Below are positions 1-64,000 of a stretch of DNA of 64,000 bases, piece after piece (the first letter of the stretch is position 1; each line of letters starts with the position of its first letter). This stretch comes from Raja brachyura. Its lineage: Eukaryota. The notes beneath the pieces were generated by a model. That model ran no database searches. It worked only from the letters and a program-made list of their open reading frames with translations, and was not told where the DNA came from. Made by a program: the position numbers and the translations under genes. The stretch lies in contig OY740794.1 of the NCBI GenBank assembly GCA_963514005.1, positions 20,274,001 through 20,338,000 on the forward strand, read 5' to 3'.

Positions 1-350
1 ACTGAATGGTGGGGATAGGGGGGATGGTGGGGGTAGGAGGCGATGGTGGGGGTAGGGGGTGTATGTGAGAGTGGGTGGTGTGAGCACCCACTCGTGGAAC
101 ACAGAACACAGCCACTGCTTGCAAAACACAGTCCCTGCTCACAAAACACAAACCCGCTCGCACTTTGCTCATTACGCTCCTTCAGCTTTATTCTCGCCGC
201 TGGTGATTGATAGCGGGTGCCGGAAGGGGTGTCGCCGTCATGGCGAATAACAGACCAATAACTTTTCTAATATTTCACCGATAGAACAAAACTTATTTGA
301 TTTGCAGCAGAACAGAATAGTGAGTAAGCTGGCAAAAAATCGTAGATATA
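1..350 (-). mobile_element. Probable non-autonomous Helitron-family fragment, cut by the window start
   Basis: The reverse complement contains gattttttgccagcttactcac, resembling gatttttggccatcttactcag in the Helitron at 50534-52233. The G-rich tract at 1-75 mirrors the C-rich tracts inside the + strand Helitrons. Termini are not seen. Confidence 0.4.
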
Positions 351-770
351 GACAGATAGACAGAGAGATAAAATCACGAGGGGCATAGACAAGGTGAATG
401 GTCAGAATCTATTTCCCAGAGTCTAAAATGAGAGGGCTTAGATTTAAGGTGAAGAGGACCTAATGCCCCTGTCCCACTTAGGAAACCTGAAAGGAAACCT
501 CAGGAGACTTGTGCCCCACCCAAGGTTCCGGTCACTCTCCCTAATGGTGGAAATGGTTTCCGCATAGTCGAGGTTTCTTCTATGTTCTTTCAAAATTATT
601 TCAAAACTATGTTCTTTCAAAGTTATTTAAAAAAACAAAACTGGCCTCAACTAAAAATAGCTTGCCGTTTGGTCAAAGCCAGTGGAGTGGGGTTGCTATT
701 TACTTACAGGCAGTCGAAGGCAATCTCCTTTGCTGACCGGCCATTTTGATTGGCTCATTGGAGATTTCAG

Positions 771-792
771 CAAAGATCCTGTCGGATCTTTG
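771..792. mobile_element. 22-bp palindromic TIR-only insertion (hAT-like)
   Basis: CAAAGATCCTGTCGGATCTTTG is flanked by GATTTCAG / GTTTTCAG (8-bp TSD, 1 mismatch). Confidence 0.7.
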
Positions 793-1005
793 GTTTTCAG
801 AACCTAGAAGATCTGCCTAGAAGATCTCTGTCCTTCTCTCCCATTCTTTCCCCTTCTCTCCCTCCCTCCTGCGCTCTCTAAAGGACTTACTGTGCTCTGT
901 GACAGCCGTTTACCTTCCTCTTCATCATGCAGACAGCGCTCCTCCGCTGTTCCTGGCCCCCACCTTCACGATGTATTTGTGTGTGTGTGTGTGTGCGGTC
1001 GGTAG

Positions 1006-1027
1006 CAAAGATCCTATAGGATCTTTG
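1006..1027. mobile_element. 22-bp perfect palindromic TIR-only insertion (hAT-like)
   Basis: CAAAGATCCTATAGGATCTTTG is flanked by GTCGGTAG / ATCAGTAG (8-bp TSD, 2 mismatches). Confidence 0.7.
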
Positions 1028-2243
1028 ATCAGTAGATACAGCTCACGTTTCAGTCGAGGCTCTCCAGGCAAGTGACCAAAACCTCTGGTGACTCATGGAG
1101 AGTGACCGGAACCTCCAGGAACCTCACGAAAACCTTGGGTGGGGCGCAAGGTCTCCAGAGGTTTCCGTTCAGGTTTCCTAAGTGGGACAGGGGCATAAGG
1201 GACAACTGTTTCACACAAAGGGTGGTAGGTATGTGGGATGATGCTGCCAGAGGATGTGGTAGAGGTGGGTGCAATTACAGCATTTAAAACCCATTTGGAC
1301 AGGTTCTTGGATAAATATGGTTTAGAGGAACATTGGCCACACACGGGCAAACAGAACTAGCTAAGGTTGGCATCTTGATCGGCATGGATAAGTTGTGATG
1401 AGAGGCATATTTCCATGTTGTATGACTCTATGAGGATAACAATGGGGATATAGGAAAAAAAATAGGGATGCAGGGAGTGAATGCCATCACTTTCAAAGAA
1501 ATAGCACAGGCAGAATGGGCACATTGATTTCCTCTGGGAGATTCTGTGACCATAAAGCATATAATAACTAATGCCACCCTACCATGCAAAATCAGATTTA
1601 CCACTTGAAAGAAGCATGAATATTTCTTTATTTATAAAGTTAGTTGAACTAAATTCTGAATGTACAGTCACTTTCCCAATGCCAATGATCAAACCAGACT
1701 ATGGAGAAAATGTTTTGCCTTCTTCTCTCTATTGCCAACAGTGAAATATCATCATAAACTGGGATATTAACATTTTAATTTTTTACCTTGCTTTCTAATT
1801 CCATTTCAAACTAATTATCCATTCAATAACCAAAAATGTTTTATAAATCCACTGCCTTGAGGGAGAAAATGTTCTTTCTAATCTGTCGCATTCCAAAACA
1901 TTAATTCTAAACGTCATTTTGCAACTCTCAGTCAATAATTTATTTTATTGACAATATCTGAGTTTTGCAGCATTTGGGAGGTGAAGCAGATATTGAGACA
2001 CATTAATAGACTTGCTGCAAGTGATAATGAAATGAGGTGCAAAAATGGAAAATTGTTGGTTGAATTCCTACTGAGGATGAAATGTTTAAAATTAATAAGC
2101 CTTAATTATGTCAGACATTAAAAACACAGTTTATTTTATGTTTTTTTTGTGGGGGGGGGGGGGGGGGGAGGGGAGGGGGCGGGCACTCTACATATTGAAC
2201 AGACTCCTATCCAGCAAAGGATAGGAATCACTATCTCACAATA

Positions 2244-2660
2244 CAGGTCCACCACTGATTTTCCAGCAACTGGTAGCCTGGAACCATCTTTAATCCGGAC
2301 AAAATTATGAGAGCTCACTTGAAATCCCTTCCAGAAGTCTCCCTGAAAATGTCATGCCCAGGCCAGGTGATACAGCCAAACTCAACATTGGAACATCCAT
2401 GGCTAACCTGTAGATTGAATTTGGCCGCTGTGGCCAGTGCTCTAGGATTCCGTCCCGGCCGGAAACCAGCAGATCTGTTCTCATATCCGACTTCTGAGGC
2501 AGAATTTATGGGCTGATATCTTGGCTTCCCGGTGGCCTAGGTGGACCGTCCCAGTTCCTAAACACTCTTCTCCGAGGCTGTGACCTCTGTTGGCTCGGCA
2601 AAATTAATAATCAAGAAAGGCTCTGGAAGCGAGGGTGCTGGAAAATCGGTAATGAACCTG
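2244..2660. mobile_element. Tc1/mariner-pogo (Tigger-like) MITE
   Basis: TIRs CAGGTCCACCACTGATTTTCCAGCA / TGCTGGAAAATCGGTAATGAACCTG, with TA on both sides. Confidence 0.75.
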
Positions 2661-2989
2661 TACTACCCATCTATGATACTCCCAAAATAGAAGGGTAGAC
2701 CTGAGTCAAAATGAAGAAATTTGCCAGATATCTTTCACCAATGTTGTCCATTACATGAATGGAGCACTACCAATATCTTGTTCAATATTTCTTCCAAAAG
2801 CAGACAAATATGTGTTTTCATTTGGGAATTTAGAGGTAAATTGTCCCATCTAATGGGTTAATGCATAAAGTCTTGCAAAGGTGATGTTACATTGTAGTGA
2901 ATTAAAGCATTACTAGAAGCGGCAACAATGTGTAACGGTAAATGGAAATTATCTGGACGTTAGCTGGGCATTTGTTTAGCAAAACTGAG

Positions 2990-3990
2990 ACATTTGCATT
3001 TCTCTAATTTCAAGTAATCCCTACATTTCCTCTCTGCCCCCTCCCCACTCTAGTCATCATACTATTCCACTGTTCCCATCCCTTGTATCCATTTATTATC
3101 ATCTCTTCCTCAGCCAACAATGGGCCATTATGGGCTCCACCCTTCCTTGGTCAGATTGCCGGCCCTGGTTTATTCATGGCCTTTTCTTACCTCCAGTTCC
3201 GTCCCCTTCGACGCAGACCCGGTGGGCCGAAGGGCCTGTTTCCGCACTGTATCTCTAAACTAAACTAAACTAAACTAAAGAGGTGTTCAGCCGGTCAGCT
3301 GTTCTATCTTTCTATAAGATCATGGCTAACCTTCAGTCTCAGTAGCACTTTACTGCACACGCTTTGTATCCCTTTATATCCTCTGTATCGAAAAAGTTTA
3401 TCATGCACATATTGTTTGGACAGTCTCTCCTTGTAGTAACTCATTAAGTGATGTACTACACTTAGAACATAGAACATTACAACATCTATCCATGTTCTCC
3501 AGGGATGTGGCCTGACCCGCTGAGTTACTCTAGCATTTTATGTCTGTCTTTAGTATAAACCAGCATCTGCAGTTCCTTCCTACACATTGTAATCATGCAT
3601 GGACTTTCCGCTGACTGGATAACGCGATCCAAAAAAGCTTTTCACTGTACTTCAGTGCACGTGACAATAAACTAAACTAAACTAAACTAAACAGGCCCTT
3701 TGGACCACAATATCTGCACCGAACATAATGCCAAGTTAAACTAATCTATTTTACCTGCACATGATCCATATCCCTCCATTATCTGCTTATCCAACCATGA
3801 GCCTATCTAAAAGCTTATCATATTCGATCATATCAGCCTCCACCTGTGGCAACACATTCCAGGCACTCACCATCTGCATAAAAATACTTGCTGAGCACAT
3901 ATCCTTTAAATTTTGCCCCTCTCATCTTTAAGCTATGCCCTCTAGTCTTTGACATTTCCACCCTGGGATAAAGGTTCTAACTCTCTACCT
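2990..3990. repeat. Cluster of Penelope 3' remnants, an HE1 SINE tail ((ctaaa)n) and a minus-strand CR1 3' fragment
   Basis: PLE-like segments at ~2990-3200 and 3485-3590, SINE tail at 3215-3278, CR1 tail at ~3690-3990. Confidence 0.55.
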
Positions 3991-5077
3991 TAAAGATTTT
4001 CTTAAAGTTTTCATCTAAGACAACCAATTTGTTACAACCAAGGAGAATCTATTACCTGCAAGGGTACTAAATATTTTAAGGCAGACTAATTTTAATGTTA
4101 AGACTTACAATTGTAATAATTATGATTAATAAAAGATTTGAGGACAATGATTCGGTTTATATATTAAGCTGCTGTATAACCTCCATTGATTACTCCAATG
4201 GATGCATCAGTTATAAACATGTTACATATAAGTATATATATTTTATCAACAGGTACAATGCATGTTCGTTCTGTTAGTTTCACGTTTCTGCTTCTGTTTC
4301 TTACATCTGGTTTAGTTCTCCATTGTCTGATCAGGTCAACAAATAGCTTTCTATTAAAGCTTTTAGAGGCAAAAGTGTCAAGTGTTGTGCAAGATGGGAG
4401 ACCTTTATTTCAATGTGGAAAATGGCAGCACAGTGATATATTATTATGTATGTCTTTTGATTTTCGATTAGGGTGTCTATGTGCTTGTATGAAATTGATG
4501 TAAACATCTCAGCCTTGCCCATGACTGCATGTCCTTCTCATCGTATTTAGAGATGATGTGTTTCAGATAACCATTCCACTAGAAAATATTCAAAAGGTGA
4601 CCCGACCGTGAAAGTTTTGAATAATGGCATTTTGTATGGGTTATTCAGATGGGTCAGACTTGAATATTACCAGTGCTTTTAAACTACTCATCACAGATCC
4701 ACCATATCGTTACGCAAAGTATCAACAAATACTTCCATGTTCCCTGCTTTGGGAAAATAGCAAGTATAACATTCCAGTTATTTTTCTGTGTGTGAAAATC
4801 ACTCCTGTTCATACTGACTTGGAATGTCCAGGGGAGATTTGTAAGAACATTGCCAAGGCTGGAGAATGATGGTTATAAATATGGCATATGTTTACTTGTT
4901 ATAGGTATTAACAACAGAACAATAAAATTATTACTTGCAGATGGATAACAGGCCTGTAAATGTAAAACACACAGATACATAAAATATATATATTTTTAAA
5001 TCAATACATAGCTGTGATACTAGTGCAAAAAAAAGTCCCTATGCAACGCAAGACAAAGTTTATAGAATATGTACGCG

Positions 5078-5380
5078 GAGGCACAGTGGCGCAGCATGGT
5101 GACTCAGTGGTGCAACAGTAGAGTTACTACCTTACAATGCAGGAGATCTGGGTTCAATTCTGACTACAGGTGCTCTCTGTATGGAGTTTGTACGTTCTTT
5201 CTGTGACCGCGTGGGTTTCCTCCAGGTGCTTCAGTTTCTTCCCACACTCCAAAGACGTACAGGTTTGTAGGATAATTGGCTTAGGTAAATATTGTAAATC
5301 ATACCTAGTGTGTAGGATCGTGCTAATGTAAAGGGTTCACTGATCGGCGTGGACTCGGTGGGCTGAAGGACATGTTTCCA
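5078..5380 (+). mobile_element. HE1-type tRNA-derived V-SINE
   Basis: tRNA-like head (ggcacagtggcgcagc...gggttcaattc) and V-domain gtttgtacgttc...gtgggtttcctccaggtgcttcagtttcttcccaca. Confidence 0.85.
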
Positions 5381-5479
5381 TCAGGAAGGAACCGCAGATG
5401 CAGCTGTCCCCGCAAAACGCCAAATGATTCTGGAAATGCCGAGGCGAGAGGGTGAGAGAGAGGGAGTGAGAGAGCAAGT

Positions 5480-5878
5480 GAGATCCAGAGGACGGATTCG
5501 GATCCCAACTATGCCTCGCTGAGACCACGCCAGAAGTTTCAAACCTACGGCCCCCTCTAGTTCGAGCCACGTGGACCAAGATACCCCATTGTAAACAACC
5601 ACGTTCGCTACTTTGACTGGAAGTTCACGTTCTGCCACAGTCCCACCAGCAGTTCACAGCTGTTTGATATCCGCTTTAGGAAGGAGCGGGTGGTCTACGA
5701 GTTGAGCGTCCAGGAGGTGAACTCCGTTTACGGCGGAGAGACGCCATGTCTGATGAGGGCCAAGTTCTTAGACAGTCATTATGGAATTGGGAAAAGTTCC
5801 AATGAGCTGGTGAAAGATGTGGACTGCCCTTACAGCGCCACTTTCCTCCACACTCTCCATCTCATGGAGACTGGAAAC
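5480..5878 (+). pseudogene. Copper amine oxidase (AOC1/AOC2/AOC3 family) gene fragment
   Basis: One frame reads DPNYASLRPRQKFQTYGPL*FEPRGPRY...WKFTF...QLFDIRFRKERVVYELSVQEVNSVYGG...YGIGKSSNELVKDVDCPYSATF. This matches AOC3 PLQFYPQGPRF...[20 protein letters not shown]...GVDCPYLATY. In-frame TAG at 5558-5560; truncated at both ends. Confidence 0.88.
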
Positions 5879-6400
5879 CAAAGATCCTATAGTGGAGCAA
5901 GATAGTCCACTCGACGAAAAAGCCGTAGTAGGGTTATGGGTAATCTTCAGCACCATTTCCGTAACCGGCTTCCGTCTCTGCTCTAGTAACTGCTTTAGTC
6001 ATGGCTTCTTCATGCACAAATCATCTTTTTGTTTCTCAGCTGCAGGTGATCATTTTGATATTCCTGCCTGGTCCTCCTTATTAACTTTGAGCATACAAAA
6101 TATTGCCATTTGGAAGGAGCTCCAGAAAATCATACACCTACTCAAACCATCCTTCCCCCTCCCCCCGCACCTTCCCTCCGACATGGATACAAATCGCCGC
6201 CCCCCTTTTTTTTGTTAAACATCTATTTCCTTTGGGTGTTTTTTTTAAATACCCCCCTTACTATTTCCATACTTTTTCGATAGATGCCATGAAACATTTG
6301 ATGTCATCCTTCACACTGCTCCTGGTCTCTGCCCGCACCAATCTGCCGGACATGTTGTGTGTGTGCATGTGTGTGTGTGTGTGTGTGTGTTTGTTTGGCA
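5879..6400. mobile_element. Probable end of a hAT-like non-autonomous DNA transposon
   Basis: Begins CAAAGATCCTATAG, identical to the arm of the 22-bp palindromes, exactly where AOC homology stops. The other end was not identified and the extent is uncertain. Confidence 0.45.
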
Positions 6401-6433
6401 GAGTCTGAAGGGAGAAGCACCGGCACCGAGAGT

Positions 6434-6698
6434 GAGTGAACGCGCAGATAGACGGACGAAAGCAACGATCATAGAGCGTAATATGTGACATGTCAGGTCA
6501 AGACCCTTCTTCAGACTGACAGTCAAGGGAAAGGGAAATGGGAGATATAGGCATATCTTCCATTCATTTGTCCTTAGTACCGTCTATATCACTTGTTCCT
6601 CCTTCCCCTGACTCAGTCTGAAGAAGGGTCTCGACCCGAAATGTCATCTATTCCGTTCTATGATCGTTGCTTTCGTCCGTCTGTCCACGCGTTCGCTC
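6434..6698. repeat. 45-bp inverted repeat enclosing inverted Penelope pLTR fragments
   Basis: Arms at 6434-6478 and 6654-6698 match at 40/45. The interior has cccttcttcagactga and tcagtctgaagaagggtctcgacccgaaatgtca. Confidence 0.75.
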
Positions 6699-7829
6699 CC
6701 TTGGATTAAGTAGTGCAGGATAAATCTGCAAATTCATGCACAGGATGGAAACTGGAAACTGAAAAGTAGGGGAACGCCATCCCCCTGCGTACCTCCCCAT
6801 TTCCATCACTTATGGTACGTTATGATGAAGTCTCCTCTCTAGCTTCCAGACTCAAGTGAACGTAAGCGTAATTGAGCAAAACATGAAGTGCTGTAGTAAG
6901 TTCAAGATTTGCTCAAGATTCCTGCAACTGCAGTTCTCTGTTTCTCCATAAGCCTAATTGACCCAATCTTTCTTCATTCATCTGTTCTGCTATCGCAAGA
7001 ATCAGTCTAATGAGCTTTCACTGAATTTATTTCACATAAAGAACATCTATGCTCAGAAAAAGAAACTAAAACTGTGCACAATACTCAGGGCACAGGCTCA
7101 CCAAGGCCCTGCACCATTGAGAAAGGACATCCTTGCCCTATTCTTAAATCCCAAGGAGACGCTATTTAGACCTGGGCTGTTTTCTTTGCAACTTTAGGAG
7201 ACTGTTAGGAAGTTTACTTGAGGTGTATGAAATTAAAATATTTCTAGATTTGGTAAAAAAAAAAATAGGACCTCACCAAGGAGGTCTGTACTAAAGGGGA
7301 TGCAAGAGACAGTGGATAGTGGAATCTTGAACAAAAGACAAACTGCTGGAGGGAACTCAACAGTTCAGGTAACATTTGTGGAGGGAAATGGAAAGAAGAT
7401 ATTTTGCGTTGGGACACTTCTGTTTGAAGATCAGTACTGAACTTAAACGTCATCTGTCCATTTCCCTCCACAGATTAGTTGACCTGTTGAGTTCAACCAG
7501 CCATTTCATTTTTGTTCAGTAATTAGGGGGCATAGATTTAAATCAGTTAAATAGTTGAAGGATTAAAGTGAAATAGAGCAAAAAAAAATCACTGGATCTT
7601 ATTGCCTGAAAAGCCAGTTCAGGGAAAAGCTCAGCCTCAGCTAATAAATACCTAGGTACCACTTGACTAGATGTAATCTGCAGGGCTATGGAGCAAATGC
7701 TATAACATAGGATTAATTTAAAATCCTCTTTTGGCTGGAATGAACATGATGGACTGAATGGTCTCCTTTTATGATTCCACATTCATTCCGCTCCATGGTT
7801 GAAAGAGAAATCATTCATTTTCTGCATAG

Positions 7830-8520
7830 AGGGCGGCACAGTGGTGCAGCGGTAGAGTTGCTGCCTTACAGCACCAGAGACAGGGTTCGATCCTGACTAG
7901 GGGTGCTGTGTGTATGGATTTTGTACATTCGTAGGTTTCAAGTTCAAGTTCAAGACAGTTTGTAGTCAGGTGTCCCTGATAGGACAAAGACATTCTTGCT
8001 TTGCTTCAGCACAACAGAACATAGTAGGCATGAATTGTAGGTGAATTGGCTTCTGTAAATTGTCTCTAGTGTCATATTGTCATATAATCATACACCATGG
8101 AAACAGACCCTTTGGCCTAACTTGCCCACACAGATCAACATGCCCCATCTACACTAGTCCCACCTGCCTGCATTTGGCCCTTATCACTCTAAACTGGCCT
8201 TTCCATGAGCCTGTCTAAATGTTTCTTAAACGTACCATTGTACCTGCCTCAACTACCTCCTCCAGCAGCATGTTCCATACATCCACCATCCTTTGTGTAA
8301 AAAAGCTATGCCTCAGATTCCCATTAAATCTTTCCTCCCTCACCTTAAACCTATGTCCTCTGGTTCTCGATTCCCCTACTCTGAGCAAATGACTCTGTGT
8401 GTTTACCTAATCTATTCATTTCATGATTTTATTTGATAGCGTGTAGGATATAGCTAGTGAAAAGGTAATTACTTGTCAGTACGGACTCGGTGGGCCAAAG
8501 GGCTGTTTCTCTCTTCAGCC
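7830..8520 (+). mobile_element. HE1 SINE interrupted by a LINE tail and a minus-strand CR1 3' fragment (~8075-8430)
   Basis: SINE head at 7830; the body resumes at gtgtaggatatagctagtg...ggactcggtgggccaaaggg. Confidence 0.75.
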
Positions 8521-9844
8521 CTAAAACATTGCATAAAGATTGGTACTGATGGTATTGGCATTAAAAGCCCTTCAAAATGTCTCAACAACGTGAGCAAGAA
8601 CACAACTTAGCAAACGAAGAGGCATTTCCTTTATTTATAAAAAAAATACTATTGAATGCACAAGGTGCAACTGAATCATATCTAAAGAGAATCATGGCAT
8701 TATTGTCGCATAAAATCAAGTAACAGCCCATAAAGTACACCACAGTTGGAAAGCTGTCTTAGCATCGACCTGACAGACTTCTTAGTCTATAAACGAAGGG
8801 GCTGGTAATATATTCCTGTTCCTGATATATTTATGTATTTGTTTAAGAATCATTAAATAAATGTCATTTCCCTTGCTCCAGCATCAGTTATTACACACTG
8901 GTTTTACTTACTGCACACTGTATGACTCCCTTGAGTCTGTTTCACTGCACAAGAATGAACACATTCTTCACTTATGGTCAGTGGGATGTGGTTAATTTGA
9001 AATCACTTAAACTATTATATCTGTCAAGCACAGTTATTTTATTTTCAATTCACATCAATGTTTCAAGAGGCACACTTGGTTACTGGGTCAAACTGGCAGT
9101 TTAATTTCACCCCGCTTTCAGCAGCAAGGCATTTCATTCTTGCCTTTTATTTAGATGCTGCTGTGAAAAGTTAGTTATTTCCACTGCAAGCATTCATTTC
9201 AGCCAAAGTGCAACCTTAGATTTAGTCATGCAACAATCTTACAAATTGCTGCCTCTCGTTTTAAAAAGAATTATTAATTTGCAAACATCGGCTGAGGTTT
9301 TTTTGTTTAAAAACACACAAGATACTGCGGTTTCGCAACTAGTGATTTTTGAAGCAATTTTGGGAATTGACTGCTTCACAAGAATGCATTCACATGTAAA
9401 TATTTCTCGTCTTTCCGCCCCAATCCAAATCTGTCACCCCATCCCACTCAGAATGACATTCCATCTTCCTAAGCATCAACTCTCCAACTGAGAGGATGAC
9501 CTTAAGACATGCCTGGGCCATGTTGGTGCATTCTCAGCTGCTGGGAAACATTCGCTGGCACTCCACAGCAACCCCTCCCCATCACTGCCACCCTCCACCC
9601 ACCATAACTCTCGTGGCCCAGGTTTCTCAGATCTGCACAGCGCCTGTCCTTGCAAGGTAGCTGAGAACAGAAAGCCACCGCAGTGTGAGGGATGTGTCCT
9701 AACAGCTTGTGATGTGTTGCATTGCATGAGGGCGGGACACCTTTTGACAGACATCAAGCCATGGCATGCAAGGGATGCTTAGCTTTCCGTCTAAGGTTTT
9801 AGTTTGACCTGCATCGTATACAAGTGAGGAGGTGGCTTTACAAC

Positions 9845-10150
9845 CTTAGCGATACAGCGTGGAAACTGGTCCTTTGGCCCACTGAGTCCGCGCCGAGCTG
9901 AGTCAGCGATCACCCGGTACACTAGAACTATCCTACACACAAGGAACAATTTACAATTTACAGAAGCCAATTAACCTACAAACCTTTACATCCTTGGAGT
10001 GTGAGAGGAAACCGGAGCACCCAGAGAAATTTGACTATGCGGTCATAGGGAGAATGTATACACCCTGTACAGACAGCCCGTAGCCAGGATCAAACCCGGG
10101 TGTCTGGCGCTGTAAGGCAGCATCTCTACCAGTGCGCCACCGTGCCACCC
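9845..10150 (-). mobile_element. HE1-type SINE
   Basis: Reverse complement of the full HE1 pattern (ends gtgcgccaccgtgccaccc). Confidence 0.85.
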
Positions 10151-10357
10151 TAAATAACACTCCTCTGTGATGTGTACCACACGCAAAACATTTGTCCCCC
10201 TTGCTAGATCATTGTCACACAAAATGCGTCTAGCTGCAACTCCTGAACATACCTGTGACAGACCAGAACAATTTCAATATCACATTGTCTCTGATGTTAT
10301 GATTCCGTTCTTCCTTCTACATATTGTACAACACAAAGAGAGGCCATTTATCCTTTC

Positions 10358-10457
10358 AGTCTGAAGTAGGGTTCTGACCTCAAACATCACCTATTCCTTT
10401 TCTCCAGAGATGCTGCCTGACCCGCTGAGTTACTCTAGCATTCTGTGTCTATCTTCA
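10358..10457 (+). mobile_element. Short Penelope-derived unit with degenerate hammerhead motif
   Basis: agtctgaagtagggttctgacctcaaacatcacc...; flanked by ccatttatcct(t/c)tc direct repeats at 10344-10357 and 10458-10471. Confidence 0.7.
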
Positions 10458-10779
10458 CCATTTATCCTCTCTGTTCTGAGCTGGTGATTGTGTGCAGCAC
10501 TAACTATCTCCTTATTGATCACTATCAATATTTTCCTTTCCATCACACTTACTACACTCTCCACCCATGACTCCTGGCATTTGCTCAATTAATATTCCCT
10601 TACAGGCATCTATTCCTGCTTCTCAGAGTCATTTTTCTTGTGTGAGAACATACTCTTTCTCAGTGATTCAAGATTATAAGCACAATTTTCAGTCATTAAT
10701 AGAAGATACATAGACATAGAACAGTACAGTACGGGAACAATGTCTTTGGCCCACAGTGTCATTGCTTGATGCCAAGTTA

Positions 10780-11364
10780 AGCCTCAGTCCCACTTTCACA
10801 ACCTAATTGGCGATCTCTGCCGAGTTTGCCCGTGACTCACACTCACAGCATGGTCACCAGAAGGTCGTAGGAGGTCTTTGTAACTCTTCCTCATGCTCGT
10901 GAGTGGTCTCCACGTACTCGTGGCCTCAAGTAGGTCGTGGCGCTTTTTCCAGCCCGATATAAAATGTCCAGGAATTTAAAAAAAGTTGGCATGGAAAAAA
11001 TGGATACTTTTTACTCGTAGGTAGGTCGTATGTAGCTCGTAGTAGGTCATGATGGTGGGTCATAGGTAGTCGTAGATAGTCGTAGGTAGTCGTAGGTCGG
11101 TAACTGGCCTGAGTAAAAATGAAAACATGACATTATTTTATCATGTGATCATTTTCTACTCGTAGCTAGTCGCAGTTGGTCTTAGCTGTGGACGACTGAG
11201 GTCAACGGGAGTCGTAGGAGGTCGTAGACATCGTCATAGGAGGTCGTAGACATAGTCGTAGGAGGTCTTTTACTTCGGCGAGTCAACACGACCTTGACAT
11301 ATTTTTCAACTCATCTAAGGTCTTCTAAACTCATGGATTAGGTCGTCCTAGTAGGACAGGCCCT
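10780..11364. mobile_element. PIF/Harbinger-type MITE
   Basis: Imperfect TIRs AGCCTCAGTCCCACTTTCACAACCTAAT / ATTAGGTCGTCCTAGTAGGACAGGCCCT and internal (ggtcgta) repeats. Left TSD TTA is at 10777-10779; the matching TTA is displaced to 12808-12810 by the CR1 insertion. Confidence 0.8.
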
Positions 11365-11369
11365 TTGGA

Positions 11370-12807
11370 TTTCGTAAATCCATGCTGACTTTGTCCAATG
11401 ATTTCACCACTTTCCAAATGTGTTGCTATCCCATCTTTAGAGTCAGTTATTAAAGATGGGATAGCAGCACATTTGGAAAGTGGTGAAATCATTGGACAAA
11501 GTCAGCATGGATTTACGAAAGGTAAATCATGTCTGACGAATCTTGTGGAATTTTTCGAGGATGTAACTAGTAGCGTGGATAGGGGAGAACCAGTGGATGT
11601 GGTGTATCTGGACTTCCAGAAGGCTTTCGACAAGGTCCCACATAAGAGATTAGTATATAAACTTAAAGCATACGGCAGTGGGGGTTCAGTATTGATGTAG
11701 ATAGAGAACTGGCTGGCAAACAGGAAGCAAAAAGTAGGAGTAAACGGGTCGTTTTCACAATGGCAGGCAGTGACTAGTGGGGTACCGCAAGGCTCAGTGC
11801 TGGGACCCCAGCTATTTACAATATACATAAATGATCTGGATGAGGGAATTGAAGGCAATATCTCCAAGTTTGCGGATGACACTAAGCTGGGGGGCAGTGT
11901 TAGCTGTGAGGAGGATGCTAGGAGAGTGCATGGTGACTTGGATAGGCTGGGTGAGTGGGCAAATTTTTGGCAGATGCAGTATAATGTGGATAAATGTGAG
12001 GTTATCCACTTTGGTGGCAAAAATAGGAAAACAGACTATTATCTAAATGGAGGCCGATTAGGAAAAGGGGAGATGCAGCGCGACCTGGGTGTCATGGTAC
12101 ACCAGTCATTGAAAGTAGGCATGCAGGTACAGCAGGCAGTGAAGAAAGCGAACGGTATGTTAGCTTTCATAGCAAAAGGATTTGAGTATAGGAGCTGGGA
12201 GGTTCTACTTCAGTTGTATAGGGTCTTGGTGAGGCCACACCTGGAGTATTGCGTACAGTTCTGGTCTCCAAATCTGAGGAAGGACATTATTGCCATAGAG
12301 GGAGTGCAGAGAAGGTTCACCAGACTGATTCCTGGGATGTCAGGACTGTCTTACGAACAAAGACTGCATAGACTCGGTTTATACTCTCTAGAATTTAGGA
12401 GATTGAGAGGGGATCTTATAGAAACTTACAAAATTCTTAAGGGGTTGGACAGGCTAGATGCAGGAAGATTGTTCCCGATGTTGGGGAGGTCCAGGACAAG
12501 GGGTCACAGCTTAAGGATAAGGGGGAAATCCTTTAGGACCGAGATGAGAAGGAATTTTTTCACACAGAGAGTGGTGGGTCTCTGGAACTCTCTGCCACAG
12601 AGGGTAGTTGAGGCCAGTTCATTGGCTATATTTAAGAGGGAGTTAGATGTGGCCCTTGTGGCTAAGGGGATCAGAGGGTATGGAGAGAAGGCAGGTACGG
12701 GATACTGAGTTGGATGATCAGCCATGATCATATTGAATGGCGGTGCAGGCTCGAAGGACCGCATGGCCTACTCCTGCACCTAATTTCTATGTTTCTATGT
12801 TTCTATG
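11370..12807 (+). mobile_element. Young 5'-truncated CR1 LINE (ORF2 RT C-terminal half, one nonsense codon) with a fold-back 5' end
   Basis: QHGFTKGKSCLTNL, YLDFQKAFDKV, GVPQGSVLGP and KFADDTKL motifs. TAG at 11698-11700 replaces a Trp codon, the frame ends at 12708, and the tail is (tttctatg)n. Confidence 0.95.
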
Positions 12808-13002
12808 TTAAATAAATCTCGTCTGCGTGCATGTGATCCATATCTCTTAATTCCCTGCATATCCATGTGCCTAAGCAAAAGCCTCTCAAACGCAACTGTC
12901 GTCTATCAATTATCAAACTATCTTCTTCCCCCACCACCCGTGGCAGCACATTCCAGGCACCCACAACTTTCTCTCTGCGTAAAAACATTTCCCCACATTT
13001 CT

Positions 13003-13420
13003 CACACCTCATATTTCGCTTAGGCAACTTACACCCCAGTGGTATGAACATTAACTCTTAAAACTTTAAGCAACCCTTGCATTCCCTCTCACTTCATCCC
13101 TCCCCCTTCCCAGTTCTCTGACTAGTGTGACTGTCTCTTTCTACATTTTATCTCTGTTTGCTTTGTTGTTACTTTCTCCCAGCTAACAATGATCTATTCT
13201 ACATTTCCCTTGATCTCCAGCCTCTTTGTCCGGTTTTCACACCTTACACTTCCTTATCTCTATATCTCTCTCTCCCCTGACATCACTGAAGAATGGTCTC
13301 GACCCGAAACGTCACCCATTCATTCACTCCAACAGTGCTACCTGGCCCGCAGAGTTACTCCAGCATTTTGTGTTTACCTTAGGTTTAAGCCAGCATCTGT
13401 AGTTCCTTCCTACACATTTC
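13003..13420 (+). mobile_element. Penelope-like element 3' end (GIY-YIG C-terminus and pLTR)
   Basis: HLIFRLGNLHPSGMNINS matches the PLE ORF terminus (LGxLxPxG(L/M)N). It is followed by a pLTR with a hammerhead core at 13286-13313. Confidence 0.8.
13286..13313 (+). ncRNA. Minimal type I hammerhead ribozyme motif (PLE-associated)
   Basis: CUGAAGA-A-UGGUC-UC-GACCC-GAAAC-GUC; core intact, with one stem II mismatch. Confidence 0.6.
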
Positions 13421-13919
13421 AGTAGGGAATATCTTTCAAGGGTATTTATTATTGTAAAGGCCTTTCTACAGCGCTGGGTACTTATGAGTATGAACAGTTG
13501 ATTATTCACCTACACCGGTTCTATCATGGTCTGACTTTGTTTGCTTGTAACCTTTAATTCCATCAACTTGACTGTCTCAAAGTAACCCCTAAAATCAGAT
13601 GGTGACAAGATCTATGAGGGCTAGCCTTTTGGAGATTTTTCTGCAAGTAAATCTTCAACAGTTTCTAAGAATTAAGAACCCTTACATCATAGTTTGTTGG
13701 ACTACAGGAGTTTAATTTTTAATTAATTATAACAGTCTAAAACTCTGTGGAAAGGAAAATGATCCGAATGGACTGATGTGGTTTTTCTACGTTAGGTATT
13801 AGTTTTTCCTCAATCAATGTGCTGTTAATGTGAATTTAAAAAATGCAGATGCTGGAAATCTTAAACCAAACAGAAAATACTGGGGACACTTAGCAGGTCA
13901 GATAGCATCTGCAGAAAGT

Positions 13920-14410
13920 ACAGCTGGAAAGGGTACAGAAAAGATTTACGAGGATGTTGCCAGGTCTAGAGGGTCTGAGGTATAGGACAAGGTTGAAGAA
14001 GCTGGGACTTTATTCAGAGCACAGGACAATGAGGGATGATCTTATAGAAGCATATAATACCATGAGAGGAAAATATTGGGTAGATACACAGAGTCTCTTG
14101 ACCAGAGTAGGTGAATCGAGGACCAGAGGACATAGGTTTAAGGTGAAGGGGAAAAATTTAATAGGAATCTGAGCGGTTATTCTTCACACAAAGGGTGGTG
14201 GGTGTATGGAATGAGCTGCCGGAGGATGTACTGTAGTTGAGGCAGGGACTATCTCACCATTTAAGAAACAGTTAGTCACGTACATGGATAGGACAGGTTT
14301 AGAGGGATACGGGCCAAACGCATGCAGGTGGAACTAGTGTAGCTGGAACATGTTGGCCAGTGTGGGCAATTTGGACCAAAGGGCCTGTTTCCACGTGGTT
14401 GGACTCTATA
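13920..14410 (+). mobile_element. CR1 LINE 3' fragment
   Basis: MLPGLEGLRY...RTRGHRFKVKG followed by the CR1 3'UTR. Confidence 0.8.
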
Positions 14411-14419
14411 ACAGAGTTA

Positions 14420-14653
14420 AGGGCATGTCCCACTTTCATGACCTAATTCATGACCTTTTTTACTCGTGGACATTTTTCATCAGGCTAGAAAAACGCCCCG
14501 ACCTACTTGATGCCATGAGTACCTATGACGAGCATCACAACATACCTACGACCTACCTACGACCTCCTATGTCCACCTATGACCTTGTGACGACCATGCT
14601 GTGAATATGAGTCAAGGGCAAACTTGGCAGAGGTCGCGAATTAGGTCGTGAAA
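14420..14653. mobile_element. Harbinger-type MITE with truncated right TIR
   Basis: TTA then AGGGCATGTCCCACTTTCATGACCTAATT; closely similar to 24330-24567. Confidence 0.8.
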
Positions 14654-15537
14654 ATAATGTTTCATGATGAATTCAGGGCATTTCATCCTTAATTTGCTTC
14701 CAAGTTTTCAGTTTCTTGGGATTAATATAAGTGGGTGGTTGATCATCAACAACAGATTTGGTGAGTCAAAGGGCCTGATTCTATGTGTTATCTCTCTGTG
14801 AATTGCAGAAGGATTCAATTCATGCCCATTCAGGGGCCCATGAGTTAAACTGGTTGTTAACTTCTTAAAGAGCCAGTCATTGAGGCAGAAAGCTAAACAG
14901 GTCAGAAACATTTCTGGTAGTAAAGGCCTCAGCCTGGGGAAGCTTTGACCATCTGTGGTACTAGGGAGCAGAAGGTGTTGCTGGAGGATGTGGAAGGGAA
15001 AGAGGATTGACTGCTGCAACTCTTTCTTTCAACATTGCAGTGACAGAGAAAGTTTAATTATGTGATCAGTTTTGGAAAAGTAAGGGAGCACTGAGGCAAG
15101 AGTCTAGAGTCTCCTCACCTCTACGCTACAGTTCTTTGGACCAAAACTTTGTTCTGGCAATTGTGTGTTGTGGTAACGGGCCACTCCATGTTAAAGATTC
15201 TCACACAGGACCCTTCCACTTCTCTGTATAACATTAACAGACTGATCAAAATTCCCTCTCCACTCCAGAACCCTGGGAGCTGCAATGGTCATAAACTAAG
15301 GATTAATTCCTGATCTTCCAATCTACCTCATTGAAGCCCTCTCATTTTTTTTTAAATCTGCACATCTCTGAGGCTATAACACTATATCCTGCATTCATTT
15401 TCCTTTCTCTTTTTGCACTACCTGTTGTATTCATGTATGGTTTGGTTTGCATGGATAACATTCAAAAGAAATGTTTTCACTGTATCTCAGTACATGTGAC
15501 AATAATAAACCAATAATCAATAACAAGGGGTGCTCCA

Positions 15538-15930
15538 TAAGACATAGGAGCAGAATTCATCCCATCAATTCAGCCCATCATGTCTACTCTGCCATTTAAT
15601 GACGGCTGATCTATTTTTCCCTCTCAACCCCATTCTCTTGCCTTCTCCCCATAACCTTTGACACACTTACCTTCAAGGATCGATCAAACTCTCCTTTTAA
15701 AATTAGCCCATGAGGTAGCTTCCACTGCCATCTATGGTAATGGATTCCACAAATTCACCACCCTCTGGCTTACGAAATTCCTGCTCATCTCCATTCTGAA
15801 GGTAAATCCTTTCATTCTGATTCTGTGCCCTGTCATTCTAGATTATTCCATTACTGGAAACATCCTTTGCAGCTCCACTTTATCTTGACCTTGCATTATC
15901 CAGTAGGGTTCAATGAGACCCCTCATCATG
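15538..15930 (-). mobile_element. CR1 3' fragment
   Basis: cataagacataggagcagaatt tail and aattcaccaccctctggcttacgaaattcc (reverse of the NFFxQRVV coding segment). Confidence 0.7.
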
Positions 15931-16059
15931 CTTATAAACTCCATCCTCGTGTAGTGATGGTGGCCAGGCTCCAAAATAAATGCATGGTCGTGGAAGAGGT
16001 GGTCCATTGTAATCCATTGTCAAGGTACAATGAGGGTTGTGCATGTCAATCAAGAACCT

Positions 16060-16830
16060 AATCACTGTAAAAAAAGTGGCAGTTCCTGAATCTGGTGGTA
16101 TGCCACGTCAGGCTTCTGTACTTCTCGGCTGATGGCAACAGCAGGAAGAGGGTCTGATTGGTGGGATTCTTGAGGCAGCATCTCATGTAGATGCTTTTGA
16201 TGAAGAGTCTTTTGTATTCCTGTGCATTGGAATCACTATAGTACTCCAAGATGCAAACTGCATCTGTAAAAGTTTGTTGGCGCATTTATTGACATGCCAA
16301 ATCTCTTTAAACTGTGAAGAAATTAAGAGCGCTGGTCCACCTTTCTCGTGATTACATTTATACGCTGGGCAGGTCAGGTCAGATCATCCAAGATGTTAAT
16401 GCCCATGAATTTGAAACTGATTACTCTCCCCACCCCCACCCACTGATGTCAAATGGTCTCCTGTCCTCCCCTTTCTGAATTCAGTCATTTGTTGAAGAGG
16501 CAATTAGTTGGGGGGGCACGGTGGCGCAGCAATAGAGTTGCTGCCTCACAGCACTAGAGACCTGGGTTCGATCCTGACTACTGGTACTGTCTGTACAAAG
16601 TGTGTATGTTCTCCCTGTGACAGGGTTGTAGGTTAATTGGCGTTGGTTAAAAAAAATTGGGAAAGTGATAGTGTATGGGAATCGCTGGTAGTCCAAAACG
16701 CCTGTTTCTTGCTGTATCTCTAAACTAAACTGAACCAAATAAAGCAAGTTCTTTGGTTTTGTTGATGTTGAGCAAAAGTTCGCTTTTGCAGTATGTTCTA
16801 GCTCTCTCCTGCAAGTATCCATCCAGGAAT
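16060..16830 (-). mobile_element. Degraded Rex1/Babar-like LINE fragment with a nested HE1 SINE (16510-16740, +)
   Basis: LLLPSAEKYRSLTWHTTRFRN resembles a Rex1 C-terminus. The SINE head is gggggcacggtggcgcagc. Confidence 0.6.
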
Positions 16831-19221
16831 AAGGACATTATTAGCATGATAAAACGGCTCTCTGTGATGTGTCAGACGTGTATTGGTGCAGTGAGGTTGG
16901 AGTTATGAATGAAAAATGGGCAGATATTTACAACATAAAATGATGGTTCCAGATTACTTAGTATTCAATGCAAATGCACCAAATGAAAAGGCCCCCATTA
17001 AATGCCCGTTGAGTCCACTATTCCATGGTCATTCAAAATAATCCACCAGCACAATATAATGCACAAAAGATTCAATGTAAATACCGCACAGATCTATCAC
17101 AGGGATGAACTTTAAATACTACTACATATTATCTACACATATTTGAGCTCTGAGAGATGATTTGAAGCATTCATTCTCTAATGCAGATTTTAAAATAAAT
17201 ATTTGAAATATGTTGACCTGAATGCTTTAAGACCGAATAACTGATTGAAATAGCAGAGTATATATCATGAGAATTCTTAATCTCAAGGTTCGTTGCATAG
17301 AGAGCACTTAATCGCAATGGGTTTGAAAAAATGGCTGAGTGGGTGTTTTCTGCTTATTGAAGGCAATACATTTAATCTACAATGAAATATGCGACTGGTG
17401 TTAATCCCTGCCTAAAATGTCTCGTCTTCCATTTTCCTCAGGGCACACAGTCAGCATAAGAATTACCAATACTAGGGATATGGGCTCCTTGAAGTTTTGT
17501 TTGAATCTGAGGACCACTTCAAACCCTTTAACGAGGTCGATATGATGTGCAGAATACTGGATAAAAAGGAATAATTCTATAAACAAAATCAGATAAGGGG
17601 AAAGAGTTCTGTCTGTGCAGTAACACCATGTTACATCAACTGAAATTCAAATGCTATGAAGTGCTTGAGTTGCCTTTGATATTCTTTGTTAGAAGGATTC
17701 TTTTTTATTCAGTAATCAATAAGAAAATATGTTATGCAAAAATCAGGGCAAGCAGAAACAGGAGGTAAAAAATCTGATTTATTACAATTCACTATAATTT
17801 TCAAGGACCTGTCCATCCACTCTAAATACCAATCTCTGGAATTATGCTACCACAGAATAGCTTTTTTTTGTAACTACCTTTCAGCTGACATTGAAAGCTT
17901 AATTTTATTGCAGTGATTCTTAGAGTGTCAGCCAACCCCCCACGCAAAAGCACAAGCTATAGTTCTGGTCGGGTTGCTTTATGTCAAGAAGGTCACGCCA
18001 TTTCCTCATCATTTAACCTTGATTTGAAGAGCCCTCCATCACTGACTGAAGTCGGCTGTGTCCATTGCCAAATTTTGGGGCCTAGAGCAACATCAGGTTG
18101 TGAGTTTAATAAGAGTAATTTATTATTAGTGTCATTTTAATGACCTATTTACACTTTACAAAGAAAAAAATCGACAAACAGAAAATATTGTCCTTCTCCC
18201 TTCTTTCCCAGGAACAATACACATAGCTACTAGTCTGTTATTTGAGGGGGATGAGAGTTATAACTGGTACCGGCCTCCTTGTGAAGCTTGAATCAGTTGA
18301 AGGGCCCTGAGATTATGCCCAGAGTAAAGAGCCTTGTAGGAAAGATTGATTGCAATTTGTTTTCAATGGCAACAGTAGCTGTCACTCGTTATTGGCAATA
18401 AATGCTTCCTTTCCCTCACATGGGATACTCACTTTCACCAGAAATTTAATGATTACACAAGCACGGTTGGACTAATGGCACATACATCACAATCGTTGTG
18501 CGAAGAACATTGATGCCCCATGGCAAAGCCTTTTCTCCTCCTCTATTTCTTCGTGAGACTGAACCCAACCATGTGGGGGGTGGCTTGACACAAAAAGTCC
18601 ACCTTTAGTTTTGTTATTTTTCAGGATTTGGCAATCCAACAAAGCCGAGAACGGAGGGGGGACCAGGTGATGCTCGCGGGCGGTAGGGGGGTAGAGGATG
18701 CGGCAGGCAGAAGATAGGACTGTTTGGTGAATTTGTCAGCGCCAGTAACGTGGCCACACCTGCCACACTTGTCTACTGCTTAGGTGAGGTCTGCTGTCTG
18801 ATTTTACAGGGTTGTATGTAAAACCAAAGCATTTTGCTGTACCTAGGTAATAAAGTATCATTGAATTTGATTGCTTTATGGACAACTAATAGAGCCTCTA
18901 TGTCCAATGCATGAACAGTTGCCACACTATAGGTGTAATGTAATGGTGCTGAAGTGGGTCCAAAGAAGTTTCATTGGGATGTTACCTGGATTTGATTATT
19001 TCAATTATGAGGAGAGATTAGATGAACTGGGCTTATTTTTTACTAGAGTGGAGAAGGCATACCTAGTGGAGATATGCAAATTTGTGTGGGGGAATGATAA
19101 GCTACATAGTAAGAATTACTTTTCCCAAGGTGGGGGGGTTTGAAGGAAAAAAAAATTGACATGTATTTTAGGTGAGAAATAGGAGGTTTAGAGGCAATCT
19201 TAGGGGTAATTTGTTCACATG

Positions 19222-20648
19222 ACAATAGACAATAGGTGCAGGAGTAGGCCATTCGGCCCTTCAGGCCAGCACCGCCGTTCAATGTGATTATGGCTGATCA
19301 TCCCCAATCATGACCCAGTTCCTGCCTTCTCCCCATATCCCCTGATTCTGCTATTTTTAAGAGCCCTAACCAGCTCTCTCTTGAAAGCATCCTGAGAACC
19401 TGCCTCCACTGCCCTCTGAGGCAGAGAATTCCAGACTCACCACTCTCTGTGAGAAAAAGTGTTTGCTCGTCTCCGTTCTAAATGGCTTACTCCTTATTCT
19501 TAAACTGTGGCCCCTGTTTTTTACTCCCCCAACATGTTTCCTGCCTCAAACCTGTCCAAGCCCTTAACAATCTTATATGTTTCAATGAGATCCCCTCTCA
19601 TCCTTCTAAACTCCAGAGTGTACAAGTCCAGCTGCTCCATTCACACTACATCCACTGGCTCTCCCTTGTCCATTTTCCTAGTTACTTCTTCAAAAAATTC
19701 CAGAAGATTAGTCAAGCATGATTTCCCCTTCGTAAATCCATGCTGACTCGGACCAATCCTGTTATTGGTATCCAAATGTTCGGCTATCTCATTTTTCATA
19801 ATTGACTCCAGCATCTTCCCCACCACCGATGTCAGGCTAACTGCTTGATAATTCCCTGTTTTCCCTCTCCCGCCTTTCTTAAAAAGTGGGATAGCTACCC
19901 ACATTAGCTACCCTCCAATCTACAGGAACTGATCCTGAGTCCATAGAACATTGGAAAATTATTACCAATGCATCCACGATTTCTAGAGCCACTTCCTTAA
20001 GTACCCTGGGATGCAGACCATCAGGCCCTGGGGATTTATCAGCCTTCCGTCCCATCAGTCTATCCAGCCTGCCTAATGTGGATTTCCTTCAGTTCCTCCG
20101 TCGCCCCAGATCCTCTGGCCACTACTATATCAGGAATATTGTTTGTGTCCTCCTTAGTGAAGACAGATCCAAAGTACCTGTTCAACTCATCTGCCATTTC
20201 CTTGTTCCCCATAATAAATTCACCTTTTTCGGTCTTCAAGGGTCCAACTTTGGTCTTAACTCATTTTTTCCTCTTCACATACCTAAAGAAGCTTTTACTA
20301 TCCTGCTTTATATTTTTGGCTAGCTTACCTTTGTACCTCATCTTTTCCCCCATATTGTCTTTTTAGTTATTTTCTGTTGTTGTTTAAACGTTACCCAATT
20401 CTATCCATACTCTCTCCACATCTACTGTTTCAATGTCACATCTTGCAAGGGACTGGATTTCATTCCTCATCAACAGGGCAACCCCACCCCCTCTGCCCAC
20501 CTGTCTGGCTTTTCGATAAGAGGTGTATCCTTGAATATTCAGTTCCCAGCCCTGGCCCTCTTGCAGCCATGTCTCATTAATTCCCACAACATCATACTTG
20601 CCAGTTTCTAACTGAGCCTCAAGCTCGTCCACTTTATTCCTTATACTT
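19222..20648 (-). mobile_element. Internally deleted CR1 LINE (EN and RT pieces) inserted in an older + strand CR1 (18880-20850)
   Basis: DVVGINETWL...GRGGGVALL (APE) and PLFKKGGR...NYQAVSLTSVVGKMLE...QHGFTKGKSC; tail gacaatagacaatag. Confidence 0.9.
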
Positions 20649-21479
20649 CGGAGAATGAGAATGGTTGAAATCTGGAACGCATTGCCTGAGAAGGTGGTGC
20701 AGGCAAGTACATTTGAGAAACATCTAGATAAACACTTAAATCAATAAAGCATAGAAGACAATGACCAAATGAAGGCAAATGGGATGAGTGTAGATGGGCA
20801 CAATGATTGTTGGGCCAAAGTGACTGTTCCTGCAATGTACGACTATGACTGTGATTTAATGACTCTAAGAAACTGAGGAAATATAGTTTTCAAAGACATT
20901 TATGTTTGAACCCTTGTGACTGAGGCAGAGATTTCACCACATAATTCAAAACTAGTCTGAAGAAGGGTCCCGACCCGAAATGTCACTTATCCTTTTTTCT
21001 CCAGAGATGCTGCCTGGCGTGTTGAGTTACTCCAGCACTTTGTGTCTATCTTAGGGATACCCCGTGCAGCTCCGGCACTTGTGCTAATCTAGAATAAAGT
21101 TCTCCTGTCCGATTTACAACTGACTACTTTTCTAGTTCTCGCGAGACAGTTCTGCATCGTTGAAGGAACTGTACATGAGAAACACCATTTACCTCTTCCC
21201 CATGTGAATTAGACATTTCAGAGCACTAGTCAAACAGGATTCTGGTCAACATTCTGCTTGTAATTCATACCAGTCTTTCTGAGATCTTGTTGTGTGAAAG
21301 GTGGCAGCTGTGTTTGCCTGCACATCAATAGCCATTGCATTTCAAAGTAATTCATTGCAGGTGAAAGATGAGATAAGGTGTTAAAAATATTAAATGATTG
21401 TATTCATATCCTATCAAACAGTGACCTAAATACGAAACTGATATAATAGGAGTAATAGTGCAATGGTGTTCAGCTATTT

Positions 21480-22565
21480 AGCTTAGTTTAGAGATACAGC
21501 AGGGAACAGACCCTTCAGCCCACTGAGTTCATGCCAACCATTGGTCATCCATTCACACTTGGTCTATGTTATCATATTTTCCCCATCCACTCTCAACACA
21601 CTAGGGGCAATTTACTGAGGCCAATTGACCTACATATCAGCACATTTTTGGTGGTGAGGGGAAAACCAGAGCACCCAGAAGAAACCCACATGGTTATGTT
21701 AATCCCGGCCAAATTGGAGAGGCTAGGACTATAAAATGGGGTAAAAGCTTCAGGGCTGCAGGGAGATTTGGTCAATTTGGAATTGCTCTCTGTAGAGCTG
21801 GGACAAGCTGTGGGGCGGTGTGTCTAGAGCCTAGATACAAGCTGCAAGAAAAGAATAAGAATATCTGCAGACCTTGTCAATTAGGTGCAAAATGCATAGA
21901 ATGGATTGGATGGCTGCAAACCAGACATACACCTTGTAAATAATTGTAAATAATGTTGCAGAGTTCAACTTTGCCGAGTGTTGATTGGATGAGGTACTGA
22001 GCCTTGTCTGGCTTTCTTGCAGATCAGGGTAAATGTTTCTAAGTTGGCTTCCTTAAGAAGTCCTGTTTGAATACAATGTATTAAGCTGCTGTATTATTGG
22101 GTTAGGGAAATGTCTGTTATGTATGGGGTTAATCAATATCTGTAATTGCATTGTTCAGAGACCATCCCCATGTGGTTCGGCCCCTTGAGGTCCCGGGACC
22201 TATAAAAGTCCACTGCCACAACGTCCAGCACGATCTTCTGGGAGAGCGCTTGGGACTGCGTGACCTTCTGGAGTGTCTCTGTTTGAGCGAGGCCTAGAGG
22301 GGTTCATCAGGCAGATACGAGGATCGAACCCGCGGTGGGATAGGTACAGTAGTTGACCTGTAATTGTGTTTTGTCAAGATTAGTTGTTCAAGAGCTTGAT
22401 TCAGTGATTTTTTTACTGAAACTAGACGGGGGGGAAGCTTAGAACAAGCAATTTACAGTTATAGGGAGAACGTGCAAACTCCACACAGAGAGCAGTCAAG
22501 GTCAGGATCGAATCCAGATTTCTGGCGCTGTGAGGCAGTGGATGTATCAACTGTTCTACTGTGCA
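21480..22565 (-). mobile_element. HE1 SINE split by a solo LTR
   Basis: aaacccacatggtta | gttatagggagaacgtgcaaactcc is contiguous once the insert is removed. Confidence 0.75.
21697..22457 (+). mobile_element. Solo LTR (761 bp)
   Basis: TG...CA termini, 4-bp TSD GTTA (21693-21696 and 22458-22461), TATA box TATAAAA at 22201. Confidence 0.8.
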
Positions 22566-22869
22566 TTATTTAACGGACACCCTCTGCTATTAATGTGTAA
22601 AATCATGAGTAAGTCCCGCTGTTAAAGGCAGACACACCAGCCCGCTGAGAAAGAGTAATGGACATGCCTGGGTCTCAAAGTCAAGTTTTTCTCTCTCAGA
22701 GTGCTCTAAAGTCTGAATCATTGCATATGTTCAAGGCTCAGATGGGAGCCTCAGATTGTTGAGGGGATCAAACACGAAAGTGGAACTGAGGTGAAGGTCA
22801 GATTAGCCGTGATCTTATTGAATGGCACAGTTATTTGGCATATCCCTGCTCCTATTTCTTATATTCTTA

Positions 22870-23457
22870 AGGGCCTGTCCCACCAGCATGCAACTCTACG
22901 CGATTAGCGCGACCTAACGTGGTCGCTTGAGCCGTCCGGCGTCGCGGGGCCGGTCCCACATCGATCGCCGGAGCCGCGCGGAATTGTGCAGAGTTCGTCC
23001 CGAGTTCATCCCGACACCGCGCGGGGCTCCGAAAAACCGACTATGTCTAAAAATCCCGCGTGGCAACGGCTTGTCGGCTCGCAGTCGCCTCGACATTTAC
23101 ACACCGCCCGGACATCGTGCCTCCGTGAACTTATTTGTAAGTGCCTCCGTGACCCTCTATGTGTGTGGCTCCGTGGCCCTGTATGTGTGTGTGTCTCGGT
23201 GCCCCTCTCTGTGTACCCCTCTAAGTCCTGGCGAACTTACCTTGGACTTGCTTCAAGTTCGCCTCGCTTTGCGCCGCGTTGCGCCACTCACCCAACTTCC
23301 GCGCGGCCCTCGCTGCCGGTTTAGTTGCGCTTGCCGCATGCAGGCGCATGCTGGTGGGAACGGCCCTGTACAGGGGATCACCCGACCTCCGCGCGGCCCC
23401 CGCTGCCGGTTTGATCGCGTTCATCGCATAGAGTTGCATGCTGGTGGGACAGGCCCT
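22870..23457. mobile_element. PIF/Harbinger-type MITE, GC/CpG-rich and young
   Basis: TIR AGGGCCTGTCCCACCAGCATGCAACTCTA and its reverse complement; TSD TTA on both sides. Confidence 0.92.
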
Positions 23458-23710
23458 TTACATATTCTTTGAGGCCTCACATGGAGAAAACCTTATTTTA
23501 GGCTCAGAATTTCTATCATGATTCTAATATTGACATTTTAAAGTGTGAAAAAATTACAAAGTAACTCTTTACTTTATCTATCTAAAGTTCACGTTTCTTT
23601 GAATGAAAATAACTGTTCCCATTCTTTGCTTCGTGTTCAATAGTATCCATGCCTGTTTGCTTATGTGACAGAAATAATTACCATTCCATGTGATGAATGG
23701 TATTACATTT

Positions 23711-24130
23711 TAGATTAGATTTAGATTTAGATTTAGATTATCCTTTATTGTCATTCAGACCTATCCGTCTGAACGAAATTTTGTTACCTTGCAGTCATAA
23801 CATATAATAAAAAACAAAACACACAATAAACACATATTTAACATCCACCACAGTGAGTTCACCAGGCACCTCCTCACTGTGGTGGAAGGCAAAAGTCTTA
23901 GAGTCTCTGTCTTCTTCCCTCCTTGTTCTCCCTCTGCGCTGAGGAGATCCAGGCCTCCGATGTTGCCGTCCACTAGGCCCGCGGCCGAGCCTCCGAAGCC
24001 AGGCTGCCGCCACCGCCATCGCCGGAATGCCAGAACATCGCCACAGGGCCCGCCGCTGTAACGCTGGAGCACCGCAGCTCCAAAGCCAGGTCGCCGCTGG
24101 AATGTCGCTGGAGCACCGCAGCCCCGAATA
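23711..24130 (-). mobile_element. GC-rich non-autonomous retroposon with a LINE-like 3' tail
   Basis: (tagatt)n tail and aatttcgttcag...tgaatgacaataaagg 3' motif; homologous to 47630-48410. Confidence 0.65.
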
Positions 24131-24329
24131 CATATATTGTTCACTGAGAATGCTTTGGTGATTTTGCTGGAAATAATGTCAATTCCCAATCATATTGATC
24201 ATGTCCATCACTTATTCTGACCAGAAAGTATCATCTTCCTAAATGATCCTCAGAAATAAAGCAGAAAATAAATGTTATTGCTATTTTCTTCATCTTTTCA
24301 TAAGATCATGAGACACAGGAGCAGAATTG

Positions 24330-24567
24330 AGGGCCTGTCCCACTTTCACGACCTAATTTATGACCTTTTTTACTAGTGGGCATTGTTCATCAGGCTAGAA
24401 AAACGCCCCGACCTACTCGATGCCGCGTGTACCTACGACTAGCATCGCGACCTACCCACGACCTACCTACGACCTCCTACGACCTCGTGACGACCATGCT
24501 GCAAGTATGAGTCAAGGGCAAACTCGGCAGAGGTCGTGAATTAGGTTGTGAAAGTAGGACAGGCCTT
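24330..24567. mobile_element. Harbinger-type MITE inside a minus-strand CR1 tail (24302-24900)
   Basis: TIRs AGGGCCTGTCCCACTTTCACGACCTAATT / AATTAGGTTGTGAAAGTAGGACAGGCCTT, inserted at the host TTA of gcagaattaggcc. Confidence 0.85.
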
Positions 24568-24939
24568 GTAGGCCATTTAGCCCATCGATTCTGCTTTACT
24601 ATCCAATCACGGCTGATTTATTTTGCCCTCTCAACACCATTCTCGTGCCTTCTCCCCATAACTGTTGACACCCTTACTAATCAAGAACATGTCATTGCGT
24701 TAAAAACACCCAATGACTTTGCCTCCACAGCCATCTGTTGAAATGAATTTCACAAATTCACTCCCCCACTGGCTAAAGAAATCCTCATCTCCATTCTAAA
24801 GGTATGTCCTTTTACTCTGAGACTGGGCCTCTGGTCCTGGTCTCTCCCACAATTGGAAATATCCTCTCCATATCCATTCTATCTAGGCCATTCATTATTT
24901 AATTGTTTTCACCCGGAAGAAGGTCTGGCATCATCTCTG

Positions 24940-25130
24940 AAGAAAAGGAATAGGTGAAGTTTCAGTTCGAGACCCTTCTTCAGACTCTGAAGACGGATCA
25001 GATAAAGGGTCTTGACACTAAATGTCATCAATTGCTTTACTCCAGAGTTGCTTCCTGACCAACTGAGTTACTCCAGCATTTTGTGTCTATCTTCGGTGTA
25101 AACCAGCATCTGCGGTTCCTTCCTACACTA
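24940..25130. mobile_element. Inverted Penelope pLTR pair
   Basis: cccttcttcagac followed by the sense copy ...gagttactccagcattttgtgtc...ccagcatctgcggttcc. Confidence 0.65.
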
Positions 25131-25599
25131 TAGTCTAAATGAATCAAGTCCCTTCATAAATGTAACCATCTGTCTTCAGGGCATGAGAAATTACGTAGAT
25201 ATAAAACTCCAAAGGCATTCCCAACCAATGAACTCACTGGGGCCCAGTGCCTGTTTATACCCAACCTCTTTACTACAATATTATCAATACTAAAATATAC
25301 AAGTACAATTGAGAGGTAGTAATGGAAATTAAAGTTAATTGTGAACAGGGGATTTAAGAGAGACTTGGAGCAAGCAGTAAGTAAAATTCTTAAAGAGGAC
25401 CTATCACCGTACGGTCATTTATTGAGCTTAACAGCAACGGATTGGGTAAGGTTTGTTGGCTTTAAAGATTGGTGAAGCAATCATTAATAGCTGTGAACAC
25501 ATTTGTTTCTGAGCTTGTTGTCCATGGATCTCAGGTCCATGAATTATTTTCAAAATGCACAGTATTTACTCACTGTACATTCATCTCATGGGGTCATAG

Positions 25600-25820
25600 T
25601 GATAGAGTCATACAGTATGGAACAGGCCCTTCAGACCAACTTGCCCAAGCCGACCAACATGCCCATCAACACTAGTCCCACCTGCCTGTGTTTGGCACAT
25701 ATCCCTCTAAACCCAGCCTATCCATGTACCTGTCTAAATCTTTCTTAAATGTGGCAATCGTACTTGCCTCAACTACCTCCTCAGGCAGCTCGTTCCATAC
25801 TCCCACCACCCTTTGCGTAA
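25600..25820 (-). mobile_element. CR1 3' fragment
   Basis: IFTQRVVGVWNELPEEVVEA...LDRYMDRLGLEGY. Confidence 0.8.
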
Positions 25821-26289
25821 AAATGTTCTTCAATAAAACCTGGAATTGTGCAGAAGAATTTCTGTCCAATTCTGCACATATTCTGACTTAAACATCTGTG
25901 CGAATTTGTGTTGCTTCGCAGATCACACTCACATTAATAGAGCTAACTCTTCAAATACAGCTGTTTCTCCAACAAAATGAAGCTCACATGTTCGCCAACT
26001 GAAAAAATCCACAAATATTTACAACATTGTTAAATTAAATCATCCTTGTATCAGTGAAAGCTGTTAATGTTCACCAGTAAAAACAAGAAAATCCCTGAAA
26101 TACACAGCAGGTCGCACTCTACTAATTGTCCTGAAATGTTGACTCTGGTTTCCTTCCCACTGATGCTGCATAAACTGCTGAATATTTCCAGCATTTTTTT
26201 TTGTTTCCCAGCATCTGCTGTTTTTTCTTTGACTTTCAGCATTCACCAACATCTCATCTTGAATGAATAGCTAAACTGCTAATGGAAAG

Positions 26290-27695
26290 AGGAAAAGGAA
26301 GGCTGAGGATCCACAAGCCCGTCTTCATTGGCGGGTCGGTGGTGGACAGATTAACAACTGCAAATTCCTGGGCGTGCATATCTCTGAAGATCTGTCCTGG
26401 ACCCAGCACATTGATACAATGATAAAGAAAGCCCACCAATGCCTCTACGTCCTTAGAAGATTGAGAAGGTTCAGCATGTCAATGAATACTCTTGAACTTC
26501 TACAGGTGTTCGGTGAAGAGCATATTGACGAGTTGTATTGCAGCATGGTTCAGTAACTCAAACGCCCCGGAATGAAGGAGAGTACAAAAAGTGGTGAACA
26601 CTCCCGGTCCAAAACGTCTACTGACCCCACCATCGAAGAGTTTATAGAAGGGTTTAATATGTTGTCTAAGTTCTGTGTTAAGTAACCTGTTGTGTTGCTA
26701 CAAATAAGTAGCATTAACTTGGCACAAAGCTACAAGTTCTAGGGGCACCAATCATCCTTCTAAACTCCAGATTGTACAAGCCCAGCTGCTTCATTCTCTC
26801 AGCATATGACAGTCCCGCCATCCCGGGAATTAACCTTGTAAACCTACGCTGCACTCCCTCAATAGCAAGAATGTCCTTCCTCAAATTAGGGGACCAAAAC
26901 TGCACACAATACTCCAGGTGTGGTCTCACTAGAGCTCTGTACAACTGCAGAAGGACCTCTTTGCTCCTATATTCGATTTCTCTTGTTATAAAGGTCAACA
27001 TGCCATTTGCTTTCTTCACTGCCTGATGTACCTGCATGCTTACATACATAGACTGAAGTACAAGGACCCCCAAATCCCATTGTACTTCCCCTTTTCCCAA
27101 CTTGACACCATTTAGATAGTAATCTGCCTTCCTGTTTTTGCTACCAAAGTGGATAACCTCACATTTATCCGCATTAAACTTCATCTGCCATGCATCTGCC
27201 CACTCCCCCAACCTGTCCAAGTCACCCTGCATTCTCATAGCATCCTCCTCACAGTTCACACTGCCACTCAGCTTTGTGTCATCTGCAAATTTGCTAATGT
27301 TACTTTGAATCCCTTCATCCAAATCATTGATGTATATTGTAAATAGCTGCGGTCCCAGCACCGAGCCTTGCAGTACCCCACTAGTCACTGCCTGCCATTC
27401 TGAAAGGGACCCGTTAATCCCTACTCTTTGTTTCCTGTCTGCCAACCACTTCTCTATCCATGTCAGCATTCTACCCCCAATACCATGTGCCTAATTTTGC
27501 CCACTAATCTCCTATGTGGGACATTATCAAATGCTTTCTGAAAGTCCAGGTACACTACATCCACAGGCTGTCCCTTGTCCATTTTCCTAGTTACATTTTC
27601 AAAAAATTCCAGAAGATTAGTCAAACATGATTTCCCCTTAGTAAATTTGTTTGTCCATTTCAATATATGTGACAATTAAACACTCTTGTCTTGAT
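26290..27695 (+). mobile_element. Rex1/Babar-like LINE 3' fragment, with its tail interrupted by CR1
   Basis: FLGVHISEDLSWTQHIDTMIKKAHQCLYVLRRLRRF; the tail gtgacaattaaacactcttgtcttg lies after the CR1 insert. Confidence 0.7.
26752..27646 (-). mobile_element. Internal CR1 RT fragment, truncated at both ends
   Basis: YLDFQKAFD...GVLQGSVLGP...KFADDTKL...RPHLEYCVQFWSP; no 3'UTR or tail. Confidence 0.92.
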
Positions 27696-28269
27696 TTGCA
27701 GAGGTTCCAAGAACATCCCTATCCACAACAGAGGATATGTCCATCCCATCAGTGTTAAAAACATGGCTGATACATTCACAACCAGAAGGGCAAATCAATG
27801 ATCCCTCTCCACTTCCCACATCCCAACTTGTATCAACCTAATTATATCCAAAGTTAACACATTCACAAAAAACAAAACAAATCTATTCCGACCGATTACT
27901 AATCACTAATCTCAATCATTAGTGCGGTGATGGAAGCTTCCATTAACAGTGCCTTCGCAAGGTAAGTACTCCCCAATATCCTGGTCTCCAATGCCAGTTT
28001 GGACATTGCAAGGGCCACCTAGCTCGAGAAAGGCTTTTCACCATCCACGGGACATAATCAGAAGTGAAATGGAAGACACGCCACTTACATGGATTAGTGC
28101 AACTTCAACAATCTCGGAAAGCACGAAAGCATCGAGAACTAAATAGTCTACCCGAATGGTATCTAATCATCCATGCATAACATTTGTTCCCTCTACTGCC
28201 AGTGCATCAGTAGTTGCATAATGTGCTACAGGTAATCATTTACATTATTCCGGTAACACCTTAAGAAGG

Positions 28270-28760
28270 GCTACAGGGAAAAGCCTGGAAATTACAGGCC
28301 AGTGAGCCTAACATCTGTGGTCAGAAAGTTACTAGGGTGTATTCTAAGATATGCATGCATTTAGATAAACAAGGGGTGATTAGAGGATGTCAACAAGGTT
28401 TTGTACGTGGGAGATCATGTCTCACAAATCTGATTGAGTTTTTTCAAAATATGACCAAAAAGGTTGACGAGGGCAGAGCTGTAGATGTTGTCATTATATG
28501 GATGTTGCCAGGACTTGAGGGCCTGAGCTATAGGAAGAGGATGAACAGGGGGGGGAGGGGGGGGACAAGCTGCCTGAGGAAGTAGTTGTGGCATGTACTA
28601 TCAAAACATTTAAGAGACATTTGGACAGGTACATGGATAGGATAGGTTTGGAGGTTTATGGGGCAAGTGCAGGCAGGTGTGACTAGTGTAGATGGGACGC
28701 ATTGGTCGGAATGGGCAAGTTGGACCAAAGAACGTGTTTCCATGCTGTACGGCTCTATGA
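28270..28760 (+). mobile_element. Deleted CR1 fragment
   Basis: QQGFVRGRSCLTNLIEFF fused to 3'-end sequence. Confidence 0.75.
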
Positions 28761-30321
28761 CTGCAAAACCACAATATCTACTACCAAGAAGAACCTGAAA
28801 AATGAATCAATTTGTAGAATAGCATCTTCCCAACCACTTTCATTCAGACCAAATGTTTTCAAACAATCCCTTTCTGATCTTTCTGGCAAAGGCTTGTGAA
28901 ATAGCAGACTGCTCCCACTTTATAGTATGAGACACATTAGAAGTTTGCAAACCAACCATCATTTAGAACCACATGGTAGCACTTGTGGACTTAACATCAG
29001 TTGATGAGAACCTGCATCCAATCTGTATTTTAACTCAGTTGTCTCTGCTCATGCTGCCAATGTAATTTTTTTTTCTTCCTTACAAAGAAAATGAAAGAAA
29101 GAACTTGCATTTAAGTTATTCCTTTAATGACCTCAAGATCAATAAATATTTAGGACATATAATTTATCTCAGAAGTATGTTGGTTGGTTGGTTGTTTGTT
29201 GTTTGTTTATTTTTTGCACAAAGTCCGCAGGCACTGCCACTTTTCATTTCACTGCACATCCCGTATGTGTATGTGACGAATAAACTTGACTTGACTTGAG
29301 AAGTAACTCATGTCCCCAAAAACTCACAGTTTACGAGTTACTTCTGAGCATCAACAGTACAGCAGTTCAGGAAAGCAGAGCAGCTATTTAATGTGGAGCA
29401 AAATCAGGTCATATTCATGGATTACATGAGGAATGAAACAGATATAATCATGTTGAATGTGAGATAAATATTGGCCAGACCACCGGGAATGCTTCAGTTA
29501 TTTTCCCAATAATGCATGGACTTCACGTACATCCCTCTATATGACAAATGGGATTTTGCATTCGCCTCTTGTCCTGTGGACTGACTCACTGTGAGAAAAC
29601 TCCCTTACAGTCAAGAGTATAGTCAAAGATATGGCCTTAAGACACAGCCATTTGACTGGTAAACACCATCACTAACCTAGAAACTAGAAGCCATATCTAT
29701 GAATCCCATCACTGAGCCAATTCTTAGCCTAAGCATGGTATCAACAACCAAAAGCACAAGAAATCATGCAAATGCTGGGATTTTGAGCAAGACACCAAGG
29801 GTTGGATAAACTCAAGGGGTCACACATCATCTGTGGAGTGAATGGACAGATGTCTTTTACGGTCTCGACCCCTCTTTATTTATATTTTGCTGTTAAAATC
29901 ATGGACATTCCAGGGAAGACATTCTTTCTTAAAATTAATTCACATCCCCCCACTTTGATGTGCTAAAAAAACGCCTTCTTGTTACCCAAAAGAATCAAAT
30001 GCGTACTGGACTGGAGCTGTATGGACAGGATGCATAATAGAAAATGTTTCCCCACAGCAGAAGTGTCTAAAGGCAAAGGGGATGGGTTTAAGATTTGGGG
30101 TACGACATTTAGATGGGATTTGAGGAGGAAATATTTTCACCCAGGGGGTGAATGGAAACTAGAAAGCATTGTTTGTGGGAGGTGTGGTGGTAGGTGTTAT
30201 TATAACATTTAGGATGTGAAAAATTAAGCTTTTCACTCTACCTCAGTACGCGTGACAATAATAAACCTAAATCTACACTTACACCTGATAATGTAATCAA
30301 GTATGTGAATATGCTGAAGAA

Positions 30322-30615
30322 GGGGTGGCACAGTGGTGCAACGGCAGAGTTGTTGCCTTACAGCGTCAGAGACCTGGGTTCGAACCTGAGCACGGGTGAT
30401 GTCTGTGCGGAGTTTGTATGTGACCATGTGGGTTTTCTCCTGGTGCTCCGGTTTCTTCAAAAACATACAGGGTTGCAGGTTAATTGTCTTCAGTAAAAAT
30501 TGTAAATTGTTCCTAGTGTGTAGGATAGTGCTAAGGTATACGGTGATCACTGGTCGGCATGGATTTGGTGGGGTGAAGGGCTGTTTCCACGCTGTGTCTC
30601 TAAAGTCTAAAATCT
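30322..30615 (+). mobile_element. HE1-type SINE
   Basis: Full head, V-domain and ctaaa-type tail. Confidence 0.85.
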
Positions 30616-32479
30616 AAATGACACAGTGAGTAAGATTTATCAGAAGTGCCTGGTCCAATTCTCCTATGTGTGAGACTTCAATCAGAAATGGGAGAAAATG
30701 TATCAGAGAATGCACAGAGATTTTTATGCGCATTTTATGAATAAAACTGGGCTTTAGTGGTTCAATTTCTGGGCATCTGATTACAAGATAAACTGCAGAA
30801 CAATAATACCACATGGAATCAAATTGCATTTTGATGGGGTCTTTAATGAAGCAGTTATGACTTGGCTGATTGCCATATTCCATGCCTGTTTTCTCCCTCC
30901 CCCACCCCAATGTCCGTGAATTTGGTGCTGGCAACAGTAATTATTCACCGTGTGTGACTGCAGGCTGTAACGGAATATCACCATTGCTGCGAAAAGCAAT
31001 GCTGCCGTCTGACTAACATCTGCACGATATGACATTGCTTTTGAACAAATTGCCACTGTCTTGCATTTTCCGTTTGGCAACCGTTATGCCAGAGCATGTG
31101 GTTTGCTTCTGCGACGGTTGATCTATGCAGGATATAAATTCTTATTTTAAAGGCGAGATACTGTTCCAGGAGTGCAAAGATACACATGTGCCTGCCAATT
31201 TAGGCCCACTTTCCTCACTCTGCCACCACAAACCAGATGACGGACTTACCAAACAACTCCTAAGAATTGATTGACTCCAGTCTCCAGCACTATACTCTCA
31301 GAAGTAATAAAAGCAGCAAGATTACAACCAACTCTACAGTCCAGTGACACATAGAAATTATGCCACAGAGTTTTTATTTCCAAAACCTTTATGTATGCAC
31401 CCAAAAATAGACAGATGTGGAAGTGATATAGTAACTGGAAATGTGTGGAAGGCTCATCACCAGTGGTAAGGCAACCAAGTCAGTGCTCAGTGTTCACATG
31501 CATTGATTTCTGATTTCCAATTTCTTTATCCTTGAAGGTAAAGAATTTCATCCTTTCAATCTCATTCAAAATGTGCTCTTATCCCAGAGCTGCAAAAGTA
31601 CACCCATTGCATTTGGATGAATGTGTCAATTTTATCATAAGAAGTGCTTGGGAGTCAGGGGTTATGGGGAGAAGGCAGGGTAATGGGGTTAGGAGGGAGA
31701 GATACTGTAGATCAGCCAAGATTGAATAGCGGAATAGACTTGATGGGCCGAAGGACCAAATTCTGCTCCTGTCACTTACGACCTGATGACCTTCCCTTAG
31801 ATGATCGCACAGAATGAATAAAGGGTGGTTTAAGAATATGGTTTAGCTCACTTTATAAAGAAATCTAGTCTGCCTACTTTAACCTGCTCAGCATTCATTT
31901 CTTTATGCTAGGCCTGTCGTAACCTATTACACATTAATGATATTAATAAGTAATTGAGATTTCACTTTGCAATAACAAATATGACAATATTTTTGCCACT
32001 ATATTAATAAAGATGTCCACCTACCTAATTTATATTGTTTTGTTCTGGAATTCTTTGTGATTCCCATATCCATGACTACTTATTATTGATTCCAAATGTA
32101 TAAATTTCATATTAGATTTTAATGCATCCAAGCTTGGAGATAACATGCAGTCTGTATTTGGTTTTCATTCATAAAAATATGTCAGTGAGGTTTCTATAGA
32201 TAATTTTGTCAACTGAAAAGTCACATGTTACTTATAACCCACCGCATGGTTCTTTTATTAACCTGAGTGCTTCCAGAGTAAATGCTGTGATTTCAAATAC
32301 TTGGCACAAAGCTACAAGTTCTAGGGGCACCAAGCATGAATCTGACTGCATTGGTGAACAGCCTGATTCATAACTCATATGATTGATCATTCTCTCAAAT
32401 CAGAGGATATGCAAACATATCAGTAGTAAAAATTGCCGAAAGAACACCGTGGGATTAAAACAATACCTCTGACTTCTAT

Positions 32480-32779
32480 TGTTTAATAAGGAACTGCAGA
32501 TGCTGGAAAATCGAAGGTAGGCAAAAATGCTGGAGAAACTCAGCGAGTGAGGCAGTATCTATGGAGCAAAGGAAATAGGCAATGTTTCAGATCGAAACCC
32601 TTCGACAAAAATGCTGGAGAAACTCAGCGGGTGAGGCAGCATCTATGGAGCGAAGGGATAGGTGAAGTTTTGGGTTGAGGGTGCTATCCTTCTGAAGAAG
32701 GGTCTCGACCCGAAACGTCACCTATTCCTTCGCTCCATAGATGCTGCCTCACCCGCTGAGTTTCTCCAGCATTTTTGTC
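32480..32779. mobile_element. Composite inverted Penelope pLTR unit with TSD
   Basis: Two antisense copies and one sense copy, flanked by tacctctgacttctat at 32464-32479 and 32780-32795. Confidence 0.8.
32692..32719 (+). ncRNA. Minimal type I hammerhead ribozyme motif (best-preserved copy)
   Basis: CUGAAGA-A-GGGUC-UC-GACCC-GAAAC-GUC, with a perfect stem II and a palindromic ACGU mini stem III. Confidence 0.7.
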
Positions 32780-33459
32780 TACCTCTGACTTCTATGCCAT
32801 TTGTTTCACCCCAAAGGTAATTACATTGCAAGAGCTATAATTTCCATTTACTATTTTGCAAAGCCAACACAGGAAAGACTGAATTGTGACCTGGAAGATT
32901 ATTGGAAAGAGTTAGCACCCACTGAGTCCACGCCAACCAGCGATCACCCCGTACACTGAGAACATTTTACAATTTTACCAAAACCAATTAACTAACTTGA
33001 AATCTTGAAACCTACAAACCTGTACATCTTTGGAGTGTGGGAGGAAACCGGAGTACCTTTGTCCTTTGTCAAATCCACCATCACGGCAATCAACCGAGAA
33101 CCTTTGTTGCAATTTCTCTATCATAAGTATGTCGAGAGACCAGACACAACATTAACCTTCCTAATTGACTGCCAGAGCTGTGTGTTAACTCTCAGTGATG
33201 TATATACAAGTTCACCCAGGTCTCTCAAAACACCATTCAATTTTCCACCATTTAGAAAAATCCTTTGCCTTTCTACATTTTTCCATAGTGGAGAATTATG
33301 TTGCAGTTTTCCACATTATAACATTTCTGTCAAACTCTGTCCTCTCATTTAACCTGTTCTTCAAAGGTCCTCTGTACACTGCAGGGAAGGTATATGGTAC
33401 AAGCTATAACAACATGTAAAAGATATTTGGATAGGAAAGGTTTAGAGAGATATCCTACT

Positions 33460-33850
33460 TAGGGCAGCACAGTGGCACAGCGGTAGAGTTGCTCTCTTAC
33501 AGCATAAGAGACCCGGGTTTGATCCTGACCAGGTGCTATCTGTACAGAGTTTGTACATTCTCCTTGTGACCACATTAGCTTTCTCCAAGTGCTCCGGTTT
33601 CCATCCACATTCCAAAGACTCCATAGATGCTGCCTCACCCGCTGAGTTTCTCCAGCATTTTTGTCTATCTTCGATTTTCCAGCATCTGCAGTTCCTTCTT
33701 AAACATAAGGTTTGTAGGTTAATTGGCTTTAGTAAATAATTGTAAATTGTCCCTAGAGTGTAGGATAGTGCTGGTGTATGGGGTGATTGGTGGTTGGCTT
33801 AGAGGGCCGACAGGTGGTTTCCACGCTGTTTCTCTAAACTAAAAATATAT
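33460..33850 (+). mobile_element. HE1 SINE with a nested PLE fragment (33620-33705)
   Basis: SINE head and V-domain, with inserted ccatagatgctgcctcacccgctgag... Confidence 0.8.
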
Positions 33851-35666
33851 AAACTAAACGTTAGCGGCCTAACAAGTGCAGATGGGACTAGTGTAGATGG
33901 GGCATCTTGGCAGCATGGGAAAATTGTGCTGAAGGGCCTTTTTCTGTGCTGTATGGCTCTATGACTACGACACTCCTCACGGTCCATATCACCAGTTCGT
34001 TTTATATCAACATCAAGAAACCCCAGGGACCACCTTGTCCACTGACAATGAATCCTTTCTGAATACTGAGGGACATCATTTTTTCTTGAGGATGGTAGTG
34101 AGAACTAAGGTTATAGAACCACAGCTGGCTGAGTTGCAAGAAGATAGGGGTGAAAGGTCAAGAGAGCAAAGGCTATTGGGATTGCCCAATGGGGGTTATC
34201 CAAAGTTATCTATACTTAGGGTAGCAGATCATGTCAAGGAATTTCAATGAACCTTGCAGAACATTCTGGAGAGAGAGGGGATGATTTGTCAGAGAGTGTA
34301 GTCCAAGCTGTAATCGATGATATGGGTAGACAAAGAGATGTGGTCCTCAGTGTAATTTTACATGGTTACAACAGAGATTTGGAATCATTACCTCTACAGA
34401 TCGACAACTAGTATGAAGAATATTGAGAGGTAGATTTGCAAGTAATTTTCAGGGACGTGCAGAAGCTATTCAGTAGTAAAAATGGAGGACTTTAACTATC
34501 TAAATATAGACTGGGATAGCTTAAGGGAGATGGTGGGGTGGGATTTCTGAAATATGTTCAAAAGAACCTTGATCAACATATTTCTGGCCCAACCAGTAGG
34601 GTGGCATTCCTGGACTTCTTCCTGCGATATGTCAGGTCAGGTGGTCCAAGTATCAATGGAGGAATAGCCAGGAAAAAACAATCATAACTTCATTAGGTTT
34701 AACGCTATTATAGAAGACAATAAAAACTAAAAAATAAGCCATTTGGGTAATTGGATAATGGGGCAGTATGTTAATTCTGTTCCTCTTTCCACCAAAGTTA
34801 TCTAGGTTTGGTTTATTAGAAAAATAAACTGAGATACATAGACTGAGATACAGCAATAGCTTTTGTTTGCATGTCATCCAGTCAAATCAAATCATTCTAT
34901 ACACAAGTACAATTACTACATGCACAAGTACAACAGGTAGTGCAAAGAGAAAAATGCCAGAGTGTAATACCAGTATTACAGCATGATTGCTTTAGAGTCA
35001 ATGGTGGGGAGGCTGGTCTGTGTGATGGACTGGGCTACATCCACAACTCTTTGCAATTTTTTGTACTTTTGGGCAGAACTGTTCCCAAACCAAGCTGTGA
35101 TGGATCCCAATAGATTACTTTCTACAGTGCATCTGCAGAAGTTGGTAAGTGTTGTTATCCGCTCAGTGTTTCCATCAATTTCTGTTCTCTGTTTTATTTA
35201 TATAGAACTGATACAGATTCAACAGCCCGGATGGTCTTGTTCCATGCTGCAACCATTCCATCATTACAATTGGACTATGAAGCAGAATATGTATTTAAGC
35301 GCACCTTTGATAACATTGGTGACATACTCTTGAATGAGACTCCAGTCCATTCTATTCCCCTTTTTAAGTTGTAGGTCAATGCCATGTTTCTTACATGATT
35401 TTGCCAATCCACTTATGTACAAGCAGATTGCTAACATAGGCCACCTATTAAACTGGAAAAGGGCCTCGGCTTAATCAAACATCTTACAACCAGCAGTAAT
35501 CTTTAAAATCACAGATTCACAGTAAAAAAAGATATTGGGCAAGGAAATTGATGTTGGAGGAAGAGGGGAAAGAAAAATTAATTTTACTTACCGATCAGAG
35601 AGGAAATATAACTAACAGCATTAATAAATTAAATGTAATATTTTGATTCCTTAAACATCAAGAATA

Positions 35667-36807
35667 TCTCTATATAATTAAAAGTCTTCGGTTGTTTGTG
35701 CCCACGATATGTCTGTGTGTGTGTGTGTCAATCTGATTAATTCCTATCTTCTTCCAAACACTAGGCCACAGCCTTCCCATTTTCACATATCCTACTCACA
35801 TTTTCCCGTGGTAGCGATAAACATCTTCCCGTCGCAATCCCACCTATGTTTCCGAAGTTATTAATCATTGAAATTAAAAAATGGCAAACACAGCTTCCCA
35901 CAGAGAGCTTTTTCACAGCAGCTTCAAATGATGATGTCACAATGCCACTCACAGACGTCCAATCACAATGGATAGCCAAAACCAACTTTTAAAACACCAG
36001 CTTCCAGCAATGTCACAATGCCGCCCCCCTTACTCTCCCCCCCACCCCTTACCCTCCCCCCACCCCTTACCCTCCCCCCCACCCCCCACCATCCCACCCA
36101 CCCCTCCCCCCCCCTGTCCCCCCCCCCCCCCCCAGCCCCCCCCCCCCACAACGGTAGAGTGAAACAGAATATTCCACCACCTTACAGTGACGTCAGGGGG
36201 AGGGCCTCATTTCAGAAACAGTTGCTCCCCAACCATCACCTTTGCATTGCTTGAAGTTGACTCAACATCCACTTCTGCAACGCTTGATTCTAACTGATTC
36301 ATTTTAAAGATAACGTTTATTTTAATATATCTTGCAGTTATTAAAAAAAGAAGAAACTAGCTTTTATTCACTTTCTCGGCCCCGCTCGCTGGCCTTGGCT
36401 GTGCCCTGCTCGGTGGCCTCGCCTCTGCCCCACACGTTGACATCAGCCCCGTTCGCTGGCATCGGCTCCGCCCTGCTCTCTGGCCTCGGCCCCACTGGCT
36501 GGCCTCGACTCCACCCCGCTCGCTGCCTCCCCCCACCCCCTCCTCCCCCCTGCCCCACCTGCCCCCCACCCTCCACCTGGCCCCCACCCCCCGCCCCTGC
36601 CCCCACCCCCCCCCCTCCCTCCAGTGCACAAATCACAAAGGGCTCTCAAGCTGCCGAGTGCCACACCCCAGCCCCCTCCCACCCCTTTGGGTTATTCATG
36701 ATTAAAGTTTTAAAAAAGCCAAACGGGTTGCGCTGGGGGAGCGGGTGAGTGCTGCAATATTGCATTGGGGGAGCAGACCCAGCAGACCGGGTCTGCACTT
36801 GGTCTAG
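35667..36807 (+). mobile_element. Non-autonomous Helitron
   Basis: 5' A|TCTCTATATAATTAAAAG; 3' hairpin GCAGACCC...GGGTCTGC then ACTTGGTCTAG|T; no TSD; C-rich low-complexity interior. Confidence 0.8.
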
Positions 36808-38164
36808 TTTGCTTTAGACTCAAAGGCGTTCTTTAACTTAACCTAATTTACAAATTAATTATGAAAATGCACAATGCTTTGAACAGCATTTTGGATCAAC
36901 CATTATGTGAATTTTATCTGCTTTTGAAAACTAGTGTAGTTGACACCAGACAGCAGCCCAAGCTGGAGATGTTAAGTATTCTTTAAAACAATGCAACATG
37001 TATTGAAACCAGGTACTGGACTGCACTGCAGGAAATCTAAAGATGCTTCATTCTATCATTAGACCCAGCAAAATACTCTGCATTAATAAAGCCACTCGTG
37101 CGTGCATATAAATGGTTAATTAACTAGGGAAGCAACACAAATAATTCATTTCTGTTATTTCCCTATCAAAGCTTTCATTTTAGCAATTGGCAGGCAGTGT
37201 GCTAGTGGCAAAAATGATGCTGTAATGGAAAGGTTTTTAATATTCTACAGTTCAGAATAGAGGGGGTTGTTGAACTGTAGCAATACCAAGTATTCCAAGC
37301 CGACATCAAAGGAAAGAATCAGCTGAAATGACAGCAGCAGCTGCAGCATCTGCCTTTAAATTAGGCTGTGACTCAAAGACCGGACTCAGCTGCTAAGCTC
37401 CATGAAGACCCAGGAGGAAGGCAATGCGAGAAAAGAGTTTGCTTTCCACCATCGCACATCAAAGTAGATGCCGAAGATATGGAGCAGTAAACACACACAC
37501 AGCAAGTGCCCACGTGCTGTCTAATTGTATAAAAGGCGTGAAACGTATTTAAAATAAATCTTTGCATTATGTCTAATTTTCGAGAGCTGCTTGTATGCGA
37601 GCAAGCAACACAAATGTATGGTCTGATAAGAGCTTTGCTTTGTAATGGAGCTGAGTTCAGCTTCAAAAGATGTGTTTTGAAGTCATCAAAGATCTCAAAA
37701 CCTACCAATCCTTCAAGACTGTTGCGAAAGGCAAAGCTCCACAACTACAGTTAATCCTAGTAATTGAACAAAACACGCAAAATATAAATTTGTGGTGACA
37801 TTGAGAATTGGAGATTTAAAAAAAAAGGTTTTATTACAGATCTGGGTAATATTCAGCTTCCATTCTATCCAACGAAAGATCTACAGCTGTGCCATCTGAA
37901 TCTTTTAATAATTGAATATTCTATTAATAATTGAAATAGTTGAATATTAAACCACTGCAATAATGATACAATTTCATGGTTAAAGCATCCTACTCACCCA
38001 GAAAAGCCCAACTAGTCTGACATCCGTTAACACTAAAAACTCTGCAAGTTTCATGGTAATGTATTTGGATGTTTTCCCACGTCCTATGTTAGATATTTTA
38101 CATTCCCATCCTCAAAGTTAGCTCACGCAGTTAATAAATTTAGAGGGAAATCCTTTTAAAACAC

Positions 38165-38452
38165 TTTACTTTAGACTTTAGAGATACAGCATTAAAACAG
38201 GCCCTATGGATCACCAAGTTTGCGCCAACCAGCGATCACCTGTGCACTAGCACTATCTTACACACTAGGGACAATATACAAAAGCCAATTAACCTACAAA
38301 CCTGCATGTCTTTGGAATGTGGGGGGAAACCAGAACACCCGGAGAAAAACCACACGGTCACAGGGAGAACGTATAAACTTTGTACCGTACAGACAGCACC
38401 CCTGCTCAGGATTGAACTCGGGTACCTGGCGCTGTGAGGCAGCAGCTCTACC
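38165..38452 (-). mobile_element. HE1-type SINE
   Basis: Reverse-complement HE1 pattern. Confidence 0.85.
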
Positions 38453-38547
38453 ATAGCCGGTAGTAAAAGGGTAAGCAGGGTCCTATTGTAATAACTTTAT
38501 TACAGTAATGAAGTGTAGGAGGCGATTTGTTTTCTAAATGGTTACTA

Positions 38548-41262
38548 CAGTGCCCTCCATAATGTTTGGGCCAAAGACTCATCATTTATTTATTTGCCTC
38601 TGTACTCCACAATTTGAAATTTGTAATAGAAAAAATCACACTTGGTTAAAGTGCACATTGTCAGATTTTAATAAATGCCATTTTTATACATTTTGGTTTC
38701 ACCATATAGAAATTACAACAGTGTTTATACATGGTCCCCCATTTCAGGGCACCATAATGTTTGGGACACAGCAAATGTCATGTAAATGAATGTAGTCATG
38801 TTTCGTATTTTGTTGCATATCATTTGCATGCAATGACTGCTTGAATTCATGGACATCACCAGTTGCTAGATGTCTTCTCTGGTGAAGCTCTGCCAGGCCT
38901 GTATTGCAGCCATCTTTAGTTTATGCTTGTTTTGGGGGCTAGTCCCCTTCAGTTTTCTCTTCAGCATATAAAAGGCATGCTCAATTGGGTTCAGATCGGG
39001 TGATTGACTTGGCCACTCAAGAATTTACTATTTTTTAGCTTTGAAAAACTCCTTTGTTGCTTTAGGAGTATGTTTGGGATCATTGTCATGCTGTAGAACC
39101 GCTGGCCAATGCGTTTTGAGGCATTTGTTTGAACTTGAGCAGATTGGATGTGTCCATACACTTCAGAATTCATTATGCTACCACCATCAGCAGTTGTATC
39201 ATTAATGAAGATAAGCGAGCCAGTTCCATCAGCAGCTATACATGCCCAGGCCATAACACCCCCACCACCGTGTTTCACAGATGAGGTGGTATGCTTTGGA
39301 TCTTGGGCAGTTCCTTCTCTCCTCCATACTTTGCTCTTGCCATCACTCCGATATAAGTTTATCTTAATCTCATCTGTCCACAAGATCTTTTATTAGAACT
39401 GTGGTTACTCTTTTAAGTATTTCTTAGCAAACTGTAAGCTGTCCATCCTATTTTTGTGACTAACCAATGGTCTGCATCTTGCAGTGTAGCCTCTGTATTT
39501 CTGTTCATGAAGTCTTCTGCGGATAGTGGTCATTGACAAATCCAAACCTGGCTCCTGAAGAGTGTTTCTGATCTGTTGGACAGGTGTTTGGGTTTTTTTC
39601 TTTATTATGGAGAGAATTCCGTGGAGCTGTGGAGGTCTTCCTTGGCCTGCCAGTCCCTTCGCGATTAGTAAGCTCACCAGTGCTCTCTTTCTTCTTAATG
39701 ATATTCCAAACAGTTGATTTTGGTAAGCCTAAGGATTGGCTGATGTCTCTAACAGTTTTATTCTTGTTTCTCTTTTTTTTTTGAAATATCTTTATTTATT
39801 AGAGGTACCATAAGTTACATCAGTATACATCCCTTATATTGTATTACAGTCATTGTACCCCTTCAATTTTTTTTTATGGCTTTAGAAAAGAGAGAAAAGA
39901 GAGAGAAATACCAGCAAAGAAAGTAGAAAAGTGAAAAAGAGATGTGAAAGTGCAAAAGCGTGACAGAGGGAAAGGAAACCCTTGAAGAGTTAGAGACCGG
40001 AGATTAAGAGATAGACCCTGGAGAGGAAAAATAAAAAGAAAAAGGGAAAGATAAAGAAAGAAGAAAAGCCAGTTACTTTATTATAAACATCTCGCAAAAG
40101 GAATCTACCAACTCGACAGTTTTTCTTCCCCCTTTACCAAGACCCGAAACCAGTACTTTTTTGTGGTATTCTTGCAACTTATCCTTGTGATAGATTTATA
40201 ATTGCACACCACATCTTATAGAAACAGTCTGATTTTCCTGCTAGTCGGAGTCTCATATTTTCCAAGTGTAGTGTTTCGAACATAGTTGAAATCCACATAT
40301 TAACTGTTGGTATAGGAGAATTGTTCCAGAATTTTAAGATTCACTTTTTTCCAGCTATTAAGCCATATTCAAAAAGAGTCTTTTGAAACACATTTAATTC
40401 TGGGCTATCTTCCGATAACCCGAAGGTAATCCAGTCTGCTTTTGGAGTCAGTTTTATTTTAAATATTTTTGTGAAAATTTCAAAAATTTCAGTCCAAAAT
40501 GTTTGAATTTTTGTACAAAAGACAAATGTGTGCTTTATTAGCTTCTTGACATTGGCATTTATCACATATAGGTGAGACGTTGGGAAAAAGTTTACTTATT
40601 TTAGTTTTTGAATAGTATAATCTGTGTTAGATTTTAAATTGTATTAAGGTGTGTATTACATTAATTGAACATTTATGCACATTTAGTAAATATTCTTCCC
40701 ACCTTTCTTTGGGAATTTTTATACTTAATTATTTTTCCCAGTCTTTCCTGATACCATCTGTTGTTGGTATTTCTGCATTTAGAATAATATTATATATATA
40801 TGATATTAGGTTTGTTGATTCTGCTTTTGTATTCATTACTTCTTCCAGTAAGTCTGGAGTTATTCTTGTTTCTCAGTCGCATAATGGCTTATTTGACTTT
40901 AATTGGCATAACTTTGGTCCTCATGTTGATAAACAGCAATAAAAGTTTCCAAAAATGATGGAAAGACTGAGAGCTCTCTTATGCCTGCATTAAGGAGACA
41001 ATTATTACACACCTGAGCAAATACAAACACCTGTGAAGCCACTTGTCCCAAACATTACGGTGCCTGAAATGGGGGGACTATGTATAAACACTGCTGTAAT
41101 TTCTACATGGTGAAACCAAAATGTATAAAAATGGCATTTATTAAAATCTGACTGTGCACTTTAACCCCATGTGATTTTTTCTATTACAAATCTCAAATTG
41201 TGGAGTACAGAGGCAAATAAATAAATGATGGGTCTTTGTCCCAAACATTATGGAGGGCACTG
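38548..41262 (-). mobile_element. Tc1-family IR/DR transposon with a defective transposase
   Basis: TA TSD; ~220-bp TIRs starting CAGTGCCCTCCATAATGTTTGGG with an inner direct repeat. The transposase starts at ATG 40924 (MRTK...SLGLPKSTVWNII...GRPRKT, WTDE, KHGGGGVMAW, SPDLNPIE) and has stops and frameshifts. Confidence 0.95.
39773..40859 (-). mobile_element. 5'-truncated L1 LINE inserted in the Tc1 transposase
   Basis: Poly(T) at 39773 and a 15-bp TSD ttattcttgtttctc (39758-39772 and 40860-40874). L1 ORF2 C-terminus (IQFKI..., FVFCTKIQTFWTEIF) with a CCHC-like region. Confidence 0.9.
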
Positions 41263-43809
41263 TATGTTGCACTGCATTATACCATGAAGTTTCCACAATT
41301 ATTTCCTGTCTATTATGTTGACTAATTGTTTTTTTTTAATTAAAATTATTGTTTGGGTTGTAGGCAGAGCTGAAATTACCAACATTTGTAAGCTAATATT
41401 TAAGCAAATAGAAGGGTCTGAAAAAGGGTGCTGACCCCAAACATAATTTCTCCATGTTCACCAGAGATGCTGCACTACCCATTAAGTTACTCCAGCAGTT
41501 TGTGTCCTTTTCTGTCAACCAGCAAGTGCAGTTGTTTGTTTTTATAATTCTAAGCAGATAGTGTTTGTTCAGGCAAGGTTTTAGTAGCTTGATCATGCTT
41601 TCTTGTGTATGTATATGCATTAGCCCATTTCTCTTGATTTTTTCTCTTCCAGGATAACTTATTTATATGTGGTGAATATTGACTGCGTCATCACTTTGAT
41701 TTGCCATAGGCGGCAGCTGAGCTCAACAGTACAAGAGACATGAAATAACTGTCACAATTAATGCATTCTGGGTTGATTGGTCCTTTCCAATGAATGAAAA
41801 TCTACACTTGTTTTACAATGGATGTTGCTAACTGAACAACTTGTCAGCTACTGTGACCTCTTCACATAAAGCATTTCCAGGGAGACTATTTAATGTCCTA
41901 CTAAAATGAAGACAACTGTGAAAATGAATATCTCAGTTATACTTCTTTAATGACAGCTCAAATTCAGCCCATTACTATGTTTAGGTTTAGATTTATTATT
42001 GTCATGTGTATCAAGATACACTGAAAAGCTTTGTTTTGCATGCTTTCCAAACAGATCAGATATACCATACATAAATGCAATCAAGGCAAACTCAAGTACA
42101 ATTGATAGAGCAAAGGTGAAGGTCCAGAGTGCAGAATATAATTCTTAGCAGAGTTCATTGCAGCACATCCATTCCATAGACAAGGGCCAATGTCTGAAAT
42201 GGTGTCTCAAAACATGACCAGGCCTCTCTTGAGCTCAGCATATATTTTTCTAAGATCTCTGTCATTTCCTTGAACATTCAAGATAAACCAATGCATTGAA
42301 AACCATTAAACTGTTCAATATAAAACAATAATTTCCAGCAAACCTCAGCTCTATGTTTGTCCTGTTGGTAAATGCGGTGCTGAATTCATTAACTTGGTAT
42401 TAGTACTACAATGCCCATTGCCATTTCCAGCTAGTTAATCAACAAAAAGAACAACTAGGTGGGATAAAAATAAAAATAAGTTTATAAAACACCAGCAGTC
42501 TCAAAGATTTGAAATCAACAAATACATTTAGAAGGTATCCCCTTATTACTAGTAAAAATGACGATAGTCAACAAGCTTTGGCTGCTTTTTATCTCTTTTG
42601 GACATACTTGCTTTATAGAACATCTTAATTTATGGAATTATAAGAGTTAGAGGTTTACATAACATGCAAATGGCCCTACGGCCCAACTTATCCATGCCAT
42701 CTAAAGTGTCTACCTGAGCTGATCCCATTTGCATGCTATTTGCCCGTATCACTCTAAACTTTGTAGTGTGGGAGTAAACTGGCGCACCCGGCGAAAACTC
42801 ACGTAGTGACAGGGAAAATGTACAAACTCCATACAGACAGATACTCTCATTGATCCATGTAAAGAAAGCATTTCACAACTGTCATTTGTGTGAGTGTCAT
42901 CGGAAAAGAGCAAACTAAATCATCCAATCTTACTTTAATCAATAATATTACCTAACAAATCTTAAGTGAAACACATTTCCCATTGTCAATTTGTAATAGG
43001 GTCATAGAATCATGCATCATGGAAACAGGACATTCGGCCCATCGTGTCCATGCTGACTAATGAACATCCATCAATACTAATCTCATCTTCCAGCACTTGC
43101 TTAGACAAGTTGAGTGCTCATCTAGATCTCCTCAGTCTTATCAATGATCCTGCTTCCTCCACACCCTGAGACAGTACATTATAGCTCCTTGCAGTGTCTA
43201 CCCCAGATCCTCTCTAAATCTCTTACCTTTTACTGGTGATTTTTATTTTAACCTCTGATATGGGGATATGTTTCCTGCAGTTTACCCTTTCTCTATTCCT
43301 CATAATCTTATATACTCGTGATTGACTTCTCTACTCCACGAAAAAACAGACTGAGCCTCTCCAGTCTCCTTATGATGGAAACACTCCATCCCAGACAAAG
43401 TCTTAATGAATCTCCTCTGTCTAATGATTGCACTGACACATAGCAAAAACAAAATATATATATACATAATAAAATTGCTAATCTAATTGGTGAGGCATAT
43501 GGTACACTTGCATTAATTTGTTGTGGCATTGAATGTAAGCGTCAGTAAGTCATGATGCAGATCTATAAGCCTGTGGTTAGACCGCATTTGGAGTATTGCA
43601 TGTAGTTCTGATCAACCCGTTACAGGAATGGTAGAGATGTGGTTTACCAGAATACTGCTTGGATTAGGGGGTATTCACCACATGGAGTGGTTGGACAAAT
43701 ATGGATGGTTTTCTCTGAAACACCTGAGGTTGAGGGAAGAGGCATAGCTAGGGTAGACAGTCATGGTAGAAATTGCAAAGAGGAGAGGGCATAATTTTAA
43801 GGTGAGAAT

Positions 43810-44315
43810 AGACAATAGACAATAGACAATAGATGCAGGAGTAGGCCATTTGGCACGTCGAGCCAGCACCGCCATTCAATGTGATCATGGCTGATCATCG
43901 CCAATCAGTACCCCGTTCCTGCCTTCTCCCCATATACTCTGACTCCACTCTCTTTAAGAGCCCTATCTAGCTCTCTCTTGAAAGCATCCAGAGAACCTGT
44001 CTCCACCGTCTGAGGCAGAGAATTCCACAGACTCACCACACTGTGAGAAAAAGTGTTTCCTCGTCTCAGTTCTAAATGGCCTACTCCTTATTCTCAAACT
44101 GTGCCCCCTGGTTCTGGACTCCCCGAAAATCGGAAACATGTTTCCTGCCTCTAGTGTGCCCAAGCCCTTCACAATCTTAAAATTATTTTCCTATAAATCT
44201 AAATCCTCGCTCCCTGCACCAGCCCCAAATCCACACATTCAGATCCCCCATCTCCCTGTTCCTGTCCTCAATAGCACATGGTACTGGAAGCAATCCAGAG
44301 ATAACCACCCTAGAA
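43810..44315 (-). mobile_element. CR1 3' end fused to a CR1 ORF1 (SGNH esterase) piece, nested in an older + strand CR1 (43460-44580)
   Basis: (gacaata)n tail; SRVVISGLLPVPCA...LNVWIWGWCRERGFRFIG. Confidence 0.75.
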
Positions 44316-45257
44316 TTCCGGCATTTCAGTCTTCTTCTGTGCGGGGCAAGTTTTTTTCCACACAGTATGGTTGGTGCCTGGAACATGTTAAAAAGGATGG
44401 TGGCAGAAGCACATCAGATAAAGGCACTTAAGAGCCTTTTATATAGGCACATGGGCATTCAGAAAATGGAGGGATATGTGCATGCAGGTAAGATTAGTTT
44501 ATCATGGCCTCATGTTTGGCTTGGACATCAGAGCTGGAGGGTCAATCCTGTGCTGTACTGTTCTATGCTCTATGTATTTTCCTATGATATTTAATGTATG
44601 GTTAGTGCAAAGGGATGGTTGGTGGTTGGTGTGGACATGGTGGGCCAAATGGCCTGTGTCTGTGCTGTATGTTTCTAAGGATCACAATGTAAACATAGTG
44701 CTACACTAATTTACATACAAACAGAAAATATTACGTTTCATTGTTAAAGATATATTATCAGTGGCAGAGCTGGTGGACTGGAAATGCAGAGCCCTGGACT
44801 GTTAATCTTGGACAAGAGTTCAAATCCCATGTGGAATTTACATCAAGTAATAAAGAAAATCTAGAAGCAGTGACAACTAAACCACTGGGTTGTCATAAAA
44901 CAAGCATCTGGTTCACCAATAACACTCAGAGAAATAAATCAAACACTCTTACTGGGTCTATCCTATATGTGCCCCCCAATGCGGCTGCCTCTTCTCTTTG
45001 AAATGCATCAGCCAGCTTTCTAATTCAGTGGCACGTAGGGATACCCATTGATTACAGGCCTCCTGGCAGCACCTAAATCCTCTTTAGATATTGGAGTGGC
45101 AAGGGCTTGAAGTATATGTGGCACTGATGTTCACATGAAATAGAAAGGATTAACTTCAGCACTGCCAACTGGAAACAAAATTGAGAAAACATTGTAAGTT
45201 GAAAATACCCTAGATTCCAGATTTAGTTACCAAAGAATTTGGTGTTTAGATCATGTT

Positions 45258-45800
45258 CATAAGATCATAAGTTCTAAGAGCAAAATTAGGCCATTTGGCC
45301 CATCAACTCTACTCCGCCATTGAATCATGGCTGATCTATCTTTCCCTCTCAACCCCATTCTCCTGCCTTGTCCCCATAACCCTTGACATCATTACTAACC
45401 AAGAATCTATCAATCTCCACATTAAACATTTCTATTGACTTAGGCTCCACAGCCATCTTTGGCAAGAAAATGGAGCCATCTTTGGCAATAATTTCATTGT
45501 CCTATCTGGGACACATGACAATAAACTCTCATGACTTGACTAGATTCAAAACCCTTTGTCTAAAGAAATTCCTTCTTATCTCCTTTTTTAGCATACGTCC
45601 TTTTTTTCAGAGGCTATGGCCTCTGGTCCTACACACTCCCACTACTGGAAACATCTTCTCCACTTTCACTCTATCCAGGCCTTTCATTGTTCGGTAAGTT
45701 TTGATGAGGTCCCCCCTTATCCTTCTAAACTCCAGCGAGTACAGACTCAGTGCCTTCAAATGCTTATCGTATGTGAACCCAATCATTCCTGGGAACATTC
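45258..45800 (-). mobile_element. CR1 3' fragment
   Basis: LSLYSLEFRRIRGDLIKTY...RTRGHSL. Confidence 0.8.
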
Positions 45801-46294
45801 CCATAAAATGATCAGTAGTATGGGAAAAGATTTAATAAAGGAATTCACTATCAAGGAAGATTTTGACAGCATAAAAAAATAGAAATCTTTAGAATTAAAT
45901 AGCTTGGAAATGAAAACATTTAATAATTTAACTGGGAAATAACTGAAACTACACTTCCCCTTTTGGCACCTTGAACATCCCTAATGGCTTGATTGTAATC
46001 ATGGTTTGTCATTCCACTAACTACACAACAAAAGCTTTTCACTGTACCTCAGTACAAGTGACAATAAACTAAACTCAAACTCAAACATGGTACTAAAAAA
46101 ATAGATATTGAACAAATTTGTTTTCAATTTGCGACAAGATTTGGTGATTATCTTAAAATGATCATCTATTCTTTTTAATATTCATTGTAGGAGTTATGTG
46201 TGCTGAAGTATAACCCACACCTATGAATACATGAATTTCATATAAAAAACGAATTGCACTGCACCTCGGCACCTGTGACAAATAAAGTACCATA

Positions 46295-46457
46295 NNNNNN
46301 NNNNNNNNNNNNNNNNNNNNNNNNNNNNNNNNNNNNNNNNNNNNNNNNNNNNNNNNNNNNNNNNNNNNNNNNNNNNNNNNNNNNNNNNNNNNNNNNNNNN
46401 NNNNNNNNNNNNNNNNNNNNNNNNNNNNNNNNNNNNNNNNNNNNNNNNNNNNNNNNN
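46295..46457. other. Assembly gap (163 N)
   Basis: Run of n. Confidence 0.99.
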
Positions 46458-47619
46458 CCTCGAAAACCAGATGCAAAAACATGGAGATTTTTACAATTTC
46501 GGTAGGGATTTAACATGAGTTCAGAAATCCACTTCTTGGTCAATTATTTCCCCAGATTTTGAACAAAATAGTTCAAAAAACTCAATTTTTAAAATATAAA
46601 CGCTGCTCACCAGCTGCTGACGTCACAATGCCCACGTCCACCAATCCAGGCCCACCTGCGTCCTGGCCCTGCCCTCCCGCCACTGTGATTAAATTCGCAG
46701 AAGGATCAAGAAAGTTCTGCAGAACAAAGATTCTACATCTGCGTTCCGCTATAGCGTCTTTGTTCTACAGATCTCGGGGCAACGACTCCTCACGCGCTAA
46801 ACATTCTCCTCACAGCCGGCACAGCTCGTGAAGCCCTGCCCATTTGTGCGTCCCTCCCATCCCCTGCGTGCTCATTCCAGCTGTGGGTTTTCAGAGAGTC
46901 AGAAGCCAGTGCTTCTTTGCTATGAACGCTCGCTCCAGGGCGAACGCATCTTGCCTTAGCGGCTTTAAAGGGCTGTTGTCAGCTGGCAGTTATCAATGGC
47001 TGCGGATGTCACAAGGCCGAGTTACGTCAACACCTCACCCGAACCCCCCCCCCGACGCGTGCTGGCATTCCTCCTCCCCTCCACCCCTCCCCTACCCCCT
47101 TCCCTCCACCCCATCCCCTCTCCACCCTCCCTCCTCCTCCCCCTCCATTCCCCCCCACCTCTCCCCCTCCCTTCACCCCCTCTCCCCCCTTCCCTTCCCC
47201 CTCTCAGCCCCCCTCTCTCCCTTTCTCTCCCCCTCTCTCCTCCCCTCTCTCTCTCCTCCCCCACCCTCCCCCCTCACCCACCTTCCCTCTCCTCCTCCCC
47301 TCCACCCCCTCTGTCTCTTGCTCTTATGTCTCTGCCACTTTCTCTCTATCTCTCCCCATTCTCTCTCTGCTCGCACTCTCTACCCCACCCTCTCTAGATG
47401 CACCTGCGAGTTGGGGGTTATGCGTCAGTGGATAGCGTGGTTATGGGGTAAAAGGAGCAAATTAATAATATTAATATAATATCAAGGGGAATAGCTAGCG
47501 TGTGTGATGAGAGGGTAGTTAGAGTGTGTGACGCCGAATGCTGCCCCCACCAACCAAACCACCCTCCCCCGCAACCACACATTGGGTGAACAGACCCAAC
47601 GGATCTGCACTTGGTCTAG
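46458..47619 (+). mobile_element. Non-autonomous Helitron, 5' end presumably in the gap
   Basis: 3' hairpin CAGACCC-AAC-GGATCTG then CACTTGGTCTAG|T, the same end as 35667-36807; shared tgacgtcacaatg motif and C-rich tract. Confidence 0.75.
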
Positions 47620-47629
47620 TATCATATCA

Positions 47630-48410
47630 TAATATGCTTGAGGGGCGGTCCTTTGTGGCAGTGGCTCCCTGCGGTCCGTCTGTCTTTTTTTCTTTCTTTT
47701 TGTCTTGTTGGGAATATGTTTTTTGCTGTGTGTATGGGGAGCAGGTGGGGGAAACTTTTTAATCTCTTCCCTGAACGGGGACGCGACCTTTTCCTTGTCG
47801 TGTCACCTTTGTCTTTGGGGCCTAACATCGTGGAGCTGGCGGCCTCCAACTGGAATGGACCTGAGGGCTCCAGTCGTAGAGCCTGCAGACTCACCATCGC
47901 GGAGCTGGCTGACTTCGGAGCTGTGGTGCCACTGCGGCTGTGTCCCGACTTCGGAGCTTCAGCCGCAGGCCCCGTGGATGGTAAATTTGGGAGCTCGCAG
48001 GTCCCTGTTGGGAGACCGATTTTTGGAGCTACCGCAACGGCAACTTTGCCCGCCCGAATCGGGGGGTTTGAATCGGCCCGATGCGGTCCTTACATTGCCT
48101 GGCGCGGCTTAAACGGTCCCGGGACTTGCCATAGCCCGCCGGGGGCTTTAACATCAGGAGCCCCAGTCGCCTCGAATTTGCAGTTTGGCTGCCTGACCAA
48201 AGGACAGGAAAGAGATAAGACCTTTGCCTTCCATCACAGCGAGGAGGTGTTTGGAGATTCACTGTGATGGGCGTTTATGCGGAATTGTGTTAATTGTGTG
48301 TTTTGGTCTTTTTTTTTGCTGTTCAAGAACAGAAAGAAACGAAAATTCATTAAAAACTTGCATGTTTGAATGACGATAAAGGGTAATTAAATTGAATTGA
48401 GTTGAATTGA
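47630..48410 (+). mobile_element. GC-rich non-autonomous retroposon (same family as 23711-24130)
   Basis: tttgccttccatcacagcgaggaggtg...tcactgtgatgg, then tgaatgacgataaagg and an (aattg)n tail. Confidence 0.65.
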
Positions 48411-48959
48411 ACATACCATACCATATACGCACTCAGTATTTTTCCTTTGAATCCAGCATTTCTTATAATTTACAAAATTGGTAAGTACCAACCACAGTGG
48501 ACTTCAGCTGCTTGAGACTGTTCATGTAGGGATCTGGAAACTATAACAGATAGAGATTTCAAAATGATGGGGTGCAGCAGATAGATTGTAGCCAAATAGC
48601 TCAGACAATTAATTTAACCAGATTAATTCTTGGACCAAAGAACAAAGTGCATGTCAGGCAGCATTAGTGGAGGGAATGGACAGACGATCTCTCGGATTCA
48701 GACTGAACAAGGGTCCCAACTTGAAGCATCGCCTGCCCACTTCATCCACGTGCTATTTGACCCATTGAGTTCCTCCATCACATTTGAGTTGTATTCACAA
48801 TTCCAGCATCTGGATTTCCTTGTGTCTCCAGATTAATTATTTGAGCAGGCAATGAGATATTCTCTTAATTAGATTGAATATTTGTTGTATTCTTGCAGCA
48901 AAAAAGCGCAGCCAAGCATACCTGCACAAGCTCATCTTCCTCCTTTATGTCAAGGGTGC

Positions 48960-50160
48960 AATGCAGTGGCTTTATAAGGTGTGCATCAGACCTCATTTGG
49001 AATATCTGAGGAAGGATGTGCTGATGTTTGAGAGGGTCCACAAGAAGCTTATAAGAATGACCCAGGGATGATTGGGTTAATGTATGAGAAGAGTAGAATT
49101 ACTCTGGACCTGTATTTACTAGGATGCGAGGTGATCTGACTGAAACTTACCGAATAATGAAAGGTCTAGACAGAGTGGATGTGGAGAAGATGCTTCCACT
49201 AGTGGGAGAGTCTAGGACCAGAGGGCACAGACTCAGAAAAAAAAGCACATACCTTTAAGTGGCTGTCCCATGCGGGCAACCTAATCCACGAGGTAAGAAG
49301 AGTGTCTTCGACCTTCAAGCTCAAGGGCACTCACCTGGAAAGCCTCGAGCTGGATCGACTGTTCGCGTTAAAAACCGCAAGCTGGATCGACCGACCACCC
49401 ACACAAACACATCGCATAGTTGGGGGCTAGGGAAAGCGGGGGAACGCTATTTGAAATTCACACCCACGATGAAGAGGAAGGTAAAACAGTATGGTAAGTC
49501 TTTTAGAGAGCGCATGGGGGGGAGGGGGGGGGGGAGTGGAGAGAAGTGGGTGGGGAAAAGGAATGGAGACACTTTTAAGAAGTATAATAAAGTTTAGCGG
49601 GCATTTTACCTACCGGTAGGTTTTCCTTGGTCCTGAAAACTCCAATGAGCCAATCAAAATACCCGGTCAGTGAAGGAGATTGCCAACGGCTGCCCTCGAC
49701 TGCCTGTAACTAAATAGCGACCGCACTCCACTGCATTACACAAAAGAACCATGCTGACCAAATTTTACTCACGGAAAATGTTTCAACATGCTGAGAGTTC
49801 CAGCGACCTCATAGGACCTCCTAGGACCACGTGTCGACCATGCTGTGAGTTTGAAGGTTGAAGGCACTGTTCTAAACTCGCAGATTAGGTCGCCCAAGTG
49901 GGACAGCCCCTTTAGAATAGATGTGAAGAGGAATTTCTTTAGTCGGCAGTGAATCTGTGGAATTTTTTGCCACAGACCGCAGTGGAGGTCAACTCATTGG
50001 GCAATTTAAAATTGGAGACAAGCAATTAGCAATGGTGTCAAAGATTACGGAACGAAGGCAGGAGAATAGTGTTGAGAGGGAAAAGTCGATCATCCATAAT
50101 CGAATGGCGGAGCAGACGTGATGGGCCAAATGACCACATTCTGCTCCTATTCTTACGATC
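48960..50160 (+). mobile_element. CR1 3' fragment split by a MITE
   Basis: IRPHLEY...; continues as tta gaatagatgtgaagaggaatttcttt after the MITE. Confidence 0.75.
49258..49911. mobile_element. PIF/Harbinger-type MITE (relative of 464-1195, opposite orientation)
   Basis: TIRs AGTGGCTGTCCCA / TGGGACAGCCCCT and TSD TTA. The internal ctccaatgagccaatcaaaat...cactccactg is the reverse complement of ~680-762. Confidence 0.85.
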
Positions 50161-50909
50161 TAGTGATTTTCCTATTATTGTGGGAAACATCTACAAAGAT
50201 GATGCAGCAATGTATGACAATGACACTACCGCATGATGAACTGATCACAATGGAATAAAAAGCTGTTATCAGGCAACTGAACCATCCTATTAAGAACAAG
50301 AGATTTCTGCACTACTATCTACCTCATTGGAAACCCTTGGACTATGTTTCATCGGACTTTACTGGCCGTTATCTGTGCTAAACATTATTCCCTTTCATCT
50401 TTATCTGTACACTGTGGATGGCCTAATTGTAATCATGTATAGTTTTTCCGCTGACAGGTTAGCATGCAACAAAAAGCTTTTCACTGTGCCTTGTATTTTG
50501 TGGCTAACTGTGTACTCAGAGTTTCTCTTCATATCTATCTATATTACTAAAAGTCTGATCTTGACCACTTTTGGCTCGCTGTGCTGTGATTTCCAAGAGA
50601 ACGCCGTCACCTATGGCTGTCATTTTTGGCCAGCTCGCACAAAGCCCCCCTCCGCCTCCCTGGACCAGAGGGTTTTTCCCATCGATGAAAAATCAGAGAG
50701 ATATTAATGTTTTTGACAAATTCCCCATTCTCTCTGCTGCCCCTGCGAGGGAGGGGGAGGGACTATAAAACCGGGAAGTGGTGTGCCTCACTCAGTCTCT
50801 GCAAGATGGAGGAACCAAAGGTTCAAGTCTCTCTGAGCTCTGAATAGCATTGAACACATGTCTACTCAACTGTGAGTGCCCTTAATGTGGTTTGTAAATG
50901 AAAATATGG

Positions 50910-51150
50910 TTGGTTTGAAATAAAAAGGCACTGCCTGCAAATGTTTGTTTGGGGGATTTGGGTTGAAGTTAAAAGGCACTACTGCAAATGGTGGCTCAGT
51001 TCCTTTGGCTTTAAGTGAAAATGCACTACTGCAAATGGTGGCTCGGGTGCTTTGGCTTGAAGTGAAAAGGCACTACTGCAAATGGTGGCTCGGGTGCTTT
51101 GGCTTGAAGTGAAAAGGCACTACTGCAAATGGTGACTTGGGTGCTTTGGC
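50910..51150 (+). repeat. 47-bp minisatellite (~5 units)
   Basis: ttggcttgaagtgaaaaggcactactgcaaatggtggctcgggtgct. Confidence 0.9.
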
Positions 51151-51514
51151 TAACTTCCTGTTTGCACTGTATATTGATTTTAGGTAAAATGCTACCGCTT
51201 ACGGCTGTGATTTTTGGCCATCTTACTCAGTCCCCCTCCGCTCAGCAAGTGTAGAGGATTCTTCCAATCACTTAAAACTAAAAGTGTTACTAGTGTTTAA
51301 AAAATGTGAGAATCTCTCTCCTGTCATGAAGGCCACACCTTTTCCGGTGGGATGGGGAGGGGGAGGGGTTATAAAACCCGGACGTGTGGGTGTTGCTCAG
51401 TCTCTGCATGATGGGGGAGGGAGCGGTCACGACTCTGTCTGAGCTGTGAATAAACTGAACACACTGAATGTCTACTGAACTGTGAGTTTGGTGTTTTGTG
51501 TGGTTTTATGTCAC

Positions 51515-52010
51515 CATGCTTGAAATGGTATGAAACTGTATTTGACTGTGGGGGCCTTGCACCCTGCATGAAATGGTATGAAACTGCATTTGAATGTGGT
51601 GGCGTTGCACCCTGCATGAAATGGCATGAAGCTGCATTTGAATTTGGTGGTCTTGCACCCTAATTGAAGTGGTATGAAACTGCACTTGAATTTAGTGGCC
51701 TTGGATCCAGCTTAAAGTGTTATGAAGTGGCACTTGAATTTGGTGGCCTTGCACCCTTCTTGAAGTGGTATGAAACTGCACTTGAATTCTTTGGCCTTGC
51801 ACCCTGCTTGAAGTGGTAGGAAACTGCACTTGAATTCAGTGGCCTTGCATCCTGCATGAAGTGGTAAGAAAATGCACTTGAATTTGGTGGCCTTGCACCC
51901 TGCTCGAAGTGGAAAGAAACTGCACTTGATTTTGGTGGCCTTGCACCCTGCTTGAAATGTTAGGGAAATGGATTTGAATTTGGTGGCCTTGCACCCTGCT
52001 TGAAATGGAA
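51515..52010 (+). repeat. 48-bp minisatellite (~10 units)
   Basis: gcaccctgcttgaagtggtatgaaactgcacttgaatttggtggcctt. Confidence 0.92.
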
Positions 52011-52273
52011 TTTCAAGGAATAGCCATGAGTCAACTGCCAGCCCACCAGCCGTGAGTGAGCTGTCAGCACATCAGGCTGGAGGGACTGAGCTGCCACCCC
52101 AAGAACCCATACCAGCGCTCCAGAAAGCCCCGCACTGCCTCCAATATTGGAATTGGTGGAGAGGTGGAATATTGCATCGGGGGACCAGCCCTCCCGTGTA
52201 AACATGGGACCCAACGGGTCCCACTTAGTCTAGTTTTATAATAAAAGTGTTATTTTTGAGCTTATATAGCTTA

Positions 52274-52595
52274 GGGGCGGCACAATGGCACAGCGGTGGT
52301 GATGCTGCCTTACAGCGCCAGAGACCCTGGTTTGACCCTGACTATGGGTGCTGTTTGTACGGAGTTTATACGTTCTCCCTGTGACAGCGTGGGTTTTCTC
52401 CGGGTGCTCTGGTTTCCACCCACACTCCAAAGACGTGCAGGTTTGTTGGTTAATTGGCTTCGGTAAAATTGTAAATTGTCCATAGTGTGTGTAGGATAGT
52501 GTTAGTGTATGGGTGGTTTCTGGTCGGTGCAGACTCGGTTGGCCGAAGGGCCTGTTTCCGCATTGTATCTCTAAACTAAACTGAACTAAACTAAG
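52274..52595 (+). mobile_element. HE1-type SINE
   Basis: Full head, V-domain and (ctaaa)n tail. Confidence 0.88.
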
Positions 52596-52619
52596 CAAAC
52601 ACTACCTGCTTTTGGTGGT

Positions 52620-53330
52620 AGTGCTGAAAATATTTAACCAAGACAGTGAATTACAATTATCTTCGCTGAATAATGTCGTGGGATTTTCTTTTCCATCCAG
52701 CTGAACAAACATATGCAAGCTTTGTTTAACATTTCACCTGAAAGTGCAGCATTTTCTTGAGTCTACAGTGAAGTGTCAACTTATGTTTTCCATCCAATTC
52801 TCCAGTGGCCACAGATATAAGCTGCAGCCGATGATTTTTCTGACTCAGACAAGACAATAATACCGAGTGAATCGAACTGACACTAAGTTGAAGTTGCTGA
52901 TGGAGACAAGAATCTCTTTCACTAAAGGAAAGAATGACATGAATTTATGCACCACTTTTCACAGCCACCCACTGTGTTTTACAGTCAAACTACTTATGAT
53001 ATTGTTATTAAAGAAACATCGTAGCCAATTTGCACACAGCAAGCTGGCACAGCAACAATATGAATGCGAATAGGTATTTCATTAATGTATGGGAATAAAT
53101 GTTGGCTGAGACACAGGGGATATCCCTGGTGATCTTCTTCAAAATAGTGTCATGTTCCCCTGAGAGCAGGTGGATTGCAGTTTAACGTCCCATTCAAATG
53201 GCAGCACCTTTGATAGGTGTCCCTTGGTATTAGTCTCAGTGCACAAATTCTGTGGTCGCTTGGAGGAGATGGCTTGAAATCACCACCTCCTGATTCAAAG
53301 ACTAGATTACTATGAACTGAGTCATGGCTA
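52620..53330 (-). mobile_element. Degraded DeuSINE (SacSINE1/AmnSINE1-like) remnants
   Basis: gggaataaatgttggc...cttcttcaaaatagtgtcatg...gtttaacgtcccattcaaatggcagcacct resembles the reverse complement of the Deu-domain. A similar remnant lies at ~29440-29680. Confidence 0.55.
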
Positions 53331-53333
53331 ATA

Positions 53334-53620
53334 GTAGATACAAGGACCTGCAGATACTGGTTTACAAAAGAATGCACAAAGTGCTAGAGTAACCTGGCAG
53401 GTCAGGCAGCATCTCTAAAGAACATGGATAGGTGACATTTCAGGTTGAGTGAACTCTGAAAAAGGGTCTCGACCTGAAATATCACCTATCCATGTTCTCC
53501 AGAGATGCTGCCTGACTGATTACTCTGCAGAAGGGTCCCTGACCCGAAACCTCATTTATCCATGTTCTCCTAGATTCTGCCTGGCTTGCTAAGTTACTCC
53601 AGCACTTTGTGTCTTTTTCT
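53334..53620. mobile_element. Inverted/tandem Penelope pLTR unit with TSD
   Basis: TSD atggctaata at 53324-53333 and 53621-53630; degenerate hammerhead cores. Confidence 0.75.
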
Positions 53621-53773
53621 ATGGCTAATATTAGAATACAACTGTTCAAGATTGTGCTTGATCTGACTTATCATCTGTATGCATCCTGCAATCTGATCCT
53701 TTAGAAGCAATTACGTGCTACGGCAGCCCCCAGTATCCATTGGTTTGGGGCCTTCCTGTCATCACTCAACCAG

Positions 53774-53902
53774 TATGAAGAAGGGTCTCAACCTGAAACG
53801 TCACCCATTCCTTCTCTCCAGAGATGATACCTGTCCTGCTGAGTTACTTCAGCATTTTGTTTCTACTTCGATTTAAACCAGCATCTGCAGTTCTTTTCTA
53901 CA
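53774..53902 (+). mobile_element. Short Penelope-derived unit with TSD
   Basis: TSD catcactcaaccag at 53760-53773 and 53903-53916; starts at the hammerhead-like tatgaagaagggtctcaacctgaaacgtc. Confidence 0.75.
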
Positions 53903-54459
53903 CATCACTCAACCAGGAAATGGTGCAGATGGCAAGTGGCAGCTGAGCCCAGGCAGCCAAGCAAGGGGAATTGGACACCATCTTGATGGCCATTAACAGG
54001 TTGTCACAGCTAAAGACACTTTCCCTAACTTTAATTGGCTCTGATAACTCTAAGTGGAATTACATTAAACTACTGGAAATAAATTTAAAACAATTATGTA
54101 AAAAAACGTAACTTGAACTAACTAATGAAGGCCGATGCCTTATTTAAATATTTAATAGTAATAATATTTTATTATTTTACTAGTGGATCGTTTTTTATCT
54201 GAGTTAGATAGAGCTTTAGGGGCTAGTGGAGTCAAGGGATATGGGGAGAAGGCAGGCACGGGTTATTGATAGGGGACGATCAGCCATGATCACAATGAAT
54301 GGCGGTGCTGGCTTGAAGGGCCGAATGGCCTCCTCCTGCACCTATTTTCTATCTTTCTATGTTTCTGTTAGTGGGAAACTGAGGGGCTCAATCTATCTTG
54401 CACTAAACATTACTGCCTTTAGCCTGTATCTGTACACTGTGGTTGGCATGATGGTAAAG

Positions 54460-54885
54460 TGAAGTTGCTGATGGTGCTCCTCAGGTTGACCAGTGTGTCA
54501 TAGAGGGAATGAGCTGTATTGTGCAAGATGCTCCGCAGTTTGAGGAGCATCTTCCCCTCCAAGACCACCTCCAATTAATGCAACTCCACTCCCAGGACGG
54601 GGCCAACCTTCCAGATGAGCTTGTTGATTCTCTTGACGTTCGTGGCCTTTGCCCTGTTACCCCAGCGCACAACAGCGCAGAAGATGGCACTGGCCACCAC
54701 CAATTGATAGAACAACTGCAGCATCTTACTGCAGATGTTGAAAGAGCAGAGCCTCCTCAGAAAGTAAATACGGCTCTGTGTCATCTTATACAATGCCTTA
54801 GTGTTCCTGGACTAGACCAGTTTACTGTCCAGGTAATTCCAAGGTACTTGTACTCCGTGGTAAACTGCGCATCCACTCCCTTGAT
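54460..54885 (-). mobile_element. Rex1/Babar-like LINE RT fragment
   Basis: YKMTQSRIYFLRRLCSFNICSKMLQLFYQLVVASAIFCAVVRWG. Confidence 0.8.
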
Positions 54886-56079
54886 GCTGTGTATTTCCAA
54901 CATTTTCATTTTCAGTTTTATGGAGTATACTCAATCTTCTCAATAGGATTCACATCAGAAATTTTCTGGCACAGTTTGGAAAGTGTTCCCAATGAAACAA
55001 CAATTTCTTCTGCTTGACTAAGTATTATTGAAATATTGGAATATATATATATATATCAATCCAAACCGTCATTGTAAGTGCTTTGGTGAGGTGTTGGTGA
55101 AGAACTATCCAATGTAATTCTGAAAGTAAATTGTTATAATAATATCACAAATCAAAGTTCTACGCATGCCAAAGAACTTATTTAACTTTCTAATTAATCC
55201 AATAAGTTCAGAGATTTCTTCGTATTATTGCACAATTAAATTTATGTTTGAAATTTAGATGGTTTTGAGTTATGTGGGTGATTATAATTTTGTGTGAAAA
55301 TAATAGTGTGATTTGTAAAATGGCTCGCTGATGAAATTTTGGACAATTATTAAAAGTTAGGATAATCTCCTTTGATTTTTTTTCCTCTCTCAGGGTAATT
55401 GCATGATGGAATATTTTTAATATGGCTTTGCCATTTACTCTACTAGTAAATTGATACGCCATCTTATATCCATTAAAATGATACAACAGCAGTCACAGTG
55501 TTACGGTGACCAGAACAAACGAGGAACATAGTCAGAAGAACTGGTTGGTTGTCTCCTGAAAATTATAATCAATATCATCAAATTTATTAAGAGTTTGATA
55601 TTTAATGGACTGCTGCTTGTTTGCTGGGATTTACTATAATGGCTGCATCCTATTTTTGCTCTTTCTGGCTTGACCATGTATTAATGATGAGATAAATAAT
55701 TAACTCATCAAATGCTTATTCTCCTGGGGATTTCATTAACATTTTACTGAGTATTAAACAGTTTTATTGTATCTTTTTCACAAATCTAATTAACACTGTA
55801 TCCCTTTGAACGGATTTCAAGTTGACACATGCATTAAACCATGTTGTAACAGGCCTTTTGGGACAGAATCACATTAAGATCAATAGTGGTTGCCATTAAG
55901 GGCAACAAGTGCTGGAATACTATCCTGAGAGTTAGTGAATTGCTTGGCAATATCCAATTATAATGTGACTAATATAAGAATAATTGTAATGAGAAAAGGC
56001 AATTTTGTTGATCAAGCCAGCTCGCTGCACTCTATACCCAAACACTTGATTCATTAATCACCCAAGTGTGAATTCTTCA

Positions 56080-56460
56080 TAAGTTCATAAGTTGTAGGAA
56101 CATAATTAGGCCAATTGGCTGATCAAGTCTACTCCATCATTCAATCATGGCTGATCTATCTTTCCCTCTTAAACCCCATTCTCATGCCTTCTCCCCATAA
56201 CCCCTGATACCAGTACTAATCAAGAATCTGTCAATCTGAAGCTTAATAATATCCATTGACCTGGCTGCCATAGCCATCTGTGGCAATGAATTCCACAGAT
56301 TCACACTCATCTCCTTTCTGAGGGTACATCCTTTAATTCTGAGGCTATGGCCTCTGGTCCTAAATCTCCCACAAGTGGAAGCATCCTCTCCACATCTACT
56401 CTATCCAGGCCTTTCACTAGTTTCAATAGATTCAGTAAGTTTCAATGAGGTCACCCCTCA
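56080..56460 (-). mobile_element. CR1 3' fragment
   Basis: cataagttcataagt tail and caatgaattccacagattcac. Confidence 0.7.
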
Positions 56461-56941
56461 TGCTATGTCACTATACAAAGCCAAGAACATTCATCAATTG
56501 ATCAATGTTAAAGCTTATCTAAATCCCCTCTGTTCATATTATCCTGTTGTTTGTTGGGATTTTATTCACAGAGTGCGAACATTGGAATTGGATTTGTAAG
56601 AGCGAGGATTTGGAGATTGAATTACAATATATCCAGGTAAGGTTGACAGTGCCTATGTCAGGAGTGGGTGGAGCAGAGTAGAACTGTATTGGCCAAGGTG
56701 ATGACTATGGAATTGTTCTGATCAAGGGTTGGAATTCCAATGATCATGGTGAGACCATTAGGTGTGAGAGTTGGAAGTGTATGGATCAGGAAGGGCTTTG
56801 CAATGGTGGGCTTTGCAATGATCAAGATGAGCACATTTGCGTTGCAGAGGTCAGGGTGAGCGTGTTGGCGGAGTGTGCATCAAGGTGAGGATGTCAACAT
56901 TGGAGGGATGCTGGGCAACCATAGATCCCTCCCTGAGATTT

Positions 56942-57220
56942 CGTTTAGTTTAGTTTTAGTTTAGAGATTCAGTGTGGAACCACGTCCTTCTTCCCCACCA
57001 AGTCTGCGACGACTAGCAATCCCCATGCTCAAGCATTATCCTACACACTGGGGCCAATTTAAACCAAAGCTAATTAGCCTACAAACATGTACATCTTTGG
57101 AATGTGGGAGGAAACCCGAACACCTGGCGAAAAACCACGCGATCACAAGACAGGACCCGAAGTCCGGATCGTACAAGGGTCACTGGTGTTGTAAGGCAGC
57201 AATTCTACTGCTGCACCACC
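56942..57220 (-). mobile_element. HE1-type SINE
   Basis: (tttag)n tail and reverse-complement V-domain. Confidence 0.75.
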
Positions 57221-57821
57221 GTTGTTGGCATAGAATGGTTTAGAGGAGTATGTTGGACTCAAATTGATTTTGGTGAGGATATCATGATTAAATGGTCAGG
57301 ACAAGGACATCAGAGCCACATTGTTCCACGTCATGATGTTGGGAATGGATTGAACAGCAGTGAGGATGTTGTGTTTGGCTGAATGATAATTCCTGCAATC
57401 TTCATCCAAATTAAGTTGCAAATAAATTAAGGCAAATTTTAATTTCCAACACTCCTGAGAAACAGTCATAAATGCAAATTGTTTTCATGCATGATTCAGC
57501 AATAGCTCCAGAGGCTCGGCATTGTTGAAATTCACAAGAATAGGCAGCATTTACCTTGTGTTTTATTGGGTCATTTAGACGGGATGGCGTTTTAAAGTTC
57601 TTGTCCATTATGAAGGCCTCTATGAAATATTAATTTTATACTTGAATTCATTTATTCTCAGTTACACCCACATTTTAACCTTAAAGTTCTCACATCTTCT
57701 CAATAAGTATATGATTGAGAAGGATTGAATAAGTATATGATCAATCAAAGGGTTTATCTGCATTTAAAATACAACATCATTGGTCAAACTATAACACTTT
57801 GCTAGCACCATCCATGACTAT

Positions 57822-58282
57822 GCAGACAGGAAACAAAGAGTCGGGATTAACGGGTCCTTTTCAGAATGGCAGGCAGTGACTAGTGGGGTACTGCAAGGCT
57901 CGGTGCTCTTACCGCAACTATTTACAATATACATCAATAATTTAGATGAAGCGATTCAATGTAACATTAGCAAATTTGCAGATGACACAAAGCTGGGTGG
58001 CAGTGTAAACTGTGAGGAGGATGCTATGAGAATGCAGGGTGACTTCGACAGGTTGTGTGACTGGGCAGATGCAGTTTAATGTGGATAAATGTGAGGTTAT
58101 CCACTTTGGTAGCAAAAACAGGAAGGCAGATTATTATCTAAATTGTGTCAAGTTGGGAAAAGGGGAAGTACAATGGGATCTGGGAGTCTTTGTTCATCAG
58201 TCAATGAAAATACGCATGCAGGTACAGCAAGCAATGAAGAAAGCGAATGGCATGTTGGCCTTCATAACAAGAGGAGTTGAGT
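57822..58282 (+). mobile_element. Internal CR1 RT fragment
   Basis: GVLQGSVL...KFADDTKLGG...KCEVIHFG. Confidence 0.88.
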
Positions 58283-58424
58283 AAACTTTTTTTCAACAAT
58301 TTTTTTTTGATGAACTGCATACTACTGGCATTGGCTTAAAGGTCTGGAAAGGACCATTTGAAACAACTATATGCAGTTCAAATCTCTAACCTCGAAACCT
58401 CTTTATTCCCAAATGCCTGAGTGA

Positions 58425-58700
58425 AGTCTGAGGAAGGGACCCGACCTGAAACGTCACCTAACCATTTTCTCCAGGGATGCTGCCTGTCCCACTGAGTTAC
58501 TCCAGTATTTTGCGTCTATCCTTGGAATAAACCAGCATCTACAGTTGCTGGTCTGAAGAAGGGTGTCAACCCAAAACGTCGCCAATTCCTTCTCTCCATA
58601 GATGCTGCCTCACCCGCTGAGTTTCTCCAGCATTTTTTGTCTACCTTCGATTTTCCCAGAATCGGCAGTTCTTTCTTAAACATCTACTGTTCCTTGTTAT
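58425..58700 (+). mobile_element. Tandem or nested Penelope pLTR units
   Basis: Two hammerhead-like cores near 58428 and 58553, each followed by gatgctgcct...gag...ccagc. Confidence 0.7.
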
Positions 58701-59044
58701 TACATTTATTTATGCAGCCTTTTTAAACACCTTTTAATGCGCTTTCAAAATGGATATTGATGACCAATGTTAATTAATAACAGGAAAAATGATTTTCAAG
58801 GTATTGGAGGGACCATAAGACATGGAAATATTTGGAAAACTCTATCAAAGGGACAATGGACTGAATGATGTTCATGAATGCTGTAGGAGTTATAATTATT
58901 TGAGTTATACGATAACACACTAATTCCAGATTTCTCTACCAAAAATTAATTAAAAATTTGATAATATGTAGTTAGAGAATAAACTATCTAGTTAATCCCT
59001 TAGGTTAAGAAATGCAAGTAGAAAGTATATTAACCACATATATT

Positions 59045-59668
59045 CCTTTGGTGGTAGCCCGTCGGTAATGACGATGGCAGGTTGTGCAGTCTCAATTCTG
59101 GTGAGTTCTGACATGGCTCACGAGTCCAATCCGTGAAACGCACACTCGAGGCCAGTGGGGGCAGATGAAGTTCATCACTGGCGGCTTCTGGGCGGCAGCC
59201 CTCCTCCTCTCCCTGGCTTTGGTAAATCGCTCTAGATGATGCTACTCGAAGCTGCTGGCTGCTGTTCGCACTGCTGCGTGCTGCAGCGTGTTCAGTCACT
59301 GGCACAGGCTTCCAGTTGCTTGGGCACAAGACCACAATAGTGGAGATGGTCCTTGATGCAATCTTTGTACGGTTCCTTTGTCCCTGGGAGAGCACACTGT
59401 AGAAGACCTATCGAGGCATGTGGGTTTCATCCATCCTGATGATGTGACCAGTCCATCAGAGCTGGGCTTTGATAATCATTGCCTCGATGTTTGTGAAGCT
59501 GGATCTGTCCAATACCTCTAGGTTGGGCACTTTGTCCTGCCAGCGAATCCCCATGATGGACCATAACGAGTGCATATGGAACTTCTCAAGTTGACGGATG
59601 TGATTCCTATACATGGTCCACGTTTCACAGCCATAGAGCAGGCTGGAAAGCATAACTGCTTTGTAGAC
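59045..59668 (-). mobile_element. RTE-clade LINE 3' fragment, truncated by the Gypsy insertion
   Basis: VYKAVMLSSLLYGCETWTMYRNHIRQLEKFH...GIRWQDKVPNLEVL...AQL*WTGHIIRM. Confidence 0.85.
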
Positions 59669-59871
59669 TGTAGATGGTTTTGCATGCAACCAATAACATA
59701 GTTACCTCAGTACCATTAACCCCGCCTAGTTAACATCAATCATAACGCCCTCCCCTTCCTGGATACGGTTCACTAGAAGAATGTAGCCAGTATTTGAGGA
59801 TGTATGTAATACCTTGTGCTATCATTAAAATGTGTTGAACACTTTTAGAGTTTGTAAATTGCTTATTTACA

Positions 59872-59885
59872 TGGTGTCGGAGCTG
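59872..59885 (+). promoter_or_regulatory. Primer binding site (tRNA-Leu-like)
   Basis: TGGTGTCGGAG directly follows the LTR CA; it partly matches the complement of the tRNA-Leu 3' end (TGGTGTCAGAAG). Confidence 0.65.
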
Positions 59886-59965
59886 GAAGATACTTGCGCC
59901 TACCTGTCCATCGGGTTTTATTTCTTTTATTTGATTTGTGCCTTTTGTGTTTTATCTCTCTGACC

Positions 59966-62900
59966 ATGGCATCCTCGTGCAGAAAGCCCGCGCAGCTTGT
60001 CTTTGATGCTGATATTTCTGAGCGCTGGGCTACGTTTGAAATTGATTTCACCCACTTTGTCAACGTCGCTCACCGCAATGATCCTGACTCCCTCAAAGCC
60101 TCCCTCCTACTCAACCTTGTCGGACCTGATGCCATGAAGAGAGCCAGAACTTTCGTCTATGCTCCAGCGGTCCTGGACGACAACAACGTGGTGATTACCC
60201 CTGCAGAATCTGCCAGTGACCCTGCTTGCCTGCTACGTAAGTTCAGGGAGATTTGTGACCTGCCCTCGAACCGCATTCTAGAGAGGGCACGGTTCTTTAC
60301 AAGGAGACAGCTGCCGGAGGAACCTGTTGAATGTTTTATTGCCGATTTGCGTTATCTCGCCCAGCGGTGCCGTTTCGGTGACATGACAGACCAGCTCACT
60401 AGAGACATTTTAGTAACTGGCATGCGTGACCAGAAGCTGCGATGTGAGCTTCTTAGGGATCCAGATCTAACGTTAGCAAAAGCCATGCATGCCTGCAGAT
60501 TGTCTGAGGTCGTTGTATTGCCAGATGATCACCGGGACTTGGGAGATAAGTCTGTTCACCAGGCTGGATTTAGTAGAGCCCTGCCTCAGAGGGGAAACAA
60601 TGCTTTTCTGCCGCGTGCCAACCCTGGTCCTGCTGATGTGCCCCCAAAAAGGTGCCCTAACTGTAACTACATGCACCACAGACGGTCGACGTGCCCTGCC
60701 TATGGCAAGGCTTGTAATTTTTGTAACAAACTGAATCATTTCGCTTCTGCCTGCCGCTCATTCCGTTCTCGTGGGAGACAGGTACAGATTTCCAGACCCA
60801 GTCTAAACATGCTTAAACAATCTGATAGCTGTTCCAACCCACAGCCCGATGTTGCTGAATTCTATGATGCAGATCCAATTAATTCTCCCGAGGATTCGAA
60901 TGTGTTTACCCTCCTCCAGGCACCTGGCCAACGTCTTGATCCCTCCGTGTCTGTGACTGTCAACAATGTAACCTTCCTTGCGAAGTTAGATACTGGGGCA
61001 AAGGTCAATGTTTTGTCAATAAATCTTTTCAACAAGATAAGGACTAATGAGGCCTTGGTCGCTGACAATGCTACACTGCATGCCTATGGTGGAGAAATTC
61101 TCAGGCCTGTGGGGAGGGCCACTTTAACTTGCAGGCTACAGAAGGCCACGAGAAACTTGATTTTTTATGTTTTGAACTCTGACTGTGTTACCCTGCTGGG
61201 AAACCGTGCGTGCCAAGATCTTGGCCTGGTGTCCTTCGACCACACGGTCCACAAAGTGCAACTGTCATTTAACCCGATTGCAGAATACCAGGACCTGTTC
61301 AACGATGACCTGGGAAAGTTACCACTGACATACCATATTTCCATTGACCCAAATGTACAACCCGTGGTCCGCGCACCTCACAGGGTGTCCCACGCCATGA
61401 AAGACAGGGTCGAGGCGATGCTTAACAACATGGTCGACAAGGGGGTGCTAGAAGCGGTCAGCGAGCCCACCGATTGGGTCTCCACCATGGTTGCCACGAT
61501 AAAGAAAGACAAGAATGAAATACGTGTGTGTATCAACCCCAAGGACTTAAACCTTGCCATCAGGCGACCACACTACCCCATGCGGTCCGTTGAGGACGTG
61601 GCAGCTCAGGTCGGGCAAGCCACCGTCTTTTCGGTCCTAGACGCTAAGAACTCGTTCTGGCAGATCCCGTTGGACAAAGCATCTTCCGACCTGACAACCT
61701 TCGCCACACCATTCGGCAGATTCAAATTCCTGCGAATGCCATTCGGCATCAATTCCGCTAGTGAGGTGTTCCAGCGAACGATGGAGCAGATATTCTCGGG
61801 CCTGCCATGTGCCATCATCGTGGATGACATCTTAGTCTATGGGAAGGACATTGCCGAACATGACCAGAACCTCCGCCGCGTCCTGGATCGGGCGCGAAAG
61901 GCCAACCTGAAGCTGAACCCAAAGAAGTGCCGGTTTCGTGTCTCAGAAGTCACGTATGTTGGACACGTTTTCACCTCTAACGGACTAAAACCCGACCCTT
62001 TGAAGGCAGCGGCCATCTCTGAGATGGCAGCCCCCACCGACGTGCCAGGTCTACAACGTTTCTTGGGCATGGTGAACTACCTTGGGAAGTTTGTACCAAA
62101 TCTCAGTGAGCTGAGTGCTCCCCTGCGGCAGCTGACAAAAAAGGATATCGCCTGGGTCTGGCTCCCACAGCACCAGCAGGCGTTTGACTGTCTCAAGTCG
62201 AAACTGATTAACACTCCGACGTTGCGATTTTTTGATGCGAGTCGCCCCATCACCGTCACATGTGACGCTTCTAAGTTCGGCCTGGGCGCGGCATGCCTCC
62301 AATCTGTCGATGGATCGTTACATCCTGTCTCCTATGCCTCCCGCACCATGACGGACACCGAGCAGCGGTACGCTCAGATCGAGAAGGAGCTACTTGCGGT
62401 GGTGTTTGCCTGCTCCAAGTTCAGAGACTTCCTGTTTGGCAGCAGATTTACAGTCGAAACCGACCACCAGCCACTGGTGACAATCCTGAACAAGCCGATT
62501 CATGCTGCCCCTGCCAGGCTGCAGCATATGATGCTGCAGCTCCAGCGCTTTGATTTCGACATCATCTACAAGAAAGGCACCGAGATGCACATCGCGGACA
62601 CGTTATCGCGCGCCCCGCGGGCCTCCTGTGCTCGCCACCCCTACGAAACAGAGGACTTGCTCGTACTGGCCGTCAATTTTATTCCCACCAAGCAGCTGCA
62701 GCTTTTGGCCGAGCACACCGCTGCCGATCCAGTTTTGCAACGGCTTGCGTCTGTGATTAAATCAGGGTGGCCAACAAAGCGCTCCGCTGCACCGCCTGAA
62801 ACACAGCCCTTCTTCCTGGTCCGTGACGAACTGGTGCTCCAGAATGGCGTTATCGTTAAGGGACATAAAGTGGTGGTCCCGTCCTCCCTGTTCGATTCTT

Positions 62901-64000
62901 ACTACTGCGCAGCCCACAGCGGACACCCCGGGGTCGATGCAACACTCGCCCACGCTCAGTGCCAATTCTACTGGCCTGGAATGGCCAAATATATTCGAGA
63001 CCGTGTTTCTGCCTGCTCCACGTGCAACAGTCTTGCTCCACATCAGCAGCGACAGCCCCTGCTGCAACAGCCCGCTCCTGCCTTGGCCTGGTCCTCGGTG
63101 GCTGCCGACATCTTCGAGTGGCGTGGTAACCACTACCTTGTCCTGGTCGACTCGTACTCAAACTGGTTCGAGGTGGATTTGCTGACATCCCTCACGTCGG
63201 AGATGGTGATCCGGAAGCTGCGGAAACACTTCTCCACGTTTGGGTCCCCTGTCAGGCTGCAGACTGACAATGGCAGGCAGTTTACCAGCCGTGAGTTCAA
63301 AAGTTTTGCTGACAAATGGAATTTTGTGCATTTCACCAGCAGCCCGGAGTACCCACAGAGCAACGGCCTTGCTGAACGGGCCGTCCGCAGCGCCAAGCTT
63401 CTGATGGAACAAGCGAGACTGTCTAACTCTGATTTGTATTTGGATCTCCTGAACCTCAGGAATGTTTCCAGAGATCCGGCCATGGGGTCCCCTGCTCAGC
63501 GTCTGATGTCCAGAACAACCAGATCTACCATCCCGATTGCCCAGCGCCAGCTGAAACCTCGGGTGCTGGAGCCTGCCTCTGTGCAGAGGCGCATTCAAGA
63601 GAAACATGACAGCCAGCGGCGTTCCCACGATCGGTCGTGCAGACCACTCGATCCTCTGTTGCCTGGACAGGTTGTTCGATTGCAAACCGCCAGTGGTCAC
63701 TCCCGTCTGGCTACTGTGGTTGGGGTGGCCGACTCACCTCGTTCGTATCTGGTCGACTATGAGGGAACCATCTACCGTAGAAGCCGACAACACCTGCTTG
63801 CGGTTAATGAGCCGAAGCCGCAGGCCCCGGGCCCCTATGCCCCGCCGCTCTCATACCAGCAGCCGGCTCCTGTCCCAGCCAGCGTTCCCTGCATGCCTCG
63901 GTCCCCATATCGAGCGCCCGGTTCCCCTCTGCGCGGGTCGCCTGTTGGCGGTCGTGGTTCTCCCTCTCCTGTTCCTCCAACCCCACCGCCCTTCCCTGGT
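59966..64000 (+). CDS. Gag-Pol polyprotein (single frame, at least 1345 codons, open at the window edge)
   Basis: MASSCRKP...; zinc knuckles CPNCNYMHHRRSTC and CNFCNKLNHFASAC; protease KLDTGA; RT RMPFG and IIVDDIL; RNase H CDAS and ETDHQPL; integrase QTDNG and YPQSNGLAER. The motif positions I checked share one frame. It is absent from the ORF track, consistent with no stop before the edge. Confidence 0.92.
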   Translation, partial: MASSCRKPAQLVFDADISERWATFEIDFTHFVNVAHRNDPDSLKASLLLNLVGPDAMKRARTFVYAPAVLDDNNVVITPAESASDPACLLRKFREICDLPSNRILERARFFTRRQLPEEPVECFIADLRYLAQRCRFGDMTDQLTRDILVTGMRDQKLRCELLRDPDLTLAKAMHACRLSEVVVLPDDHRDLGDKSVHQAGFSRALPQRGNNAFLPRANPGPADVPPKRCPNCNYMHHRRSTCPAYGKACNFCNKLNHFASACRSFRSRGRQVQISRPSLNMLKQSDSCSNPQPDVAEFYDADPINSPEDSNVFTLLQAPGQRLDPSVSVTVNNVTFLAKLDTGAKVNVLSINLFNKIRTNEALVADNATLHAYGGEILRPVGRATLTCRLQKATRNLIFYVLNSDCVTLLGNRACQDLGLVSFDHTVHKVQLSFNPIAEYQDLFNDDLGKLPLTYHISIDPNVQPVVRAPHRVSHAMKDRVEAMLNNMVDKGVLEAVSEPTDWVSTMVATIKKDKNEIRVCINPKDLNLAIRRPHYPMRSVEDVAAQVGQATVFSVLDAKNSFWQIPLDKASSDLTTFATPFGRFKFLRMPFGINSASEVFQRTMEQIFSGLPCAIIVDDILVYGKDIAEHDQNLRRVLDRARKANLKLNPKKCRFRVSEVTYVGHVFTSNGLKPDPLKAAAISEMAAPTDVPGLQRFLGMVNYLGKFVPNLSELSAPLRQLTKKDIAWVWLPQHQQAFDCLKSKLINTPTLRFFDASRPITVTCDASKFGLGAACLQSVDGSLHPVSYASRTMTDTEQRYAQIEKELLAVVFACSKFRDFLFGSRFTVETDHQPLVTILNKPIHAAPARLQHMMLQLQRFDFDIIYKKGTEMHIADTLSRAPRASCARHPYETEDLLVLAVNFIPTKQLQLLAEHTAADPVLQRLASVIKSGWPTKRSAAPPETQPFFLVRDELVLQNGVIVKGHKVVVPSSLFDSYYCAAHSGHPGVDATLAHAQCQFYWPGMAKYIRDRVSACSTCNSLAPHQQRQPLLQQPAPALAWSSVAADIFEWRGNHYLVLVDSYSNWFEVDLLTSLTSEMVIRKLRKHFSTFGSPVRLQTDNGRQFTSREFKSFADKWNFVHFTSSPEYPQSNGLAERAVRSAKLLMEQARLSNSDLYLDLLNLRNVSRDPAMGSPAQRLMSRTTRSTIPIAQRQLKPRVLEPASVQRRIQEKHDSQRRSHDRSCRPLDPLLPGQVVRLQTASGHSRLATVVGVADSPRSYLVDYEGTIYRRSRQHLLAVNEPKPQAPGPYAPPLSYQQPAPVPASVPCMPRSPYRAPGSPLRGSPVGGRGSPSPVPPTPPPFPG

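What the first reader, a model, noticed from the sequence alone, without database searches (positions are those of the whole stretch)
763..1035. Two 22-bp palindromic 'TIR-only' insertions with 8-bp TSDs, with empty sites visible in a paralog
Seen: CAAAGATCCTATAGGATCTTTG (1006-1027, perfect palindrome) and a variant (771-792) each sit between near-identical 8-mers. The related MITE at 49258-49911 has each 8-mer once and no insert (CTGAAAAC at 49633-49640, CGACCGAC at 49388-49395). The same arm, CAAAGATCCTATAG, starts a longer element at 5879. Known: 8-bp TSDs are typical of hAT elements. Inference: CTATAG is self-complementary and so forms a direct repeat between the two TIRs, and microhomology collapse would leave exactly 8+6+8 = 22 bp. 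These are either a stereotyped collapse scar or an extremely small mobile unit, and two landed within one MITE.
Basis: partly seen in the sequence, partly recalled or inferred. Interest (0 to 1): 0.72.

Follow-up and report, generated by a model that had tools for sequence, protein, structure and literature searches.

The report
P-transposon excision scars, 20-base cut
These two 22-letter mirror-image inserts are made of the two tips of a jumping gene related to the fruit-fly P element and are most likely the scars it left when it cut itself out; similar scars across the genome suggest its enzyme cut about 20 letters into its own ends rather than the fly's 17.

Summary
Observation confirmed. 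The exact 22-mer occurs 342 times, but 30 of the first 35 copies are the same two sites, inherited as the host MITE multiplied. The arm is a P-superfamily end, not hAT: a 6.8-kb element with these ends and a perfect 8-bp TSD holds P-transposase pieces, and ~400-bp non-autonomous copies exist. The 22-mer is one class in a series of TIR-only inserts (22-40 bp); 44 of 70 independent sites have a perfect 8-bp TSD. Arms stop at base 20: 174 matches keep 20 bases, 1 runs further, against 82-89% expected from random collapse. This matches Drosophila P donor-site repair products (PMC2895639), so they are likely excision footprints, with an inferred stagger of 20 (possibly 21) nt against 17 in the fly. 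The CTATAG join (14+14-6) may be direct or a later slip from a 28-mer. No full-versus-scar allele pair was found. The scan reported this before on other DNA, including this genome (e1-8579981).

The parts
763..770 (+). left copy of 8-bp TSD, site 1
   Evidence: 1 mismatch to 793-800
771..792 (.). 22-bp TIR-only insert, site 1 (two substitutions, shared with host copies L008 and L015)
793..800 (+). right copy of 8-bp TSD, site 1
998..1005 (+). left copy of 8-bp TSD, site 2
   Evidence: 2 mismatches to 1028-1035
1006..1027 (.). 22-bp TIR-only insert, site 2: first 14 bases of each P-type end joined over CTATAG
1028..1035 (+). right copy of 8-bp TSD, site 2
464..1195 (.). host MITE, 732 bp, inverted ends, TAA on both sides (3-bp TWA duplication; the label PIF/Harbinger-like is recalled)
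49258..49911 (-). related MITE, TTA on both sides, both sites empty
49388..49395 (+). empty site 2 (single 8-mer)
49633..49640 (+). empty site 1 (single 8-mer)
5879..5994 (+). P-type end (TIR plus 14-bp subterminal repeat at about 5953) closed in other copies by a short arm of a sister TIR family; about 116 bp, no TSD, nested in a larger repeat; right limit approximate

Best explanation
The two 22-mers are the tips of a P-superfamily DNA transposon between 8-bp target duplications, and are likely its excision footprints, later multiplied passively by the MITE they sit in. Steps: (1, shown) elements with these ends exist, as 4.7-7.5-kb copies holding P transposase and as ~400-bp non-autonomous copies, all with 8-bp TSDs. 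(2, inferred from Drosophila P) the transposase cuts one strand at the element's edge and the other inside the TIR, so each side of the donor break keeps a 3' tail of TIR. (3, inferred from the length series) the tail is about 20 nt. (4, inferred) end joining anneals the two tails at short complementary stretches: 20+20 = 40 bp, 20+20-2 = 38, 20+15-2 = 33, 15+15-2 = 28, and 14+14-6 = 22 at CTATAG. (5, shown) a host MITE lineage carrying such scars at two sites then spread. The scars lack the subterminal repeats and are predicted to be immobile.
For: Parent: of 20 ten-kb stretches around P-transposase hits, 3 have TIRs plus a perfect 8-bp TSD around the hit; L114:1781-8627 has this very arm and RNase H-N, GTP-binding and RNase H-C pieces over cut-off. 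A related 700-aa open frame hits only the Drosophila P transposase in the PDB (6P5A, E 1.4e-29). 11 of 21 loci are 381-410-bp elements with these ends; TSD mismatches 0 in 6, 1 in 3, 2 in 2. TSDs: 155 locus records (a few the same place twice) fall into 70 sites; 44 perfect, 56 at most 1 mismatch; mismatched pairs 0.6% of 4830; other lengths 4-11 bp give 0-1. Target motif S-T-Y-Y-R-R-A-S resembles the P core GTCCGGAC (PMC2577343 passages). Arm limit: 174 matches keep 20 bases, 1 continues with TIR bases 21-23, although 1260 intact 25-base ends exist and simulated collapse gives 82-89% longer arms. Four independent 20+20 joins (L163, L202, L203, L204). 37-bp scars carry the one-base-shorter end variants of the 400-bp elements. 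A sister TIR family shows the same limit in 100 listed of 194 rows, mostly one host-amplified scar. Same architecture as fly P junctions (PMC2895639 section 7, Table 1).
Against: No host copy with a full element at site 1 or 2 (0 of 21 matches; exact-match pattern). No full-versus-scar pair across species at the two sites tested. The L114 transposase is broken and Pfam finds no THAP in it; THAP was found only in the sister element L099. The cut itself is not observed. A 32-bp class (7 of 28 rows) fits 21+12-1 as well as 20+12, so 21 is not excluded. The target motif also resembles Hobo and Hermes motifs (table in PMC2577343), so it does not separate P from hAT. Both window sites being 22-mers, and one host site with both 28-bp (14 records) and 22-bp (4) alleles, suggest that some 22-mers arose later by slippage. 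Samples were chosen by exact patterns and by order in the genome; the TSD count takes the best member per site (all records: 70 of 155 perfect, 102 at most 1 mismatch).
Confidence: 0.88

Rival explanations
1. Still a P excision scar, but the 22-bp form is secondary: repair first gave a longer palindrome (28 bp holds CTATAG twice in tandem), which lost one unit by slippage while the host MITE was being copied. This changes only the last step of the best explanation.
For: One host site has 28-bp (14 records) and 22-bp (4) alleles; other hosts have 38/33 and 36/35/22 alleles. On a tree of 17 flanks the four 22-bp alleles do not group, but no branch is well supported.
Against: 14 sites in the sample hold only 22-mers, 8 with a perfect TSD. 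No 28-bp allele was seen at the window's two sites. One 22-mer is unchanged in length in four other organisms.
Confidence: 0.3
2. Transposase-independent collapse: an intact element is deleted between the CTATAG copies in its two TIRs by slippage or microhomology repair.
For: The arithmetic gives 22 bp; CTATAG is a 6-bp direct repeat between the TIRs; one 58-bp product with a long arm exists.
Against: It predicts no limit at base 20; simulated collapse gives 82-89% of arms of 23 or more bases among those of at least 20 against 1 observed for 174. The TIR match runs to 25-27 bases, so a hairpin-loop deletion would keep more.
Confidence: 0.06
3. The 22-mer is itself a mobile mini-element moved by the P transposase.
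For: 342 exact copies, and independent sites with perfect TSDs and empty paralogs.
Against: 30 of the first 35 copies are two inherited sites. It is one class in a length series. It lacks the 14-bp subterminal repeats found 83-103 bases inside the 400-bp elements; fly transposase binds internal sites (PMC7776569 passages). 22 bp cannot be cut 20 bases in from both ends. The tested 22-mer is old and fixed.
Confidence: 0.03
4. The ends belong to a hAT element.
For: 8-bp TSD and a T..A target preference are shared with hATs.
Against: Elements with these ends hold P domains; no hAT family appeared in 51 + 9 frames scanned. hAT excision makes hairpins on the flanks (PMC5499845 passages), which would not leave TIR tips.
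Confidence: 0.02

Closest known systems
Drosophila melanogaster P-element donor-site end-joining products (PMC2895639, passages and section 7 with Table 1 read)
   Same: 8-bp TSD on both sides, TIR tips only, joins at short microhomologies, blunt joins and templated insertions, a hard upper limit on arm length.
   Different: Limit is 20 (perhaps 21) bases here, 17 in the fly; these are natural, fixed scars counted in hundreds in a vertebrate genome, many amplified by host MITEs, not laboratory events.
Drosophila P element and its transposase (PDB 6P5A; review PMC7776569, passages)
   Same: RNase H with GTP-binding insertion, the three acidic positions align by eye, 8-bp TSD, subterminal inverted repeats about 100 bp inside, unequal spacing at the two ends (about 86 and 98 bases), internally deleted copies.
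   Different: TIR about 25-27 bp with another sequence; no intact transposase was found inside TIRs in the 20 stretches examined.
Zebrafish Pdre2 / THAP9 transposon (PMC10983969, passages)
   Same: Vertebrate P-like element with 8-bp TSD, TIR and subterminal repeats.
   Different: 13-bp TIR of other sequence, subterminal repeats 400 bp inside; the passages read give no cut position for the zebrafish enzyme.

Membership tests
P superfamily | Transposase with RNase H domain and GTP-binding insertion between the TIRs | tested here: met
   L114: PF21787 (two pieces), PF21788, PF21789 over cut-off; pieces 50-74% identical to the L096 frame, whose only PDB hit is 6P5A
P superfamily | N-terminal THAP domain | tested here: inconclusive
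   PF05485 E 1.7e-10 in sister element L099; none at E 0.05 in L114 frames
P superfamily | 8-bp TSD | tested here: met
   44 of 70 sites perfect; L114, L112, L099 perfect
P superfamily | Subterminal inverted repeats | tested here: met
   14-bp repeat at each end in 10 of 11 400-bp elements per side and in L114
P superfamily | Long staggered cut leaving TIR tails on the donor | tested here: inconclusive
   Inferred from the arm limit at base 20; cleavage not observed
P superfamily | GTP-dependent cleavage | not testable with these tools
   needs biochemistry
P-type excision footprint | TSD + TIR tip + TIR tip + TSD, arms no longer than the stagger, microhomology joins | tested here: met
   against PMC2895639 Table 1
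P-type excision footprint | Same site holds the full element in another allele, paralog or species | tested here: inconclusive
   0 of 21 pattern matches; not seen at two sites across species; small tests
hAT | hAT transposase in elements with these ends | tested here: not met
   no hAT family in 60 frames scanned, from three elements plus two other frames; no genome-wide hAT search was run
hAT | 8-bp TSD | tested here: met
   shared with P, not diagnostic
MITE (mobile unit) | Uniform size, copies at independent sites, cis sites for transposase | tested here: not met
   length series 22-58 bp; 30 of 35 copies inherited; no subterminal repeats

The most novel reading that the evidence does not exclude
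A vertebrate P-family transposase cut 20 nucleotides into its ends, not the 17 known from the fly, so the stagger is a family-specific property; the genome keeps hundreds of its germline repair junctions as a fossil record of cleavage geometry and end joining, old enough to be shared between related species.
Probability: 0.65. Interest if true: 0.65.

Novelty: new variant of a known kind. Interest (0 to 1): 0.5.

Why it matters
The 17-nt staggered cut is the signature of P transposition, and the papers read give it only for the fly enzyme. Scars that stop at base 20 predict the cut position of a vertebrate relative and name the substrate (ends, subterminal repeats) for a direct test, which bears on how THAP9-type enzymes cut. 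The series is also a natural sample of germline end-joining junctions from one defined break. For annotation it warns that tiny palindromes with TSDs are scars, not micro-transposons, and that their copy number is inflated by host MITEs. Eight literature searches (listings only) showed no paper on natural genome-wide P footprints in a vertebrate or on a 20-nt stagger; the library lacks most subscription papers and Repbase could not be searched.

Tried and rejected
Treating 5879 as the start of the parent: rejected, it is nested in a composite repeat without its own TSD. Search for a full element at host sites 1 and 2: 0 of 21 matches; the four at those sites were 22-bp variants. Cross-species alleles: the L245 element runs into its flanks in 3 of 4 runs, the fourth unclear; the L178 22-mer is spanned without a 22- or 30-bp gap in 4 of 4 runs; neither gave a full-versus-scar pair. 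Tree of one host site to test repeated 28-to-22 shortening: unsupported branches (17 of 18 loci parsed). THAP in L114: not detected. Generic scan of the window for other short TIR+TSD inserts: 4 hits, the two known and two AT-rich chance-like ones, against 0-1 in 5 shuffles. The loose arm-length column over-reads a few rows (23-25) because it tolerates mismatches; the limit rests. Two primary papers (PMC428445, PMC3779457) were not held, so nothing is taken from them. Sequence look-up in earlier findings returned nothing. No supplements were read.

Full report
Observation. The exact 22-mer occurs at 342 places in the window's 2.7-Gb genome, reversed control 0. Of the first 35 places, 8 are site 1 and 22 are site 2 of the same host MITE family, 3 are one site in a tandem repeat and 2 are single sites. 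Host copies occur with both sites empty (49258-49911), with site 2 only (L048) and with both filled (window, L001, L008, L010, L015), and the site 1 variant of the window is shared with L008 and L015. The two inserts are therefore two old events inherited by a spreading subfamily. The host spans 464-1195 between TAA triplets; calling it PIF/Harbinger-like is from recall.

Whose ends. The arm at 5879 is not the parent: it lies inside a composite repeat and has no TSD. A search for the P/THAP9 RNase H family gave 29 matches. In 20 ten-kb stretches around them, three elements with inverted ends and a perfect 8-bp TSD enclose the hit: L114:1781-8627 (6847 bp, this arm at both ends), L112:159-7617 and L099:4363-9073 (sister arms); a fourth, L106:4831-8428, has one TSD mismatch read by eye. 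L114 holds broken RNase H-N, GTP-binding and RNase H-C pieces; L099 holds THAP, the P HTH domain and RNase H; no hAT family appeared. A related 700-aa open frame (L096, no TIRs seen within 10 kb) matches only Drosophila P transposase in the PDB, E 1.4e-29. Eleven of 21 loci are 381-410-bp non-autonomous elements with these ends, with a 14-bp subterminal repeat about 86 and 98 bases from the two ends; L114 has it too. There are 1260 exact 25-base ends in the genome.

The series. Short inserts that begin with the arm and end with the opposite tip gave 739 + 728 matches, many counted on both strands and many host-amplified. I pooled 155 locus records (chosen by exact patterns, a few duplicated); they fall into 70 sites, 44 with a perfect 8-bp TSD and 56 with at most one mismatch, against 0.6% of 4830 mismatched pairs; other duplication lengths give 0-1. 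The target reads S-T-Y-Y-R-R-A-S, like the P core motif and also like Hobo and Hermes (PMC2577343 passages). The common lengths follow from joining two tips at complementary bases: 22 = 14+14-6, 24 = 18+9-3, 28 = 15+15-2, 33 = 20+15-2, 38 = 20+20-2, 40 = 20+20.

The limit. 174 matches keep a 20-base arm (100 listed); only one insert genome-wide continues with TIR bases 21-23, and it is 58 bp. Uniform deletion of intact 400-bp elements would give 82-89% such arms among products of this size. Four independent sites are 20+20 joins, and no 41- or 42-bp join is among the 28 rows with A at base 21. A 32-bp class (7 of those 28) fits 21+12-1 as well, so 20 is the best estimate and 21 stays open. A sister family shows no longer arm in 100 listed of 194 rows, most of them one amplified scar, and a 40-bp insert of a third arm type reads as 20+20 (L108).

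Mechanism. Fly P transposase cuts 17 bases inside its TIRs (PMC7776569 passages), and repaired donor sites are TSD, TIR tail, TIR tail, TSD with microhomology, blunt or inserted joins (PMC2895639 section 7, Table 1). hAT enzymes form hairpins on the flanks instead (PMC5499845 passages). The parent elements, TSDs, series, limit and inheritance are shown here; the cut and the repair route are inferred. Whether a given 22-mer formed at repair or by later loss of one CTATAG from a 28-mer is open: one host site has both (14 and 4 records) and the tree is uninformative.

Against and missing. No full element was found at the window's two sites. Cross-species tests gave no full-versus-scar pair: the L245 element is shared by 3 of 4 runs, the fourth unclear, and the L178 22-mer is present in contigs of four other organisms differing by about 0.5-5%, so these events are old.

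Standing. The footprint type is known from fly experiments; the inferred 20-base stagger and the natural genome-wide record are the new part. Eight searches of the held library showed no such report (listings only). The scan's own earlier notes, seen after my reading was written down, reach the same view on other DNA, one in this genome with a 20-base offset; they are not independent support. The label skate or ray for this genome comes from those notes and was not tested.

Noticed in passing
window ~5000-6811; L017, L022-L024, L027, L029, L036: A 1.8-2.4-kb repeat (2138 first-look candidates for one 242-bp part) carries a copper amine oxidase fragment (window 5561-5902, PF01179 E 1.1e-25). 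In 7 of 30 loci both inverted ends were found, with an 8-bp TSD perfect in 4 and off by one in 3: a Pack-type element, hAT-like by recalled end sequence, amplifying a captured exon.
   Followed up: partly
window 6463-6673: Arms of a third TIR type face each other 210 bp apart, with flanks that are inverted rather than directly repeated; part of a fold-back inside the Pack-type repeat, unexplained.
   Followed up: no
L029:529-560: A 32-bp TIR-only insert of a sister arm with perfect TSD inside the same Pack-type repeat.
   Followed up: partly
L096:3782-5884 (G000:C3): Uninterrupted 700-aa P-transposase frame with no TIRs seen in 10 kb: a candidate domesticated or intact copy.
   Followed up: partly
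L099, L106, L113, L108: P elements themselves carry scars of sister P elements; one site has 36-, 35- and 22-bp alleles.
   Followed up: partly
L239, L241, L245, L248, L250, L251: Subterminal repeats lie about 86 and 98 bases from the two ends, a 12-base difference; the fly element's binding-site spacings, 9 and 21 bp, also differ by 12.
   Followed up: no
G000:C2:52355405-52373318 and C1:20489527-20517890: 22-mers recur at about 6-kb and 13-15-kb spacing, pointing to large tandem arrays.
   Followed up: no
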